A DNA stretch of 64,000 nt. Source: an uncultured delta proteobacterium. Its GTDB lineage: Bacteria; Desulfobacterota; Desulfomonilia; UBA1062. The position numbers and the translations under genes were made by a program. The stretch spans positions 480,001 to 544,000 of the forward strand of contig CAWAUM010000005.1 in NCBI GenBank assembly GCA_963785235.1. The letters are read 5' to 3'. The notes beneath the pieces are model-generated. The model was not told the origin of the DNA. It ran no database searches and saw only the letters and a list, made by a program, of their open reading frames with translations. Positions within the stretch are counted from its first letter, which is position 1. Each line of letters begins with the position of its first letter. Below, piece by piece: positions 1-64,000 of this stretch.

Positions 1-726
1 CCTCATGCCATAATAGGTATCCAGCGGCACAGCAAAGGCCTCAACCCCCTGCTTCTGGAGATCGACAAGCAAAGGGGTGATCTTGTCATTCTTATTGTTG
101 ACCTGTTTGGAAATAACCGTCATTCCAGCCGACGCAGCAACCTTCTTTGCCTCTTCCATGTGTGCGATGCCGTTCTCGTCATCACTGTTGATGATGCCTA
201 TTGTCTTGAGCTTGGGAAATGCGAGCTTTACGATCTTGAGGGCATCTTTCATGCTCATGTAGAGTGTGGACCCGGTAAAACCAGGGCCTGCCTGCGTCAT
301 GGACTTGCACCCTGCAGCAGTAGGGATGGCTACAGCAGTAAATACCAGGGGGATGCCTTCACCGATGATCTTGTCCTTTGCATATTTGGTGGCAGGTGTT
401 CCTATGGACAGCACAAGGTCAGGCTTTGTGTCAGCGATCCTCATGGCTTCGCTCTTAATCTGCATGAGCACACCCACCTTGCTCCACATGGTTGCCTTTT
501 CCATGTCGAATCCAATAATCTTCCGCCTGATCTCAAGGTTCTTGCCCTGGACAAACCCATTTTTCGCAAGCTCTTTGACAAAAGCCAGGTATGACTTCTG
601 GAACGGCTCGATATTCGTAACCTGTAAAACCTCGATCTTGATTTTCTTTTCCTCTGCAAGGCAGGTCATGCTCAGTCCGGCCAAGAGAAAAAAGACACAA
701 CCGATCATAAAAATAGTTTTTTTCAT
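1..726 (-). CDS. ABC transporter substrate-binding protein (ABC_sub_bind / Trp-Tyr type), runs off the window edge
   Basis: Read manually (not in ORF track): MKKTIFMIGCVFFLLAGLSM signal peptide, then KPDLVLSIGTPAT, GIPLVFTAV and KTIGIINSDDENG motifs; GGGAGG RBS upstream. Confidence 0.75.
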   Translation of the reverse strand, partial: MKKTIFMIGCVFFLLAGLSMTCLAEEKKIKIEVLQVTNIEPFQKSYLAFVKELAKNGFVQGKNLEIRRKIIGFDMEKATMWSKVGVLMQIKSEAMRIADTKPDLVLSIGTPATKYAKDKIIGEGIPLVFTAVAIPTAAGCKSMTQAGPGFTGSTLYMSMKDALKIVKLAFPKLKTIGIINSDDENGIAHMEEAKKVAASAGMTVISKQVNNKNDKITPLLVDLQKQGVEAFAVPLDTYYGMR

Positions 727-837
727 TGTTTTCCTCCCTCCCCAGAAACATATCCCTCCATGGAATTACAAATTGTTCATCCCTGCAATGAATCAAACTC
801 TAAACACATATCCGATAGTGAGTCAACGCATAGAACC

Positions 838-3618
838 TTATCTTTTAAGACGCCCCTTGAGATACTGGCCGGTATATGACCCGGCGACCCGGGTAATCTC
901 CTCTGGGCTGCCCTGGGCGACAAGGTTGCCGCCTTCATCTCCGCCCTCGGGGCCGAGATCGATGATATGGTCTGCGGACCTTATCATATCCATGTTATGC
1001 TCGATGATGATAACCGTGTTCCCCTCATCCACCAATCTATGAAGAACGATAAGGAGTTTGTTGATATCATCAAAGTGCAGGCCTGTAGTGGGTTCATCGA
1101 GTATGTATACTGTTCTGCCGGTTGAACGCTTGGAAAGTTCCCTGGCCAGCTTGGTCCGTTGGGCCTCGCCCCCTGAAAGGGTTGTGGCGCTCTGGCCGAG
1201 CCTGATGTAATCCATGCCCACGTCAATGAGGGTCTTGAGCTTGCGCTTGATCTTGGGCACTGCGTCAAAGAGCTCGAAGGCCTGGCTTACGGTCATTTCA
1301 AGTACATCTGCTATGGACCTGCCCTTATACTTTATTTCCAGGGTCTCGTCATTGAACCGTCTCCCCTGGCACTGGTCGCACATGACATACACATCGGGCA
1401 GGAAGTGCATCTCGATCTTGATGAGCCCATCACCCTGGCAGGCCTCGCACCTTCCACCTTTGACATTGAAGCTGAAGCGGCCCGGCTTGTATCCGCGGAC
1501 CTTTGCATCGGGAAGCATGGAGAAGAGCTCCCTGATAAGGGTAAAGACACCCGTGTATGTGGCAGGATTCGATCTGGGTGTCCTGCCAATGGGGCTCTGG
1601 TCCACATTGATGACACGGTCAAGGTGTTCCAGGCCGGCAACGCCCTTTACCTGGAGATTGTGAATCCGGTTACCGGTGAGTGCACTGCTTAAAAACGGGT
1701 AGAGGGTGTCTATGACAAGGCTCGATTTGCCCGATCCCGACACACCGGTTATACAGGTGAACAGGCCCAGCGGAATATCCACGTTGATGTTTTTCAGGTT
1801 GTTGGCCCGGGCCCCTTTGATACGAAGGTAATTACCTAGCGGCCGCCTCGGGTGTTCAGGGGCATGGATCTTGATTCTGCCTGATAAATAATTCCCTGTC
1901 AGCGAAGATGTATCCTTTACAAGGTCTGCAGGGATACCCTGGAACACGATGCTGCCACCCTGCTCCCCTGCGCCCGGCCCCATGTCGATGACATAATCGG
2001 AACCGAGGATGGTTTCTTCGTCGTGTTCAACGACAATGAGCGTGTTGCCCAGGTCACGCAGGTGCTTCAGCGTATTGATCAGCCGCTCATTGTCCCTCTG
2101 ATGCAGTCCTATGGTCGGTTCATCAAGGATATACATGACACCCATCAGTGCCGATCCTATCTGGGTAGCAAGCCGGATACGCTGGGATTCACCGGATGAA
2201 AGCGTGCCGGCAGACCTGCTCAGAGATAAGTACCCGATACCCACCGAAGTCAGAAACCCAAGACGCTCGGTAATCTCTTTGATGAGCCGTGCTGCAATCT
2301 CTTCATTTTTAAGGCTCAATTTCAATGACCTGAAGAATGAGATCAGATCATCCACATTCATGGCGGTAAGTTCGAAGATATTTTTATCACCTATGGTAAT
2401 GTGCAGGACCTCGTTTTTCAGACGGGCACCCTTGCATGAAGGACAGGTGATATTGTTGAGGAAGCGTGAAATATCATTGCTGATGTCGCCTGTCTCGGTC
2501 TCCTTGAGCCTGCGCGATAGATTGGGGATGACGCCTTCGAAGGGCTCGGCATACGAGTCTTTCATGGCACCGCCGTAGAGTATCACCTGCCTGGCCTCTT
2601 CAGGGATCCTCTCAAAAGGGGTATTTTCATCGAACCGCAGATTCTTTGCCAGGTAACGGATCATGCGGCTCGCAAATCTGCCCGGAGGAACTCCCCAGGA
2701 AATGATGGCCCCCTGACTCAGAGAGCGCTTTTTGTCCGGGATTACCAGGTCAGGGTCGATCTTGATGAGCACACCCAGGCCATGGCACATATCGCATGCG
2801 CCATGGGGGTTGTTGAAGGAGAACATCCTGGGCGAAATCTCAGAAAATGAGGTATTACATACCGGGCAACTGTAATGCTCGGAATAGATGTACGATCCCC
2901 CAAGGTCATCCTCCACCGTGATTGTCCCGCCGGAGAGTTTGCATGCGGTCTCGATTGAGTCCAGCAGCCTTGTCATCACCTGGTCCTTGAGCACTATCCT
3001 GTCCACCACCACTTCGATGGTATGCTTTTTGTTCTTGTCCAGGCGGGGGACTTCTTCAATATCGTAGAGTTCGCCATTTACGCGCACCCTTACGAATCCT
3101 TCACGCGCGAGACGCTCGAAAAGCTTTGTATATTCTCCCTTGCGGCCGCTGATCAGGGGCGAGAAAAGGATCACCTTGCGGCCGGGCCCGTACTCGAGCA
3201 CGGCCTGGGCCATCTGCTGGATTGACATGGATTCTATTGCCCGGCCGCATATCCAGCAACGCGGCGTCCCGATTCGGGCGAAGAGTACCCGTAAATAATC
3301 GTAGATCTCAGTGACGGTCCCTACTGTGGAGCGGGGATTGTTGGAGGTGGTCTTCTGCTCGATGGCAATGGCAGGAGAAAGGCCTTCAATGGATTCCACC
3401 TGGGGTTTCGGCATCTGTTCCAGGAACTGCCTGGCATAGGCGCTCAGCGATTCAACATACCTGCGCTGCCCCTCTGCAAACAGTGTGTCAAAGGCGAGAG
3501 TCGACTTGCCTGATCCTGAAACACCTGTGATCACGACAAACTGATTGCGGGGTATACGGACATTGATGTTCTTCAGGTTGTGCTCGCTTGCGCCTTTGAT
3601 ATCTATGTAGTCTTTCAT
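838..3618 (-). CDS. uvrA: Excinuclease ABC subunit A
   Basis: Two ABC ATPase domains (GVSGSGKS twice, LSSGESQR/LSGGEAQR), zinc fingers, FSFNNPHGAC. ATG at 3618 (MKDYIDIKGA) preferred over the longer ORF start, which runs through a REP palindrome. Confidence 0.98.
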   Translation of the reverse strand: MKDYIDIKGASEHNLKNINVRIPRNQFVVITGVSGSGKSTLAFDTLFAEGQRRYVESLSAYARQFLEQMPKPQVESIEGLSPAIAIEQKTTSNNPRSTVGTVTEIYDYLRVLFARIGTPRCWICGRAIESMSIQQMAQAVLEYGPGRKVILFSPLISGRKGEYTKLFERLAREGFVRVRVNGELYDIEEVPRLDKNKKHTIEVVVDRIVLKDQVMTRLLDSIETACKLSGGTITVEDDLGGSYIYSEHYSCPVCNTSFSEISPRMFSFNNPHGACDMCHGLGVLIKIDPDLVIPDKKRSLSQGAIISWGVPPGRFASRMIRYLAKNLRFDENTPFERIPEEARQVILYGGAMKDSYAEPFEGVIPNLSRRLKETETGDISNDISRFLNNITCPSCKGARLKNEVLHITIGDKNIFELTAMNVDDLISFFRSLKLSLKNEEIAARLIKEITERLGFLTSVGIGYLSLSRSAGTLSSGESQRIRLATQIGSALMGVMYILDEPTIGLHQRDNERLINTLKHLRDLGNTLIVVEHDEETILGSDYVIDMGPGAGEQGGSIVFQGIPADLVKDTSSLTGNYLSGRIKIHAPEHPRRPLGNYLRIKGARANNLKNINVDIPLGLFTCITGVSGSGKSSLVIDTLYPFLSSALTGNRIHNLQVKGVAGLEHLDRVINVDQSPIGRTPRSNPATYTGVFTLIRELFSMLPDAKVRGYKPGRFSFNVKGGRCEACQGDGLIKIEMHFLPDVYVMCDQCQGRRFNDETLEIKYKGRSIADVLEMTVSQAFELFDAVPKIKRKLKTLIDVGMDYIRLGQSATTLSGGEAQRTKLARELSKRSTGRTVYILDEPTTGLHFDDINKLLIVLHRLVDEGNTVIIIEHNMDMIRSADHIIDLGPEGGDEGGNLVAQGSPEEITRVAGSYTGQYLKGRLKR

Positions 3619-3631
3619 GGATGTTCTTCTT

Positions 3632-3688
3632 GTAGGAGCGGCTTTAGCTGCGATTACTCGTTCCAATCACGGCTAAAGCCGCTCCTAT
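3632..3688. repeat. GTAG-family REP-like inverted repeat pair
   Basis: gtaggagcggctttagctgcgatt (3632-3655) and aatcacggctaaagccgctcctat (3665-3688) are inverted; a related copy is at 46772-46795. Confidence 0.75.
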
Positions 3689-3699
3689 ATCGTTCGCTC

Positions 3700-4605
3700 T
3701 CACAGATATATCCCGATATAATGATCTCCCATAATCATCTTGAGCCAATGCTCGAATGCCTCATTGCGAAACTTGTCCTGGAGGGTCTCTACAATTTCGT
3801 CCCGGACCTCATCAATGGGCTTGCCACCTGAAACGCCACGCTCAATAATTTGGTATATGAGTATGTTTTCGCCCAAGGTAATAGGACCGACAATGTCGCC
3901 AGGCTTTCCGGCAGCAAGGGCGGATCTGGCCTCATTCGCAAGATCGTCAACGGCTATCCAGCCTATGTCCGGATTGCCACTGACCGTCAGATCTGAATAA
4001 GCCTTGGCTACCTCTTCCATAGGAACGGCTTTACGAAGATCATCAAGTGCCTTGTTTGCCTTCTGAACATCCTTTTTTATCAGAATTTGTTTTAAATGAA
4101 GTGATTCAGCGCCTGTATATGCCTTGTGAGAGTCATAATAATCCTTTATCATGCTTTCAGTCACCACAATGCGGGATTTGACCATCAGTTCCATGAGGGA
4201 ATTCCTCTTTATGATGGACTGAGCGCTTACAATATCGATTTTCATGCCTTTGGCAACCTCTTCGGCTTGCTTGACATCAATCCGGGGCATACCCATGCTG
4301 CGGTAAACCTTGTCTACAATGACATCTTCCACCATGATCTGAAGGACCTGGCGGGCAGCTAAGGGATCATATTCTTGTGCGCCGAGTGTTTGCATTTTTT
4401 TCACAAGGTCGGAATGCATGATAACCTTTTCATCTACTACGGCCACGATTCCGTCGATCATCTCGCCTTGTACAGGGCTGCACCATAAAGTTAAAAGTAC
4501 TGCAGCAGCACAAGGCAGAAACAGCGTAACACCCTTAAGTCCAACTGCTGTAATCAGACGCCTTGCTATACTCATGTTTTTAAAGTTCTCCACACAAAAT
4601 CTCAT
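3700..4605 (-). CDS. SurA/PpiC-type peptidyl-prolyl isomerase
   Basis: IDGIVAVVDEKVIMHSDL (SurA N-terminus), HLKQIL, EVAKAYS, DIGWI and GDIVGPI rotamase motifs; directly downstream of mfd. Confidence 0.8.
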   Translation of the reverse strand: MRFCVENFKNMSIARRLITAVGLKGVTLFLPCAAAVLLTLWCSPVQGEMIDGIVAVVDEKVIMHSDLVKKMQTLGAQEYDPLAARQVLQIMVEDVIVDKVYRSMGMPRIDVKQAEEVAKGMKIDIVSAQSIIKRNSLMELMVKSRIVVTESMIKDYYDSHKAYTGAESLHLKQILIKKDVQKANKALDDLRKAVPMEEVAKAYSDLTVSGNPDIGWIAVDDLANEARSALAAGKPGDIVGPITLGENILIYQIIERGVSGGKPIDEVRDEIVETLQDKFRNEAFEHWLKMIMGDHYIGIYL

Positions 4606-4611
4606 TCTCCA

Positions 4612-7600
4612 TCACGATACCGCATATAATATCTCACGGATTTCATTGGGTATATCCTTTCCTTTCAGCGGTATCTCTATTACCCCCTCCGGCCTGAGTC
4701 TGCCCATTACTCGGGTAACAAAGGTAATCACCTTGTCAAGGTCCACAATGCTATCACGGCTCAGGTACAACCTCAACACATCTTCGCTCATATCGATCTT
4801 CTTAAACCTCTTTTTCTTCATTATGTCACGGACCTCGGAAATGAGGAGCAGGGACTTGACCGGGCCCGGGAGTGACCCATAGAGGTCTTTCAACTCTTCG
4901 CTTATTTCCGTGAGTTCATCGGTTGAGGCGGTGAAGAGCCTCTTATAAAGACCTAGCCTCAAATGCTGATCAGGACAAAAATCTTCGGGGATATATGCAT
5001 CAAGGCTTATCCTGATCTCCGGATCGATGGCGGGCAGTGTCTGCTTTCCCTGAAGTGAATCTACCGCTTCGTGGAGCATCTCCTGGTACAACTCGTAACC
5101 TATGGCCGTGACATGGCCCCACTGGGCCTTGCCTAAGATATCACCAACCCCCCTGATCTCCATATCGCGCATGGCCATATGGAAACCTGCACCCAGAGAT
5201 TCATATTCCTTGATGGCTGCAAGCCTTTTCTGGGCATCCTTTGTGATCTGACCGACCTCAGGGAGAAGAAGCAGGGCATGGCCCTTGATCTTTGACCTGC
5301 CAACCCTTCCCCTGAGCTGGTAGAGATCTGCAAGGCCGAACTTGTCGGCCCTGTTGATGATGATGGTGTTGGCATTGGAGATATCCAGGCCGGAGCTGAT
5401 AATGGCAGAGCTTACCAGCACGGTGATGCTACGGTCCATGAAGCTGCCCATGACCCGGTCCAGTTTGGTCCTCGGCATCTGGCCGTGGGCGACACCGATC
5501 CGTGCCTGGGGGCACAACACTTGAATATGACGGGCCATGGACTCGATGTTGGCTACAATGTTGTGAACGAAGAAAACCTGGCCTCCCCGTTCAAGCTCTT
5601 TGGTGATGGCCGCTGCAATTGCCTCGTCATCAAACCTTGTTACTATTGTATCTATGGATTTACGTTCTGCAGGAGGAGTCTCGATTACCGAAAGCTCTCT
5701 TAACCCCGATATGGCCATATTCAAGGTGCGGGGAATGGGCGTTGCCGTAAGGGTCAGGACATCCACTTCTGACCTGAAAGATTTGATCTTTTCCTTGTGC
5801 TGCACACCGAACCTGTGCTCCTCGTCCACCACAAGAAGGCCCAGATCCTTGAACTTGATCTTCTCCGAGAGCAAGGCCTGTGTCCCGATGATGACATCCA
5901 CCTTGCCGGCTTCAAGGTCAGAGAGTATCTCCTTGCTGTCTGCAGAGGTGCTCATACCGGACAGGGCCTCTACCCGGATGGGCCATTTGGCCATACGATC
6001 CCGGAAGGTAATGAGGTGCTGTCTGGCAAGCAAGGTTGTTGGTACAAGCAGCGTTACCTGTTTGCCCGACATTACCGCTGCAAATGCCGCCCTCAGGGCT
6101 ACCTCGGTCTTGCCGTATCCCACGTCTCCACAGATAAGTCTGTCCATGGGCCTAGAAGATGCCATGTCTGCATAGGTCTCTTCCACGGCCTTGAGCTGGT
6201 CATCGGTCTCATCAAAGGGGAACGAGTCTTCGAAGTCCTGTATCATAGGGCTTGCAGTGTCATATGACACGCCCTGGGCAGCCTGACGCTCGGCATAGAG
6301 CTGCAGGAGTTCGCCGGCCAGTTTCGCAACAGAATGGCTTGCCTTGGCCTTGGCGCTGGCCCACCTGGTACCTCCCAGTTTATCTATTGTGTAATGATCC
6401 GTGTCACCAATATAACGCTGGAGAAGTGAAAGGCGGTAAACAGGCACATAGAGCCTGTCTCCTCCGAGATACTCGAGCAATACATAATCGCTCAGGTTGC
6501 CGTCAATTTCCAGTCTGACAACACCTTTGAAAACCCCTATTCCATTGTCGCGATGCACAACGGCATCACCCACATTGAGCTGGGTAAATGGATCATAGAT
6601 GGGCGGGCCGGAAGGGGCCTTTTTTCTCTTTCTGCGGGCGCCAAGCATCTCTTCTGCAGATATGAGCGCTATGCCGAGCTCAGGCAGGATATAGCTTGAA
6701 GACAGGCTTCCCTCGATCATGCGTACACGGGCACCGAATCCACCATAATTCATCAGGAACTCTGCGCTTGTGGCTTCGGTCTTGAAGCCCCTGCTGGTAA
6801 AGGCGTGTTCGATGCGTTCGGTCAGCATGTCAGCACTGGAAAAAATGAATATATCCAGGCCGTCATGCACCAGGGAGACGATCCGGTCAAAGACTGCATC
6901 CACCGATTTGCAGGACAGCATCTCGAATCTGAGATGCGGATGGCCTGAGGTGACCCCCGACTCTGCAAGCAGAGGTGGATATCTGCCGGTCAAAACCTGC
7001 CATTTGGAGCGCCAGATCGGCTTTCTTTATCATTGAATCTTCAGGGACCACATAGACCCTCTGCCTGGTCAGCGCCCGATTATATCCATGGACACATGCA
7101 TCGAAACTCTCATCCCACAGGAAGCCTGTTTCGACTGGGTCAGGTCCTAAAATGACAGCGTTGCCGGGGAGATAATCAAAGATGGTAGATGGCTTTTCAT
7201 AGAAGTGCACCAGGTATGACTCTATTCCGGGGGTATGGATGCCCTGTTCCATATCCTCTATGATGAACCTGGTGTTTGCATCCCCCATCCTTCGAATGGG
7301 AGTCCTGGCGTTCTTCATGTGGGAATAGTCCAGAAGGACCTCGCTTGCAGGGAGTATTTCCGCAGACAATAAAGTCCCGCGGGTCCTCTGGGTCTGTACA
7401 TCGAAATTTTTGAGAGCAACGAGCTCATCGCCGAATAAATCGAGGCGTACAGGGGCGTTCATGCCAGGTGAAAAGATGTCCATGACCGAGCCCCTGATGC
7501 TGAATTGTGAAACATCATCCACAAGGGCTTCCCTGGTGTAGCCCATGCGGATGAGTGTCAGAGACAGGTTCTGTCTGTCTATCTCCTCGAGCGCCTTGAT

Positions 7601-7978
7601 GGTCACAATGCTTGAAAGAAGATCAATCTTGCCCATGGTGAAGCCGACAATGGCCGTCAGCGGCGCAATCACTATTGCAGCTGACTTTGTCAGCAAGGCG
7701 TGCAGGGTACTGATCCTGCGGGCCATTATCTCCTTTGAAGGACTGTCGTCCTGATATGGCCTAACATCATAAGGCGGGAATATCTTGACGTGTTCTGGTT
7801 TTAAAAAGCTGAGAAGGTCTTCTTCAGCCCTGTACATTTCATCCGTATCTTTTACGATCCAGAGCACGGGCTTTTTGTCATGTCGCCAGGTGGATGCCGC
7901 CACAAGCGCTCGGAGCGATGCAGGATAAAACCCGACAGAGCGCACAGACGAAAGCCTCTGTATCAATCTATTTTCCAT
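4612..7978 (-). CDS. mfd: Transcription-repair coupling factor, split by a frameshift near 6995
   Basis: N-part has FSIRGSVMDIF/PVRLDLFGDE (UvrB homology). C-part has CarD-like VVHRDNGIG, DRLICGDVGYGKT, DEEHRFGV, TATPIPRT, QLRGRVGR and TRCF. Confidence 0.95.
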
Positions 7979-9263
7979 GGTATTCTTCCAGCACCATCTC
8001 ATGCCGGGCAGGTGTCTTTTCAAAAGCGGCCACTGCGATAATCTCTTTGTCCGCCTCAAGGACCGGCCAGAAAGGCCTCAATACGCATGGTATCTTCATT
8101 CGGGCAAGGGTGCTTGAGAGCTTTTTGCCCATCATCTTGTCACCTTTCATATATGATCTGAGCAGGCAGGTCTCAGCAATGCCTCGGGTTATCGCAATAT
8201 GCACGGTCTTGTTGATCTCGGGTATGAAAATGCTTTCCTGTTTAGTTATCTTCCTTGCATAATGAGGACCTTCTGAAGTGAGGTGCACGATGAAAAGGTC
8301 GCCATCCAGGAGCATCTTGACCCTTCTCTTGATGGTATGTGCACGCAAGGTCCCCTTGACGACCTCAATGGCGGCATCTATCTGGATCGCGTCGATCCCG
8401 CGGGGTTCTTTGATAAACCCGGAGATGACAAGAATGAGAAATCTCTTTATAACTGCTTCGGGCGCTGTCCTCAGGTCATCAATCCTGAAGGCCTTGATCA
8501 TGACCCAGTCAAAAACAGTTGATCCTTGTTCAAGATCAAGGGCCATTTTCTCTAAGGCTGAACCCTCTTCTCTGGCAATACTCGCTAATGAGGCAATAGA
8601 GCGAACAGCCTGGGGATTTATCTTTTCCAATAATGGGATTATGTCCGCTCGAATATAGTTTCGGGCCAGCCGTATGTCATGGTTTGTCCTGTCGTTCTTA
8701 TGGGAAATCTTTTGCAATCGGGCATATTCGGATATATGACTCCTTTTCATGCTGAGCATGGGTCTGATAATTCCATCAGGCCTCATGAACTCAATTCCAG
8801 CAAGACCCCTGATGCCGGTACCCCTGATGATGCGATACAGGATGGTCTCGGCCTGGTCGTCAAGTGTATGGCCAGTTGCGGCAGAGGTGTATCCATGGTT
8901 CTGCATGCATGCGTGGATAGCTTCATACCTCCTCGTTCTGGCCTTCTCTTCTAGATTTGCCATGCCGGGGGTCATATTAAGCTCAACCAGATGAAATGGT
9001 ACTGAAAGCTCCCGGCACTTTTCATGCACGAAATTGGCATCCTGCCTGGATTCGCCTTTGCGTAAGCCATGATCCACATGGATGACGCCAAGCTTGAGAC
9101 CCAGGGACCAGCAGACAGAATGCATGAGGTCAAGAAGTACCATGGAGTCCATGCCGCCTGAGACACATACAAGCACGGAGTCGTCCCTGTTAACGCCACA
9201 TGGACCGGTGAGAGTACTAATAAAGGTGTTCAGGAGGTTATCATGTCGGTCATGGCTGTTCAT
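7968..9263 (-). CDS. tilS: tRNA(Ile)-lysidine synthetase
   Basis: SGGMDS PP-loop, HVDHGLR, EEKARTRRY, TGHTLDDQAET, RGTGIRGL, RNYIR. Confidence 0.95.
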   Translation of the reverse strand: MNSHDRHDNLLNTFISTLTGPCGVNRDDSVLVCVSGGMDSMVLLDLMHSVCWSLGLKLGVIHVDHGLRKGESRQDANFVHEKCRELSVPFHLVELNMTPGMANLEEKARTRRYEAIHACMQNHGYTSAATGHTLDDQAETILYRIIRGTGIRGLAGIEFMRPDGIIRPMLSMKRSHISEYARLQKISHKNDRTNHDIRLARNYIRADIIPLLEKINPQAVRSIASLASIAREEGSALEKMALDLEQGSTVFDWVMIKAFRIDDLRTAPEAVIKRFLILVISGFIKEPRGIDAIQIDAAIEVVKGTLRAHTIKRRVKMLLDGDLFIVHLTSEGPHYARKITKQESIFIPEINKTVHIAITRGIAETCLLRSYMKGDKMMGKKLSSTLARMKIPCVLRPFWPVLEADKEIIAVAAFEKTPARHEMVLEEYHGK

Positions 9264-9329
9264 TGCATTTTTCTTTAGTACCGAAGCAGATCCCGGTCAA
9301 GGCTTACATGGTTAAGGTTTAGAAAGAGG

Positions 9330-9464
9330 GTCAGAAACCAGAATAAGGTCTCCAGTTCAAGAAACTTGAGAACGACGATGTTTGTGAGCTATGTCGGTTT
9401 CTTTAAGAAATCAGCAACCTGTTGGAGGCCTATTAGCATGTCATTATGAATTCTGGCTTCTGAC
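9330..9464. repeat. Intergenic nested inverted repeat
   Basis: gtcagaaaccagaat (9330-9344) pairs with attctggcttctgac (9450-9464), 1 mismatch; weaker inner pair aataaggtctcca / tggaggcctatt. Confidence 0.5.
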
Positions 9465-9486
9465 TTCTGTCACCTGAGTATCAATT

Positions 9487-11433
9487 TCAAAATATTCTTT
9501 TATTGGCGGGAATCAAATTGATATTGTCAGGGACAATGAACTGTTCACCTTCGTGATTACCCCCTGGGTGGGTTCTAAGCCCCGGCCGGGGCACTACAAA
9601 AGGGTCAAGTTCATAATCCAGCTTCACTACGTTATATTCAACTGATGCATTCATATGCAGATTCAATTTTTCAAAGGCATGAAGCATCTTGGTGTTTTGC
9701 TCCCAGATATAGGCACGGAATATCTCAAATTCAAGATCAAGTGCGATCTTGGTCATTGAATTCAAAAGGTAGAAACCAAGGCCAAGATTCTGCCATGCCG
9801 GATGGACCATGACCGCAAACTCGCACGTCCTGCGTTTGTTATCCTCTTTATCCATAATTATATGGGTTATGCCGATAATGCTTGTTGTACCGGCATGAAC
9901 AGCCTCCACAACCAAGGCAAGCGAATTTTTATAATCACAGTTCACCATCTGCTGAGCCTGGCGATGGTGCAGCGATGTGAGGTGAATATGGAACCTGTGA
10001 AATTTTTCATCGCTGCTCAGAGAGTAGAACAGGTTCTGAATGCCACGCTCATCCGTGATCTTGACCGGCCTGATAAAGACCTCTTTCCCCCCAAATGTCT
10101 GCTGCTGTTCGTACTGGGAAGGGTAGAAAGAATCTTCAGGAGGAAGGACCTGGTCAGGATAGATATAGTTAATCCTCTTGGCCTCATCCAACAGCCACTT
10201 ACGGAATTTTGGATGGGCTATGGTTATGAGTTCGAGCACCCGCTCGCGGATGGATTTGCCGAAAAGGTTTACACTTCCGAATTCGGTTACTACATAGCTC
10301 ACATCGGTCTGAGTTGTGAAGACGCCCATTTTGGATTCGGTAAACCTGGGTACGATCCTCGATATGCTCCCGTCCCTTGAAGTTGACCTCAGGGCTATAA
10401 TGGCTTTGCCGCCTTTCGTAATCTGGGCTATCCTGTTGAAATGCGGTTGCCCCAGTGCGCCGAAGTGTGCACCCTGCTCACCCAGGGCCATGCACGACTG
10501 TCCTGTGATATCGATCTCCACGGCGCCATTGATGGCTACAAAGGGTGCCCTGCTAAGGATCGTCTGGGGATCGCTGACAAAGGTAAGCGGCCTCATCTGG
10601 ACTTGTTTGTTATTTCTGACAAAATCAAACAGCGCCTGGGTGCCGATGCAGAAAGAACCGGTTATAGTATTGCCTCTGGGAATTGCACCTGCACTGACAA
10701 GGTCGAAGACAGTATCCGTGATGATCTCGGAATGAATGGACAGGTCTTTTTTGTTTTTCATTGCCTTGAGTGCAGCGTCCGGTATCCTGCCAAAACCTAT
10801 CTGTATAGTGGAACCGTCTTTCACGAGATTTGCAACATGTTCACCTATCTGCATTGTTTCAAAGTCAAGTTCTTCTGCCTGAGAGCTGATTAAGGGCTCG
10901 TTGTGCTCCACGATGTAGTCGACTTCCGATATATGCACGAGGCTCTCTCCGCAGGTAAACGGCATGTGAGAATTGACCTGGGCTATTACAATCTCTGCAT
11001 GATCGATCATGGACTTCACCACATCAACTGTCACACCAAGGCTCATATAGCCCTGTTCATCAGGGGGGCTCAACTGGATGACAGTCGTGTTTATTCTTAT
11101 GGAGCCTTCCTGTATCAATCTGTCCAGCATGTCGGATGACAAAGGAATGTGGTCGGTCTTTCCGGTTGAGAACGAGCCGGACATTCCAGGCGACACAAAA
11201 AAGGAATGAATACGAAACCGGGAACCTGCCTCTCCGCCGAAGTTGGAATATGTTCGCAGCGGGATAGTGGTGTATACCTGGACATCGTTTAAGTCGATAT
11301 TGTCGAGGATAAGCTTCCGTACAAGGTACTGCGGCTCAGCGCACCCTGATTCCACAAACATGCTGGAACCCGGGTTGATTATACCCAGGACCTCTTCTGT
11401 GGTTATCCGCTTTTTCAGGTATTCTTCCATCAT
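9487..11433 (-). CDS. Acetyl-CoA hydrolase/transferase fused to a Pat-like GNAT acetyltransferase
   Basis: GCAEP, SPPDEQGYMSLG, IQIGFGRIPDA, IHSE, YVVTEFG, LITIAHPKFR; C-terminal IRPVKITDE...CEFAVMVHPAWQNLGLG GNAT. Confidence 0.88.
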   Translation of the reverse strand: MMEEYLKKRITTEEVLGIINPGSSMFVESGCAEPQYLVRKLILDNIDLNDVQVYTTIPLRTYSNFGGEAGSRFRIHSFFVSPGMSGSFSTGKTDHIPLSSDMLDRLIQEGSIRINTTVIQLSPPDEQGYMSLGVTVDVVKSMIDHAEIVIAQVNSHMPFTCGESLVHISEVDYIVEHNEPLISSQAEELDFETMQIGEHVANLVKDGSTIQIGFGRIPDAALKAMKNKKDLSIHSEIITDTVFDLVSAGAIPRGNTITGSFCIGTQALFDFVRNNKQVQMRPLTFVSDPQTILSRAPFVAINGAVEIDITGQSCMALGEQGAHFGALGQPHFNRIAQITKGGKAIIALRSTSRDGSISRIVPRFTESKMGVFTTQTDVSYVVTEFGSVNLFGKSIRERVLELITIAHPKFRKWLLDEAKRINYIYPDQVLPPEDSFYPSQYEQQQTFGGKEVFIRPVKITDERGIQNLFYSLSSDEKFHRFHIHLTSLHHRQAQQMVNCDYKNSLALVVEAVHAGTTSIIGITHIIMDKEDNKRRTCEFAVMVHPAWQNLGLGFYLLNSMTKIALDLEFEIFRAYIWEQNTKMLHAFEKLNLHMNASVEYNVVKLDYELDPFVVPRPGLRTHPGGNHEGEQFIVPDNINLIPANKRIF

Positions 11434-11708
11434 AATGCCACCTCCAAATCAAAAATAATCAATAGATTCCATACAGTTTTCGTGCAGTATGGATTTAAAA
11501 ATCACTACTGCTGCGACAAACATCTTCTTTCTGTTACCTCCCCACGGGGAATTCATAATTAACTATTTGGATTATATCGGCATGTTGATAATTTATTATT
11601 ACAAGTCTACTTGCGGGATCTCTTCATTACCCATATAACATATCTTCAGAACTTATTGCAGATTTCCCAGCATTTCAATTCAAGAAATAAAGGAAGACGA
11701 CTAGTCAC

Positions 11709-12665
11709 ATGAAAGTGCTCTTTACCGCTGATCTTCACGGCCGGCGCAATCTTATTGAAGACATGATGGAGATCGCACTCAAAGAAAGAGTGGATTGTAT
11801 TATTCTCGGCGGCGATATCCTCCCCACGCTGATCCCCAACCCCTTAGCCCTCATCAACGGCCACGCCGATTTTCAGGATGATCTCAACGGCCAGCTTCGT
11901 TTTGTCGAAGACTACCTTGCCCCGGTTTTTTCTTCCTTCCAATCATCAAACCCCGGCATTAAAACCCTGTACATTCCGGGCAACCATGGCTGGATACCTG
12001 CTGTAGAGAGTTTAATCAAAGCCCTTCCGCATCTCGCGTGCATCCATGGAAAAACAGTGTACCTGGATGGTCTTGCCTTTTTCGGTTATGCCTGCGTGAC
12101 GGATTCGACATTCTGGGTAAAGGATTTTGCGCGAAGGGATTGTAAGAATGATACCCATGTGCCGAGCAAGTTTGCCATTGTGAGCGATACGGACAGGCTT
12201 GCGGTAAGCCCAGATGGTGACTACGCAATAAAAAACCCAAGTATCGCAGAAGACCTTTCAGGGATTTCCTTTGACAACCCCGCTAAGACCATCTGTGTGT
12301 TCCACTGCCCTCCATATGATACCGGTCTCGACACCCTGCACAACTACAAGCCAATCGGTTCCAGGGCCATCAGAGATTTTCTCGAAAGAACCCAGCCCAT
12401 GGTGAGCCTGCATGGACACATCCACGAATCCCCCTACATGTCAGGTGTTTATAAAGCCCAAATCGGCAGATGTCTGGCAATAAATCCGGGCCAAGCGCCT
12501 AACAGGCTTCATGCAGTAATATTCGACACCCACGACCCGGGTCAAACCATGATACACACCCTTTTCGGCCGTACCATGCTCCATAAAGGCCTGTATAAGA
12601 ATAGACCTGAGCGTTTCATGCGCAAGATCAAGGCCTTTTTCATGGATACTGTGCTCAGGGGGTGA
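11709..12665 (+). CDS. Metallophosphoesterase (Icc/calcineurin-like)
   Basis: ADLHG, LGGD, PGNH, HCPP and HGHIHE motifs. Confidence 0.85.
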   Translation: MKVLFTADLHGRRNLIEDMMEIALKERVDCIILGGDILPTLIPNPLALINGHADFQDDLNGQLRFVEDYLAPVFSSFQSSNPGIKTLYIPGNHGWIPAVESLIKALPHLACIHGKTVYLDGLAFFGYACVTDSTFWVKDFARRDCKNDTHVPSKFAIVSDTDRLAVSPDGDYAIKNPSIAEDLSGISFDNPAKTICVFHCPPYDTGLDTLHNYKPIGSRAIRDFLERTQPMVSLHGHIHESPYMSGVYKAQIGRCLAINPGQAPNRLHAVIFDTHDPGQTMIHTLFGRTMLHKGLYKNRPERFMRKIKAFFMDTVLRG

Positions 12666-12723
12666 TAGAAGAGATCAAAAATTATCGCCGAAAATTATAA
12701 TTTGATGAGTTAAGCAGATTCGC

Positions 12724-12815
12724 TCAAAAGCTTTCCAGATGAGGTTTACATTCCTCGGCTGCATATAATGTATTCTTTCGGACTACTTGATTGAGCTGCT
12801 GGGTGATGTTCAGGA
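12724..12815 (-). pseudogene. Decayed fragment of an MCP C-terminal methylation helix
   Basis: NITQQLNQVVRKNTLYAAEE resembles [19 protein letters not shown] of the neighbouring MCP. Confidence 0.55.
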
Positions 12816-12907
12816 AACCAAAGTATTGGGTAGCCCTGCCCACAGAGGGATCGCCTCCTCCATACGGTTTATATGAGCAGGTCCACCATGTCTGCCGTGC
12901 CGGAGTT

Positions 12908-13390
12908 CTATCCGGCCTGGTTGACAATGGACAATTCCTCAAGCGAAAACACCTTGTCGATGTCCAGAATCATGACGAATTCCTCATCCCGCTTGCCCAT
13001 ACCCTTGATAAAATCGGTATTGAGCTTTTTCCCGATCTTGGGAGCCGGATCGATACTCCCGGGCTCGAGTTCCATAACCTCATGCACCGAGTCAGCCAGA
13101 ACCCCGAGCACCACCTGATCTCCCTCGATATCCACCTCCCCAATGATGATGCGGGTATTCACCGTCTTTTGTGTATCCTTGATATTGAATTTCTTGTTGA
13201 GGTCCACTACCGGCACCACAGTGCCCCGTAGGTTGATCACCCCTTTCATGAAATCGGGCGTCTGGGGCACCTTGGTGATCTTTGTGAAGTCGAGTACTTC
13301 CCTCACCTTGGAGATGTCCAGGGCAAAATCCTCTTCGTCAAGCTTAAATGAGAGGTATTGCCTGGTTTCTATTATTCCTTTCACACTCAT
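12908..13390 (-). CDS. cheW: Chemotaxis coupling protein CheW
   Basis: QYLSFKL, VREVL, ITKVPQTPDFMKGVINLRGTVVPVVDL, LGVLADSVHEV. Confidence 0.96.
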   Translation of the reverse strand: MSVKGIIETRQYLSFKLDEEDFALDISKVREVLDFTKITKVPQTPDFMKGVINLRGTVVPVVDLNKKFNIKDTQKTVNTRIIIGEVDIEGDQVVLGVLADSVHEVMELEPGSIDPAPKIGKKLNTDFIKGMGKRDEEFVMILDIDKVFSLEELSIVNQAG

Positions 13391-13528
13391 GGGTTTCTCC
13401 TTGTTCCGTTTATAGGTTCGTCTCCAACGTAGCAGGACAACAAAATGTGTTTGTATCGTATAGAAGTCCCGGCATGGTTTTGTGCATATGGCTGTCTTTC
13501 ATGCGCGGCCCCTCATGAACCGTATTGA

Positions 13529-15218
13529 TCAATATTTCTCGAAATCATCATCGCTGGCATCACCGGTGGTCTCATGGTCGCTCAGATCGATGAGCACCCC
13601 AGCATGTCGGCCGGCACCATCGCCTCTGCCGCCCCTGAGGAACTTTGGGTCATTATGGCTTACACTGAAAATGTGTGCCTTGGCCGGGGCGTGAGAGGCC
13701 TTGGTCTTTCTGGATGCGGTCGTGTTTTTTCTTGTGCCGCCCTTGTCGATCTTGAAGAAGGAGATGGCCTCCTGGAGCTGCATGGCCTGGCTTGAGAGCT
13801 CTTCCGATGTGGAGGACATCTCCTCGGCTGCCGATGAGTTCTGCTGGACCACCTGGTTGAGCTGCTGGATGGCGGAGTTGATCTGCTCCGCCCCGGTGTT
13901 CTGCTCATTGCTCGCTGCAGTGATCTCCTGGACAAGCTGGGCGGTCTTCTGGATATCGGGCACGATCTGTCCGAGAAGCTTGCCGGCCTTTTCGGCCACG
14001 TGCAACACTGTTCACCGAGAGCTTGCTGATCTCGCCTGCGGCTTCTGCGGAACGTTCTGCAAGGCGCCTCACTGCTGCAGCTACTACGGCAAAACCCTTG
14101 CCGTGTTCTCCGGCCCGGGCTGCTTCAATGGCGGCGTTCAGGGCCAGAAGATCGGTCTGTCGTGCGATCTCTTCCACAATGGCTATCTTGTTTGCTATGG
14201 TCTTCATGGCGGATACAGTCTCTTCCACAGCCTTGCCGCCCTCGCGGGCATCTTCTGCCGACTTGACGGCGATCTTCTCGGTCTGCTGGGCATTGTCAGC
14301 ATTCTGCCGGATATTGGATACCATCTCTTCCATGGAGGAGGATGCTTCTTCTGCGGCCGATGCCTGTTCGGAAGCGCCCTGGGACATCTCCTCGGCAGTA
14401 GAGCTCATCTGCTCGCTTCCTGATGCCACGTTGTCCGCTGCGTTGTGGACATCGGTAATAATCACACGCATTTTCTTGGTCATATTTCTCATGGCATCGG
14501 CGAGCTGACCAATCTCATCCTTCTGATTCAAATCAAGCTCATGAGTAAAATCCCCTTCAGAGATCTTTTTCGCGAACTCGATAGATTCGATAAGGGGTTT
14601 AGAAACATTGCGTCGAATGAAAAAGATGGTAGCTGCCAGAACAACTGCTACCATCAATAAAGTGACTACAATAATAAGGGTAATGAGTTTATCGAATGAT
14701 TTGTAAAACTCGCTCTTCAAGATACCGGTATAGAGAACTCCTATTATTTCTCCTTTATTATTAAGAATCGGATCATATGCGGTAAAGAATTTATTTCCCA
14801 AAATGTCAGCTTCACCCCGGTATGGTTTCTTATCACGGAATATCGAATCATAGGCATCACCAACGAGCTTTGTGCCTATTGCTCGACCTCCATCAGGTTT
14901 CATTACATTGGTGGATACCCTTTCATCTCGCATGAATATGGTGGCTGTTCCTCCACAGAGTTCCTTCAACTTGTCAGGCAATTCAAAATTATTGTTGATG
15001 GTATATTCTCCGACCATCATCTTATCTTCAAGAATTCTGAATTCATCGCCTTTCTGCGCAAGCAAATCTCTTAATACATTCATCCTCGTTTCCTGGTTGG
15101 CAAAAGCGATTCGCTTTAATTCCTTGTTTATATTTACAAGGCAGACAGATACGACTAAGAGAACAATAATAATTGTGGAACTTGTTGTGAGAGTGATGAG
15201 TTTCGTGTTAATTTTCAT
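13529..15218 (-). CDS. Methyl-accepting chemotaxis protein (Cache sensor, HAMP, signalling domain), frameshift near 14005
   Basis: TM-Cache ([14 protein letters not shown]...RAIGT)-TM-HAMP (KDEIGQL), then [30 protein letters not shown]. The C-terminus in the second frame ends DDDFEKY, a CheR/CheB-tethering-like pentapeptide. Confidence 0.93.
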
Positions 15219-15364
15219 TTCTATCTCCTCTTCCGATCAAGGTTCGGTGGTATTCAATCAGGATACTGATGGGTTACCCCGGTACTGATCTTGTCGGTAC
15301 AACTATGACCAGTGGCTGATAACCAGTGGCTGCAGCATCAGCATCTGTTTGTTTTTTGATTATG

Positions 15365-15372
15365 TTATCGGC
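15365..15372 (-). promoter_or_regulatory. Possible sigma28 (FliA) -10 element upstream of the MCP
   Basis: GCCGATAA on the minus strand about 150 bp upstream of the MCP start; the -35 match is poor. Confidence 0.35.
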
Positions 15373-15503
15373 ATAAAAACCATAAAAATAAACATTAATA
15401 TAATCATCTACAGGCCCTTACTGCCTGTAATTGAAGGGGCTTCATTATGGTTTACGCGGATGCCCCGGATTTAAGACCTCAGGCATGAAAGATTCCTATG
15501 CGC

Positions 15504-16472
15504 TTACCAGTGAACCTTTAACTCCGAGATGATTGCGGTGATCAGTTCATGAGGCACTACATCAAAGGAAGGATTGAATACTCTCACCCGTGGGGCGCTC
15601 TGTGTTCCATGGAAAAAAAGTACCTCATCTGCGTCACGTTCCTCAATGGTTATATCATCCCCCGTGGGGGTTAACGGATCAAAGGTTGACCTGGGCGCTG
15701 CAATATAGAATGGTATTCCATGGGCACGTGCAAGAACTGCCAATGAATAGCTGCCTACCTTATTGGCAGTATCATGGTTGCAGGCGATCCTGTCAGCCCC
15801 CACGATCACGGCATCGACCTGTCCTTGCTTCATGAGCCAACCTGCCATACTGTCGGTGATGAGCGTGCAGGGTATGGTGTCGTTTTTCAGCTCATATGCC
15901 GTTATCCTTGCACCCTGAAGCAATGGCCTTGTCTCATCAACATATACCATCTTGAGCTTGTGCTGCTCATGGAGCCTTCGGATGACCCCGATGGCAGTCC
16001 CGATTCCTCCGGTAGCAAGGGAACCGGCATTGCAGTGAGTCAGCACGGAATATTCTTTGCCCTGTTCGAACAAACTTGCACCAAGCACCGCCATTGACTC
16101 GTTTGCTTCAATCTCTTCTTGCCAGATGGCCTGTGCTTCTTGCTGAAGCCTTTCCAGAAGATGTCTTTCAGCCGTGGATGCGATCGAAGAAAGACAACGT
16201 TTAACCGCCCAGGCAAGATTAACAGCCGTGGGCCTTGCATTGATAAGGCTTTCTGCAGCCTTTTCCACATGAATCCTACCCTTTGATGCTTCCAGCACAA
16301 GCCCGAATGAGGCGGCAATGCCAATGGCAGGTGCACCTCTTACGGCCAGCGTTTTAATGGCCTGGACAACTTCATTGGATGATGTGCAGGCAATCCATGT
16401 CTCTTCCAGCGGAAGCCGCCTCTGATCGAGTATGTAAAATATTTTATCCTTAAAGTAAAATGGCCTGATCAT
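15504..16472 (-). CDS. mtnA: S-methyl-5-thioribose-1-phosphate isomerase
   Basis: LDQRRLP, VRGAPAIG, RPTAVNL, LTHCNAGSLAT, DETRPLLQGAR, GADRI, ANKVG. Confidence 0.95.
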   Translation of the reverse strand: MIRPFYFKDKIFYILDQRRLPLEETWIACTSSNEVVQAIKTLAVRGAPAIGIAASFGLVLEASKGRIHVEKAAESLINARPTAVNLAWAVKRCLSSIASTAERHLLERLQQEAQAIWQEEIEANESMAVLGASLFEQGKEYSVLTHCNAGSLATGGIGTAIGVIRRLHEQHKLKMVYVDETRPLLQGARITAYELKNDTIPCTLITDSMAGWLMKQGQVDAVIVGADRIACNHDTANKVGSYSLAVLARAHGIPFYIAAPRSTFDPLTPTGDDITIEERDADEVLFFHGTQSAPRVRVFNPSFDVVPHELITAIISELKVHW

Positions 16473-17903
16473 CTAGGATAAGAGTTCCTTAACTAACTCA
16501 CCGGCAACCTTGGGGTTGGCCTTGCCTTTGCTTTTTTTCATGACCTCGCCCACAAAAAAGCCCAGCAGCTGGTGCTTGCCGGCATGGTACTGGGTTACCT
16601 CCTTGGGGTTGGCTTCAATGATCTCACTGATGATTCTTTTCAATGAATCCTCGTCACTCACCTGCTCAAGACCCAGTTCTTTAATTATTTCCCGAGCGCT
16701 CCTTCCGGTGTCTGCCATTTTGGTGAGTATCTCCTTTGCCATAAGGCCCGAGACTATGCCATTTTTCATAAATTCCAGGAGCCCTGTGAGCATGGCAGGC
16801 GTCACTTTCAAATCATTAATTTCTATACCTTTTTCATTGAGGACGCGCAGGACCTCGGACATTATCCAGTTGCTGATTTCTTTTGGTGAATTCAGCAGAC
16901 TGACACACTGCTCGAAATAATCCGCCATAGATCTGGTCTGGGTAAGCTGCTCTGCATCATAGGCCCGAATGCCATACTCTTGCACGAACCGCCGGCGTTT
17001 TGCCTCCGGCAGCTCAGGCATTGAGCCGGCTATTCTTTTGATCCATGCATCATCAATGAAAACAGGGATGAGGTCGGGATCGGGGAAATAACGGTAATCA
17101 TGACTTTCTTCCTTGGACCTCATGGGCTGTGTCTTATTCTGTGATGTATTCCACAGAAGGGTTTCCTGAATAACATCCATGCCTGCTTCGCCACGTTGTG
17201 TCTGCCTGGCAATCTCGTATTCCAAGGCCCTCTGCACATTCCTGAACGAGTTCATGTTTTTGAGCTCTGTGCGTGTCCCGAGCCGGTCTGAGCCCTTTCT
17301 CATAACCGATATATTTGCGTCACACCTCAAAGATCCCTCTTCCATGCTTCCGTCGCATATTTCCAGGTACATGAGGATCTGCCGCAATTCCTTCAGATAG
17401 GCCACTGCCTCCTGGGTAGTCGATATATCCGGCTCGGTCACAATTTCAAGCAACGGCACACCGGCACGGTTAAAGTCGATATAAGATACGGGTTTTGTCT
17501 CGTCATGTATGCTTTTGCCCGCATCTTCCTCCATGTGGATGCGCCTGATGCGTATGCTTTTCTTCACACCGTCCGCCTCGATGACCAGGTGGCCGTTACT
17601 GCATAACGGGTTCTCGTATTGAGTAATCTGGTAGCCCTTTGGCAGGTCAGGGTAGAAGTAATTCTTTCTGGCGAACACATTGTGTGTTTCTATCGTGCAC
17701 CCCAGGGCAAGACCAAGCTTGATCCCCAAGTCCACAACCTTTCTGTTCAACACGGGCAGTACACCCGGCATGCCCATGCAGACAGGGCATGTATTTGTAT
17801 TTGGGCTGTACACGGAGGCAGCTGAACATGGACAGAATATCTTGGATTCTGTCAGGAGCTGTGCATGAACCTCCAGACCGATGACCTCAACAAAGTCATT
17901 CAC
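16473..17903 (-). CDS. gatB: Asp/Glu-tRNA amidotransferase subunit B
   Basis: [53 protein letters not shown]. Confidence 0.98.
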
Positions 17904-19321
17904 GGTCTCACCTCGTGGAATTTCGTGTGCTCCTGGAAGGTCATTGCAGCGCCCAGGAGAACATGGTCCATAAAGGCCGGCGCCATAAGCTGGAGCCCGA
18001 TGGGCATCCCATTATCGCCGAACCCGCACGGTATGCTCAACGCAGGAATACCTGAAAGATTTGCAGGGATGGTGTAGATGTCCAGGAGATAGATACTCAA
18101 CGGATCATCAATCATTTCGTCAAGACCGAAGGCGGTCACCGGAACGGTTGGGCCTGCAATGATGTCGCAGACCTCGAAGGCTTTCCGGAAATCATCGACA
18201 ATGAGCGTCCGTACCTGTGAAGCCTTTCGGAAGTATGCATCGTAATAGCCTGCAGACAAAACATAGGTTCCGAGCATGATCCGGCGTTTCACCTCCGCGT
18301 TGAATCCTCTTGCCCTTGTCTCGCAGTACATATCGAAGAGGTCCTTCTCATCACCATGCCGGATGCCATATCGTACGCCGTCGTATCGCGCAAGGTTGGA
18401 ACTGGCCTCTGCAGGGGCTATGATATAGTACACGGCCACTCCATACTTGATATGGGGAAGATCAATGGGAACAATCTTGGCGCCGAGCTCCTGAAAAACA
18501 CCAATGGAATACCTCACAGAGCGCTCCACATCACGGGCTAGGCCATCGGAAAAGAAGATATCTGGGACACCTATCCGGATTCCATGCATATCGATTCCAT
18601 CAAAAGAAGTTGCTGCATATTCACGTGGTACGCTTGTGGAATCCCGCTGGTCATAGCCTTTTATGGCATCGAACAGAACGGCAACATCGCGGGCGCTGCG
18701 GCCCATAGGACCGATCTGATCCAGGGACGAGGCAAAGGCCACAAGCCCGTAGCGAGACACGGCCCCATTGGTCGGTTTCAGCCCGGTAATACCGCAGAAA
18801 CTCGCTGGCTGGCGGACAGACCCGCCAGTGTCTGATCCAAGCGCTCCTGCACACAACCCTGCAGCTACGGCAGCAGCGGATCCCCCACTTGAGCCTCCAG
18901 GTGTTCTTTTTTCATCCCAGGGATTCTTTGTGGGGCCGATGTTGCTCGTTGTCGTGGTGGAGCCCATGGCAAACTCGTCCAGATTGGTCTTTCCGACGAT
19001 GATGGCCCCGCGTTGCTTCAGCTGTTCAATGACATGAGCATCATAGGTTGGAACATAGTTTTTCAGGATATCCGATGAACAGGTAGTTCGTATTTCCTTG
19101 GTACTTATATTGTCTTTGACGGCTATGGGGATGCCCAGCAGCAAATCTTCATCTCCATGCAGAATTGCCTTACCCGAAAGCACTGCCTGTTGAAGCGCAC
19201 CATCTTCATTCACCGTGACAAAGGCATTAAGAGGGTCACTCTTGATGCGCACCAAGAGTTTCTCAATGTGCTTTCTGGGTGTTACACCATCATTACGGTA
19301 GATGCGTGCAGTATCCAGCAT
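17900..19321 (-). CDS. gatA: Asp/Glu-tRNA amidotransferase subunit A
   Basis: [56 protein letters not shown]. Confidence 0.97.
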
Positions 19322-19329
19322 GACAGGCT

Positions 19330-19617
19330 TTATTCTATTACCTTAGGTACGACAAAGGTATTCTCGCTCATACACGGGGCATTGCGCTGTGTATCGCCAG
19401 AAGATTGTGATTGCTTGACAACATCATCCCTGAGGGCATTAATTATGGATTGGGCATGGAATGTCGGTTCTACACCGGTTGTGTCGACTCCTCCTAAAAT
19501 TTCCATATAGGAAAGGATTTCGCTCAGTTCTTTTTGGTATGATGCCGACTCCTGGGGTTCAAGTTTAAGACGTGCAAGACGGGCCACATGCAAAACATCA
19601 GCCTTGGTTATCTTCAC
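19330..19617 (-). CDS. gatC: Asp/Glu-tRNA amidotransferase subunit C
   Basis: VLHVARLARL, VDTTGVEPT, LRDD, FVVPKVIE; first gene of gatCAB. Confidence 0.95.
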   Translation of the reverse strand: MKITKADVLHVARLARLKLEPQESASYQKELSEILSYMEILGGVDTTGVEPTFHAQSIINALRDDVVKQSQSSGDTQRNAPCMSENTFVVPKVIE

Positions 19618-19793
19618 CTGCCCTCCCTTAAAAATCCAATTATAAGATATATATAATAAATGATGAATATCCTCAAGGATAGGGTTAACATTGAAAATAA
19701 TCTAGAAAACGATTGATAATTTTCTATAAGCCTTTTATAGTTGTGCGATTATTAGAGTCTAAGCATATTCATTATTCAATCGAGGGGGATTCC

Positions 19794-21615
19794 ATGACGA
19801 AGTTTGAAGAAAAATCCATTCCAGCTGTCTTTCAGAATCGTACGCAGCAATTTGGTCAAAGGGCAATTGTTGCCTATAAAAACAAGAGTGGAGTATATGA
19901 AGATATCTCCTGGAATACGATGCATGAGATGGTGCGTAACCTCGGATATTTTCTCCTTGCAAGAGGGGTAAAGCCCGGCGACAAGATCGCACTTTTCTCG
20001 CCTAACCGCTACGAGTGGTGGGTTGCTGATCTGGCCATCCTTTCCGTCGGGGCAGTGAACGTTCCCATCTATGCCACGAACTCTGCAGAAGAGTCACGGT
20101 ATGTCATTGAAAATTCCGATTCAAAGATGTGTTTCGTTGCCACCAAGGAGCACATGAAGAAAATCCTGGAGGTGAAATCCAAACTCCCGAACCTGGACGA
20201 AATCATCAGTTTTGACCCCCTGGATAATCCCATCGAAGGGGTAATCGAACTGACGGAAGCCCTGAAGGAAGGTGCAGCCAAGGCTAATGCAAAGGTATTT
20301 GACGAAAGGATCAATGCCATCAAGGGCCAGGACCTGGCAACACTCATCTACACTTCCGGAACCACCGGACCCCCGAAGGGCGTCATGCTCTCACACAACA
20401 ACTTTTTTGCCAATGTGAACCAGATCTACAATGTGGACCCCGAGTTGTTCAAGAGGGCTGACGAACTCACCTTCCTGTCTTTCCTGCCCCTTGCACATTC
20501 ATTTGAGCGCACCTGCGGTTACTACACCCCCATGTCACATGGAATGAAGGTATATCTTTGCAGAAGACTTCGCCAAGATCCTTGACAACTTCCAGGAGGT
20601 GAGGCCGGTATGTATCGTGAGCGTGCCAAGGCTTTACGAGAAGATACACTCAGGTATTGTGGCAAAGGTTTCTACCGCACCACCTGTAAAAAAGGCTATC
20701 TTCAACTGGGCTATGGGCATTGCAGCCCAGAACCTCCCCTATATTTGCAATGAGAGGCCCAGGACAGGCTGGTACGCCTTCAAATACAATCTGGCAAACA
20801 AGATCATTTTTTCCAAACTAAAATATGCCCTTGGGATGAATAAGCTCGAGTTCGCCTTTTCCGGCGGAGGTCCTTTGTCCGTATCCGATGCGGAATTTTT
20901 CCTGGGTATGGATATAACGGTTCTTGAAGGCTTCGGTCTTACTGAGACAACACCTGTAACCAATGCCAATAATCGTCACAAGATCAAACCCGGCACCGTC
21001 GGACCGACAGTGAAAGACACGCTGGTGAAGATCGGAGATGGCGGAGAACTCCTCATTAAGGGCCCACAGGTTATGATGGGGTATTATAAGAATCCGGAGG
21101 CAACAAAAGAGGCATTCACTGATGACGGCTTTTTCAGAACCGGCGATATCGCTGAGATTGATAAAGATGGTTATGTGAAGATCACAGGCCGTCTCAAGGA
21201 TATCATCGTCACATCCGGGGGCAAGAACATATCACCCCAGAATATCGAGAACAGCATGAAGACCTCTAAATATATTGAACAGGTTGCCATTATCGGAGAT
21301 AACCGGAAATATCTCTCCGCCCTCATCGTACCGGCATTTACCGAGCTTGAGGCCTGGGCAAAAAATAACGGCATCCAGTTTTCCTCCCGAATAGAGCTTA
21401 TAGAGAACCCCAAGGTCAAAGATCTCTTCACAAGGGAGATCGAAGAGAACATGAAGGACTATGCCAGGGTTGAACAGATTAGAAAATTTGCATTAATTGA
21501 AAAGGAATGGTCACAGGAAACCGATGAACTGACCCCTACACTCAAGCTCAAGCGCAGGGTCATTAATCAGAAATTCAACAACATTATAGAGAGCCTGTAT
21601 CCTCCGGAAGATTAG
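19794..21615 (+). CDS. Long-chain fatty-acid-CoA ligase (FadD15/FAA1-like), frameshift near 20555
   Basis: IYTSGTTGPPKGVML, SFLPLAHSFER, EGFGLTET, FRTGD, GRLKD, TPTLKLKR; split over two ORFs; colinear with the intact paralog downstream. Confidence 0.92.
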
Positions 21616-21705
21616 TGTATTGAAAAAAATTATTACATCTATTATATTAAGTAAATATTCAAAATTAGTACTTGCGACAATAATCTATTTGAGGAGGGTT
21701 ATCCT

Positions 21706-23517
21706 ATGGCAGAATTAAAAGAAACATCTATGGGCGCAGTTTTTCAGAATCGTGTCCAGAAATTCGGTGACAAGGCCCTGGTGAAGTATAAGAACAAGCA
21801 GGAAATATGGGAAGAGATCTCTTGGAACAAGATGAACGAAATGGTTCGTGATCTTGCTTTTTTCCTTATTAACAGGGGGATACAGCCCGGCGACAAGGTT
21901 GCCCTCTTCTCGCCGAACAGGTATGAGTGGTGGATTGCAGACCTTGCCATCATTTCCGTAGGCGCAGTAAATGTACCCATCTATTCTACAAATTCATCGG
22001 AAGAGTGCCGGTACGTTATCGATAACTCTGACTCCAAGATGTGTTTTGTAGGCACGAAAGAGCACATGGATAAAATCCTCCAGGCAAAGGGAAAGCTCCC
22101 GAACCTGGGTGATGTAATCCTCTTCGATGACCTCGACAAACCTGCAGGCGATGTTATTAACCTGAAGGATGCATTCAAGGAAGGCAAGGCATACAAGAAC
22201 AAAGACGAGTTCGAAAAGAGGCTCAAATCAATTAATTTTGAAGATGTAGCGACCATTATTTATACCTCTGGGACTACCGGAAATCCCAAAGGTGTCATGC
22301 TTACCCATAAGAATTTTGTCTCAAATGTTAACCAGGCTTATGACATTGCTCCTGATTTTTTAAAAGGGGACCATACCTTCCTGTCATTCCTTCCTCTGGC
22401 ACATTCACTTGAAAGGACAGTCGGCTACTATATACCCATTTTCCTTGGTCATAAGGTGGCTTTCGCCGAGAGCACGGAAAAGCTCCTTGCAAACTTCGGT
22501 GAAATCCGGCCCACCTTTCTTGTCAGCGTTCCTCGCATCTATGAAAAGGTGCATTCCGGTATCACTGCCAAGGTCGCAAATGCCTCGCCTGTCAAGAAGG
22601 CCCTGTTCGGCTGGGCCATGGGAATTGCAAAGGATAACCTGCCCTACATATGCAACGACAAACCTAGGACCGGCTGGTTTGCATTCAAATACAACCTTGC
22701 CAACAAGCTTATTTTCAGCAAGCTCAAGATAGCTCTAGGAATGGATAAACTACATGGAGCCCTTTCCGGAGGAGGCCCCCTGTCCGTGTCAGATGCAGAA
22801 TTTTTCCTTGGCATGGGCATCAAGGTCCTTGAGGGCTTCGGGCTTACTGAGACAACCCCTATCACCAACGGGAATAAGCCCAACAAAATCAAGCCTGGTA
22901 CTGTTGGCATAGCGGTGAAGGATACCATAATCAAGATCGGCGAAGGCGGCGAGGTTCTGATTAAAGGCCCACAGGTTATGAAGGGTTACTACAAGAACGA
23001 GGCTGCTACCAAAGAGGCCTTTACCTCGGACGGTTTTTTCCGTACCGGAGACATCGGTGAAATCGACAATGATGGCTACCTCAAGATCACCGGACGGATC
23101 AAGGATCTGATCGTCACCTCCGGCGGTAAAAATATTTCTCCTCAGAATATTGAGAATGCCCTCATGACATCACGATTCATCGAGCAGGTGGCGGTAATCG
23201 GCGATAACAGGAAATACCTCTCAGCCCTTATCGTGCCATCGTTTGCAGCCCTGGAGCCTTGGGCAAATGAGAATAACATCACCTTCACGGGCAGGAAGGA
23301 CCTGATTGCGAAGCCCGAGATCCAGAAGCTTTATGAGACTGAACTTGTCGAGAATATGAAGGACTATGCACGTGTTGAACAGATCAGGAAGTTCACCCTG
23401 CTGGAGACTGAATGGTCACAGGATACCGGTGAGATGACACCTACCATGAAGGTCAAGAGAAAGGTGATCAACCAGAAGTACGGTCCGGTAATCGAGGCAA
23501 TGTATCCCCCGGAATAA
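21706..23517 (+). CDS. Long-chain fatty-acid-CoA ligase (tandem paralog)
   Basis: IYTSGTTGNPKG, EGFGLTET, FRTGD, TPTMKVKR. Confidence 0.94.
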   Translation: MAELKETSMGAVFQNRVQKFGDKALVKYKNKQEIWEEISWNKMNEMVRDLAFFLINRGIQPGDKVALFSPNRYEWWIADLAIISVGAVNVPIYSTNSSEECRYVIDNSDSKMCFVGTKEHMDKILQAKGKLPNLGDVILFDDLDKPAGDVINLKDAFKEGKAYKNKDEFEKRLKSINFEDVATIIYTSGTTGNPKGVMLTHKNFVSNVNQAYDIAPDFLKGDHTFLSFLPLAHSLERTVGYYIPIFLGHKVAFAESTEKLLANFGEIRPTFLVSVPRIYEKVHSGITAKVANASPVKKALFGWAMGIAKDNLPYICNDKPRTGWFAFKYNLANKLIFSKLKIALGMDKLHGALSGGGPLSVSDAEFFLGMGIKVLEGFGLTETTPITNGNKPNKIKPGTVGIAVKDTIIKIGEGGEVLIKGPQVMKGYYKNEAATKEAFTSDGFFRTGDIGEIDNDGYLKITGRIKDLIVTSGGKNISPQNIENALMTSRFIEQVAVIGDNRKYLSALIVPSFAALEPWANENNITFTGRKDLIAKPEIQKLYETELVENMKDYARVEQIRKFTLLETEWSQDTGEMTPTMKVKRKVINQKYGPVIEAMYPPE

Positions 23518-23537
23518 GGGATCAGACGAATAAGTAT

Positions 23538-23572
23538 AAAAGGCGGAGGCTTAATGCCTCCGCCTTTTTTTT
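23538..23572 (+). terminator. Rho-independent terminator (possibly bidirectional)
   Basis: aaaaggcggaggc-ttaat-gcctccgcc followed by a T-run. Confidence 0.9.
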
Positions 23573-23738
23573 GTTTTAAACCAGATTTTGCTTCTAAGTT
23601 AAGTTAAAAAACCTGATCCGTTCAAAACCTATTTTAAAAACGATACAGCAGTCGCTATGAGTTTCATGCTTAAGGCATCCCAATGAGCATGCAGCTATTG
23701 TGGGTACATTAAATTGCAGATCTGGGTATAAAACGACA

Positions 23739-24506
23739 TTAAATCTTTGCGGCCAGTACTGCTGCCCCAATGGCACCGTTAACCTGCGCAAGGTCGTTCA
23801 CCTCAATATGCAAACCGAATTTTTTCTCAAGGGCCTTTACCACGCCGATGTTCTTGGCTACTCCACCGGTCATCATGATGGGTGGTTCTGCCTTTACCCG
23901 CTGCGTCATGGCAAAAACACGTGAAGCCACTGATTCGTGTATGCCTGCAATGATGTTGTCTCTCGTTTCTCCTTTTGAAATCAGAGAGATAACCTCCGAT
24001 TCGGCAAATACCGTGCATATGCTGCTGATGCGTGCAGGATTAATAGCCTTTAAAGATAAGGCACCGAAATCATCCAGGTTTACCTCCAGTGCCCTTGCCA
24101 TTACTTCCAGAAAACGGCCGGTGCCTGCCGCACACTTGTCGTTCATGACAAAATCTTTCACCATGCCTGATGTATCCACGACAAGGGCTTTGCTGTCCTG
24201 GCCACCAACATCTATTACGGTCCTGATATTGTCCTGAAGAAAATGAGCCCCTGCTCCGTGGCAGATGATCTCAGTCATGGCCTTGTCTGCAAAGGGCACA
24301 CTGTTTCTCCCATAGCCTGTGGAGATAATCTTTTGGATGGAAGATTCCTCTATGTGAAAATCAGAAAGCAACTCTTCAAACACTCTTCTGGCAGCAACTT
24401 CAACATTGTAACCGGTAAAAATCACCCTAGTTCCAATGATGCGTCCGTCATCAATGAGTGCTGCCTTGGTGGTGATGGATCCGATATCTATCCCTGCTGT
24501 TATCAT
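23739..24506 (-). CDS. 2-hydroxyacyl-CoA dehydratase activator (HgdC/BcrAD family ATPase, 4Fe-4S)
   Basis: GIDIGSITTK, STGYGR, EIICH, DVGGQDSK, MNDKCAAGTGRFLE, CTVFAESEV, GGVAKN. Confidence 0.93.
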   Translation of the reverse strand: MITAGIDIGSITTKAALIDDGRIIGTRVIFTGYNVEVAARRVFEELLSDFHIEESSIQKIISTGYGRNSVPFADKAMTEIICHGAGAHFLQDNIRTVIDVGGQDSKALVVDTSGMVKDFVMNDKCAAGTGRFLEVMARALEVNLDDFGALSLKAINPARISSICTVFAESEVISLISKGETRDNIIAGIHESVASRVFAMTQRVKAEPPIMMTGGVAKNIGVVKALEKKFGLHIEVNDLAQVNGAIGAAVLAAKI

Positions 24507-24523
24507 TAAGCTAAATGTCCTTT

Positions 24524-25288
24524 TTAAATTGCAGTAGCTCCACCATCCACGAGCAAGGTCTGGCCGGTGATAAAATCAGCGGCATCGGAGGCGAGAAACA
24601 GCACAGGGTGCACTACATCCATTGGCTCTGCTATGCGTCCCAAAGGTATGCCTTTTACGATCTGTTCATATATCATGTCATTGGACCAGAAGGGCTTGCT
24701 GAATTCGGTCCTGACCATGGAAGGCGCCACTGCATTCACCTGGATACCGAACTGGGCAAGTTCTGCAGCCAGGACCTTGGTGAGCATCTCGACGCCGGCC
24801 TTGGCGATCCCGTAAATTCCCATGGCAGGCGAAGCCCTTCTGCCTGCGATTGATGATATATTCACGATCTTGCCCTTCTTCTGTTCCTGCATGATTATTG
24901 CTGCCTTCCTGGAACACAGGAACGTCCCGTTCAGGTTTGTATCCATGATTTTTTGCCACATGGCAAGCTCCGTGTCTGCAACTGAAGGGGTGAGAAGGTT
25001 CATGCCCACATTGTTAATAAGGGCATCGATTCGCGAGAATTTGGTGAGCACGGTGTTGAACATCTTCTCCACGTCATCTTCCTTGGCAATATGGGCGCTT
25101 GCTGTAATAACCCTGTCCTTGCCATTGATATTTGCAAGGGCAGAATCAAGGGTCTCTTGTTTCCTGCCGCAGATTGCAACCTTGGCCCCCTGGTTGACCA
25201 GCTCTTTGGCAATCTCCAGGCCGATGCCCCTGCTCCCGCCCGTAACCACAAAAACCCTGTCTTCAAGTCCATATCTGATTGCACCCAT
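24524..25288 (-). CDS. Short-chain dehydrogenase/reductase
   Basis: TGGSRGIG, NNVG, NISS, YGIAK catalytic motif, VNAVAP. Confidence 0.93.
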   Translation of the reverse strand: MGAIRYGLEDRVFVVTGGSRGIGLEIAKELVNQGAKVAICGRKQETLDSALANINGKDRVITASAHIAKEDDVEKMFNTVLTKFSRIDALINNVGMNLLTPSVADTELAMWQKIMDTNLNGTFLCSRKAAIIMQEQKKGKIVNISSIAGRRASPAMGIYGIAKAGVEMLTKVLAAELAQFGIQVNAVAPSMVRTEFSKPFWSNDMIYEQIVKGIPLGRIAEPMDVVHPVLFLASDAADFITGQTLLVDGGATAI

Positions 25289-25299
25289 CGTATCATCTC

Positions 25300-26535
25300 C
25301 TACCCTTTTTTCTGTTTGATGATTTCCATGAAGGCATCTATCCTTGTGGCAGTCTGACTCTCAGAAAAGCTCCGTTCATCCACCATGTGCGACTCGATCA
25401 TCATGCATGGTATTCCCTTTTGTTCCTGGATCATAGCGGCGATGTCGTACTGACCAAATGAATACGGTTTGCAGCTCCGGTTTGAATGCAACACCACGCC
25501 GTCTACCTGATACTTGTCTATCATCTCAAAGATGGTCTTTACCATCTCATCGATACCGATGTTGAGGTATATTCGCGTATAGGCCTCAGCCATGGAATCA
25601 AGAAAATTGTTCTCATCTATGTATTTCATGGATCCGCACCAGGCGGTTGTGTAGGTGTCTGCCACCAGGCATGCATCGTGAGAGGCGAAGGTATCCGAGA
25701 GCCACTTGAGGCGATACCAGACAGGCAGATTGTCCCACAGGAGGCGGTATCGCTCGTTGGGCAAGGCCCAGATCTCCTGCTGGATGCGCTCTTTCATCTC
25801 AGCAAGGAGCTCTTTGTAAAAGTCGATAACAATCTGTGTCCCGCGCAGGGTGACGATAAGGGCCAGGAAGAAAAAAGCATCAAAGGCCGTCATGGGAGCA
25901 GGCTGATGTGCCGCCGTATCGAGTACTTCTTGCCATAATCGCTGGCCTTCAATGGAAAGCCGACCGACTTCCTTGCTTTTTTCCATATCAAAGGGCTTGC
26001 CACATGCCTGTTCAAGAAATGCAATGTATTCGTCAATCTGCTTGCGCACGTAAGTCCTTGCTATATCGGGAAACTCGGTGTGGCAAAAAGGTGTATCGAA
26101 GATGAAGAGAGGTACATTGAAATAGCGGGCATGTACCTCATACCATTTTAGCACCGTACCACAGATATTGTTGCAGCAGATGAGCATGTCGGGTTTCGGC
26201 AAGCCTCCTATGGGCCCGCCGTTTTCGCGGGCGCAGGCTATATCGGCCCTTGCATAAGAGCACAGGTCAGTGCTGTAGCCCAGGGCCTCCGCCTTTTCAC
26301 AAAGGTCGGAGCCCATATGTGAGGCCCCTATCATTGCATCATAGTTCTCCGGGTAGACAGGGATCACATCCATGGCTATCAAAGGCTCAACAGGTCCTCC
26401 GCTGGTAATCCAGGCAACCTTTTTGCCTGTTTGCGAGGCTGATTTTGCATCAATGTAATACTCGGTCATAATCTCCCGCATTCTTGTGGCTGACCTGAAC
26501 TTCCTTTTCTTCTTATCTGTATCAGGGGTGCTCAT
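25300..26535 (-). CDS. 2-hydroxyacyl-CoA dehydratase / benzoyl-CoA reductase family subunit (HgdA/BzdO-like)
   Basis: YPENY, GYSTDLCSY, GGLPKPD, NNIC..VLKWYE, RLLWDNLP, DGVVLHSNRSCK. Confidence 0.88.
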   Translation of the reverse strand: MSTPDTDKKKRKFRSATRMREIMTEYYIDAKSASQTGKKVAWITSGGPVEPLIAMDVIPVYPENYDAMIGASHMGSDLCEKAEALGYSTDLCSYARADIACARENGGPIGGLPKPDMLICCNNICGTVLKWYEVHARYFNVPLFIFDTPFCHTEFPDIARTYVRKQIDEYIAFLEQACGKPFDMEKSKEVGRLSIEGQRLWQEVLDTAAHQPAPMTAFDAFFFLALIVTLRGTQIVIDFYKELLAEMKERIQQEIWALPNERYRLLWDNLPVWYRLKWLSDTFASHDACLVADTYTTAWCGSMKYIDENNFLDSMAEAYTRIYLNIGIDEMVKTIFEMIDKYQVDGVVLHSNRSCKPYSFGQYDIAAMIQEQKGIPCMMIESHMVDERSFSESQTATRIDAFMEIIKQKKG

Positions 26536-26585
26536 GGCATCTCCTTTCAATTTTGCTTTTGAGGCTTAAAACCGTTCCTGCATCA

Positions 26586-27701
26586 CTAGAGCATCTGGAC
26601 AAAGGTATCAAACCGTGTGAGCAGCTGACCCTCGGGTGGAAGCTGGCCTTCGATTTCAAGAAGCATGTTCGGCACGCCCTCCTTGTCCAGATATTCCTTC
26701 AGGTATGGATAGTCAAAGCTATGCGGATCGCAGAATTTGAGGAGAAGGAAGATAACACCATGGATATCGTGCTCATGGGCATACCTGACGAGGGTTTCCC
26801 CCCGTATGGTTATGGACGAATGCTTTGCAGGGCAGATAATCCTCTCAAAATATCTCTGGGCAAGTGCAGTTATAGGATCGCCGCTGGCGTTGATGGTCCC
26901 TTCAAAATAACGTGATCCAGTGCAGAGATCATCCCACACCACATCGGCCCCTGATCGATGGAGCAGTGAATATATGTCAGGCTGGTCACAGACACTGCCT
27001 ACGAGCATAATTCGCTTTCTCTCATGCGGTTTTGCCGGATTGATTGTCTTGAGCTTATGGATGAGTTCGCTGAGCATCCGTGCTGCCTGCTCACGATCTA
27101 GTATAACAGAGGCCCTCATGATCTTGTTCAGATCTTCACTGGAAAGGAGTGCAGGGTTTTCCGAATGCATCTCATACAGGGTTTTCATGGATGAGCGGAT
27201 AAGGTTGTATGTGCGTATCGAATCCCTTATTGCATCATCAGTAATGGTGATTGAAAATCCCTTTTCCAGGTCAGTCTTGAACTTTCTCAGGACATCGGCT
27301 AGGTACTGCCTGGAGCTGTCGGTAGTGAGCTTGACCGGGAGTACGACATCAGCAAAGAACCGAAAGGATGTATTCAATCTCCAGATGTCCGAGAGTCGCT
27401 GGATGGAGTCACAGGTATGAGGGAACACGGCCCCGTCAAGGTAAGACAATGTCCCTGTGAGACCGTCTGCCAGTGCCCCTCTTACTAAAGAACAGCAGTA
27501 GGCCTGGAGGTGTCTGTCAGCAATGCCGCTGTCCCCCATGCTCCCGAAGAGCCTCAAAGGATGAATGCCTGCAGCATGGATGATCTCTTCGGGAGTATAG
27601 GAACAGAAATACCCGAGGATCTTTTTTCCTGCAGCCTTCAGATCCCTTGCATAACCGTGGGGATCGGAAGATACACGGATATATTCCTGAGATAACTTCA
27701 T
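26586..27701 (-). CDS. 2-hydroxyacyl-CoA dehydratase / benzoyl-CoA reductase family subunit (HgdB/BzdN-like)
   Basis: CSYTPEEIIHAAG, CCSLV, HTCDS, DDLCTGSRY, CPAK, KFCDPH. Confidence 0.88.
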   Translation of the reverse strand: MKLSQEYIRVSSDPHGYARDLKAAGKKILGYFCSYTPEEIIHAAGIHPLRLFGSMGDSGIADRHLQAYCCSLVRGALADGLTGTLSYLDGAVFPHTCDSIQRLSDIWRLNTSFRFFADVVLPVKLTTDSSRQYLADVLRKFKTDLEKGFSITITDDAIRDSIRTYNLIRSSMKTLYEMHSENPALLSSEDLNKIMRASVILDREQAARMLSELIHKLKTINPAKPHERKRIMLVGSVCDQPDIYSLLHRSGADVVWDDLCTGSRYFEGTINASGDPITALAQRYFERIICPAKHSSITIRGETLVRYAHEHDIHGVIFLLLKFCDPHSFDYPYLKEYLDKEGVPNMLLEIEGQLPPEGQLLTRFDTFVQML

Positions 27702-27734
27702 GTGAACTCCTTCATCTTGATTAAGATGCAAACA

Positions 27735-27994
27735 TGACTGAATGCTCTCACAATACTTCTTCGACTTGTATATCTATAAACATTTACACCATAAACATTT
27801 ACACCCGAGGACTTGATCATACGCTTATGACACAACTAGAAAAAGAAGAATTCCTCTGCTACCATAGTATCGATCTCACTAGTGTACATTCAGGTCCGAC
27901 CGTCCCCATGCCTCTTCAAAACCCGAACAGTCTCTTTCGGCTGACCCAAGTATCCAAGCATAACGGCCGGACCTGACAAACAACTCTCGCTCAT
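27735..27994 (-). pseudogene. Decayed internal fragment of an AMP-dependent acyl-CoA ligase
   Basis: Manual translation CLSGPAVMLGYLGQPKETVRVLKRHGDGRT*MYTSEIDTM...FFF*LCHKRMIKSSGVNVYGVNVY, then QVEEVL*EH in another frame. In-frame stops and a 15-bp tandem duplication (27776-27805). Confidence 0.8.
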
Positions 27995-27999
27995 ACCTG

Positions 28000-28028
28000 T
28001 TGACACGCTTTGTCTGAAAAGCTATGTT
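28000..28028 (+). promoter_or_regulatory. sigma70-type promoter for the IclR gene
   Basis: TTGACA (28000-28005)-17 bp-TATGTT (28023-28028). Confidence 0.6.
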
Positions 28029-28044
28029 CGATAATGTCGAACAT
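28024..28044. promoter_or_regulatory. Palindromic operator, probably the IclR binding site
   Basis: ATGTTCGA-taatg-TCGAACAT, perfect 8-bp inverted repeat between the two opposite-strand promoters. Confidence 0.65.
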
Positions 28045-28051
28045 TGTACCG

Positions 28052-28080
28052 ATTATAGAGATTGCCGTCATGGGTGTCAA
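28052..28080 (-). promoter_or_regulatory. Consensus sigma70 promoter for the dehydratase operon
   Basis: Minus strand TTGACA (28075-28080)-17 bp-TATAAT (28052-28057), perfect consensus. Confidence 0.75.
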
Positions 28081-28175
28081 ATTAAAATAACATAATCGGA
28101 AAAATAAAAAGACACAGCGTAATCCATAACATGAATGCCAATACATTGAAATAAATCAGAATAGGAGTAAATGGC

Positions 28176-28940
28176 ATGAAGGAAAAACGTCTGATCCAAT
28201 CCATCAAGCGTGCCTCTGACATCCTGGCCCTGTTCATTGATGAAAAAAAGACTCTCGGCATAACCGAATTTTCAAGACTTCTCGGTCTGCCCAAGTCAAC
28301 CATAGCCACCATAGTTTCCACCCTGGAGGCAATCGGATATTTGGAGAAAGACCCGCTGACCAACAAATATCGCCTTGGCCCGCACATATTTCAGCTTGGA
28401 ATGAAATGCGCCACCAACATGGACCTTGTTAAAATCGGAAGATCATGGATGGAACGACTCTGCTTCCAATTCATGGAGCCGGTCAATGTGGGTATGCTCG
28501 TGGGAGATAAGGTCATGATCGTCATGCGTACCGAGCCGGAAAACCGCTACATGGTCTTTCCGCAGGCAGGCTCTGTCATTCCCGCACACTCCACATGCAT
28601 TGGCAAGGCGCTCTTTGCCTTCATGGACGCTGAAAAGCGTGATCTTCTCCTGGCCAACTACAGCTTCGAACCATGGACATCAAATACCATCACCTCCAAG
28701 CAGGACTTTTTGAAAGAGATTGAAAATGTCAAGGCTACAGGGGTCAGTTTTGACAACCAGGAAAACTTCAATGGCCTCGCCGGCATCGGCGGGCCGGTCT
28801 TCAACCACATGGGCATGGTCATCTCAGCGTTTGCCATAACGGGCAATCCTGAGAATATTTCAAAACGCCGGGATGAAATTATTGAAGCCGTAAGATATAC
28901 TTCTCAACAAGTCTCACTACAACTCGGATATACCCCGTGA
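28176..28940 (+). CDS. IclR family transcriptional regulator
   Basis: IQSIKRA, LGITEFSRLLGLPKST HTH, KYRLG, PAHSTCIGKA, GVSFDNQE. Confidence 0.94.
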   Translation: MKEKRLIQSIKRASDILALFIDEKKTLGITEFSRLLGLPKSTIATIVSTLEAIGYLEKDPLTNKYRLGPHIFQLGMKCATNMDLVKIGRSWMERLCFQFMEPVNVGMLVGDKVMIVMRTEPENRYMVFPQAGSVIPAHSTCIGKALFAFMDAEKRDLLLANYSFEPWTSNTITSKQDFLKEIENVKATGVSFDNQENFNGLAGIGGPVFNHMGMVISAFAITGNPENISKRRDEIIEAVRYTSQQVSLQLGYTP

Positions 28941-29076
28941 ACTATCATTTATATATCCATCATTTATTTATCCACACCTAAAAGTTATGTCAAAAACCAC
29001 ATTTCTTTATTCATGCTTTTCTCATAAACTGATAATATGAGCTAATCAATCAAGATGCTTAACAAGGGGGTTAAAC

Positions 29077-30312
29077 ATGAAGGCGATATCCGTTCCTTCG
29101 AGGCTCTGGTACGATAACACGGAGAGAGAGCTTACCTTCCCTGACAGGTGGGATGTGACCAACCTCACCTCTCCCGGTCTTAATAAACCCGGACTCACCC
29201 CTGAGCAGATTAAATTTAAGATAGAGAATCCTATTGAAGGAGCAACACTTGTCGAGCTTGCAAGGAACAAAAAGCAGGCAGTCATTGTCTTCGATGATAT
29301 GACCAGGCCTACCCCGGTCAAGGATGTTGCGCAGTTCGTTTTAGATATCCTTCACAGGGCAGGTATGAATCGAGACCAGATAAGATTTCTGTGGTCACTC
29401 GGAAGTCATGGGGCATATGATATGATAAATGCCCGCAAGAAGCTCGGTGAACATATTGTCGAGAATTATGCAGTCTATAATCATGACCCTTTTCAGAATA
29501 CGGTTCGTGTGGGCAGGACCCCAACGGGTGTAGAGGTCTGGTTCAACAGGGAATTCATGTCCTGTGACCTGAAGATCGGGATCGGCTGTATTACCCCTCA
29601 TGTCCATGTAGGATTCGGTGGCGGCGCCAAGATCATCATGCCTGGTGTTGCAGGCATTGAGACCATTAACCAGTTCCATAACCAGCTCTTCCGCGATCAA
29701 TCTCTTACAGGCCTTGGTAATTTTGAAAAGAATATCATGCGCGGTGAATGTGATGCTGCGGGCGATCTGGCAGGGCTCAATTTCAAGATCGACTGCCTCA
29801 TCAACCGCAAGGGCCAAATTACCAACCTTTATTCAGGACCTTTCAGAGCTACCCACGCAGCAGGGGCTGAAGAGGGTAAAGAGCATTATGGTATCCCCTT
29901 CTCCAATGGGTATGACATAGTAGTATGCAACTCTTATGCAAAGGCCAGCGAATCAGCCATTGCACTGCTTCTTTCTCTACAGACCATGAAACCCGGCCAG
30001 GGCACAGCAGTGCTCATCTCCGATGCCCCTGAGGGTCAAGTGCCTCACTATGTAATGAGGGCATGGGGATTAGACTACGGCGGACGGCACTACAACCACC
30101 GAGCTCCGGGTTTTGTGCAACTCCTTATGAAAAAACTCATTGTCCTTAATCCGTTTCCCGACAGGATGGGCCTTGATCTGGTCTGTCACCCGGATGATGC
30201 CAGAACAGTTAAAACATGGCAGGAAGTGCTAGCTATCCTTGAGCAGGATTACCCGAATGAGGCTAAGGTAGCTGTTATACAGGACGGCACCATGCAGTAC
30301 ATGAGACTGTAA
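29077..30312 (+). CDS. LarA-family (lactate racemase-like, nickel-pincer dependent) racemase/epimerase
   Basis: DDMTRPTP, LGSH, PHVHVGFGGGAKIIMPGVAG and NQFH motifs correspond to the LarA DxTRP, GxH, PHxxAGFSGGxK and NH motifs. Confidence 0.85.
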   Translation: MKAISVPSRLWYDNTERELTFPDRWDVTNLTSPGLNKPGLTPEQIKFKIENPIEGATLVELARNKKQAVIVFDDMTRPTPVKDVAQFVLDILHRAGMNRDQIRFLWSLGSHGAYDMINARKKLGEHIVENYAVYNHDPFQNTVRVGRTPTGVEVWFNREFMSCDLKIGIGCITPHVHVGFGGGAKIIMPGVAGIETINQFHNQLFRDQSLTGLGNFEKNIMRGECDAAGDLAGLNFKIDCLINRKGQITNLYSGPFRATHAAGAEEGKEHYGIPFSNGYDIVVCNSYAKASESAIALLLSLQTMKPGQGTAVLISDAPEGQVPHYVMRAWGLDYGGRHYNHRAPGFVQLLMKKLIVLNPFPDRMGLDLVCHPDDARTVKTWQEVLAILEQDYPNEAKVAVIQDGTMQYMRL

Positions 30313-30515
30313 ATCTGTTTCTATTCTTAAATAGGCAATCATGATCTCAGATTGCTGAGTTGATCAGCTGATATTATTCAAGCATTTTTTAAAAAAAATA
30401 TTTAGCATAAGAGATTTTCTCTCAAAAATTGCAAGCGTTCATAAATCTATCAATATATTGATTAGTTACATGTAGCTCAAGTCTATGCAACTACTGCTGA
30501 ACTATAAAAAAAGCC

Positions 30516-30571
30516 TTGACAGTGAAAAAGACCTATTGTACCTTTTCGTGGGCTGAATGATGATTCACTCA
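30516..30571 (+). promoter_or_regulatory. sigma70 promoter of hppA with a downstream TetR/FadR-like operator
   Basis: TTGACA (30516)-17 bp-TACCTT, then the near-palindrome TGAATGA-tgat-TCACTCA (30554-30571). Confidence 0.5.
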
Positions 30572-30753
30572 TGAAGGAATTGGGTTGGTTCGTAGGAGAG
30601 GGTAGTATCTATCAAAGCACAAACCAGTGCTGATGCAACATATTTCAGACAGGGATAATTTATAAGTTTAAAATTAAATTTGGAGCTAAGCTAGAAATGT
30701 GCCTGTTATAGGCACATATTCGATGTAGTGACCAATAAACAAGGAGATGAGAC

Positions 30754-33196
<2,443 letters not shown>

Positions 33197-33222
33197 TAAG
33201 AAGTAAATAAAAAAGAAACTCT

Positions 33223-33263
33223 AGGCGCCACCCCATCACAATTGATGGGGTGGCGTTTTATTT
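33223..33263 (+). terminator. Rho-independent terminator after hppA
   Basis: gcgccaccccatca-caat-tgatggggtggcgt followed by tttattt. Confidence 0.85.
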
Positions 33264-33351
33264 TCATAATTTCTATTTTTTCCCCCTTTTCAAAATATGT
33301 TGTTGCCATTATAGGTGTCTAGACTGAATCATAAAGATGTAAGGGAATATT

Positions 33352-35196
33352 ATGAGGAAGTGGAAAGAAAAAGTTGTTACCCCATCTGATGTCATGGAAA
33401 AGATCGAACCCGGCATGAAGATCTTTCTTGGCACAGGGGCTGCTGAACCCAGGACCCTTGTCAAACACCTCATGAACTCTGATCTGTCAAACTTACAAGA
33501 CCTTGAGCTGATCCAACTCGTGTGCCTTGGTGATCTCATTACCATGAAGGAGTTGCAGACCCAGAAGTTCAGACTGAAGACCTTTTTCTCCGGATGGGCA
33601 GCGAGCGGTGCCATAACTGAGGGGCATGTTGACCTAATCCCAAGCCGGTTTACCCGTATTCCAGCGCTTATCGAATCAGGCCAACTCCCTATTAATGCCG
33701 TTTTTATCCAAGTGACACCACCTAATGAGGCCGGATATGTCAGTCTCGGCGTATCAGTTGATGTGGCAAGACAGGCCATTGAACGCGCAGAACTGGTGGT
33801 TGGAGAGATCAATACCAAAGTTCCCTATACCTTTGGTGATACATTTATCTCTGTGAGTGAATTTGATTTTCTCATAAACTCAGAGGATGACCCCCTGTAT
33901 TTTGCCAGATGGCCTGTTGATGATATATTTGATCAGGTAGCCTTAAATATAGCCTCAGTTGTTGAAGACGGCAGCTGCATTTCATTTTCCATTGGTCCTA
34001 TTTATGAGGCCTTGGGCAAGCATCTTGTGCATAAAAAGAACTTGGGAATCCATTCCCCTTTCATTACAGATGCCCTTATGGAACTGATAGACAGCGGAGC
34101 AGTGACAAACAGAAACAAAGGTATCTATAGGGGAAAATCCCTTGTCTCATATGCCTTTGGCACAAAAAATCTCATGCACTGGCTTGACAAGAACCCACTG
34201 GTTGAATTCCAGGGTATAGATCTCGTCTTCAATCCGGTCCAGATAGGCCAGAATCCGCGTTTTATGTCCATAATACCGGCCCGGAAAGTTGATATTTCCG
34301 GGCGTATTGCACTTCATACCGGAAAGGGTGCTGTTGCCACCACCCCGGGTGAGGCCATGGATTTTATCAATGGAGCAGAGCTTTCCAAGGGAGGCTGTGT
34401 AATCTTTGCCCTTCCTAGCAGGAATCTCAAGGGTAGTCCTAATATTCTCCTCTCCGTTGAAGAACTCCCCAACCTTCTCGGATTCAGAGAATCCGTGGAC
34501 ATGGTGATTACTGAATACGGAGTAGCCAACCTGAGGGGGAGAACCGTTCGCGAGCGGGCCCAGGCCCTCATTGATGTGGCACACCCGGACGACAGGGAAC
34601 GCCTTGTAGAGGAAGGGAAGAATAAAAATATTCTCTACCCCGACCAGATCTTCCTACCTCAATGCACAACCTTGTACCCTGCCGATATAACAGCAAGACA
34701 TAAATTCAAAGGTGGTATAGAAATAAGATTCCGCCACATCAAACCTTCTGATGAAGAAGAGATGCGCCGCCTCTTCTATCGTTTTTCCGATCAGACTGTT
34801 TATTATCGCTACTTCAGTCCCATAAAAACCATGCCCCATGCAAAGATGCAGCAGTACGTAAATGTTGACTGTAACCGCATATTGTCTATCGTAGCCCTGA
34901 TAGGCCCTCTGGATCAGGAGCACATTATTGCAGAGGCACGTTTTGTCAAAGACAGAAACCGGCCTTATGGTGATGTCGCCTTTGTCGTGGATGAAGAGTA
35001 TCAAGGCCTTGGGATTGCATCATATCTGTTTGAAATGCTCATACGGCTTGCCAAGGAACGTGGACTTCAGGGATTTATAGCTGACGTGCTAGCCTCGAAC
35101 AAGTCCATGTTAAAGGTCTTCGAAAAATCAGGCCTCCCGGTGAAGTCAAGTCTGTCAAGCGGGGCATATGAGATCACCATGCCTTTTAATGAATAG
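33352..35196 (+). CDS. Acetyl-CoA hydrolase/transferase-like domain fused to a Pat-like GNAT
   Basis: GAAEP, TPPNEAGYVSLG, VITEYGVANL, LIDVAHPDDR; GNAT FRHIKPSDE...VAFVVDEEYQGLG. Paralog of 9487-11433. Confidence 0.88.
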   Translation: MRKWKEKVVTPSDVMEKIEPGMKIFLGTGAAEPRTLVKHLMNSDLSNLQDLELIQLVCLGDLITMKELQTQKFRLKTFFSGWAASGAITEGHVDLIPSRFTRIPALIESGQLPINAVFIQVTPPNEAGYVSLGVSVDVARQAIERAELVVGEINTKVPYTFGDTFISVSEFDFLINSEDDPLYFARWPVDDIFDQVALNIASVVEDGSCISFSIGPIYEALGKHLVHKKNLGIHSPFITDALMELIDSGAVTNRNKGIYRGKSLVSYAFGTKNLMHWLDKNPLVEFQGIDLVFNPVQIGQNPRFMSIIPARKVDISGRIALHTGKGAVATTPGEAMDFINGAELSKGGCVIFALPSRNLKGSPNILLSVEELPNLLGFRESVDMVITEYGVANLRGRTVRERAQALIDVAHPDDRERLVEEGKNKNILYPDQIFLPQCTTLYPADITARHKFKGGIEIRFRHIKPSDEEEMRRLFYRFSDQTVYYRYFSPIKTMPHAKMQQYVNVDCNRILSIVALIGPLDQEHIIAEARFVKDRNRPYGDVAFVVDEEYQGLGIASYLFEMLIRLAKERGLQGFIADVLASNKSMLKVFEKSGLPVKSSLSSGAYEITMPFNE

Positions 35197-35256
35197 TGGT
35201 GAGTTGGGCGAGAAGATAAGATCTATTACTCAAACTCACTCTACCAACCTTCACTT

Positions 35257-37116
35257 TCATTCACCTGCCTGTGCAAGTCTCTCCTCAAATTCCGCCTGGT
35301 GCTTCTCAAATAGGGGTTGCATTTTCTCAAGCTCGGCAAAGTTTGCCTCAATAGCCTGTTCACTTTCAAGAATGGCATGGGAGATCTCAAATATCTTTTT
35401 CCCATCCTTACTCATGGTTGCGTTCTGTATCTGCACATGAAGTTCTTTAAGGATATTCTCATGCCGGTCAATTTCGCCTTCAGCCTTGGCTATCCTTTTT
35501 TCAATAGGGCTCAATACCTTGGAACGTTCAGTGATGATCTCAGAACGTTTCTTTCTCAACTCCTTCTTATTTGTTTTACCTTCTCCGGGATCTGAGAGTC
35601 CTTCTCTTTTCGCTATTGGCTGGATTACCTCTTCGTCTTCCCAGCCACCCTTATCGAGAAATCGCTGATAACCGCCTTCAAAGATCTCTATAGAATCATG
35701 GTAGAATATTATGAGTCTTTCGGCCAGTGCGTGGAGGAACATTTCGTTATGGGTAACCATGACAACTGCCCCGTCAAAGCTATCAAGGGCTGCTAGCAGG
35801 GCATCGCTTGTCTCCATATCGAGATGGTTTGTAGGTTCGTCAAGCAGCAGGAGATTGACCGGTGTCACCAAAAGTTTGCCCAGCATCACCCTGCTCTTCT
35901 CGCCTCCTGAGAGTACCTCGATCTTTTTTAGAGCAGAATCACCCTCGAACATTATGGCGCCGCAAATGTTGCGTACCGACTGCCTGTCAAGATCACCACC
36001 TGCATAAAATATTTCATCCTCAACAGTTCGTGAGTCAACAAGGGTCTTCATGTTTGTTTGCTCATAAACACCCTTTATAGTTTTAGGATTATTGATGATC
36101 TCTCCATTATTGGGCTTCAGTTGGCCTGCAAGCAATCTAAGCAGGGTTGTTTTCCCTTTCCCGTTTGGTCCTATGATGCAAACCTTTTCTCCTGGACGTA
36201 TAACAATGTTGAAGTCCTTTATGAGTTCGATTTCCGGGTTGTAGGAGAAAGATAGGTCATTGGCCTGTTGTGCATATTTTGCATAGAAGGGTGTACCCCG
36301 GAAAGAGAACTCCAATGTCTTGATTTTTTCCAGTTTCTCTTTCCTATCCATCTTGCCGAGAAGTTTAATCCTTGATTGAACAAGCCCGACGAGCCGGGCC
36401 TTGGCCCTGAAATGGGCTATGAACTCTTCAACCTCCTTGCGTTTGCGATCATCATTGACACGCGTCTTTTCATATATCTCTTCTTCCTGGGCAATCTGAT
36501 TATAGAACTTCTCGGTGCCTCCCTCTATCTTGCGCATCTTTCTTCGGTGTATACCCATGGTGTGTGTGACTATCCTATCCATAAAGGTCCGATCATGGGT
36601 GATAAGGATCAGCTCTCGCGGCCAGGTATTGAGGAAGCGCTCTATCCAGCGGATAGAGGTAATGTCCAGGTAGTTGGTAGGCTCGTCCAAAAGAAGAAGG
36701 TCCGGATCTGATACAAGGACCTTTGCCAGATTGAGCCTCACCTGAAAGCCTCCGGAAAACTCGCTTGGGTGACGGTCCATGTCATGTGTGGAGAAGCCAA
36801 GACCGGCCAGGACCTTTTCCACCTTCCAGTGCTGCTCTTTTTGGGTCGCAGGAAGACCTTTCATCCCCTCTTTGAGTACAGACTCCTGGGTGAATCCAAG
36901 CTGCTGAGTAACATAGCCGATCCGGTAGTTTTTGGGTATCACAATGGACCCGGCATCAGGCTCATCTTCACCGGTGATAAGACGCAGTAACGTTGTCTTC
37001 CCATGGCCATTGCGGCCCACGAGTCCAACACGTTCTTTAGGATTTATCTTGAAGCTGATCCCTTCGAAGAGCACCTGGGGTCCATAGCTCTTCCAGAGAT
37101 TATCAATGCTGATCAT
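35257..37116 (-). CDS. ABC-F family ATP-binding protein
   Basis: Two ABC domains (GRNGHGKT, GPNGKGKT; LLDEPTN twice), no TM segments, C-terminal coiled coil. Confidence 0.93.
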   Translation of the reverse strand: MISIDNLWKSYGPQVLFEGISFKINPKERVGLVGRNGHGKTTLLRLITGEDEPDAGSIVIPKNYRIGYVTQQLGFTQESVLKEGMKGLPATQKEQHWKVEKVLAGLGFSTHDMDRHPSEFSGGFQVRLNLAKVLVSDPDLLLLDEPTNYLDITSIRWIERFLNTWPRELILITHDRTFMDRIVTHTMGIHRRKMRKIEGGTEKFYNQIAQEEEIYEKTRVNDDRKRKEVEEFIAHFRAKARLVGLVQSRIKLLGKMDRKEKLEKIKTLEFSFRGTPFYAKYAQQANDLSFSYNPEIELIKDFNIVIRPGEKVCIIGPNGKGKTTLLRLLAGQLKPNNGEIINNPKTIKGVYEQTNMKTLVDSRTVEDEIFYAGGDLDRQSVRNICGAIMFEGDSALKKIEVLSGGEKSRVMLGKLLVTPVNLLLLDEPTNHLDMETSDALLAALDSFDGAVVMVTHNEMFLHALAERLIIFYHDSIEIFEGGYQRFLDKGGWEDEEVIQPIAKREGLSDPGEGKTNKKELRKKRSEIITERSKVLSPIEKRIAKAEGEIDRHENILKELHVQIQNATMSKDGKKIFEISHAILESEQAIEANFAELEKMQPLFEKHQAEFEERLAQAGE

Positions 37117-37177
37117 GCGCCTAGATTATATAAACATCGCCTTGCGTCAAGCGCGATCTGCACCCTATGGTAAAATG

Positions 37178-37810
37178 CTATTTACAAGAATATCCGACCA
37201 GTACTTGTGTGCCATCCGGGCCTACAATGACACCCCTTCCACTGAAGTAAATAAGGACCCCGGCCCCCCATTGCATTTCCAACGGGTACTCCGGATCATC
37301 ACATGCAGCCTTATAACCTCTGCCAATATCACTTGGGGGAATGCCAATATAGGTCTTATCTAAAAACCAGCTCGAATGACGCCTAGGATCGGAAGGTTGC
37401 CCTTTTACCAACCATGATGGAAAGACCTTTACAAAACCGGTATCTTGGCATCGGATAGCTTTTAATTTAGCCCTGATATCGGCTGTGTGAGTTCCATGAC
37501 TATTCTTGGCTAAATAGTTCGAATAGCCAATAACCGTTCCATCTTCCTTTGCCTTTTCGTAGAAAAATGTTTCCAGTTTTATTTGGGCCTGCTCAGAGAA
37601 GGGGCTATTTGGATGTTTCTGCAAATACTTTTGATATGCTTTTATTGTATCAATATTGCGGGCCTCTTCCCAGTCAACTTTGGTTGTCGAACAGCCCATG
37701 GATATAAAAAGAATAAGCACGATTAGATTCCATCTTAGAATTGACAACCTATCTACCCTCCATGCTGAATAATTCCTTATGCATCTATTCGGTGAAAAAA
37801 ACAATCCCAT
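37178..37810 (-). CDS. Hypothetical lipoprotein
   Basis: Lipobox-like ISMGC; repeated AYQKYLQKHPNS / GYSNYLAKNSHG helical motif. True start probably later than 37810. Confidence 0.6.
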   Translation of the reverse strand: MGLFFSPNRCIRNYSAWRVDRLSILRWNLIVLILFISMGCSTTKVDWEEARNIDTIKAYQKYLQKHPNSPFSEQAQIKLETFFYEKAKEDGTVIGYSNYLAKNSHGTHTADIRAKLKAIRCQDTGFVKVFPSWLVKGQPSDPRRHSSWFLDKTYIGIPPSDIGRGYKAACDDPEYPLEMQWGAGVLIYFSGRGVIVGPDGTQVLVGYSCK

Positions 37811-37992
37811 GAGAATGGTATTCTATAAAAATATGATCCGATGACGAATGAGCACTTGAAAAAATACTGCGTCGACCTCACATATAGAGCAGCAACAGAC
37901 TATATCAGAATCTCCTCTTCGGGGGGCTGCAAGGGCTCCCCATTTTTTTATCACAATGCCTGGTTCAGTTCATCTCCTCAGGCCAAAGACAG

Positions 37993-39117
37993 TTATCTCA
38001 ATGCAATCTGCAAAATGGGCCATTTCCTGTCCATATCTTCCGGGCTGGTGATGCATCGAAAGATCCGAGTCCTGAGACTGGAAAAAATGAGGTTATGCAG
38101 CCTTAATGAACGAACGTGTGGGCTGGATTTTATAGTTTTCTCGAATTTCTTTCTACTATCTTGTGTCCACCCACCTGAGCGCATAACGTCGGCAGCAAGC
38201 AAACCTGCTGTATAGCCGATAAGAAAAGATGTCTTTATGCCACTACCGCCTCTTGCCTGGACATGGCCCCGTGCATCTCCTGCCATAACAAGCCCCTGTC
38301 GTGGAGAGAAGGGATAGAGAATCCCACCCATAGGGAGGCAGGTCTCAAGTTCATAGAAGGTCTGGGTTCCTTCCAGCAGCTTCCCAAATTCAGGATGAAA
38401 ATAACTGAATTCATCAAAGGCAGGTTGAACGCGGTTTCCCATCGAGGTGTCAAGCAATATGAATTCAGCCTCCCCTCCTCCCCGCGGGAACATAGTCCCG
38501 ACCACAATACCTTCGGGCTTGATATGGAAATGATACTCAAGCTGTCTTTCCTGGCCTGTATATCCTCTTACGAGACGCTTTATTACAGGCCTATCCATAC
38601 CGCTACGATCCTGTCTTATGTGATGCGAAGCAGGATCATTGCAGCCTCCACATGAAAAAACAACGTCTGCCAGGAACTCTTGCGGCACACCGTCCTTAGA
38701 TGCCATTACTCCACCTACAATCCCCGAGTGTTCAAGGAGGGCGTCAACATGGAGGCCTGTAAGGAATCTTACCCCTGAGTTTTCTGCCAGGCCGGCAATC
38801 TCATTGATAAGGTCAGGCCAAGAAAAAATGATATTGGGGTTTTTGATCGCACGCTCAATTTGGCATTTGCCTGTATGGGAGAAGTATCGGCGCTGGTGTA
38901 CCTTTCTGATAGCTATACGTTCGAAGAAACCATGACCGAGTATCTCTTCCATATGCATATCTGCACGAATGGTCTCTCCTCTACGGACCAAGCCTAATTT
39001 TTCCTGCTGCTCAATAACTGTCACGGCAATTCCCTTGCGTGCGAGGCCTAGGGAAGCACCCAGGCCGGCAGGTCCGGCACCGATAATAACAGCCTTTAAG
39101 TATGATCTGGCGTTCAT
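37993..39117 (-). CDS. FAD-dependent oxidoreductase, geranylgeranyl reductase family-like
   Basis: IIGAGPAG Rossmann motif, MFPRG, LPMGG, MAGDARG...GGSGI. Confidence 0.8.
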   Translation of the reverse strand: MNARSYLKAVIIGAGPAGLGASLGLARKGIAVTVIEQQEKLGLVRRGETIRADMHMEEILGHGFFERIAIRKVHQRRYFSHTGKCQIERAIKNPNIIFSWPDLINEIAGLAENSGVRFLTGLHVDALLEHSGIVGGVMASKDGVPQEFLADVVFSCGGCNDPASHHIRQDRSGMDRPVIKRLVRGYTGQERQLEYHFHIKPEGIVVGTMFPRGGGEAEFILLDTSMGNRVQPAFDEFSYFHPEFGKLLEGTQTFYELETCLPMGGILYPFSPRQGLVMAGDARGHVQARGGSGIKTSFLIGYTAGLLAADVMRSGGWTQDSRKKFEKTIKSSPHVRSLRLHNLIFSSLRTRIFRCITSPEDMDRKWPILQIALR

Positions 39118-39121
39118 CTTC

Positions 39122-40207
39122 TCATAATCCTCTCATATGATTTGCGAGCCAACTCTCAGAGTTCTCAGCCTTCTTCAAGAGGGTCTTGAAATGATCAAGA
39201 CAGTTCTTTCGAATAAACTCATCCAGATCTTTGTACTCGGTTGGAATTGGCAATACGGAAGCTGTTAATTCCAATTTATTAATAAGGCTTATTGCAGCAC
39301 GCGTAGCATCAATTTGTTGTTCACTGCTGCCCAGAGCCAGTATGAAATGCCTTGTCCCGAGAAAGGCGGCTGTCTGAATCTGTCCGGCTTTCACCCCGGC
39401 GTTTCCAATACCGATGACAGGCTTCAATCTGGCCTGGTCCAGGAGCAGGGCATCAAAGAATCCTTCTACTACAATGATCTCTTCCTGGCCGCGTGACCGG
39501 TACATGAGAAACGGGATATCATTCAGGCATGAGAAGTCGGTCAGTAAACTGTAGGAGGCAGAACCATCGGTCCTGACATCCTTGTGTATAATTCCCATGA
39601 GCCGCCCCGATGCATCTCGGTATGGTATAGCAAGCCCCGGTGAATCAGGACCGGCTTTCCATAGCCGGGAAAGGGTGCTCTCAAGATGACCCTGGTTGAA
39701 ACCCTGGTTGAGAAGACCTTGCATTGTCTTGGAAAAACCGGGGTAATAACCAAGAGACATACCCTCTACTTCAGACATAGAGTACCCTCGGTTATAGAGA
39801 TAGTGAAGGACTTCCTCTCCCGGCTTTGACCATAGTTGCGTAATGTATAGATCCATGGCAGACTCGAGTATCTTGGTCCGGAACAGTTCAGTCTCCCACT
39901 GTTCCTCACTATAATCCCTGATCGATATGTCACAAGCGCGTTCAAGGGTTTTTAAGGCATCATGAAAAGATAGACCTTCCTTTTGCTTGAGGTATTTGAT
40001 CCAATCTCCCCGGTTACTACACGCAAAGCAGAAACATTCGGGTCTGTCGCCATAAATAAGCAATGTGGGCAACGGATCTTTATGGAAGGGACAGCATGAA
40101 ATAAAGCCGGTACCTTTTCGCTGGAACAACCCAAGCCCGCCGAAGAGCGTCTGCTGATATTCTCTATTAATCAGGGTTGCATACACCTTCTCTATTGAGG
40201 ACAGCAT
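39122..40207 (-). CDS. DnaG-like protein (CHC2 zinc finger + degenerate Toprim)
   Basis: CPFHKD...CFAC, YLYNRG, IPYRDASG, VVEGFFD, KDLDEF; no DxD at the expected site. Confidence 0.8.
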   Translation of the reverse strand: MLSSIEKVYATLINREYQQTLFGGLGLFQRKGTGFISCCPFHKDPLPTLLIYGDRPECFCFACSNRGDWIKYLKQKEGLSFHDALKTLERACDISIRDYSEEQWETELFRTKILESAMDLYITQLWSKPGEEVLHYLYNRGYSMSEVEGMSLGYYPGFSKTMQGLLNQGFNQGHLESTLSRLWKAGPDSPGLAIPYRDASGRLMGIIHKDVRTDGSASYSLLTDFSCLNDIPFLMYRSRGQEEIIVVEGFFDALLLDQARLKPVIGIGNAGVKAGQIQTAAFLGTRHFILALGSSEQQIDATRAAISLINKLELTASVLPIPTEYKDLDEFIRKNCLDHFKTLLKKAENSESWLANHMRGL

Positions 40208-40277
40208 GGTAATCCTTTTCTAAGGGTTCTAAATAATATCATTTTCAATAAAAGGGTTTTAGAGAAAAAGCAAGACT

Positions 40278-43200
40278 TCAGCCATCCAATACTTTTCGAA
40301 GCTTATCGGTGAGAATGTTGACGGAAAAGGGTTTCTGTATGAAATCCACCCCTTGTTCAAGAATGCCATGATGGGCAATCACATCGTCGGTATATCCCGA
40401 CATATAGATTACCTTCAATACCGGGTATGAGCCCTTGAGCCTTTCATAGAGCTCCGGTCCGTTAAGCCCCGGCATGATGACATCGGTAAGCAGAAGGTCG
40501 ATGGAGCCATCATACTCTTGGATTGATTGTAAAAGCTCATCGGTGTTGCTTGCGGTTAACACATTATATCCGCTCATTGTGAGAATATCGAAGGCGAGTT
40601 CTCTTACCCCTTCGTTATCTTCTGCAATTACAACTGTTTCTGTACCTTCTTTGATCTTTGTTATTACTTTTGATGTGACGAGATTTTCAGGAATACCCTC
40701 CACCCGAGGCAGATAGATCTTGAAGGTCGTACCTATGCCTATCTCACTATAGACGACTATATGACCGCCATGCTGCTTGACTATGCCATAAACGGTTGCC
40801 AGGCCAAGGCCTGTTCCCTTTCCTCTTTCTTTGGTCGTAAAGAATGGCTCAAAGATGTTTTCCATGATCTTCACGTTCATGCCCGAACCGGTATCGGAAA
40901 ATGTCATGGTCACATATTCTCCGGGCAGCATATCCTGACTGGGTAATGTGTGGGTCCCATCAACAATTACATCATTAATTTCAATAATTATTGTCCCACC
41001 TTGGGACATGGCATCCTGGGCATTCACAGCAAGATTCATCAGGATCTGGCCCATCTGACCCACATCCACGCGCACAGCACCTTTACTGACGTTCTGTCTT
41101 ATCTGGATTGCTATATCCTCGCGGATTGTCCTGCGGAGCATCTTGCCATAACTTGCCACAACTTCTGCAAGATCCACTACCTTCATCTCAAGGACTTGCT
41201 TGCGGCTGAATGCAAGGAGTTCCTGGGTAAGGGTTCGTGCATTTTCTGCAGCCTTCTTGATCTGGGATAAATTGTCAAATAATGGATTATTCTCATGCAT
41301 ACCCGCCAGGATGATCTCAGCATAGCCCAGAATAGGGGAAAGCATGTTATTGAGGTCGTGAGCTATACCGCCTGCGAGCCTTCCCACAACCTCCATCTTC
41401 TGGGCCTGGAGGAGTTGGTTCTCCATCTTCAACTCTTCGGTGATGTCCCGTGCGATACCGATCACAGCCACAGGATCACCTTTCTTATTCTTCAACATGA
41501 ATGCAGACATCAGGGTAGGAAAAATCGTACCATCTTTCTTTACATGCCATAGATTGTCCCTGTGGCTGCCCTTTTCTAAAGATTTATTATTGAAAGGAAT
41601 AACCCAATTTTCCAACTGCTCTTGGGTGTGAAAGATATTGATGTGCATACCTATGACTTCGTCAGCCGTATAGCCATGCATCATTGCCCATGCACGGTTT
41701 ATATAGAGAATTTTACCCTCAAGGTCTGCCATTACAATACCATCAAGAGACTGCTCTATGGTTTCGCTATGCCGCTGGAGTATCTCTTCGGCCTTTTTCC
41801 GCTCGGTGATGTCTCTGATACTCTCTATTGCACCGGTAACATTTCCATTGCTGTCATACAGGGGCGCTGCTACTACCCAGATATATGCCCCCTTGCCTCC
41901 GTACAGATAAGGGGCAAAGGTCTCGCTGATAAGCTTATCACTGTCCTTAACGACGTAATCATATTTTTTCTCAATCTCTTTATTATCTTCTAAAATCAGA
42001 TCTGCAAGCGCAGGTCGTGCCTGGCCATAAAAAGGTATGGCATATTCATACCGGCCCTGGCTCATGATATCAATCTTGGATACGCCCGACATATCCTCCA
42101 TGGCTCGATTCCAGGCAATGATCCTGCCCTGGCGATCTATGGCAAAGGTCGCATCAGGAAGAAAATCAATGATGTCAGAGAGCCTGCGTTCCGATTCCCT
42201 CAATGCGTCCTCGGCAATCTTTGTCCCGGTGATGTCAACCGACACACTGAGTACTGCAGGGGTAGATTCATCCCAGGAGAGCAATGGGATCTTATTGGTC
42301 TGGACAAAGCGTGTATGTCCATGTGCATCCATGATCTCTTCTATGCCGATGTTCCGGGGTTGTCCGCTGTCCAAAACAGCAAGATCCTTTTCGTGCATTG
42401 TCCGGATCTCATCTGGTGAACGGACAAACGCGACATCGTTCCTTCCTATGAGCGCTTTAATTGTAGTGTCGAAAAATCCAGCCACTGCCTTGTTTACCAG
42501 GATGAATCTGCCTTCTTTATCCCTGGCATAGATATAGTGGGGTACCAGGTCAATGATCTGCCTCAGGCGCTTTTCCCCGAATTCCAGGCTCCTTTGCCGC
42601 TCATGCAGCCTTTCGATCAAAACGCTGAATTCACGCGCAAGTGTTCCGATTTCATCACTGCGCTTAGTATCAAAACCAATGGCGCCCTCTTTTGAGCCCA
42701 CGGTAAGGACGTTGTCCGTCAACTTTGACAGAGGCTTCAGGATTATGAAACTCATGAGGACGGAAACGGAAATGAGTATGATGAAACCTACACCTATAAT
42801 AAAGGCCATTCCAAGGTTATAGGCCCACCTGCCCTCTATCATGATTTCCCGGGGCATGGATGCCTTCAGGATTGATATGGATTTTCCTTCAATATCCCGC
42901 AAAAGGCTGTATGCATGCATCTCATCAGGTGTAGCCTCAATAAGCTTAACCGGCGTCCCCTTGTTCAGTGCCTTAACGATTGTCCCTAACCCTTTCGGGA
43001 GATTCGGGTCCCCTAATGACCAGGCATCGAGTTTTACACTGACCTGTTCCGAAAGGATGGACCGCATTTCCTGATTGAATAATCTTCCCATAACATAGGC
43101 GCCATGGCTTGGCCCTTTATTATTTGAGTCCAGTATGGGGTTTGAAGAGATAAAAAGAATCCCGTAACGGGTCAATATAAAACCACTGATGGACTTATCA

Positions 43201-43640
43201 GGGTTCTTCTGATTGACAATAGTATGAAATACATTCGAGCCCAGTTCGACTGAAAGATCCAGGGGTATCTCTTTACCTGTTTGAAGATCATAGGTCTTGC
43301 CCCATACCAGGCGGCCATGAGAGTCGTAAACATGCATCAGGTTCAGCTTCTGATTCTTGAATGTCTCTGCTATAAGGTTTGCTGTGATATAGGCCTTGTT
43401 TCCATCAAGGGCGAACTGGTAGGAGTCATCCCAGTTTGACCAGTCGCTGTTGAATGATTCCAGGTGCTTCACCTCCCTGTCTAATGCCGCCACGCAACGG
43501 TCCATGTTGCGCATGGCGATGCGTTGGTCGAGATTAGAAAAGCTCTTCAGTATTATAAGCCGGAATACACCGTAATATGCGATTGTCAGGATGACCATGA
43601 TTGCTACAAGAACAATCACCATCTTGCTCTTTAACTTCAT
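40278..43640 (-). CDS. Hybrid sensor histidine kinase (CHASE4-HAMP-PAS x3-HisKA-HATPase-REC)
   Basis: DWSNWDDSY (CHASE4), SDEIGTL, PAS repeats, [23 protein letters not shown]...[16 protein letters not shown]. Confidence 0.93.
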
Positions 43641-43762
43641 CGACAAAACTCCTGGTGTCCATCTTCATGAGTATTGTTTCGAAGATGAATAAAAGCTTCT
43701 TGTGCTCCATAGATATCATTCGGTACCTGACATGATTTACTTCAGTGAAAATGTTTTAAATA

Positions 43763-43849
43763 GGTCTGTTCAAAATCTCAATCTCGCAGCTTTAGACCGA
43801 CAAATTAAGCATGCTGCAAATACTGCGAGATTTAGGTTTTGAATAGATC
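43763..43849. mobile_element. Short MITE-like element with about 27-bp imperfect terminal inverted repeats
   Basis: ggtctgttcaaaatctcaatctcgcag ... ctgcgagatttaggttttgaatagatc. Confidence 0.5.
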
Positions 43850-43884
43850 AGTTTTTTTCCTCTTCTTATACGCAATATCCGGCT

Positions 43885-44875
43885 TTATGCCCTGGTCATT
43901 ACCGGACAGGCAACCTTGTGGTCATTGCCGACATCCACAAGATAAGGCCCTTCAATACCACAGGATGCCTCGGCATAAGTGCACCTGGGGTGAAAACTGC
44001 ATCCGGCAGGCGGATTGATGGGGCTCGGGATCTCGCCTTTGGGCATGGCATGGGTCCTGCGGAATCTGGGGTCGGGTACCGGGACTGCATCCAACAGCGT
44101 TGCCGTATAGGGGTGAACCGGATTTGCAAAAACCTCCTGAAGGGGTCCTATCTCCACGATCTTGCCCAGGTACATGATGGCGATATGATCGCAGATGTAC
44201 TTGCAGGTCGCAAGATCATGGGTGATAAAGAGGTAGGTAAGGTCGAACATCTCCTTGCATCTGACCATGAGCTCCAGGATCATGGCGCGGACCGATACAT
44301 CTGCCATGGCAATGGGCTCGTCCGCCACGACAAAGTCCGGGTTTGTAACAAGGGCCCTGGCTATCACCACCCTCTGGCGCTGCCCGCCCGAAGCTGGTGA
44401 GGGTATTTCCGGTAAAGGAATGACGCAGGGGAGAGCCCCACCTTCTCCATCATGTCCAGGGTTATTTCCCGGGCTTCGGAACCGTTCGCTATCCATGAAT
44501 GTGCAATGGATGTGAAATGGCCTTGCCCACGGACATCCGCGGGCTCAGCGACGCGTACGGGTCCTGAAAGATCACCTGCATCTTTTCCCTTAAGCACTCC
44601 ATCTCTTCTTTGAGTAGCCGGTGATGGCTTCGCCTTTGTAGAAAACCTTGCCGGAGGTCGCATCCAGGAGCTGCAGGATCATCCTGCCGGTGGTGGTCTT
44701 GCCCGAGCCGCTCTCGCCCACGAGCCCCAGGACCTCGCCCTTTTTGATTATGAACGAGACGCCGTCCACGGCCCTTACAAACCGTTTTTCCTTTGCAAAG
44801 AGATTTACCAAGCAATCCCTTCTGGAGAGGAAAGTGCATGATGAGGTTTTCAACCTTGATAAGTTCTTCAGCCAT
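43885..44875 (-). CDS. Peptide ABC transporter ATPase (DppF/OppF-like), multiple frameshifts
   Basis: Fragments [38 protein letters not shown] spread over several frames. Confidence 0.85.
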
Positions 44876-44880
44876 ATCTT

Positions 44881-45849
44881 TTACCTGTAGAGCCAGCAGC
44901 TCACCTGATGACCGTCCCGGGCAAAGATTGCGCGGTCTGTTTTTGCGTGCAGATATCCATGACATGGGGGCACCGCGGATGAAATACACATCCTGAAGGC
45001 GGATCCACAAGGTCGGGTGGGCTGCCGGGCATGGTTACAAGCTTGGGTTGATCGAGCTTGATGTTGGGAATTGAAGCCAGCAGGCCCTGGGTATACGGAT
45101 GCATGGGTTCATCGAAGAGGGCCTGGGCAGGTGCCGACCTCTGCGATGGTACCGCCATACATCACCGTGATGCGGTCTGCCAGCTGGGCGACATTACCCA
45201 GGTTATGGGTGATGAGGATGATGGTGAGGTTGAACTGGTTTTTCAAATCATTCAGCAGATCCAGGAACTGGGCCTCCACGATCACATCCAGGGCGGTTGT
45301 GGGTTCGTCGGCAATGAGAAGATCAGGGTTCATGATAAGGGCAAGTCCGATCATGATGCGCTGACGCATGCCGCCCGACATCTGGTGCGGGTACTCATGC
45401 AGCCGTTCCCTGGCGATACCAAGGCTTTCAAGCATGGACTCCGCCTTGTGCAGGGCATCTTTTCTGTTTATGCCTTTTTCATGTGTCTTGAGTGTTTCAA
45501 TAAAATGCTCACCGATAGAAAACAGTGGGTTGAGCGAGGTGAGCGGGTCCTGGAAGATCATGGCGATCTTGGAGCCTCGCAGAGAAAGAAGTTCGTGCTT
45601 TTCCATGCATACGATGTCCCTGTCCACGGTAGATGATCTTGCCGGCTGCAATCCGTCCCGGCGGCCTGAGGAGCCGCAGGATGGAAAAACCCAGCGTGGA
45701 CTTGCCGCACCCGGACTCGCCCACCAGGCCCATGACCTCGCCATGCTTCAATTCCAGGCTCACCCCATTTACCGCCCGGACCGTGCCGATGTTGATGGGG
45801 AATTCCACCTTGAGGTCTTGGATATCAAGCAAGGTTCACCGATGTTCAT
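44881..45849 (-). CDS. Peptide ABC transporter ATPase (DppD/OppD-like), multiple frameshifts
   Basis: [54 protein letters not shown] in different frames. Confidence 0.85.
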
Positions 45850-45854
45850 CAGGC

Positions 45855-46738
45855 TTATCGCTCCAGCAGCCGTGGGTTCAGGATCTCGGCAAGGCCTTCA
45901 CCCAGCATGGTAAAGCCGAGGGCCAGCACGGAGATCATCATACCGGGAAAGGTGATGAGCCACCAATGCCCGAAGGCAGGTACTTCTTACCCATGGCCAG
46001 GTCCATGCCCCAGTCCACAATGGAAGGCGGTAAAGCCCAGGCCGAGGTAGGTGAGCGCTGCCTCGATCATGATGGCGTCCGCAACATTCAGGGTGAACAC
46101 CACCACGGTGGTGGCGATCACATTGGGAAAGATATATTTCATCAGGATGGTGATACCGGAGGCGCCGATGGCACGGGCAGCCTCGACATAGAGCTCCTGT
46201 TTGATGGCAAGGGTCTGCCCCCGAACCAGGCGGAAATAAGTGGGTATATAAATGACGGCAACGGCAAAGGTGATGTTGATCACCCCGGGGCCGAACATGG
46301 CTGCCAGGGCAATGGCGAGAATGAGGCCGGGAAATACATAAACCGCATCCATGACCAGCGACAGGGCCCTGTCGATGGTCCCGCCTGCATAACCCGAGAG
46401 CAGGCCGAAAAAGATGCCCATAAAGGAAGAGATGATTGCTGCCAGCACCGAGACCATGAGGATGGTCTGGGACCCATACACAATGCGGGACCACACATCC
46501 CTCTGCAGGTTGTCCGTGCCCATGAGATGCTCGCCGCCCGGGGTGGCGAGCTGCGGGCCGGTATTCTGGTCGTATGGATTGAATGGGTAAAGGTCTGCGG
46601 GAACATCGCCATGTAGATGATGGCCAGGATGATAACGGCCCCTGCCACGAGGATCCACCACTCCAACCCATATTTTTTACCCATCCTGGCAAAGGCATTG
46701 AATGGCCTTCCCAGCCCTTGTGCCATTGAATATTTCAT
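45855..46738 (-). CDS. Peptide ABC transporter permease (DppC-like), frameshifted
   Basis: HLMGTDNLQRDVWSR, YVEAARAIGA (EAA loop), IFPNV, EAALTYLGLG; ends LNPRLLER. Confidence 0.85.
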
Positions 46739-46771
46739 GATGCTCTATTCCTGACCATGCCCTTTTGGCAC

Positions 46772-46829
46772 AATCGCGGCTAAAGCCGCTCCTACAATTG
46801 CCTCTTATCGGGCAGGCACAAGGCCTGCC
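46772..46829. repeat. REP-like palindromic units between the permease genes
   Basis: aatcgcggctaaagccgctcctac matches the unit at 3665-3688; followed by ggcaggcacaaggcctgcc. Confidence 0.65.
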
Positions 46830-46836
46830 GTCCACG

Positions 46837-47853
46837 TTAATACCTTATTCTCGGGTCCACGATTGCATAGATGATGTCCACCAGCAGCGAGATAAATGCC
46901 ACCATGAGGGCGAACACGATGATGACCCCTGGATCATCGGATAGTCCCGCAAGTAGATCCGCTCAAGAAGGAGCCTGCCCATGCCGGGCCACGAAAATGT
47001 TGTTTCCGTAAGGATAGCGCCTGCCATGAGCAGGGCCACCTGAAGACCCATCATGGTAAGGATGGGTATGAATGCATTTTTCAGTGCATGCCTGTACACG
47101 ACCTTGCTGTGTTTTATACCGCGGGATTCTGCTGCAAGGATGTAGTCAGCCTTGAGAACGTCGAGCATATTGGCCCTTGTAAGCCGTACGAAGATGCCGG
47201 AAAGGGTGAGCCCGAGCGTTAAGGAAGGCAAAACAAGGTGGATGGAGACGTCGCCTGAAGGCCTCCCAATCCATTGTGAGCAGGGTGTCAAGAATATAGA
47301 AACCTGAATATTCAAAGTCGGATGAAAAAATACGCGCCCCTGTCCTTCCCGCGATGGGTAGCCAGTCAAGCCAGATGCCGAAGATGAGCTGGAGCATAAG
47401 CCCGAGCCAGTAGACCGGTATGCAGTAGACCACGATGCCGTAGAGACGAATGGCTGAGTCACGCATGGTCCGCCTTTTATCTGCAGCATAGGCTCCAAGG
47501 AAGATCCCAAGGATGAGCGTGATGAGCATGCCGAAGAAGGTGAGCTCGATGGTTGCGGGCAGCTTCTCTGCAATAGCAGTCGTAACCTTCTGTTGCAGGA
47601 CCATGGAGTCGCCCAGATCGAGGTGGCAGATCTTCCAGAGATAGTCTGCATATTGGGCTGTCATAGGCTTGTTCAGCCCGAGTTCTTCGCGTTTCTGTTC
47701 AATCACCTTTTCCGGGGCATGGCCGCCGAGCATGGCTGATACGGGATCCCCCGGCATGAGTCTGAGCACGACGAAGATAATAGTAAGAAGGATGAAGACC
47801 ATGGGGATGGTCATGAGAGTACGGGTAATGATGTAACGCAATAGGTTTCTCAT
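46837..47853 (-). CDS. Peptide ABC transporter permease (DppB-like), frameshifted
   Basis: LMPGDP, LGLNKP, DLGDS, LPATIEL, HLVLPSLTL, HALKNA, ETTFSWPGMG; ends DPRIRY. Confidence 0.88.
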
Positions 47854-47893
47854 GCCGCTGTTCTCTTCTAAGGTTTTGTCCTAGAGCATATAT

Positions 47894-47928
47894 AAAAAGA
47901 GCCGGGCTTGATGGCCCGGCTCTTTTTT
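47894..47928. terminator. Bidirectional terminator-like hairpin after the substrate-binding gene
   Basis: aaaaagagccgggc-ttgatg-gcccggctcttttt. Confidence 0.85.
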
Positions 47929-47941
47929 AGCATAGTCTCAG

Positions 47942-49498
47942 TTATTTTGCACGATAGATGGGGCCATAGTTGAACTGGAGCGTCGGGGAAAGAACAATGC
48001 CCTTGATACCTTTTTGTGCAATGACATAGAGGTTACCCTGGAAGATCGGCGCAGTGGGTACTTCATCAGTCCACATCTTCTGGACCTTTTTGTACAGGGC
48101 AACCCTCTTGCTTCATTTGTCTCCATCTGGCCCTGTTTGAACAATTCGTCCCATTTGGGATCGGAGAAGAAAATACCATTTCCCTTGGAGCCTTCCGTGC
48201 CCGCAAATGCCGCGGTATAGTTATCCGGGTCGAGGTAATCGGGATACCAGCCGAGCAGGTATGCAGTCATAACCTTGTTGGCATAGTTATCCCGGTAGGT
48301 GGCCCATTCCGCCGACTTGACATCCACCTTCATCATGCCGGTAGCTTCCAGCTGCTGTTTCATGACAGCCGCAAGGTCAACCTCAGAGTCGCCGTAGTGG
48401 GAAGGTGTGTACCATAGCTCGAAGGAAAGCTTGTTTGTCTCGCTGTATCCTTTTGATTTCAGCAGCTTCTTGGCCAGGGCAATATTGCCGTCCAAGGCCT
48501 TGAAATCATCCGTATGAGACATCATGCCCATAGGCACCATGGAGTACAGGGGTGAATTCTGGCCCAGATATACCTTGTCAATGATGGGTTTGCGGCTGAT
48601 GGCCGCGGACACTGCCTTCCTCAACACCTTATCATCAAAGGGCTTGCCCTGGCAGCGGAAGCAGAGATAACGGATGAAGGGACCCTGTCCTGTGACTACT
48701 TCGTACTTATTTGATTTCTGCAGGTCCTTGATGTCGGATGGGTTGAGTGTCTTGAAGGCGAAGTCGATCTCGCCCTTTTCGAGTGCCAGTCTCATTGTCG
48801 TGGCATCGGCAAAGTAGCGGATCACAACCCTGCTGTTCTTTGCCTTTGGCCCGTAGAACATCTTGTTGGCTTCCAGCACCACTTCCTGGTCACGCTTGAA
48901 TGATACTACTTTGTACGGTCCGATACCCACAAGATTGCCGCCCTTGAGCTCGGAAGGATCGCGAACAAGCTTGTCCTTGGGATAGACATTCGGATTCAGC
49001 GGGTAATAAGGCGGCGAGGCTACCAGTGATGGGAAGTAGGATACCGGGTTCTTGAGAACGAACTTCACATGTAAGGGATCCACCACATCTACGCGCTCTA
49101 CGAAATCGGTCACCAGCCATGAAGGGTCACTCTTCAGCGCCATGACACGGTCTATTGACCATTTCACCACGCCTGCATCAAAGGCGGTGCCATCGGTAAA
49201 TTTTAGGCCTTTTTTAAGTTTAAAGGTGTATTCTTTTCCATCTTTGCTGACAGTAGAACGATTCAGCTAGGCCAGGGACAATATTTGTTTTACCGGCCGG
49301 ATAGCTGAGAAGTCCCTGGTAGACGTTGTAGAAGATCTCCCAGGTGTGGAAGTCATAGGCCTTGGCCGTATCCATGTCGCTGACCTTCTCGGTCGTGCCG
49401 TAGACAATGGTGTCCTTGCTTGCTGCTGAGCCGGCAGTAGGAATGAATGCCAGACAAAATACCACCATGCTGAGTACGATCAATTTCCAAACCCTCAT
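47942..49498 (-). CDS. Peptide/nickel ABC transporter substrate-binding protein (family 5), frameshifted
   Basis: Signal peptide, VPGLAES, YTFKLKKGLKFTDGTAF, VGIGPYK, GWYPDYLDPD; breaks near 49260 and 48100. Confidence 0.88.
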
Positions 49499-49765
49499 AG
49501 TATTCTCCTCCCTCTTTTTATTGATACTGACATCCTGCCCCTTCCCTTTCGTTCTGATAGCCTGACTTAGATGGAATAGCCGGTGCTGAAAAAATGTTCT
49601 TCTCTCGTGATGGAATGCAGGTCTTCAGGAACAAAGATGTCATACCCATGGCATTGATCATATTCTGCGGTATTAATCTCCCCATACTGATCAGGCGCAT
49701 CTCGTCTTTCAGCACCTCAGTGAAACCATGGAACGGTGGAGTTAATGGTAAGTGCAGCCCGGCTG

Positions 49766-52700
49766 TCAGTCAAGCTTTATCTTTAACTTATCCATTCTCA
49801 CCACAATTGTCCTCATGTCAGGGTTCGCTACTGTGTGATTAACATCAAGGAGGTCAGCATACTTATCAGGCATTACAAGCCCGGGCTTGATGTCGCTCAG
49901 CTGCTCTACCAAAAGACTGATCCGGTCCTTAGGGTTGGACTTTTGATCGGGTAGAATTATTTTCGTTGATAGTGTCACTATGCTGGAACCCGGTAATTGA
50001 AACTCTTTCGTCTCGGGGGGACTCAGTTCGATAGCCTTTGCACCTTCGGGCAAAAGGACCTCGATCTTTGTATACTGTTTTAAGAAGGAGTCCCGGTACA
50101 AAGGATTTGACCTCTCGTCACTGGTAACACCCGCTATGGCCCTGAGTGAGGCCGGGAATCTCAAGGAAAAGGAGTTCACCCTGGCGGACTGCATAACCGG
50201 GCACGGATACGATGAATTCTTCTGTGGCAGGGTACGTTGTGTAGGATACATTATAGGGGCTCATGGCTATGGCTGACCTGCTCACTGAAGACATGATATC
50301 CTGGAATCGCCGCCTGCGTTCCTCAGGTGACATCTCAAGGTAATCCCTGCAAAACATGGCATGAGCGGTTCCATAATAGTTTCTTTGATAGGTGATGATG
50401 GCGTCACCCGAAGGACTCAGGTCTAATTTGATGCCTGTCTCGGTCTTATCCTCAAAAATTTTACCTGATGCCCGGATTGTCTCGAACTCACCTGATGACA
50501 CATTCAGGGCATACTTGCCGAAAGAGGATACAGTGCCAAGTGTTGCATACTGGTCTGTATCGCCTAATGTGATCTGTCCTTGAGGTAACTCTACTTTGAC
50601 CAAGACTGAGGTGAACCATGCGGCTGCAATATGTTTTAAAAGAGGCCCCTGCAATGATTGAAGTGGTGATGCAGATGATGTCAGGATAAATTGGGGTTTG
50701 AAGCCGATAGCCTTGAGCATGGAAGCAATAAGCACTGCACGGTCACTGCTGTTGCCGTACCCTGCAGCCAGGGTAACATCTGCAGGGCTGATCCGGCTTA
50801 AGGGAAGTTGTGAGAATGGAATATCCACTACCTTGATATTTTTTGCAACGTAATCCCTTATTGCAGTGACCTTCCCTTCACTTGAAGAAATATCTTTTGT
50901 TAAGGCAAACGCCTTGTTCACTGTTTCCTTCTGAAGAGATGATGACTTTTCAAGTACATCAAGGACCTCCGTGGCATACTCTTTCACCTGTGCGGTTGAG
51001 GCAAAAACCGAGGGCACATAACTATATCCGGGTGGCAGGAAATCCTCATGTTTTATGGGTGGCACGTGATTTACGCTATATTCAAAAACAGTCTTGCCAC
51101 CTTGAAGTTTTTTTGTCTCTTTAATAAATTCCTTTGGAAAAGGTCTCCATCCTTCATCAGGATAGAATCCGTTGTCCGCCTTGGAAATGGTCAGCTCCAT
51201 GCCGGCTGGAGCACTTATGTGCAGCTGTTTATTCTCGATGGGGTACTCAGCCTGGAATTGACTTTGTATAAGGAATGGCCATGCATCTTTCTTGCTGTGG
51301 ACATACTCGTATTCGATAATGCTTCCTTCCTGCAGCCCGGGCAGACTCACAACCTTTACCTTTCCTGCCGGATACCGTGGTGCCTTGCCGACCCATTCCT
51401 GGTCCATCACATTGACTTCATTCGGGTTAATCTGTTTTGAACGGCCATCAGGCAGGGTCACAGTGGCCTTTTTTATCTGGATATCCTCCCACACAGGGTT
51501 GAAGGAAAAATACAGTTCGGAGTTATCCTTTTTGCCTGCATAGGTAAGGACCTTGATCTTTTTTCGTATTGTCTGAATAACGGTGGACTTATCAATGATA
51601 TCCATAGAAATATCTTCATCAAGCACCACGGCATCAGGATTATATACAGTGTACCAGGGCTTGCCTGATACAGTTGCCGAGAAATGGCCCGGTGCAAAAA
51701 CCGGCATAAAGCGATTTGCCTTTTCAACCTTCTTGAGAATATCCTGAAGACGTTTATATTGTTCAGGGGAATACTCGGTGAGCTTCATCATGAATAGGTT
51801 CCTTCCTTTCATGACCCCATCCCCTACTTCAAGGGATCTGTTCCATGTTGCCCCTTCATCAACGGCTGTTTCATTAACCGGATGGCTCAGTGGTTTGCCG
51901 AGTGAGTGATCGATGTCGATGTTTATGGTCTCATCAATACCGCAGGCAATATCGGTCATGAAGGTATACTTCCTTTCTTTAAGGCCCATTCCACCTATAA
52001 GGCGATTTACAACCCCTACGCTGTCACCAAACCTGAAAACCGGCAGCATGGTTACATCAGCGCCATGTACAGGATAATCTTTTGCAGAATAAGTTAAGCT
52101 CGCCTGCAAAGGTTGCGAGGTATCCATCATATTCTCAGGTCTTATTATGAGTTCATCAAGAATGGCAGCCGGTAACACCTTCATGAGCATCCTCTCGAAA
52201 TATTGCCTTCGCTCATCTTCTGCGATACTGGAAAAGTATCCACGATAGGAATTGTCATTGATGCCATCGAAGGTGAATGTAGTCTTACCACTTAATGTAC
52301 CGGCTGAATTGAGTTTACCTGATGTAACTATGTGAACCATATTCTTCGCTGCAGGTGTTATGGCGCTTGTCCTGAGCGAATCACCTTTTGGCGTGGCCAC
52401 AAGGTAGCTTTGATTGTTGAGGTATGCCGGGAAGAGCTCTTTGGTGTTCTCGTTAGTGGGGTCCATGAGCAGATAAGAACCATCCTTGTTCTTTACGCTT
52501 ACAATTGCATGGTTGAAGAATGGCTGAGGGACCTCGGGGTCCTTCTTGGGTCCGTTCATGATAAGCACCGGATAGGCCTTGAACCCTGCAATCCTCAACA
52601 TGGCAACAAGCAGCGCTGCCTTATCGCGACATACACCTGCCCTGCGTTCAAAGGTCATGGACACGGGATGAGGTTCATAGCCCGGCGCCTCTGTTTCAGC

Positions 52701-53690
52701 AGTAATGCCCAGATAGCGAACCTTTTGAGAGACCCAGAAGAAGATTGTCTCTATCTTCTGCTGCTGTCCTTTTTTTCCCTTGATCAGGCTTTTTACCATC
52801 TTACGCATCTCAGGGGTTGTATTGTCAATATGTGGTTTTGAGAGGTTCCAATACCACCTGGATATGGTATTCCAATCGGGGATTGTGCTTACCAGCAGCC
52901 GTTGGGCCTGGGTGTACAACGGTGGCATCTCCGGTTCCACAAAGGCCTTGGGTATGTCTTTGGCAACCCACTGGTAAATGATATCACTTCCTTCGGATGT
53001 CTTCAGGAATGTCACCCTACCGGGGATCTCATTCTTGAGCGCCATGCTTTTCAAAGGCTTGGTTTGAGGGGCAATAATCGTAAGCCGGGCACATATGATG
53101 GGGTCGGTTTCTTCAAAGGTAATAAAGTCGCTCCATTCATTAGCCATGCGTGTCTTGAAAAAATCATCAAAGGTAATAAAATGAACAGTGTCGCCGATGT
53201 TCAACTCCGGGATGCTCACCTGGAGCATCTTGTCATTTGGGTCATAGATATTCGAGGCCATCTGCGATGAATCAACCATGACCCGGCTGTTTTTCTCCAC
53301 ATCCACCTTCCGCGAAGTACCGTCAGGGGAAATGACCTCTACCAGGGTGAATTTCGTGTTATTGTAGGGTACGGAAAAGGATGAGGTGAGCGTACGATAG
53401 CGGCGTTTACCCTTTTCAGTGAGCACCTTTATATATTGTTCGAACCATTCAACATAGGTGCCATCAACGCGATATTTCACCCATGAATGCTGATCCACCA
53501 CCGCCACTTCGGCATCAGGATATTTATCAGTTTTTACCATGGAGGCTTGAGCAATGACCGAATCCTTGTCAAGGGTTGCCCACTCAAGGGCACAGAGGTT
53601 GTTGATTTGGGCAAAGATGAATATCAGTATCCACGCTGTCAGGATCTTGAAATATGATCGTATGAGCATCTTCGAGATGACCCCTTTCAT
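49766..53690 (-). CDS. Exported double DUF3857 + transglutaminase-like protein, frameshift near 50150
   Basis: Two copies of the DUF3857 (KVLT.xGK, GxI/VxY)-TGase architecture; the first has GVCRDKA/FNH/DPT. The C-terminal tail continues in ORF 49766-50251. Confidence 0.8.
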
Positions 53691-53874
53691 AAGGTATTCT
53701 TATGCTTTACTTTTTCAGTCATGGCAGTTTGATGGCTTTGAACAGCACAAGAGAAGATCATAAAATACCGTTCCTGTAAATACATAATAGACCCTTGATT
53801 GGTTTCATTAGGGAAAATCTAACATGAAAACAAGTGCCCTTGACTTAGCAAATACCAACGCTATTAATAACTTC

Positions 53875-54075
53875 ATGTCAATGGATAGAACATTATGTGC
53901 AATCTGTGCCTGGAGAGGCGACTGCAACAAGAAGTTCATGCAGGGCAACGGAGTCCACTGTCCTGACTACACGAAAGACCTTACCATCCGGGCCGTGACA
54001 GATGAGGTAAACGAGAATAAGCAGCTTACAGACAAAAAGGGTAAGAAAAAAACAAGAGAGATACGCTTTCTGTAA
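53875..54075 (+). CDS. Small cysteine-rich protein (CxxCAWRxxC...CPDY)
   Basis: MSMDRTLCAICAWRGDCNKKFMQGNGVHCPDYTKDL; four Cys suggest a metal or Fe-S site. Confidence 0.6.
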   Translation: MSMDRTLCAICAWRGDCNKKFMQGNGVHCPDYTKDLTIRAVTDEVNENKQLTDKKGKKKTREIRFL

Positions 54076-54325
54076 AACTCAAATCTGCGTTCTCTTGTCC
54101 TTTTAGGTCTATGCTTATTCCTTTTGATCTCACATCAGGAGAGTAATCTCTTTATAATCGTCTGTTTTCAATTCCAAGAATAGCCAAGGTCTTCTTTTTG
54201 TTAAATATAAATATGATCACATGAACCGTGTAAACTATTCGTTTGCAGGGATCGTCTATAGCAGAAAATAGATGAATACATGTGAAAGACAGAAACAATC
54301 GCGCGTTCAAAAAGGAGAAAGAGTA

Positions 54326-55040
54326 ATGAGAGCGAAAAATATTGGATTCTTGTTGAAGGGCATTCTCTCCATAATGTCCGGTTTCTTTGTGTTCTTGATA
54401 GCCGCTTCTACACCGTCCTTTGCAGCTACCCAGTGGAACGTGGGGGTTTCCGGAGGAGATGAAGGCATTCGTTCCTTCCGACTTTCCATTGGTGAATATT
54501 ATCATGTCCCGGAAAGAGAGGTTGTTGTTGTTCATAAACGGGGAATTCATGAAGAAGAGCTGCCGGTGATTTTCTTTATTGCAAAAAGGGCCCATGTATC
54601 GCCCGAGGCCGTTGTCAGGCTCCGCCTGAGAGGCATGAACTGGATGGACATAACCTTTCACTACGGCTTGAGCCCTGAAATATACTATGTCCCTCTCAGG
54701 CAGGGTCATCCCTATGGGAATGCCTATGGTCATTACAAAAGACATCCGAGGGGTGGATGGCACAGAGGCGACCTCAGGGATGCGGATATCGTGAATCAGG
54801 TAAACCTTAAGTTCATATCAGAGCATCACAGATATGCCCCTGAACAGGTCATGAAATACCGGTCTGAGGGAAAAAGCTTTATCGACTATTGACCGTGATG
54901 TTAGACAAGGAAAACAGGGAAAGACCCGTGGCCAGGGCCGGCAAGCGGACAAGCCCGGTGATTACTGGCAAAATGATAACAACCAAAACGACAACAAGAA
55001 TCAAGGGAAAGGCCATGGCAAGGGTAATGGGAATACGTGA
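54326..55040 (+). CDS. Exported hypothetical protein with GHPYGNAYGH motif and Gly/Lys/Asn-rich tail, frameshift near 54885
   Basis: AGGAG RBS and signal peptide ending SFA. After the frameshift it reads TIDRDVRQGKQ...NQGKGHGKGNGNT*. Confidence 0.65.
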
Positions 55041-55146
55041 GATAATAACTGATTATACCTGTGGTTCCCTGTATCAATAGGTACAGATTTAATTTTGTTT
55101 GCTTCTCCTCTCCTGATACCTTAGGGTTAACCTCAGGAGGAAGAAC

Positions 55147-55428
55147 ATGGTTACAGCTATCATCATTTTGAAGGTTGCCCGAGAACGCATCAATGGTACG
55201 GCACAGGAACTCTCAGACATTGAGGGCATTTCGGAGGTATTTTCCGTGAGCGGCCGTTATGATCTGATAGCCATTGCCAGGGTAAAGGACAATGATGAGC
55301 TCTCAGAACTCGTAACAGTAAAGATGCGCAAGGTTGAGGGGATAACCGAGTCCGAAACCATGCTTGCCTTCCGGGCATATTCAAGGCATGACCTCGAAGG
55401 CATGTTTTCTGTGGGTTTCGAGGAGTAA
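55147..55428 (+). CDS. Stand-alone Lrp/AsnC ligand-binding domain protein
   Basis: EVFSVSGRYDLIAIARV...GITESET; no HTH; AGGAGG RBS. Confidence 0.88.
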   Translation: MVTAIIILKVARERINGTAQELSDIEGISEVFSVSGRYDLIAIARVKDNDELSELVTVKMRKVEGITESETMLAFRAYSRHDLEGMFSVGFEE

Positions 55429-55445
55429 CAAAACCCTATCGATAA

Positions 55446-55471
55446 TCAAGGGTATCACTCTGATACCCTGA
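55446..55471. terminator. Hairpin after the Lrp-like gene
   Basis: agggtatca-ctc-tgataccct; no strong U-tract. Confidence 0.45.
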
Positions 55472-55615
55472 CGCTATTCTTTCGCTGCATATTAAGGCCG
55501 CTGTGTGTTCTCTCCGGATAGGTCCATGGCAAACCATCATCTGTCAATCTATCCTCTTCTGATCATTCCTGTCAGGACGACCTGTTAAGCTTTTTGCATA
55601 TCACCCGAAAAATAT

Positions 55616-56557
55616 ATGAATAGTATGGATAACAAATCAGACATAACCTATCCATCCAGGGTGATCTTCCGGGCCTTCCTGATCCTTCTCACATGCATAT
55701 TTATTGAGTGCGTCAGCTCAGGCCAGTCACTTGCGGGGGATAAGATATTGAGATACCGCATCGACTCTGTTGACACACGTTTCACTCTAAGCCGTAAGGA
55801 AATCTCGGACGCAGTTCATCAGGCGGTTTTCTTATGGGAAAAGGCTGTCGGTCATACTATCTTCAAGGAAGACCCCCAGGGCGATATCAGAATAGACTTT
55901 GTATATGATAAGCGGCAGGCAGTCACGGATAGTTTAAAAATAATAAGCGAGGACATTGATGATGCAAAGTCGTCATATAATAAACTCATGTCCCGGTATG
56001 ATGATATATTAGTTGTGGTTGAGAAAAAAAAAGGTGCCTATATATCAGACAATAATTCATACCTGACAGCTCTCAATGATTACCAGACCGAGATTGATGC
56101 TGCCAATAATAAGGCCTTTGTTTCCAGGGATGAATTCCAGCGGTTTCAGAAGAAAAAACATTGCCTCGACGTTCAGCTTGTTGCGCTCCAGGTGAAGCGC
56201 TCCGACCTGCAGAGAACAGTGGATGAACTCAACGATATGGTGGCTGTTATCGGCAAAATAGCCTCCAATCACAATTCACAGGTAATAAACTATAAAAATA
56301 CGCGCAAGGACCTCAGTGGTGAATTCGATGCGGGTCGATATGAAATGAATATCTACGGTGAAAAAAGCATCACGATATTCCATGTCAAGGACCGTGAAAA
56401 GCTGGTGAGGGCTTTGGCACATGAACTCGGACATGCCCAGGGGCTTAAGCACAGTAAAAACCCTGACTCTATCATGTACTATCTGAATCGTTCCGATTCC
56501 ATAAGACTGTTGCCCGAAGATATCCTTGCCATGCAGGCGCGGTGCAGCAGCAACTGA
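55616..56557 (+). CDS. Matrixin (M10)-family zinc metalloprotease with internal coiled coil
   Basis: HELGHAQGLKH zinc motif, SIMY Met-turn, N-terminal hydrophobic segment. Confidence 0.85.
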   Translation: MNSMDNKSDITYPSRVIFRAFLILLTCIFIECVSSGQSLAGDKILRYRIDSVDTRFTLSRKEISDAVHQAVFLWEKAVGHTIFKEDPQGDIRIDFVYDKRQAVTDSLKIISEDIDDAKSSYNKLMSRYDDILVVVEKKKGAYISDNNSYLTALNDYQTEIDAANNKAFVSRDEFQRFQKKKHCLDVQLVALQVKRSDLQRTVDELNDMVAVIGKIASNHNSQVINYKNTRKDLSGEFDAGRYEMNIYGEKSITIFHVKDREKLVRALAHELGHAQGLKHSKNPDSIMYYLNRSDSIRLLPEDILAMQARCSSN

Positions 56558-56799
56558 GACAGGTACCTATTCTTTGGTATAATCCATCAGGAAGTATCTA
56601 TACATTTTCATGTTAAGGGTTGTGCATAAGCCTAAATAATAATACCTCCATTCAAACGTTTCATTCAACACCTTAAACATTCCATCGAATGAATCATGGT
56701 TTTTCTCTGTTCCTATCGGGTCCACAGGTGAACTGCAATTCAGTTAATAGTCTATATTAACAATATGATGAAGGTTAATATGTGCTCGTGCTGCAGAAT

Positions 56800-56814
56800 T
56801 GGCACGATGGTTGC
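56800..56814 (+). promoter_or_regulatory. sigma54 -24/-12 promoter, cassette A
   Basis: TGGCACG-ATGG-TTGC, exact consensus spacing, 42 bp upstream of ATG 56857. Confidence 0.85.
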
Positions 56815-56856
56815 GTTATAGATAAGCATACAGAAAATCAAAGAGGAGGTCAGACA

Positions 56857-57132
56857 ATGAAAAAGACAATCCAGACAATAATCGTTGCAATGTTCGTGGT
56901 AATGATCACCGGTACCTTTGCCTTTGCAGCAGCAGCAACCTCCGGCGGAAACAGCTTCCCCTACTTCCACCTTGGATGCCTGATCATGGGCGGACTCACC
57001 ATCATCTCCATGAAGTACCGCTATGAGAAGATATACCTCAGCGAGGCAGTGGGATCTTTCGCTCTGTATGCAGTGTTGGTAGCTCTGTTCACCGCACCGG
57101 TCATCGAAGCAGTTAAAGGCATGATCAGCTGA
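56857..57132 (+). CDS. Small membrane protein (signal peptide + 2 TM), unknown family
   Basis: GAGGAGG RBS; MKKTIQ...TFAFA signal; paralog of 57997-58173. Confidence 0.8.
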   Translation: MKKTIQTIIVAMFVVMITGTFAFAAAATSGGNSFPYFHLGCLIMGGLTIISMKYRYEKIYLSEAVGSFALYAVLVALFTAPVIEAVKGMIS

Positions 57133-57164
57133 GAAGATTATCAATAAAAAAAGGAGGAGAGGCC

Positions 57165-57428
57165 ATGAAAAGGGTACGAAGAAACAGACTCCAGACCAAG
57201 ACGCTGAATCAGATCATCATGCTGAGCGCATGGAGCTTCACCCTGGTTATCTCCTCGTTCCTGTTCCTGTTCGCAGGCCGGTGGATCGATGTGAAGTTCA
57301 ATACGGAACCGACCTTCATGCTTGGACTGTTTGTGCTGGGCATGGGATTGTGCTTTGCACGGATGTTCACGGACTACACAAAGGCCAAAGATGAGTTGAA
57401 CAACCGCAGGGTCAGATACCAGTCCTAG
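57165..57428 (+). CDS. AtpZ/AtpI (ATPase gene1)-like two-TM protein
   Basis: AGGAGG RBS; GRWIDVKFNTEPTF hairpin motif typical of ATPase_gene1. Confidence 0.75.
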   Translation: MKRVRRNRLQTKTLNQIIMLSAWSFTLVISSFLFLFAGRWIDVKFNTEPTFMLGLFVLGMGLCFARMFTDYTKAKDELNNRRVRYQS

Positions 57429-57477
57429 TCGATACTCAAGAAAGCCGGGTTACAATCCGGCAGCCTACATCACGAAT

Positions 57478-57510
57478 GCGGGTCGCCCTCAAGGCGGCCC
57501 GTTGCTTCTC
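57478..57510 (+). terminator. Terminator-like hairpin of cassette A
   Basis: gcgggtcgcc-ctcaa-ggcggcccgt then tgcttct. Confidence 0.6.
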
Positions 57511-57529
57511 GCAGGATAATCAGTTGAAT

Positions 57530-57557
57530 AAAAAAACACGACCCTTTCGGGGCCGTG
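57530..57557 (-). terminator. Rho-independent terminator of cassette B
   Basis: Minus strand CACGGCCC-CGAAA-GGGTCGTG-TTTTTTT. Confidence 0.8.
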
Positions 57558-57609
57558 GTGTGTGATATGGATCGTTCCCGGGGAGGAAGTTCGCTGGAGG
57601 CCTGTTCGA

Positions 57610-57714
57610 TTACCGGATCTGCGCTGCCCTGGCAGCATGCCCTGCGCGTTTCACGAACCGTGCAGTCAGGGCCAGGAATGCTGTGAAGCCGATAGTTACA
57701 AAGATGACTGTCAT
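57610..57714 (-). CDS. Putative 34-aa single-TM peptide
   Basis: MTVIFVTIGFTAFLALTARFVKRAGHAARAAQIR; ATG 2 nt after the upstream stop, AGAGGG RBS, inside the terminator-bounded transcript. Confidence 0.45.
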   Translation of the reverse strand: MTVIFVTIGFTAFLALTARFVKRAGHAARAAQIR

Positions 57715-57716
57715 GG

Positions 57717-57956
57717 CTATGCCCTCTTTACCTTTCTCTCTATCACGACCTCTTCGATGAACCCCTTGAAGCCCAGTGCTATGCCGGCCACCAGTCCTAC
57801 CATCGTGAAGTTGGGTGCCATGCCGAGAACCCTGTCCAGATACATGCCGCCGTAGAGTCCGAGGAAGGTCATCATAACGAGCACCAGGCTGTATGCGCTT
57901 ATCCTGCTGAGCCTGTTGGCCAGTGCCTTTTCGATCTTTTCTTTCTTTGTCTTCAT
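57717..57956 (-). CDS. AtpZ/AtpI (ATPase gene1)-like two-TM protein
   Basis: AAGGAGG RBS; GMYLDRVLGMAPNF motif; paralog of 57165-57428. Confidence 0.75.
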   Translation of the reverse strand: MKTKKEKIEKALANRLSRISAYSLVLVMMTFLGLYGGMYLDRVLGMAPNFTMVGLVAGIALGFKGFIEEVVIERKVKRA

Positions 57957-57996
57957 GGCCTTCCTCCTTATCCTTTTTATCTCTATGAGTCCTGCC

Positions 57997-58173
57997 TTAG
58001 AACAGGCTCATGAGGATCTCGCGTGCCGGGCCGGTGTTGATGGTTACCAGGGCGACCACCAGGACGAATACCGCGCTTGCTTCTACCGGGGTGAGTCCCA
58101 ATACCTTGTAGGTGAACCTGATCCCTATGCCGGTCATGAACAGTGCGCCGATTACGATCCATAATGTCATCAT
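57997..58173 (-). CDS. 58-aa two-TM membrane protein (below ORF-track cutoff), unknown family
   Basis: MMTLWIVIGALFMTGIGIRFTYKVLGLTPVEASAVFVLVVALVTINTGPAREILMSLF; AGGAGG RBS; aligns with the C-terminal part of 56857-57132. Confidence 0.8.
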   Translation of the reverse strand: MMTLWIVIGALFMTGIGIRFTYKVLGLTPVEASAVFVLVVALVTINTGPAREILMSLF

Positions 58174-58220
58174 TGTCTTGCCCTCCTGGGGTTTGTTTTT
58201 TTCTTTCTAGCTTATATAAG

Positions 58221-58235
58221 GCAAGGGGCGTGCCA
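58221..58235 (-). promoter_or_regulatory. sigma54 -24/-12 promoter, cassette B
   Basis: Minus strand TGGCACG-CCCC-TTGC, 47 bp upstream of ATG 58173. Confidence 0.85.
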
Positions 58236-58250
58236 GGTTCTGATAATTTA

Positions 58251-58394
58251 TAACTTAATGATATTATTTATTTATTAAATTATGACCTTTCCTTAGATTG
58301 CCATTTTGGCATAAAAGTCTTCTGTCAGAACATGTGCAGGTACAAAATGACAAAATAACCTCAGGGACACCCCTAAATTTGCCAGAATGGCAAA
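58251..58394. promoter_or_regulatory. IHF-like site and palindromic enhancer (UAS) candidates for cassette B
   Basis: TATCATTAAGTTA (minus, 58251-58263) followed by an AT tract; TGCCA-TTT-TGGCA (58299-58311), GTACA-AAA-TGACA (58340-58352), TTTGCCA-GAA-TGGCAAA (58378-58394). Confidence 0.6.
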
Positions 58395-58675
58395 GTTGAG
58401 GGTGACTCTCTGCGACGATGAGAGACAGACAAACTGACCTTTCCTTCCCAGTATTAATAAGCACCTGAAGTGAGCTTCTAAACTCATTTTGAAATGGATC
58501 ATACGGAAAAGAGAAAGGTTATTGGTATTGTCTGTAGTCTGAACACCCTGGATCTTGACTTAATCAAATTTAGCCCTAGTATAGTAGGACTATGCTAATC
58601 CTTATTGAAAGGCTGATCCCTTTAGGTTTGGATCGGCCTTTCTCCATTAATTGCCCTAAAATCTTCTCCCTCGTT

Positions 58676-58761
58676 AAAAAAAGACCGGACCGTATTGACA
58701 CAGTCCGGCGTAAAGGAGGTCAGAATCCCTACGCGGCAAGGATGCCGAGTAGGGCTGAACT
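58676..58761 (-). ncRNA. Candidate small regulatory RNA with anti-Shine-Dalgarno seed
   Basis: TTGCAT-16-TATAAT promoter (58795-58768), 5' hairpin, single-stranded ACCUCCUUUA, 11-bp terminator stem plus U7; no ORF. Confidence 0.6.
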
Positions 58762-59074
58762 TAGTTTATTATAAAGGCAGCCAGGAGTAATGCAACCACC
58801 TTCGGCTAGATATTATTTCAAGTGAAGATTTATCGCTGGTATATTTAGTCAGTACCAACGCCCAATTCTCATCTAAGCCTATTGATTCCAGTCCTTGCTA
58901 TTTTTATACTATAATTATTAATTTTGTTGATTCATTGCTTCCGGAATTACCACTTTTCCTCATCATTTGTTACGCATTGAAAATGTGATTGTGGTGACGT
59001 ATAAAAAACTCTCTGAGAACATGTCACTAGAAAGACATCTTAGAGGATGATCATTTTATCCTGCGAAAGAAGGA

Positions 59075-61156
59075 TTGAGTAGAATGCCCAGTGCGCACGA
59101 ATTCCTCACTACGCTAGCCATGGTCCTCTGTGTGGCTGCTGTGACCACAGTGGTTTTCCAGCGCTTGCGCCAGCCTGTGGTACTCGGCTACATACTCGCA
59201 GGGCTCATTGTCGGCCCGAATGTGCCAAGTCCACTCGTCGCCGATAGCGCTATTATCCGGATCCTTTCTGAGACCGGCGTTATACTGCTTATGTTTTCAT
59301 TGGGACTTGAGTTCAGCCTGCGCAAGCTTGTACAGGTCGGCCCCTCGACTATTCTCACGGCGGTTATAGAAACGAGCATCATGGTCTGGCTCGGTTATAT
59401 CGCCGGTCAGGCCTTCGGCTGGACCCAGAATGAGAGTGTCTTTGCCGGATTCATAGTCGCTATATCCAGCACAACGATCATTGCAAAGGCTTTCGAAGAA
59501 CAGAACATCAAGGGGAGACTGCATGAGTTTGTAGTCGGAATCCTCATCGTCGAGGACCTGATTGCCATACTCTTGATGGCTATTCTCACAGCGCTTTCAA
59601 CGGGCGATGGCCTGTCGTCGGCCACTATTGTCCATTCGGGCGGCAGACTCGTAGCCTTCCTGGTCGGCCTGGTCGTGGTCGGATTGCTTATAATCCCCCG
59701 TCTTGTCCGTACTATCATTCGTTTACAGCGTGCGGAGACAACCTTGGTAGCCAGCATCGGAATCTGCTTCGCGATTGCCCTTATCGCGCGCGAGTTCGGC
59801 TACTCGACAGCTCTCGGAGCCTTCATTGCAGGCTCCCTTGTCGCCGAGTCCGGAGAGGGAAAGCACGTCGAGCATCTTGTCCTCCCGGTTCGCGATATGT
59901 TTGTCGCCATCTTCTTTGTGTCGGTGGGTATGCTCATCGACCCATCTATCATCTTGCAGCGCTGGCCCGAGGTTGCCGTCTTCACTGTGGTTGTGATCCT
60001 GGGTAAGGTAAGCGGGGTAACGTTGGGGGCCTTCTTCACCGGAAATGGAATACGGACTTCGGTACGGACAGGCATGAGCCTCGCTCAGATCGGCGAGTTC
60101 TCGTTCATCATTGCCGGGCTGGGGATCTCGTTGAAGGCCACGGGGGACTTCCTCTACACGATTGCGGTCGCCGTGTCTGCGCTCACAACGCTCACAACGC
60201 CATGGCTCATTCGAGCAGGTGATCCCGCAGCCCGTTTCATCGACCGCAAGCTGCCTCGACCTTTCCAGACCTTTGCGGCACTTTACGGGAGTTGGATCGA
60301 GAACATGTGGACATCGCCTCAGGACAGGACCAAAGGAAGGGTAGTAAGAAGGCTGGTGAAGTTGCTGATGCTCGACAGCGTGCTGCTCTCTGTGCTTGTA
60401 ATCGGGGCAGCGGTTTCCATGGACACCATTGCAAATGTCGCTGTCATCAGGTTGGGCCTCTCGGATGTGGTCGTCCGGCTGATGTTCGTATTGATAGTGC
60501 TGGGACTCGCTCTCCCTTTTATCATCGGTGTTATCAGAATCGCTCGAGGTCTTGGCCTCTCATTGGCGTTATTAGCTCTACCCGAGGCCGGCGAGGGTAA
60601 AGTCGATCTGGCTGATGCCCCACGGCGGGCATTTGTGGTCATGCTGCAACTGGCAATCGTACTGGTTGTAGGGCTTCCGCTGCTTGCCTTGACCCAGCCA
60701 TTCCTTCCGCGATGGATCCCTGCCTCGACGATTGGCGTGCTCATTATCTTCCTGGGTGTGATGCTCTGGCGTAATGCCACGAACCTTCAAGGACACATCC
60801 ATGCTGGAGCGGAGCTTGTTGTTGAGGCCCTGGCAAAACAAGCGCACAAGAAGTCTTCCGTATCAGGCCAGAAATCGCTCATGGAGATCAAGCATCTTCT
60901 TCCCGGTCTGGGTGAACCTGTTTCCCTTCGGCTCAATGAACGCAGTTTTGCTGTTGGCAAGACCCTGGCCCAGCTTAATGTTCGCGGTTTGACCGGGGCG
61001 TCCGTACTGGCAATAGTACGTGGAGAGGAGAATGTCATAATGCCGAGTGCTACTGAGCATCTCCGCGTGGGTGACATGTTGGCTCTTGTAGGTACGCGCG
61101 AGGCGGTCAACGCCGCAACCGTTCTCCTGAATAAAGGTCAACAGGAGATTTCATAG
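59075..61156 (+). CDS. CPA2-family cation:proton antiporter with C-terminal TrkA-C (RCK_C) domain
   Basis: QPVVLGYILAG, FSLGLEFS, ISSTTII, LIVEDL, GAFIAG, FFVSVG, QIGEFSF; GKTLAQLNVRGLTGASVLAIVRG. Confidence 0.92.
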   Translation: MSRMPSAHEFLTTLAMVLCVAAVTTVVFQRLRQPVVLGYILAGLIVGPNVPSPLVADSAIIRILSETGVILLMFSLGLEFSLRKLVQVGPSTILTAVIETSIMVWLGYIAGQAFGWTQNESVFAGFIVAISSTTIIAKAFEEQNIKGRLHEFVVGILIVEDLIAILLMAILTALSTGDGLSSATIVHSGGRLVAFLVGLVVVGLLIIPRLVRTIIRLQRAETTLVASIGICFAIALIAREFGYSTALGAFIAGSLVAESGEGKHVEHLVLPVRDMFVAIFFVSVGMLIDPSIILQRWPEVAVFTVVVILGKVSGVTLGAFFTGNGIRTSVRTGMSLAQIGEFSFIIAGLGISLKATGDFLYTIAVAVSALTTLTTPWLIRAGDPAARFIDRKLPRPFQTFAALYGSWIENMWTSPQDRTKGRVVRRLVKLLMLDSVLLSVLVIGAAVSMDTIANVAVIRLGLSDVVVRLMFVLIVLGLALPFIIGVIRIARGLGLSLALLALPEAGEGKVDLADAPRRAFVVMLQLAIVLVVGLPLLALTQPFLPRWIPASTIGVLIIFLGVMLWRNATNLQGHIHAGAELVVEALAKQAHKKSSVSGQKSLMEIKHLLPGLGEPVSLRLNERSFAVGKTLAQLNVRGLTGASVLAIVRGEENVIMPSATEHLRVGDMLALVGTREAVNAATVLLNKGQQEIS

Positions 61157-61342
61157 CAGGGTTGATACATCCGCTGTTTCATTTGCTATGACAAGTGAAG
61201 ATAACATTTGTCACGCTCAGGTATGAAACAACCTTGCATCATAGGCTTCAAACAAAGATCATCAGCTTTTAGGCATCTTTAAACCGAGGATAAATCACAG
61301 AAATAGTTGCTTCTTTAGCAAACAAAAAAACAGTCCTAAAAG

Positions 61343-61849
61343 TTACTTCGTATGTAAAAGTACCTGACCTGGACATATAAAAGACACCCCTTGACCTGAT
61401 CTAAGGCCAAGCATGACCCCCTCGATAATAGGTTGATTGACCAATTTGTTGGATTTCCATTTGACTAAGAAATTGGCGCCTGGTCCACCCCGATTGTCGT
61501 ACTCCTTAATATCGACAAATGTTGCTGCAAGGGGTTTAAGCTTTATCGGACTTTTAATATAGCTCTCAATCTTCTTACCCTCGGTGTCATAGTAGTCGGC
61601 AGTATCAATTGTAATCTCATTTTTCGGGTCGGTATTTCTAATACTAACCATAGCTGAGAGGAGAAAGGGTGAGCCTTTGGGTCCTGCATGAACATTTGAA
61701 TAGATAGAAACATACACTGTCTCACCTTGTGAAAGAGTCTTATTCATATCCGTTTGGGCATGGGAAGGGAGGGGAAAGTGTACAAGTATTACTGAAAGAA
61801 CTATCATCTTAATAATGTTAATAATGGGCCTGACTTTAACCATGGGCAT
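61343..61849 (-). CDS. DUF3124-like exported protein
   Basis: GETVYVSIYS, SIRNTD, DYYDTEG, GGPGANFLVKW, PIIEGVM, QGVSF; GGAGG RBS. Confidence 0.8.
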   Translation of the reverse strand: MPMVKVRPIINIIKMIVLSVILVHFPLPSHAQTDMNKTLSQGETVYVSIYSNVHAGPKGSPFLLSAMVSIRNTDPKNEITIDTADYYDTEGKKIESYIKSPIKLKPLAATFVDIKEYDNRGGPGANFLVKWKSNKLVNQPIIEGVMLGLRSGQGVSFICPGQVLLHTK

Positions 61850-62199
61850 TGATCTCCTCCTCGATTTTTCAAGTGGTAATATACTGCTGTTTCCTGTGTC
61901 AGGGCAAAGTGAATATAACTTACCAAGGCCAATGCTTCTTCCAACGTATAGATTAAATTCCATAATCATCGAAAAAAGGGGCATGGAAAAGTGAAAATAT
62001 CATGAGTAGGACTTATAAGAAGCTATAATATTTGACTAGTAACAATTCAAGCTGTGGAAGCTTCCTACCCCCTAGCTTTTAGAAAAATTTAAGTAATCTT
62101 AAAACCGATTCAGATGCTCTTTTACATCTAAATCACCATAGAAATATCCCGTATAGAATATATCAGCTGGTCTGAAGGCAGGCTAACCTATTAAATTTA

Positions 62200-62245
62200 T
62201 GGAGCCAGCGCGGGGGGTCGAACCCCGGACCTGCTGATTACGAAT
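62200..62245 (-). mobile_element. att site: 3' half of tRNA-Thr(CGT) left by site-specific integration
   Basis: ATTCGTAATCAGCAGGTCCGGGGTTCGACCCCCCGCGCTGGCTCCA gives anticodon loop, T-arm, acceptor 3' strand and CCA; the D-arm and 5' half are absent. Confidence 0.88.
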
Positions 62246-62370
62246 ACTGTCTGCGAGGCTTATCTTATTGATTTTACTGTAATGTCTCTTGTGCCTGTTG
62301 GCTCAAAGTCGGTCAAAAGAGTCTAGTTTTTTTCAAAGTCCCAATAAAAGTCCCATATAGGAGGTGGACT

Positions 62371-63162
62371 ATGAACTATCGCGAGACACTTCAAGTAATA
62401 GATACAGCAAGGGCTTTAGAGTGCCTAGGAATTAATGCACGTGTTCCACAGGGAGCATACATTAAGTTCCCATGTCCTTCTGACAATTGTGATGAACTGG
62501 CACTAATTAAAACCCACGGCAACAAGAAGAACCTGTTTTATTGCCCTCGTTGCAAACTTTCAGGGCATATTATCTCATTGGTGATGAAAATTATGAACAT
62601 CAATTGGCAGGAAGCCTGCGAGTGGCTAAAGAAAGCCCGGGCAACGCCGCATGTTATTACTGACCAGCTACAGCTCAAATATGAACTGGAGTACCACAAG
62701 TTCCTGGAAGATAAAGGCATCAGCAAAGAAATCTGCGAAATGTTCCAGATAGGCGTTCCTAAAGGAAAGACTATGCTGGCTGGGTGTGTGGCTTTCACTG
62801 TCTTCAATGATGATGGAGAGCGCATCGCCTACTATGGCATCAACATGAAAACTGGAAAGCCAGTGTTTCATAAGTCATTCAACCCTGAGTTATATCTCTA
62901 TGGACAAAGTTTCTACTTAGGTCATAAAGATTATCATTTTGTCGATGAAGTGTATTTCACCACAGACATATTCCAATGCATTAAGATATATGCTGAAGAT
63001 GAGTTTGCTGTATGTAACTTCGGGCTTCCCTACATCTCAAATGAGCAAATGGACAAGCTGGACCATCTTGCTTTTGTAAAATTCCGAATCCCTCAAGAGC
63101 TTGTGAGGGATTTCGCCATCAGAATGGCCGAACACAAAGCAGGTTTTCACCTCTTCGGTTAA
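62371..63162 (+). CDS. Mobile-element primase-like protein (Zn finger + degenerate DnaG core)
   Basis: CPSDNC...FYCPRC..SGHIISLV...WQEACEWL, FLEDKGIS...FQIG; AGGAGG RBS; Toprim acidic motifs missing. Confidence 0.65.
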   Translation: MNYRETLQVIDTARALECLGINARVPQGAYIKFPCPSDNCDELALIKTHGNKKNLFYCPRCKLSGHIISLVMKIMNINWQEACEWLKKARATPHVITDQLQLKYELEYHKFLEDKGISKEICEMFQIGVPKGKTMLAGCVAFTVFNDDGERIAYYGINMKTGKPVFHKSFNPELYLYGQSFYLGHKDYHFVDEVYFTTDIFQCIKIYAEDEFAVCNFGLPYISNEQMDKLDHLAFVKFRIPQELVRDFAIRMAEHKAGFHLFG

Positions 63163-63193
63163 ACTAAATAAAAGGTGGCGAAAGCAATAAGAA

Positions 63194-63228
63194 AAAGGGA
63201 GAGTATCACAATGTGATTCTCTCCCTTT
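63194..63228. terminator. Terminator hairpin
   Basis: aaagggagag-tatcacaatgtgatt-ctctcccttt. Confidence 0.7.
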
Positions 63229-63266
63229 AAATTTGTTCTGAAATTTTTAGAGTTATACATGCCATA

Positions 63267-63282
63267 TATTCCACGTGGAACA
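63267..63282. other. parS-like centromere site
   Basis: TATTCCACGTGGAACA, 15/16 match to the parS palindrome TGTTCCACGTGGAACA. Confidence 0.65.
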
Positions 63283-63480
63283 ATATGAGGAAACCTGTTG
63301 ATGCAACAGTTATAGGAGTTTTCCACAAAACCATCAATTTAGGCAACTCGTTGGTTATGGAACATAATCTCTGTCTGCGTGTGTGGAGATGAAACCGATG
63401 ATTTTATTGCATTATCTACACTAAAGCTAATATGAAGAGTACTGTTCATAATCTACGGTGTCCAGGCATATTAAAACTGA

Positions 63481-64000
63481 CGCCGATCGGATGGACCGTT
63501 CATCGTGGTGGACTGCACGACTATTCCGGAGAACCTTGTGGAGAGTGAGCTGTTCGGTTATGAGAAGGGTGCCTTCACCGGGGCTGACAGGCAGAAGCTC
63601 GGGCGTGTCGAGCTGGCGCATGAAGGGACTCTTTTCCTCGATGAGATCGTGGAGCTTCATCTCAATCTCCAGACAAAGCTCCTCAAGACCCTGGAGGAGA
63701 AGACCTTTGTCAGGATAGGCGGGGGACTTACCATCAGATCTGATTTCCGTCTCCTCGCAGCCACAAACCGGAACCTGAGGGACGAGGTGGCTTCAGGCCG
63801 TTTCCGGGAAGACCTCTACTACCGTCTCAATGTCTTCCCCCTATCCATGCCGCCGCTGAGGGAACGTGAAGATGACATCCTTGAGCTGGCGAGGTATTTT
63901 GTTGAGCTCTATGCAAGGAAGTATGGCAGGACCGGTCTTGAACTTTCCCGGAAAGACCAGCGCATACTGATGAGCTATGCCTGGCCCGGCAATGTTAGGG
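63481..64000 (+). pseudogene. N-terminally truncated sigma54-dependent activator (AAA+ domain), runs off the window
   Basis: GPFIVVDC...[15 protein letters not shown]...GTLFLDEI...[11 protein letters not shown]...WPGNVR; in-frame TGA at 63478-63480 and no Walker A upstream. Confidence 0.8.

What the first reader, a model, noticed from the sequence alone, without database searches (positions are those of the whole stretch)
56800..58235. Two convergent, paralogous sigma54-driven mini-operons: small 2-TM protein plus orphan AtpZ/AtpI-like protein
Seen: cassette A (+) is TGGCACG-N4-TTGC promoter, 91-aa membrane protein, 87-aa gene1-like protein, hairpin. Cassette B (-) mirrors it: same promoter consensus, 58-aa protein, 79-aa gene1-like protein, terminator. 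The translation starts are also conserved between cassettes (AGGAGGTCAGACAATG vs AGGAGGGCAAGACAATG; AGGAGGAGAGGCCATGAA vs AGGAGGAAGGCCATGAA), while the proteins have diverged, which points to an old, retained duplication. Known: ATPase_gene1/AtpZ proteins normally head atp operons and have been linked to c-ring assembly or Mg2+ uptake; no atp gene is in this window. Inference: an uncharacterised, signal-inducible small-membrane-protein module in two interchangeable or antagonistic versions, for example an ion channel or an ATP synthase modulator.
Basis: partly seen in the sequence, partly recalled or inferred. Interest (0 to 1): 0.85.

Follow-up and report, generated by a model that had tools for sequence, protein, structure and literature searches.

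The report
Multi-copy sigma54-driven small membrane-protein cassettes
Two facing mini-operons for tiny membrane proteins, each with an AtpZ-like gene, belong to a repeated, undescribed, signal-inducible gene family found in syntrophic sediment bacteria, and their function is unknown.

Summary

**In the window**
- Cassette A (+) has a sigma54 promoter, a 91-aa protein (A1) and an 87-aa PF09527 protein (A2).

**Beyond the window**
- This 3.9-Mb genome holds 7 B and 5 A cassettes. They account for 11 of its 34 strict sigma54 promoter matches.
- Three copies are the same 1.75-kb convergent A/B unit.
- A1 relatives occur in several copies per genome in Desulfomonilia and Syntrophales: 246 loci among species representatives.
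- They carry a conserved -24/-12 promoter and a tandem upstream activator site.
- In 10 of 79 loci one orthologous NtrC-type response regulator lies directly upstream.
- All database names are "hypothetical", and four literature searches found no description.

**Relationships**
- A1 and B1 are each other's next-best family.
- B1's second helix is the reciprocal next-best match of ATP-synthase c subunits. This link is weak (hhalign 19-28%).

**Reading**
My best reading is an inducible proteolipid-like hairpin with an AtpZ-type helper that acts on membrane ion or energy balance. The function is untested.

The scan's first readers noted the same module in six other genomes.

The parts
56651..58395 (.). 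The 1.75-kb repeated unit: cassette A and cassette B convergent, from A's upstream activator site to B's distal one
   Evidence: blastn against the own genome: C11:126890-128632 at 92.2% over 1747 columns and C2:265621-267376 at 87.3% over 1765. Similarity stops at the unit ends, with no terminal inverted repeat or target duplication seen.
56654..56699 (+). Cassette A upstream activator site: two AAC[GA]TTTC[AT]TT-like repeats about 21 bp apart
   Evidence: Conserved in own copies and across families. AACGTTTC is present in 40 of 80 A1 upstream regions. About 0.007 per region is expected from length alone (my arithmetic).
56800..56814 (+). Cassette A sigma54-type promoter TGGCACG-N4-TTGC
   Evidence: Exact match. 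Conserved upstream of A1 in other genomes, 62 of 79 by pattern against 5 of 274 control windows.
56857..57132 (+). A1: 91 aa. N-terminal signal-peptide-like helix followed by a two-helix hairpin, with invariant LGC, SEA and TAP motifs. No Pfam family.
   Evidence: AF2 gives helices 2-28, 35-55 and 61-90 at pLDDT 68. Found in 33 of 52 genomes of the family, G000 included. The signal peptide is inferred from sequence only.
57165..57428 (+). A2: 87 aa, PF09527 (AtpZ/AtpQ family)
   Evidence: 38.0 bits against a cut-off of 26.6. A PF09527-like gene lies directly downstream of 47 of 81 A1 genes.
57444..57500 (+). Two hairpins after A2 (57444-57461 and about 57480-57500). Possible terminator for A, with a weak T-run.
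   Evidence: Read. The first stem is listed, on the minus strand.
57537..57557 (-). Intrinsic terminator of cassette B (8-bp stem with 6 G-C pairs, then TTTTTTT)
   Evidence: It marks the left end of the B-only repeat copies.
57610..57714 (-).
   Evidence: Conserved as an ORF in 22 of 24 B cassettes. Alignment of 16 distinct sequences.
57717..57956 (-). B2: 79 aa, PF09527 (AtpZ/AtpQ family)
   Evidence: 39.4 bits. Present after 20 of 24 B1 genes. Alignment.
57997..58173 (-). B1: 58-aa helical hairpin with invariant W5, R19, E31, N46, P49 and R51. No Pfam family.
   Evidence: AF2 gives helices 2-25 and 29-57 at pLDDT 90. Seven copies in this genome, five of them identical.
58221..58235 (-). Cassette B sigma54-type promoter TGGCACG-N4-TTGC
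   Evidence: Exact match. A sigma54-like element stands upstream of 24 of 24 B1 genes in other genomes.
58248..58266 (-). IHF-like site (ATCA-N5-TTA type) between activator sites and promoter
   Evidence: Conserved in 7 of 7 own copies. Matched by my pattern in 6 of 16 B promoters of other genomes. Consensus recalled, so inconclusive.
58299..58392 (.). Cassette B upstream activator sites: palindromes TGCCA-N3-TGGCA at 58299 and 58380, with a degenerate one at 58340-58352
   Evidence: One or two such palindromes occur in 6 of 16 B promoters of other genomes, against 1 of 57 control windows.

Best explanation
**What it is**
These are two members of a repeated family of self-contained, sigma54-dependent small-membrane-protein cassettes.

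**How it most likely works**
1. A sensor kinase phosphorylates an NtrC-type response regulator. For A this is the orthologue of C2:187804-190368, which has a weak periplasmic Cache match and PAS domains.
2. The regulator binds the upstream sites: tandem AACGTTTCATTCAA-like repeats for A, TGCCA-N3-TGGCA palindromes for B.
3. It opens the sigma54 promoter. Because the cassette is present in many near-identical copies, the cell makes a burst of the hairpin protein A1 or B1.
4. The co-transcribed PF09527 protein (A2 or B2) serves as its membrane partner or assembly helper, as AtpI and AtpZ-type proteins are thought to serve the c subunit. B3 joins the complex in cassette B.
5. The product is an abundant oligomeric proteolipid-like assembly. 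It changes ion permeability (H+, Na+ or Mg2+) or ATP-synthase rotor assembly, so it tunes membrane energetics in bacteria that live near the thermodynamic limit.

**Shown here**
- Gene content, copy number, promoter and upstream-site conservation.
- The regulator's adjacency to A1.
- PF09527 membership of A2 and B2.
- The hairpin fold of B1.

**Inferred**
- The signal chain.
- Binding between the proteins.
- Oligomerisation.
- Every statement about ions or ATP synthase.
For: **Copy number**
- There are 15 PF09527 matches in this genome: 7 B, 5 A, one in the F-type atp operon, one in the N-ATPase operon and one lone gene.
- Of the other 150 sampled genomes of the phylum, most of those with a match show one; 145 have a match.
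- 11 of 34 strict sigma54 sites in the genome belong to cassettes.

**Conservation**
- B1 is found in 21 of 24 other genomes of the family and in 0 of 16 of the sister family.
- A1 is found in 16 of 401 phylum genomes, G000 included, spread over five families, at 1-7 matches each.
- 246 loci lie in species representatives named Desulfomonilia, Syntrophales or Smithella.

**Gene linkage**
- B2 follows 20 of 24 B1 genes and B3 is present in 22 of 24.
- A PF09527-like gene follows 47 of 81 A1 genes.

**Regulation**
- The upstream site is.
- 12 of 79 loci have an activator ORF upstream of A1 on the same strand, in most ending just before it.
- Ten of these form one orthologous group (72-96% identity). 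Four of the ten were scanned with Pfam and all are REC-AAA-HTH_8.
- Its orthologue in this genome follows a kinase.

**A1 and B1 are related**
- Against 42,357 ORFs of this genome, the B1 profile ranks the five A1 copies 9-12 and 14.
- The A1 profiles place all seven B1 copies in the top 15-20.
- hhalign gives 67%, E 5e-5.

**Lead to the c subunit**
- The B1 profile ranks three of the genome's four c subunits 8, 13 and 15, and the fourth 22.
- A c-subunit profile ranks six B1 copies 5-10, directly after the four c subunits.
- The only two PDB hits at E up to 10, out of 177,635 sequences, are c subunits (E 0.03 and 0.44).
- One reversed and four column-shuffled B1 profiles put c subunits at rank 372 or lower.
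- The conserved Glu-to-Pro spacing is 18 in B1, A1 and c (read).

**RNA**
- Contigs from 4 of 4 metatranscriptome runs (3 studies) lie on A1, A2, B2 and B1.
- One 569-nt contig spans 57601-58164.
- DNA in these libraries cannot be excluded.
Against: - No functional datum exists.
- The c-subunit link is weak. hhalign gives only 19-28%.
- PF00137 does not detect B1 or A1.
- The single-hit scores (13-16 bits) are no higher than the best chance hit of a reversed profile, 13.4 bits.
- In other genomes equally weak B1 hits fall on DctM-type TRAP permeases: 5 hits on proteins of that size, of which the 3 scanned are DctM-type.
- The A1 profile finds no PDB chain, and places a c subunit only at rank 23.
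- The protein-atlas look-up shows only unnamed clusters.
- In the AF2 models the conserved Glu sits 2-3 residues after the hairpin turn. That is near the cytoplasmic face and not mid-membrane as in c subunits.
- 34 of 81 A1 genes have no AtpZ-like gene directly downstream, so the helper is not obligatory in cis.
- In this genome the A-type regulator is not next to an A cassette.
- The activator for B is not identified. The neighbouring regulator at C2 is syntenic only within the genus.
Confidence: 0.4

Rival explanations
1. **Inducible divalent-cation channel.** The PF09527 protein is the working part, a Mg2+/Ca2+ pathway as proposed for Bacillus AtpZ. The hairpin is an accessory or gating subunit. 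ATP synthase is not involved.
For: - PF09527 membership.
- AtpZ of B. pseudofirmus OF4 helps Mg2+ acquisition, and a link to mitochondrial calcium uniporters has been suggested (passages of PMC4453477).
- AtpQ-type genes are not limited to atp operons (passages of PMC2881411).
- B2 keeps an invariant Asp at the end of helix 1.
- A Na+/H+ exchanger family gene lies 0.9 kb away in the window.
Against: - The hairpin, not the AtpZ-like gene, is the constant and amplified part. 34 of 81 A1 genes lack the PF09527 gene directly downstream, and 4 of 24 B cassettes lack B2.
- Neighbours of the other copies are unrelated to ion transport.
- No assay exists.
Confidence: 0.2
2. **Membrane or envelope stress effectors.** These would be analogous to the sigma54-dependent phage-shock small membrane proteins (PspG, PspB/C). 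They would be made in bulk to stabilise or seal a damaged membrane. The likeness to atp-associated proteins would be only ancestry or chance.
For: - Sigma54 promoter with activator sites and an IHF-like site.
- Very small hydrophobic proteins in many copies.
- No fixed genomic neighbours.
- The Psp analogy is recalled, not tested.
Against: - No Psp family match. NCBIfam gives only PspM at E 2.2.
- The adjacent regulator has a receiver domain (NtrC type), unlike PspF as I recall it.
- The PF09527 linkage is left unexplained.
Confidence: 0.2
3. **Selfish or toxin-like repeat.** The cassettes would be small hydrophobic toxins of type I toxin-antitoxin kind, or a mobile repeat spreading in the genome. 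The nearby anti-Shine-Dalgarno sRNA candidate would be the antidote.
For: - Near-identical copies in unrelated places.
- Five of this genome's copies cluster together in the tree, consistent with recent amplification or concerted evolution.
Against: - No transposase, inverted repeats or target duplications at the unit ends.
- The proteins are strongly conserved across five families.
- A dedicated enhancer-dependent promoter and an adjacent two-component regulator.
- A1 has a signal-peptide-like start.
- Only two sRNA copies stand against 12 cassettes.
Confidence: 0.05

Closest known systems
AtpZ (Bacillus pseudofirmus OF4) / AtpQ ('gene 1' of N-ATPase operons), Pfam PF09527
   Same: A2 and B2 pass the family's curated cut-off. 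They are about 80 aa with two hydrophobic stretches and sit next to a small hairpin protein. The same genome has canonical members in its F-type (atpZ-atpI-atpB) and N-type (atpQ-atpR-atpB) operons.
   Different: They lie in no atp operon, are driven by sigma54 promoters, occur in 12 copies, and follow the hairpin gene instead of heading an operon.
ATP synthase c subunit (PF00137) with its AtpI-type assembly helper
   Same: Helical hairpin. B1 helix 2 aligns with c helix 2 including the carboxylate and the C-terminal Pro, with equal spacing. Reciprocal next-best family in this genome. A1 has an N-terminal signal-like segment, as the c subunits of this genome do. Both are paired with an atp-accessory-type small protein.
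   Different: It does not reach the Pfam model. It has no extended cytoplasmic loop with R-N/Q-P in B1, is about 20-25 residues shorter, and the Glu lies next to the turn in the model. hhalign probability is only 19-28%.
Phage-shock small membrane proteins (PspG, PspB, PspC) under PspF/sigma54 (recalled)
   Same: Tiny membrane proteins expressed from enhancer-dependent sigma54 promoters with an IHF-like site.
   Different: No sequence relation. The regulator next to A1 is an NtrC-type response regulator with a kinase. The multi-copy organisation has no counterpart that I know of.
Classical NtrC-type two-component/sigma54 promoters (recalled)
   Same: A -24 GG and -12 GC element, two or three phased upstream sites at about -90 to -180, an IHF-like site between them, and a REC-AAA+-HTH_8 activator.
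   Different: In most other families the -12 element reads TTTC or TTCC instead of TTGC. The regulon appears to consist mainly of repeated copies of one tiny operon.

Membership tests
PF09527 ATPase_gene1 (AtpZ/AtpQ) | Score above Pfam's gathering cut-off (26.6 bits) | tested here: met
   A2 scores 38.0 bits and B2 39.4 bits. Both are also found in the whole-genome scan.
PF09527 ATPase_gene1 (AtpZ/AtpQ) | Encoded in or at the head of an F-type or N-type atp operon | tested here: not met
   No atp gene is nearby. The neighbours are a matrixin-like peptidase and a Na+/H+ exchanger. Dibrova et al. state that atpQ is not limited to such operons (passages), so this feature is typical and not defining.
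PF09527 ATPase_gene1 (AtpZ/AtpQ) | Role in Mg2+ acquisition or ATP-synthase assembly | not testable with these tools
   Needs genetics or transport assays.
ATP synthase c subunit (PF00137) | Match to the family model | tested here: not met
   No PF00137 hit for A1 or B1 at E up to 10. The whole-genome scan at E up to 0.01 finds only the four true c subunits.
ATP synthase c subunit (PF00137) | Two-helix hairpin | tested here: met
   AF2 for B1: helices 2-25 and 29-57, pLDDT 90. For A1: helices 35-55 and 61-90, pLDDT 68.
ATP synthase c subunit (PF00137) | Ion-binding carboxylate in the middle of helix 2 | tested here: inconclusive
   The invariant E31 (B1) and E63 (A1) align with the c-subunit Glu, at the same distance (18) to the C-terminal Pro. 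In the models, however, the Glu lies 2-3 residues after the turn.
ATP synthase c subunit (PF00137) | Cytoplasmic loop with R-N/Q-P that contacts the F1 stalk (recalled) | tested here: not met
   The B1 loop is G-L-T, with R19 seven residues before it. The A1 consensus has R-Y-P in the loop, but the window's copy has R-Y-E.
Sigma54-dependent, enhancer-activated promoter | GG at -24 and GC at -12 with fixed spacing, conserved among relatives | tested here: met
   Exact TGGCACG-N4-TTGC twice in the window. Found at 24 of 24 B1 genes and 62 of 79 A1 genes, against 5 of 274 controls. Many relatives have T or C at -13.
Sigma54-dependent, enhancer-activated promoter | rpoN and activator (bEBP) genes in the genome, and upstream activator sites | tested here: met
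   rpoN is at C11:186555-187031. There are 34 PF00158 matches. Conserved upstream sites. An orthologous NtrC-type activator lies directly upstream of A1 in 10 of 79 loci.
Sigma54-dependent, enhancer-activated promoter | Transcript start about 12 nt downstream of the -12 element, dependent on rpoN | not testable with these tools
   Only contigs of RNA libraries were available, and they cannot show starts.
Phage-shock (Psp) small membrane proteins | Match to a Psp family model | tested here: not met
   NCBIfam gives only PspM at E 2.2 for B1 and nothing for the others. Pfam gives none.

The most novel reading that the evidence does not exclude
A1 and B1 are shortened descendants of the ATP-synthase c subunit that have lost the F1-binding loop. 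Made in bulk on a two-component signal and assembled with an AtpZ-type helper, they either enter c-rings or form rings of their own beside subunit a. This would uncouple, brake or re-gear ion flow through the Fo sector. It would be a regulated 'clutch' for ATP synthase in syntrophic bacteria that live on minimal energy quanta.
Probability: 0.12. Interest if true: 0.9.

Novelty: new variant of a known kind. Interest (0 to 1): 0.66.

Why it matters
- Desulfomonilia and Syntrophales (for example Smithella) are key syntrophs in methanogenic sediments and digesters. How they manage membrane energy at the thermodynamic limit is an open question.
- This is an unnamed gene family that such genomes keep in up to a dozen copies. 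It takes about a third of this genome's best sigma54 promoter matches, and in a minority of loci (10 of 79) it sits directly behind one orthologous two-component regulator.
- It is linked, by one solid family assignment and one weak likeness, to accessory and rotor parts of ATP synthase.
- It also gives PF09527, a widespread family without a settled function, a second and experimentally simpler context: a two- or three-gene unit that can be expressed and assayed on its own.

Tried and rejected
**Steps that led nowhere**
- Complex prediction of B1 with B2, each given as an alignment, gave no answer (score 0.00 against a mark of 0.32, controls not run). It is reported here only.
- Foldseek of the B1 model against the PDB gave 4 matches, all with E above 8 and none meaningful.
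- The protein-atlas look-ups of B1 and A1 returned only unnamed clusters of their own kind.
- The A1 profile against PDB sequences gave 0 hits at E up to 10.
- The B1 profile against 1.84 billion representatives gave 16 proteins at E up to 0.001: 14 were family members or fragments, one a B1/B2 chimera and one a spurious repeat protein. No c subunit appeared at that database size.

**RNA contigs**
- No contig lay on 56600-56847, 57468-57591 or 58212-58450 in the four runs.

**Other negative results**
- I looked for inverted repeats or target duplications at the ends of the repeat unit and saw none.
- A perfect TTGCCAGAATGGCAA on contig C6 lies inside a gene, and I treat it as chance.
- I considered a link between cassette presence and the number of c-subunit genes. 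All 16 A1-positive genomes have 2-9 PF00137 matches, but many A1-negative families have as many. Matches are not copy numbers and kin are not independent, so this is inconclusive.
- Four literature searches found nothing on this module. The terms were: PF09527 / ATPase gene1 / AtpZ / AtpQ; c-subunit-like terms; sigma54 with AtpI; Smithella with sigma-54 or small membrane protein. I saw listings only, apart from passages of PMC2881411 and PMC4453477 (passages). Supplements were not seen.

**Limits of two analyses**
- Tree of B cassettes: 3 of the 20 fetched loci were dropped because my start-motif pattern found no B1. FastTree, midpoint root, supports not inspected.
- 2 B1 genes too close to a locus end were skipped.
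Full report
**What is in the window**

Searches show two convergent small operons.

Cassette A (+):
- TGGCACGATGGTTGC at 56800-56814.
- A1, 56857-57132, 91 aa.
- A2, 57165-57428, 87 aa.
- Two hairpins follow A2.

Cassette B (-):
- TGGCACGCCCCTTGC at 58235-58221.
- B1, 58173-57997, 58 aa.
- B2, 57956-57717, 79 aa.
- B3, 57714-57610, 34 aa.
- A strong terminator at 57557-57537.

A2 and B2 pass Pfam's cut-off for PF09527, at 38.0 and 39.4 bits against 26.6. A1, B1 and B3 match no Pfam or NCBIfam model. A2 and B2 align at 27% identity, E 2e-10.

**It is a repeated family, not one pair**

A scan of the whole 3.9-Mb assembly (93% complete) finds 15 PF09527 genes. Reading their surroundings gives:
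- one in the F-type operon (atpZ-atpI-atpB, C1:341 kb);
- one in the N-ATPase operon (atpQ-atpR-atpB, C7:26 kb);
- one lone paralogue (C5:569532-569783);
- seven B cassettes and five A cassettes.

blastn shows the convergent A/B unit (window 56651-58395) three times, at 87-92% identity. B occurs alone four more times and A alone twice.

Similarity ends exactly at the outer activator sites and the terminator. I saw no inverted repeats or target duplications.

Eleven of the 34 strict sigma54 promoter matches in the genome are cassette promoters. The twelfth cassette has a GTGC variant at -12.

Neighbours of the copies are unrelated to each other. They include an amidase, a PAS hybrid kinase, a P-type ATPase, PhoH, a catalase-peroxidase and UvrD. 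In the window they are a matrixin-like peptidase and a Na+/H+ exchanger with TrkA-C.

**Distribution**

B1:
- It is found in 21 of 24 other genomes of the same family and 0 of 16 of the sister family.
- A B1 profile finds it in 5 of 6 family genomes and one further genome among the 400 other genomes sampled from the phylum.
- The 5.8-billion-protein collection holds 223 relatives. None of the 120 listed carries a Pfam family, and every name given is 'hypothetical protein'.
- Only 16 representatives appear among 1.84 billion proteins.

A1 is wider:
- It is found in 33 of 52 family genomes, G000 included.
- It is found in 16 of 401 phylum genomes, G000 included, in five families, at 1-7 matches each.
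- There are 246 confirmed loci in species representatives whose titles name Desulfomonilia, Syntrophales, Syntrophaceae and Smithella.

PF09527 copy number is mostly one in the other 150 sampled phylum genomes, against 15 here.

By my reading of the coordinates, the convergent A/B pairing occurs in seven genomes of this genus. One of these is decayed, and one further locus is divergent. It does not occur in the other genera listed.

A tree of 24 B cassettes shows at least three old B lineages kept across species. It also shows a cluster of five near-identical copies in this genome, consistent with recent amplification or concerted evolution (3 of 20 fetched loci dropped).

**Gene linkage and promoters elsewhere**

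For 24 distinct B1 genes of other genomes:
- B2 follows in 20.
- B3 follows in 22.
- A sigma54-like element precedes all 24.

For A1:
- A PF09527-like gene follows directly in 47 of 81.
- In several families A1 stands alone between promoter and terminator.
- 62 of 79 A1 genes have TGG[CT]A[CT]-N5-NN[GT]C upstream, against 5 of 274 control windows.
- The 12 printed misses of the 17 all carry TGGCA[CT]G-N4-TT[CT]C. The -24 element is therefore near universal, and the -12 element reads TTGC, TTTC or TTCC.

**Regulators**

B promoters of this genome share two palindromes TGCCA-N3-TGGCA with a degenerate third, and an IHF-like site. One or two such palindromes are found in 6 of 16 B promoters of other genomes, against 1 of 57 controls.

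A promoters share a different block, two AAC[GA]TTTC[AT]TT-like repeats about 21 bp apart. It recurs across families: AACGTTTC is present in 40 of 80 upstream regions.

Activators next to A1:
- In 12 of 79 A1 loci an activator ORF lies upstream on the same strand, in most ending just before A1.
- Ten of them are one orthologous group, 72-96% identical. Four of the ten were scanned with Pfam and all are REC-AAA+-HTH_8.
- Their orthologue here is C2:190435-191814. It is preceded by an 854-aa kinase with PAS, HisKA and HATPase domains and a Cache match below cut-off.
- The other two activators are orthologues of the regulator that lies two genes upstream of the C2:37 kb B copy. That synteny is within the genus only.

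rpoN is present, and there are 34 PF00158 matches.

**What A1 and B1 are**

AF2 models B1 as a hairpin, with helices 2-25 and 29-57 at pLDDT 90. It models A1 as an N-terminal helix plus a hairpin, 35-55 and 61-90, at pLDDT 68. That the A1 start is a cleaved signal peptide is my inference from its MKK, hydrophobic and A-x-A pattern.

I scored profiles against all 42,357 ORFs of 45 aa or more in this genome, without filters.

| Profile | Ranks of its own family | Next ranks |
|---|---|---|
| B1 | own seven copies, 1-7 | c subunits at 8, 13 and 15; the five A1 copies at 9-12 and 14; then a drop to E above 1; the fourth c subunit at 22 |
| A1 | own five copies, 1-5 | all seven B1 copies within the top 15-20 |
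| c subunit, 27 sequences | the four c subunits, 1-4 | six B1 copies at 5-10 |

Further results:
- One reversed and four column-shuffled B1 profiles never rank a c subunit above 372, or A1 above 185.
- Among 177,635 PDB sequences the B1 profile hits only two at E up to 10. Both are c subunits: Yarrowia subunit 9 at E 0.03 and Acetobacterium c1 at E 0.44.
- The aligned stretch is helix 2 with its Glu. The distance from that Glu to the C-terminal Pro is 18 in all three families.

Results against this link:
- hhalign gives only 19-28% for B1 against c, and 67% for A1 against B1.
- PF00137 itself does not see A1 or B1.
- Chance hits of the reversed profile score as high as 13.4 bits.
- In other genomes equally weak B1 hits fall on TRAP DctM permeases.
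- The modelled Glu lies next to the turn.

I therefore treat the A1-B1 relationship as probable. The c-subunit relationship is a lead of roughly even odds or less.

**Expression**

Contigs of four metatranscriptome runs from three studies lie on the coding parts of both cassettes at 85% identity or more. One 569-nt contig spans 57601-58164 (B3, B2, B1), and others cross the B2/B1 junction. Contigs cannot show starts, strands or levels, and DNA carry-over cannot be excluded.

**Reading**

The anatomy is that of a self-contained, enhancer-dependent unit whose constant product is a tiny hairpin protein. It is usually made together with an AtpZ/AtpQ-family protein.

PF09527 proteins otherwise sit beside c subunits and AtpI/AtpR in atp operons. 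AtpI is reported to assist c-ring assembly (passages of PMC2881411). AtpZ is reported to aid Mg2+ acquisition (passages of PMC4453477).

The most economical mechanism is this. A two-component signal triggers bulk synthesis of a proteolipid-like hairpin from many gene copies. The AtpZ-like protein helps it insert or oligomerise. The assembly then alters ion permeability or ATP-synthase rotor assembly.

The rivals are a Mg2+/Ca2+ channel with the hairpin as accessory, a Psp-like membrane stress effector, and a toxin-like selfish repeat. Nothing here tests function.

**Comparison with what is known, and novelty**

A2 and B2 are members of PF09527. A1, B1 and B3 belong to no described family. The module as a whole is not described in the papers I could search. 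What sets it apart is:
- the sigma54 promoter;
- the dedicated NtrC-type regulator;
- the hairpin gene with an optional AtpZ-like gene;
- many copies per genome.

First readers of this scan noted the same two-gene module in six other genomes, and my counts agree with that.

I file it as a new variant of a known kind: atp-accessory-type small membrane proteins placed in a new regulatory and genomic setting.

Noticed in passing
The linker is complementary to the A1 ribosome site AGGAGGTCAGA. blastn confirms two copies at 81% identity. No Rfam match at E up to 1 in 55000-60000.
   Followed up: partly
G000:C2:183269-185079 (L101) and G000:C1:729292-731143 (L102): Two orphan ATP-synthase c-subunit genes (PF00137, 62.6 and 56.6 bits) with signal-peptide-like starts. 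Each is followed by a roughly 430-aa membrane protein with a Cache-domain match (54.2 and 37.9 bits; the second is below Pfam's cut-off of 45) and no output domain. The C2 copy has a sigma54 promoter match at C2:185079 and lies 2.7 kb from the kinase/NtrC-type regulator pair that is orthologous to the one next to A1 in other genomes.
   Followed up: partly
whole genome and relatives: Genomes of this family show 3-12 PF00137 matches, against 1-2 in the sister family. The lineage keeps F-type and N-type ATPases plus extra c-subunit genes.
   Followed up: partly
protein P0130: A 93-aa database protein joins the first 38 residues of a B1 to the last 55 or so residues of a B2, in frame. It may be a natural deletion chimera or an assembly artefact.
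   Followed up: no
window 63469-63843 (+): A PF00158 (sigma54 activator) match with two in-frame stops at the end of the window, about 5 kb from cassette B. It may be a broken activator gene or two frames. Not examined.
   Followed up: no
G000:C5:569532-569783: A lone 83-aa PF09527 gene, the best-scoring in the genome (63.5 bits). It is close to the F-type AtpZ in sequence and has no hairpin gene beside it.
   Followed up: partly
loci L061, L067, L069 (other genomes): The B1 profile (positions 6-43) weakly hits a helix pair of fused TRAP transporter permeases (DctM, 665-687 aa), at E 0.003-0.01 per genome.
   Followed up: partly
loci L151-L158, L163-L167 (other families): A1 genes standing alone between a TGGCAC-N5-TTTCA promoter and an intrinsic terminator, with up to 7 matches (6 near full length) in one genome (G242).
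   Followed up: partly
L144 (G147:C6, about 164917-165409): A 64-aa A1/B1-like hairpin without a signal peptide, followed by a PF09527 gene. It lies in an A+T-rich region where I saw no sigma54 element, so the module may also exist with another promoter type.
   Followed up: no
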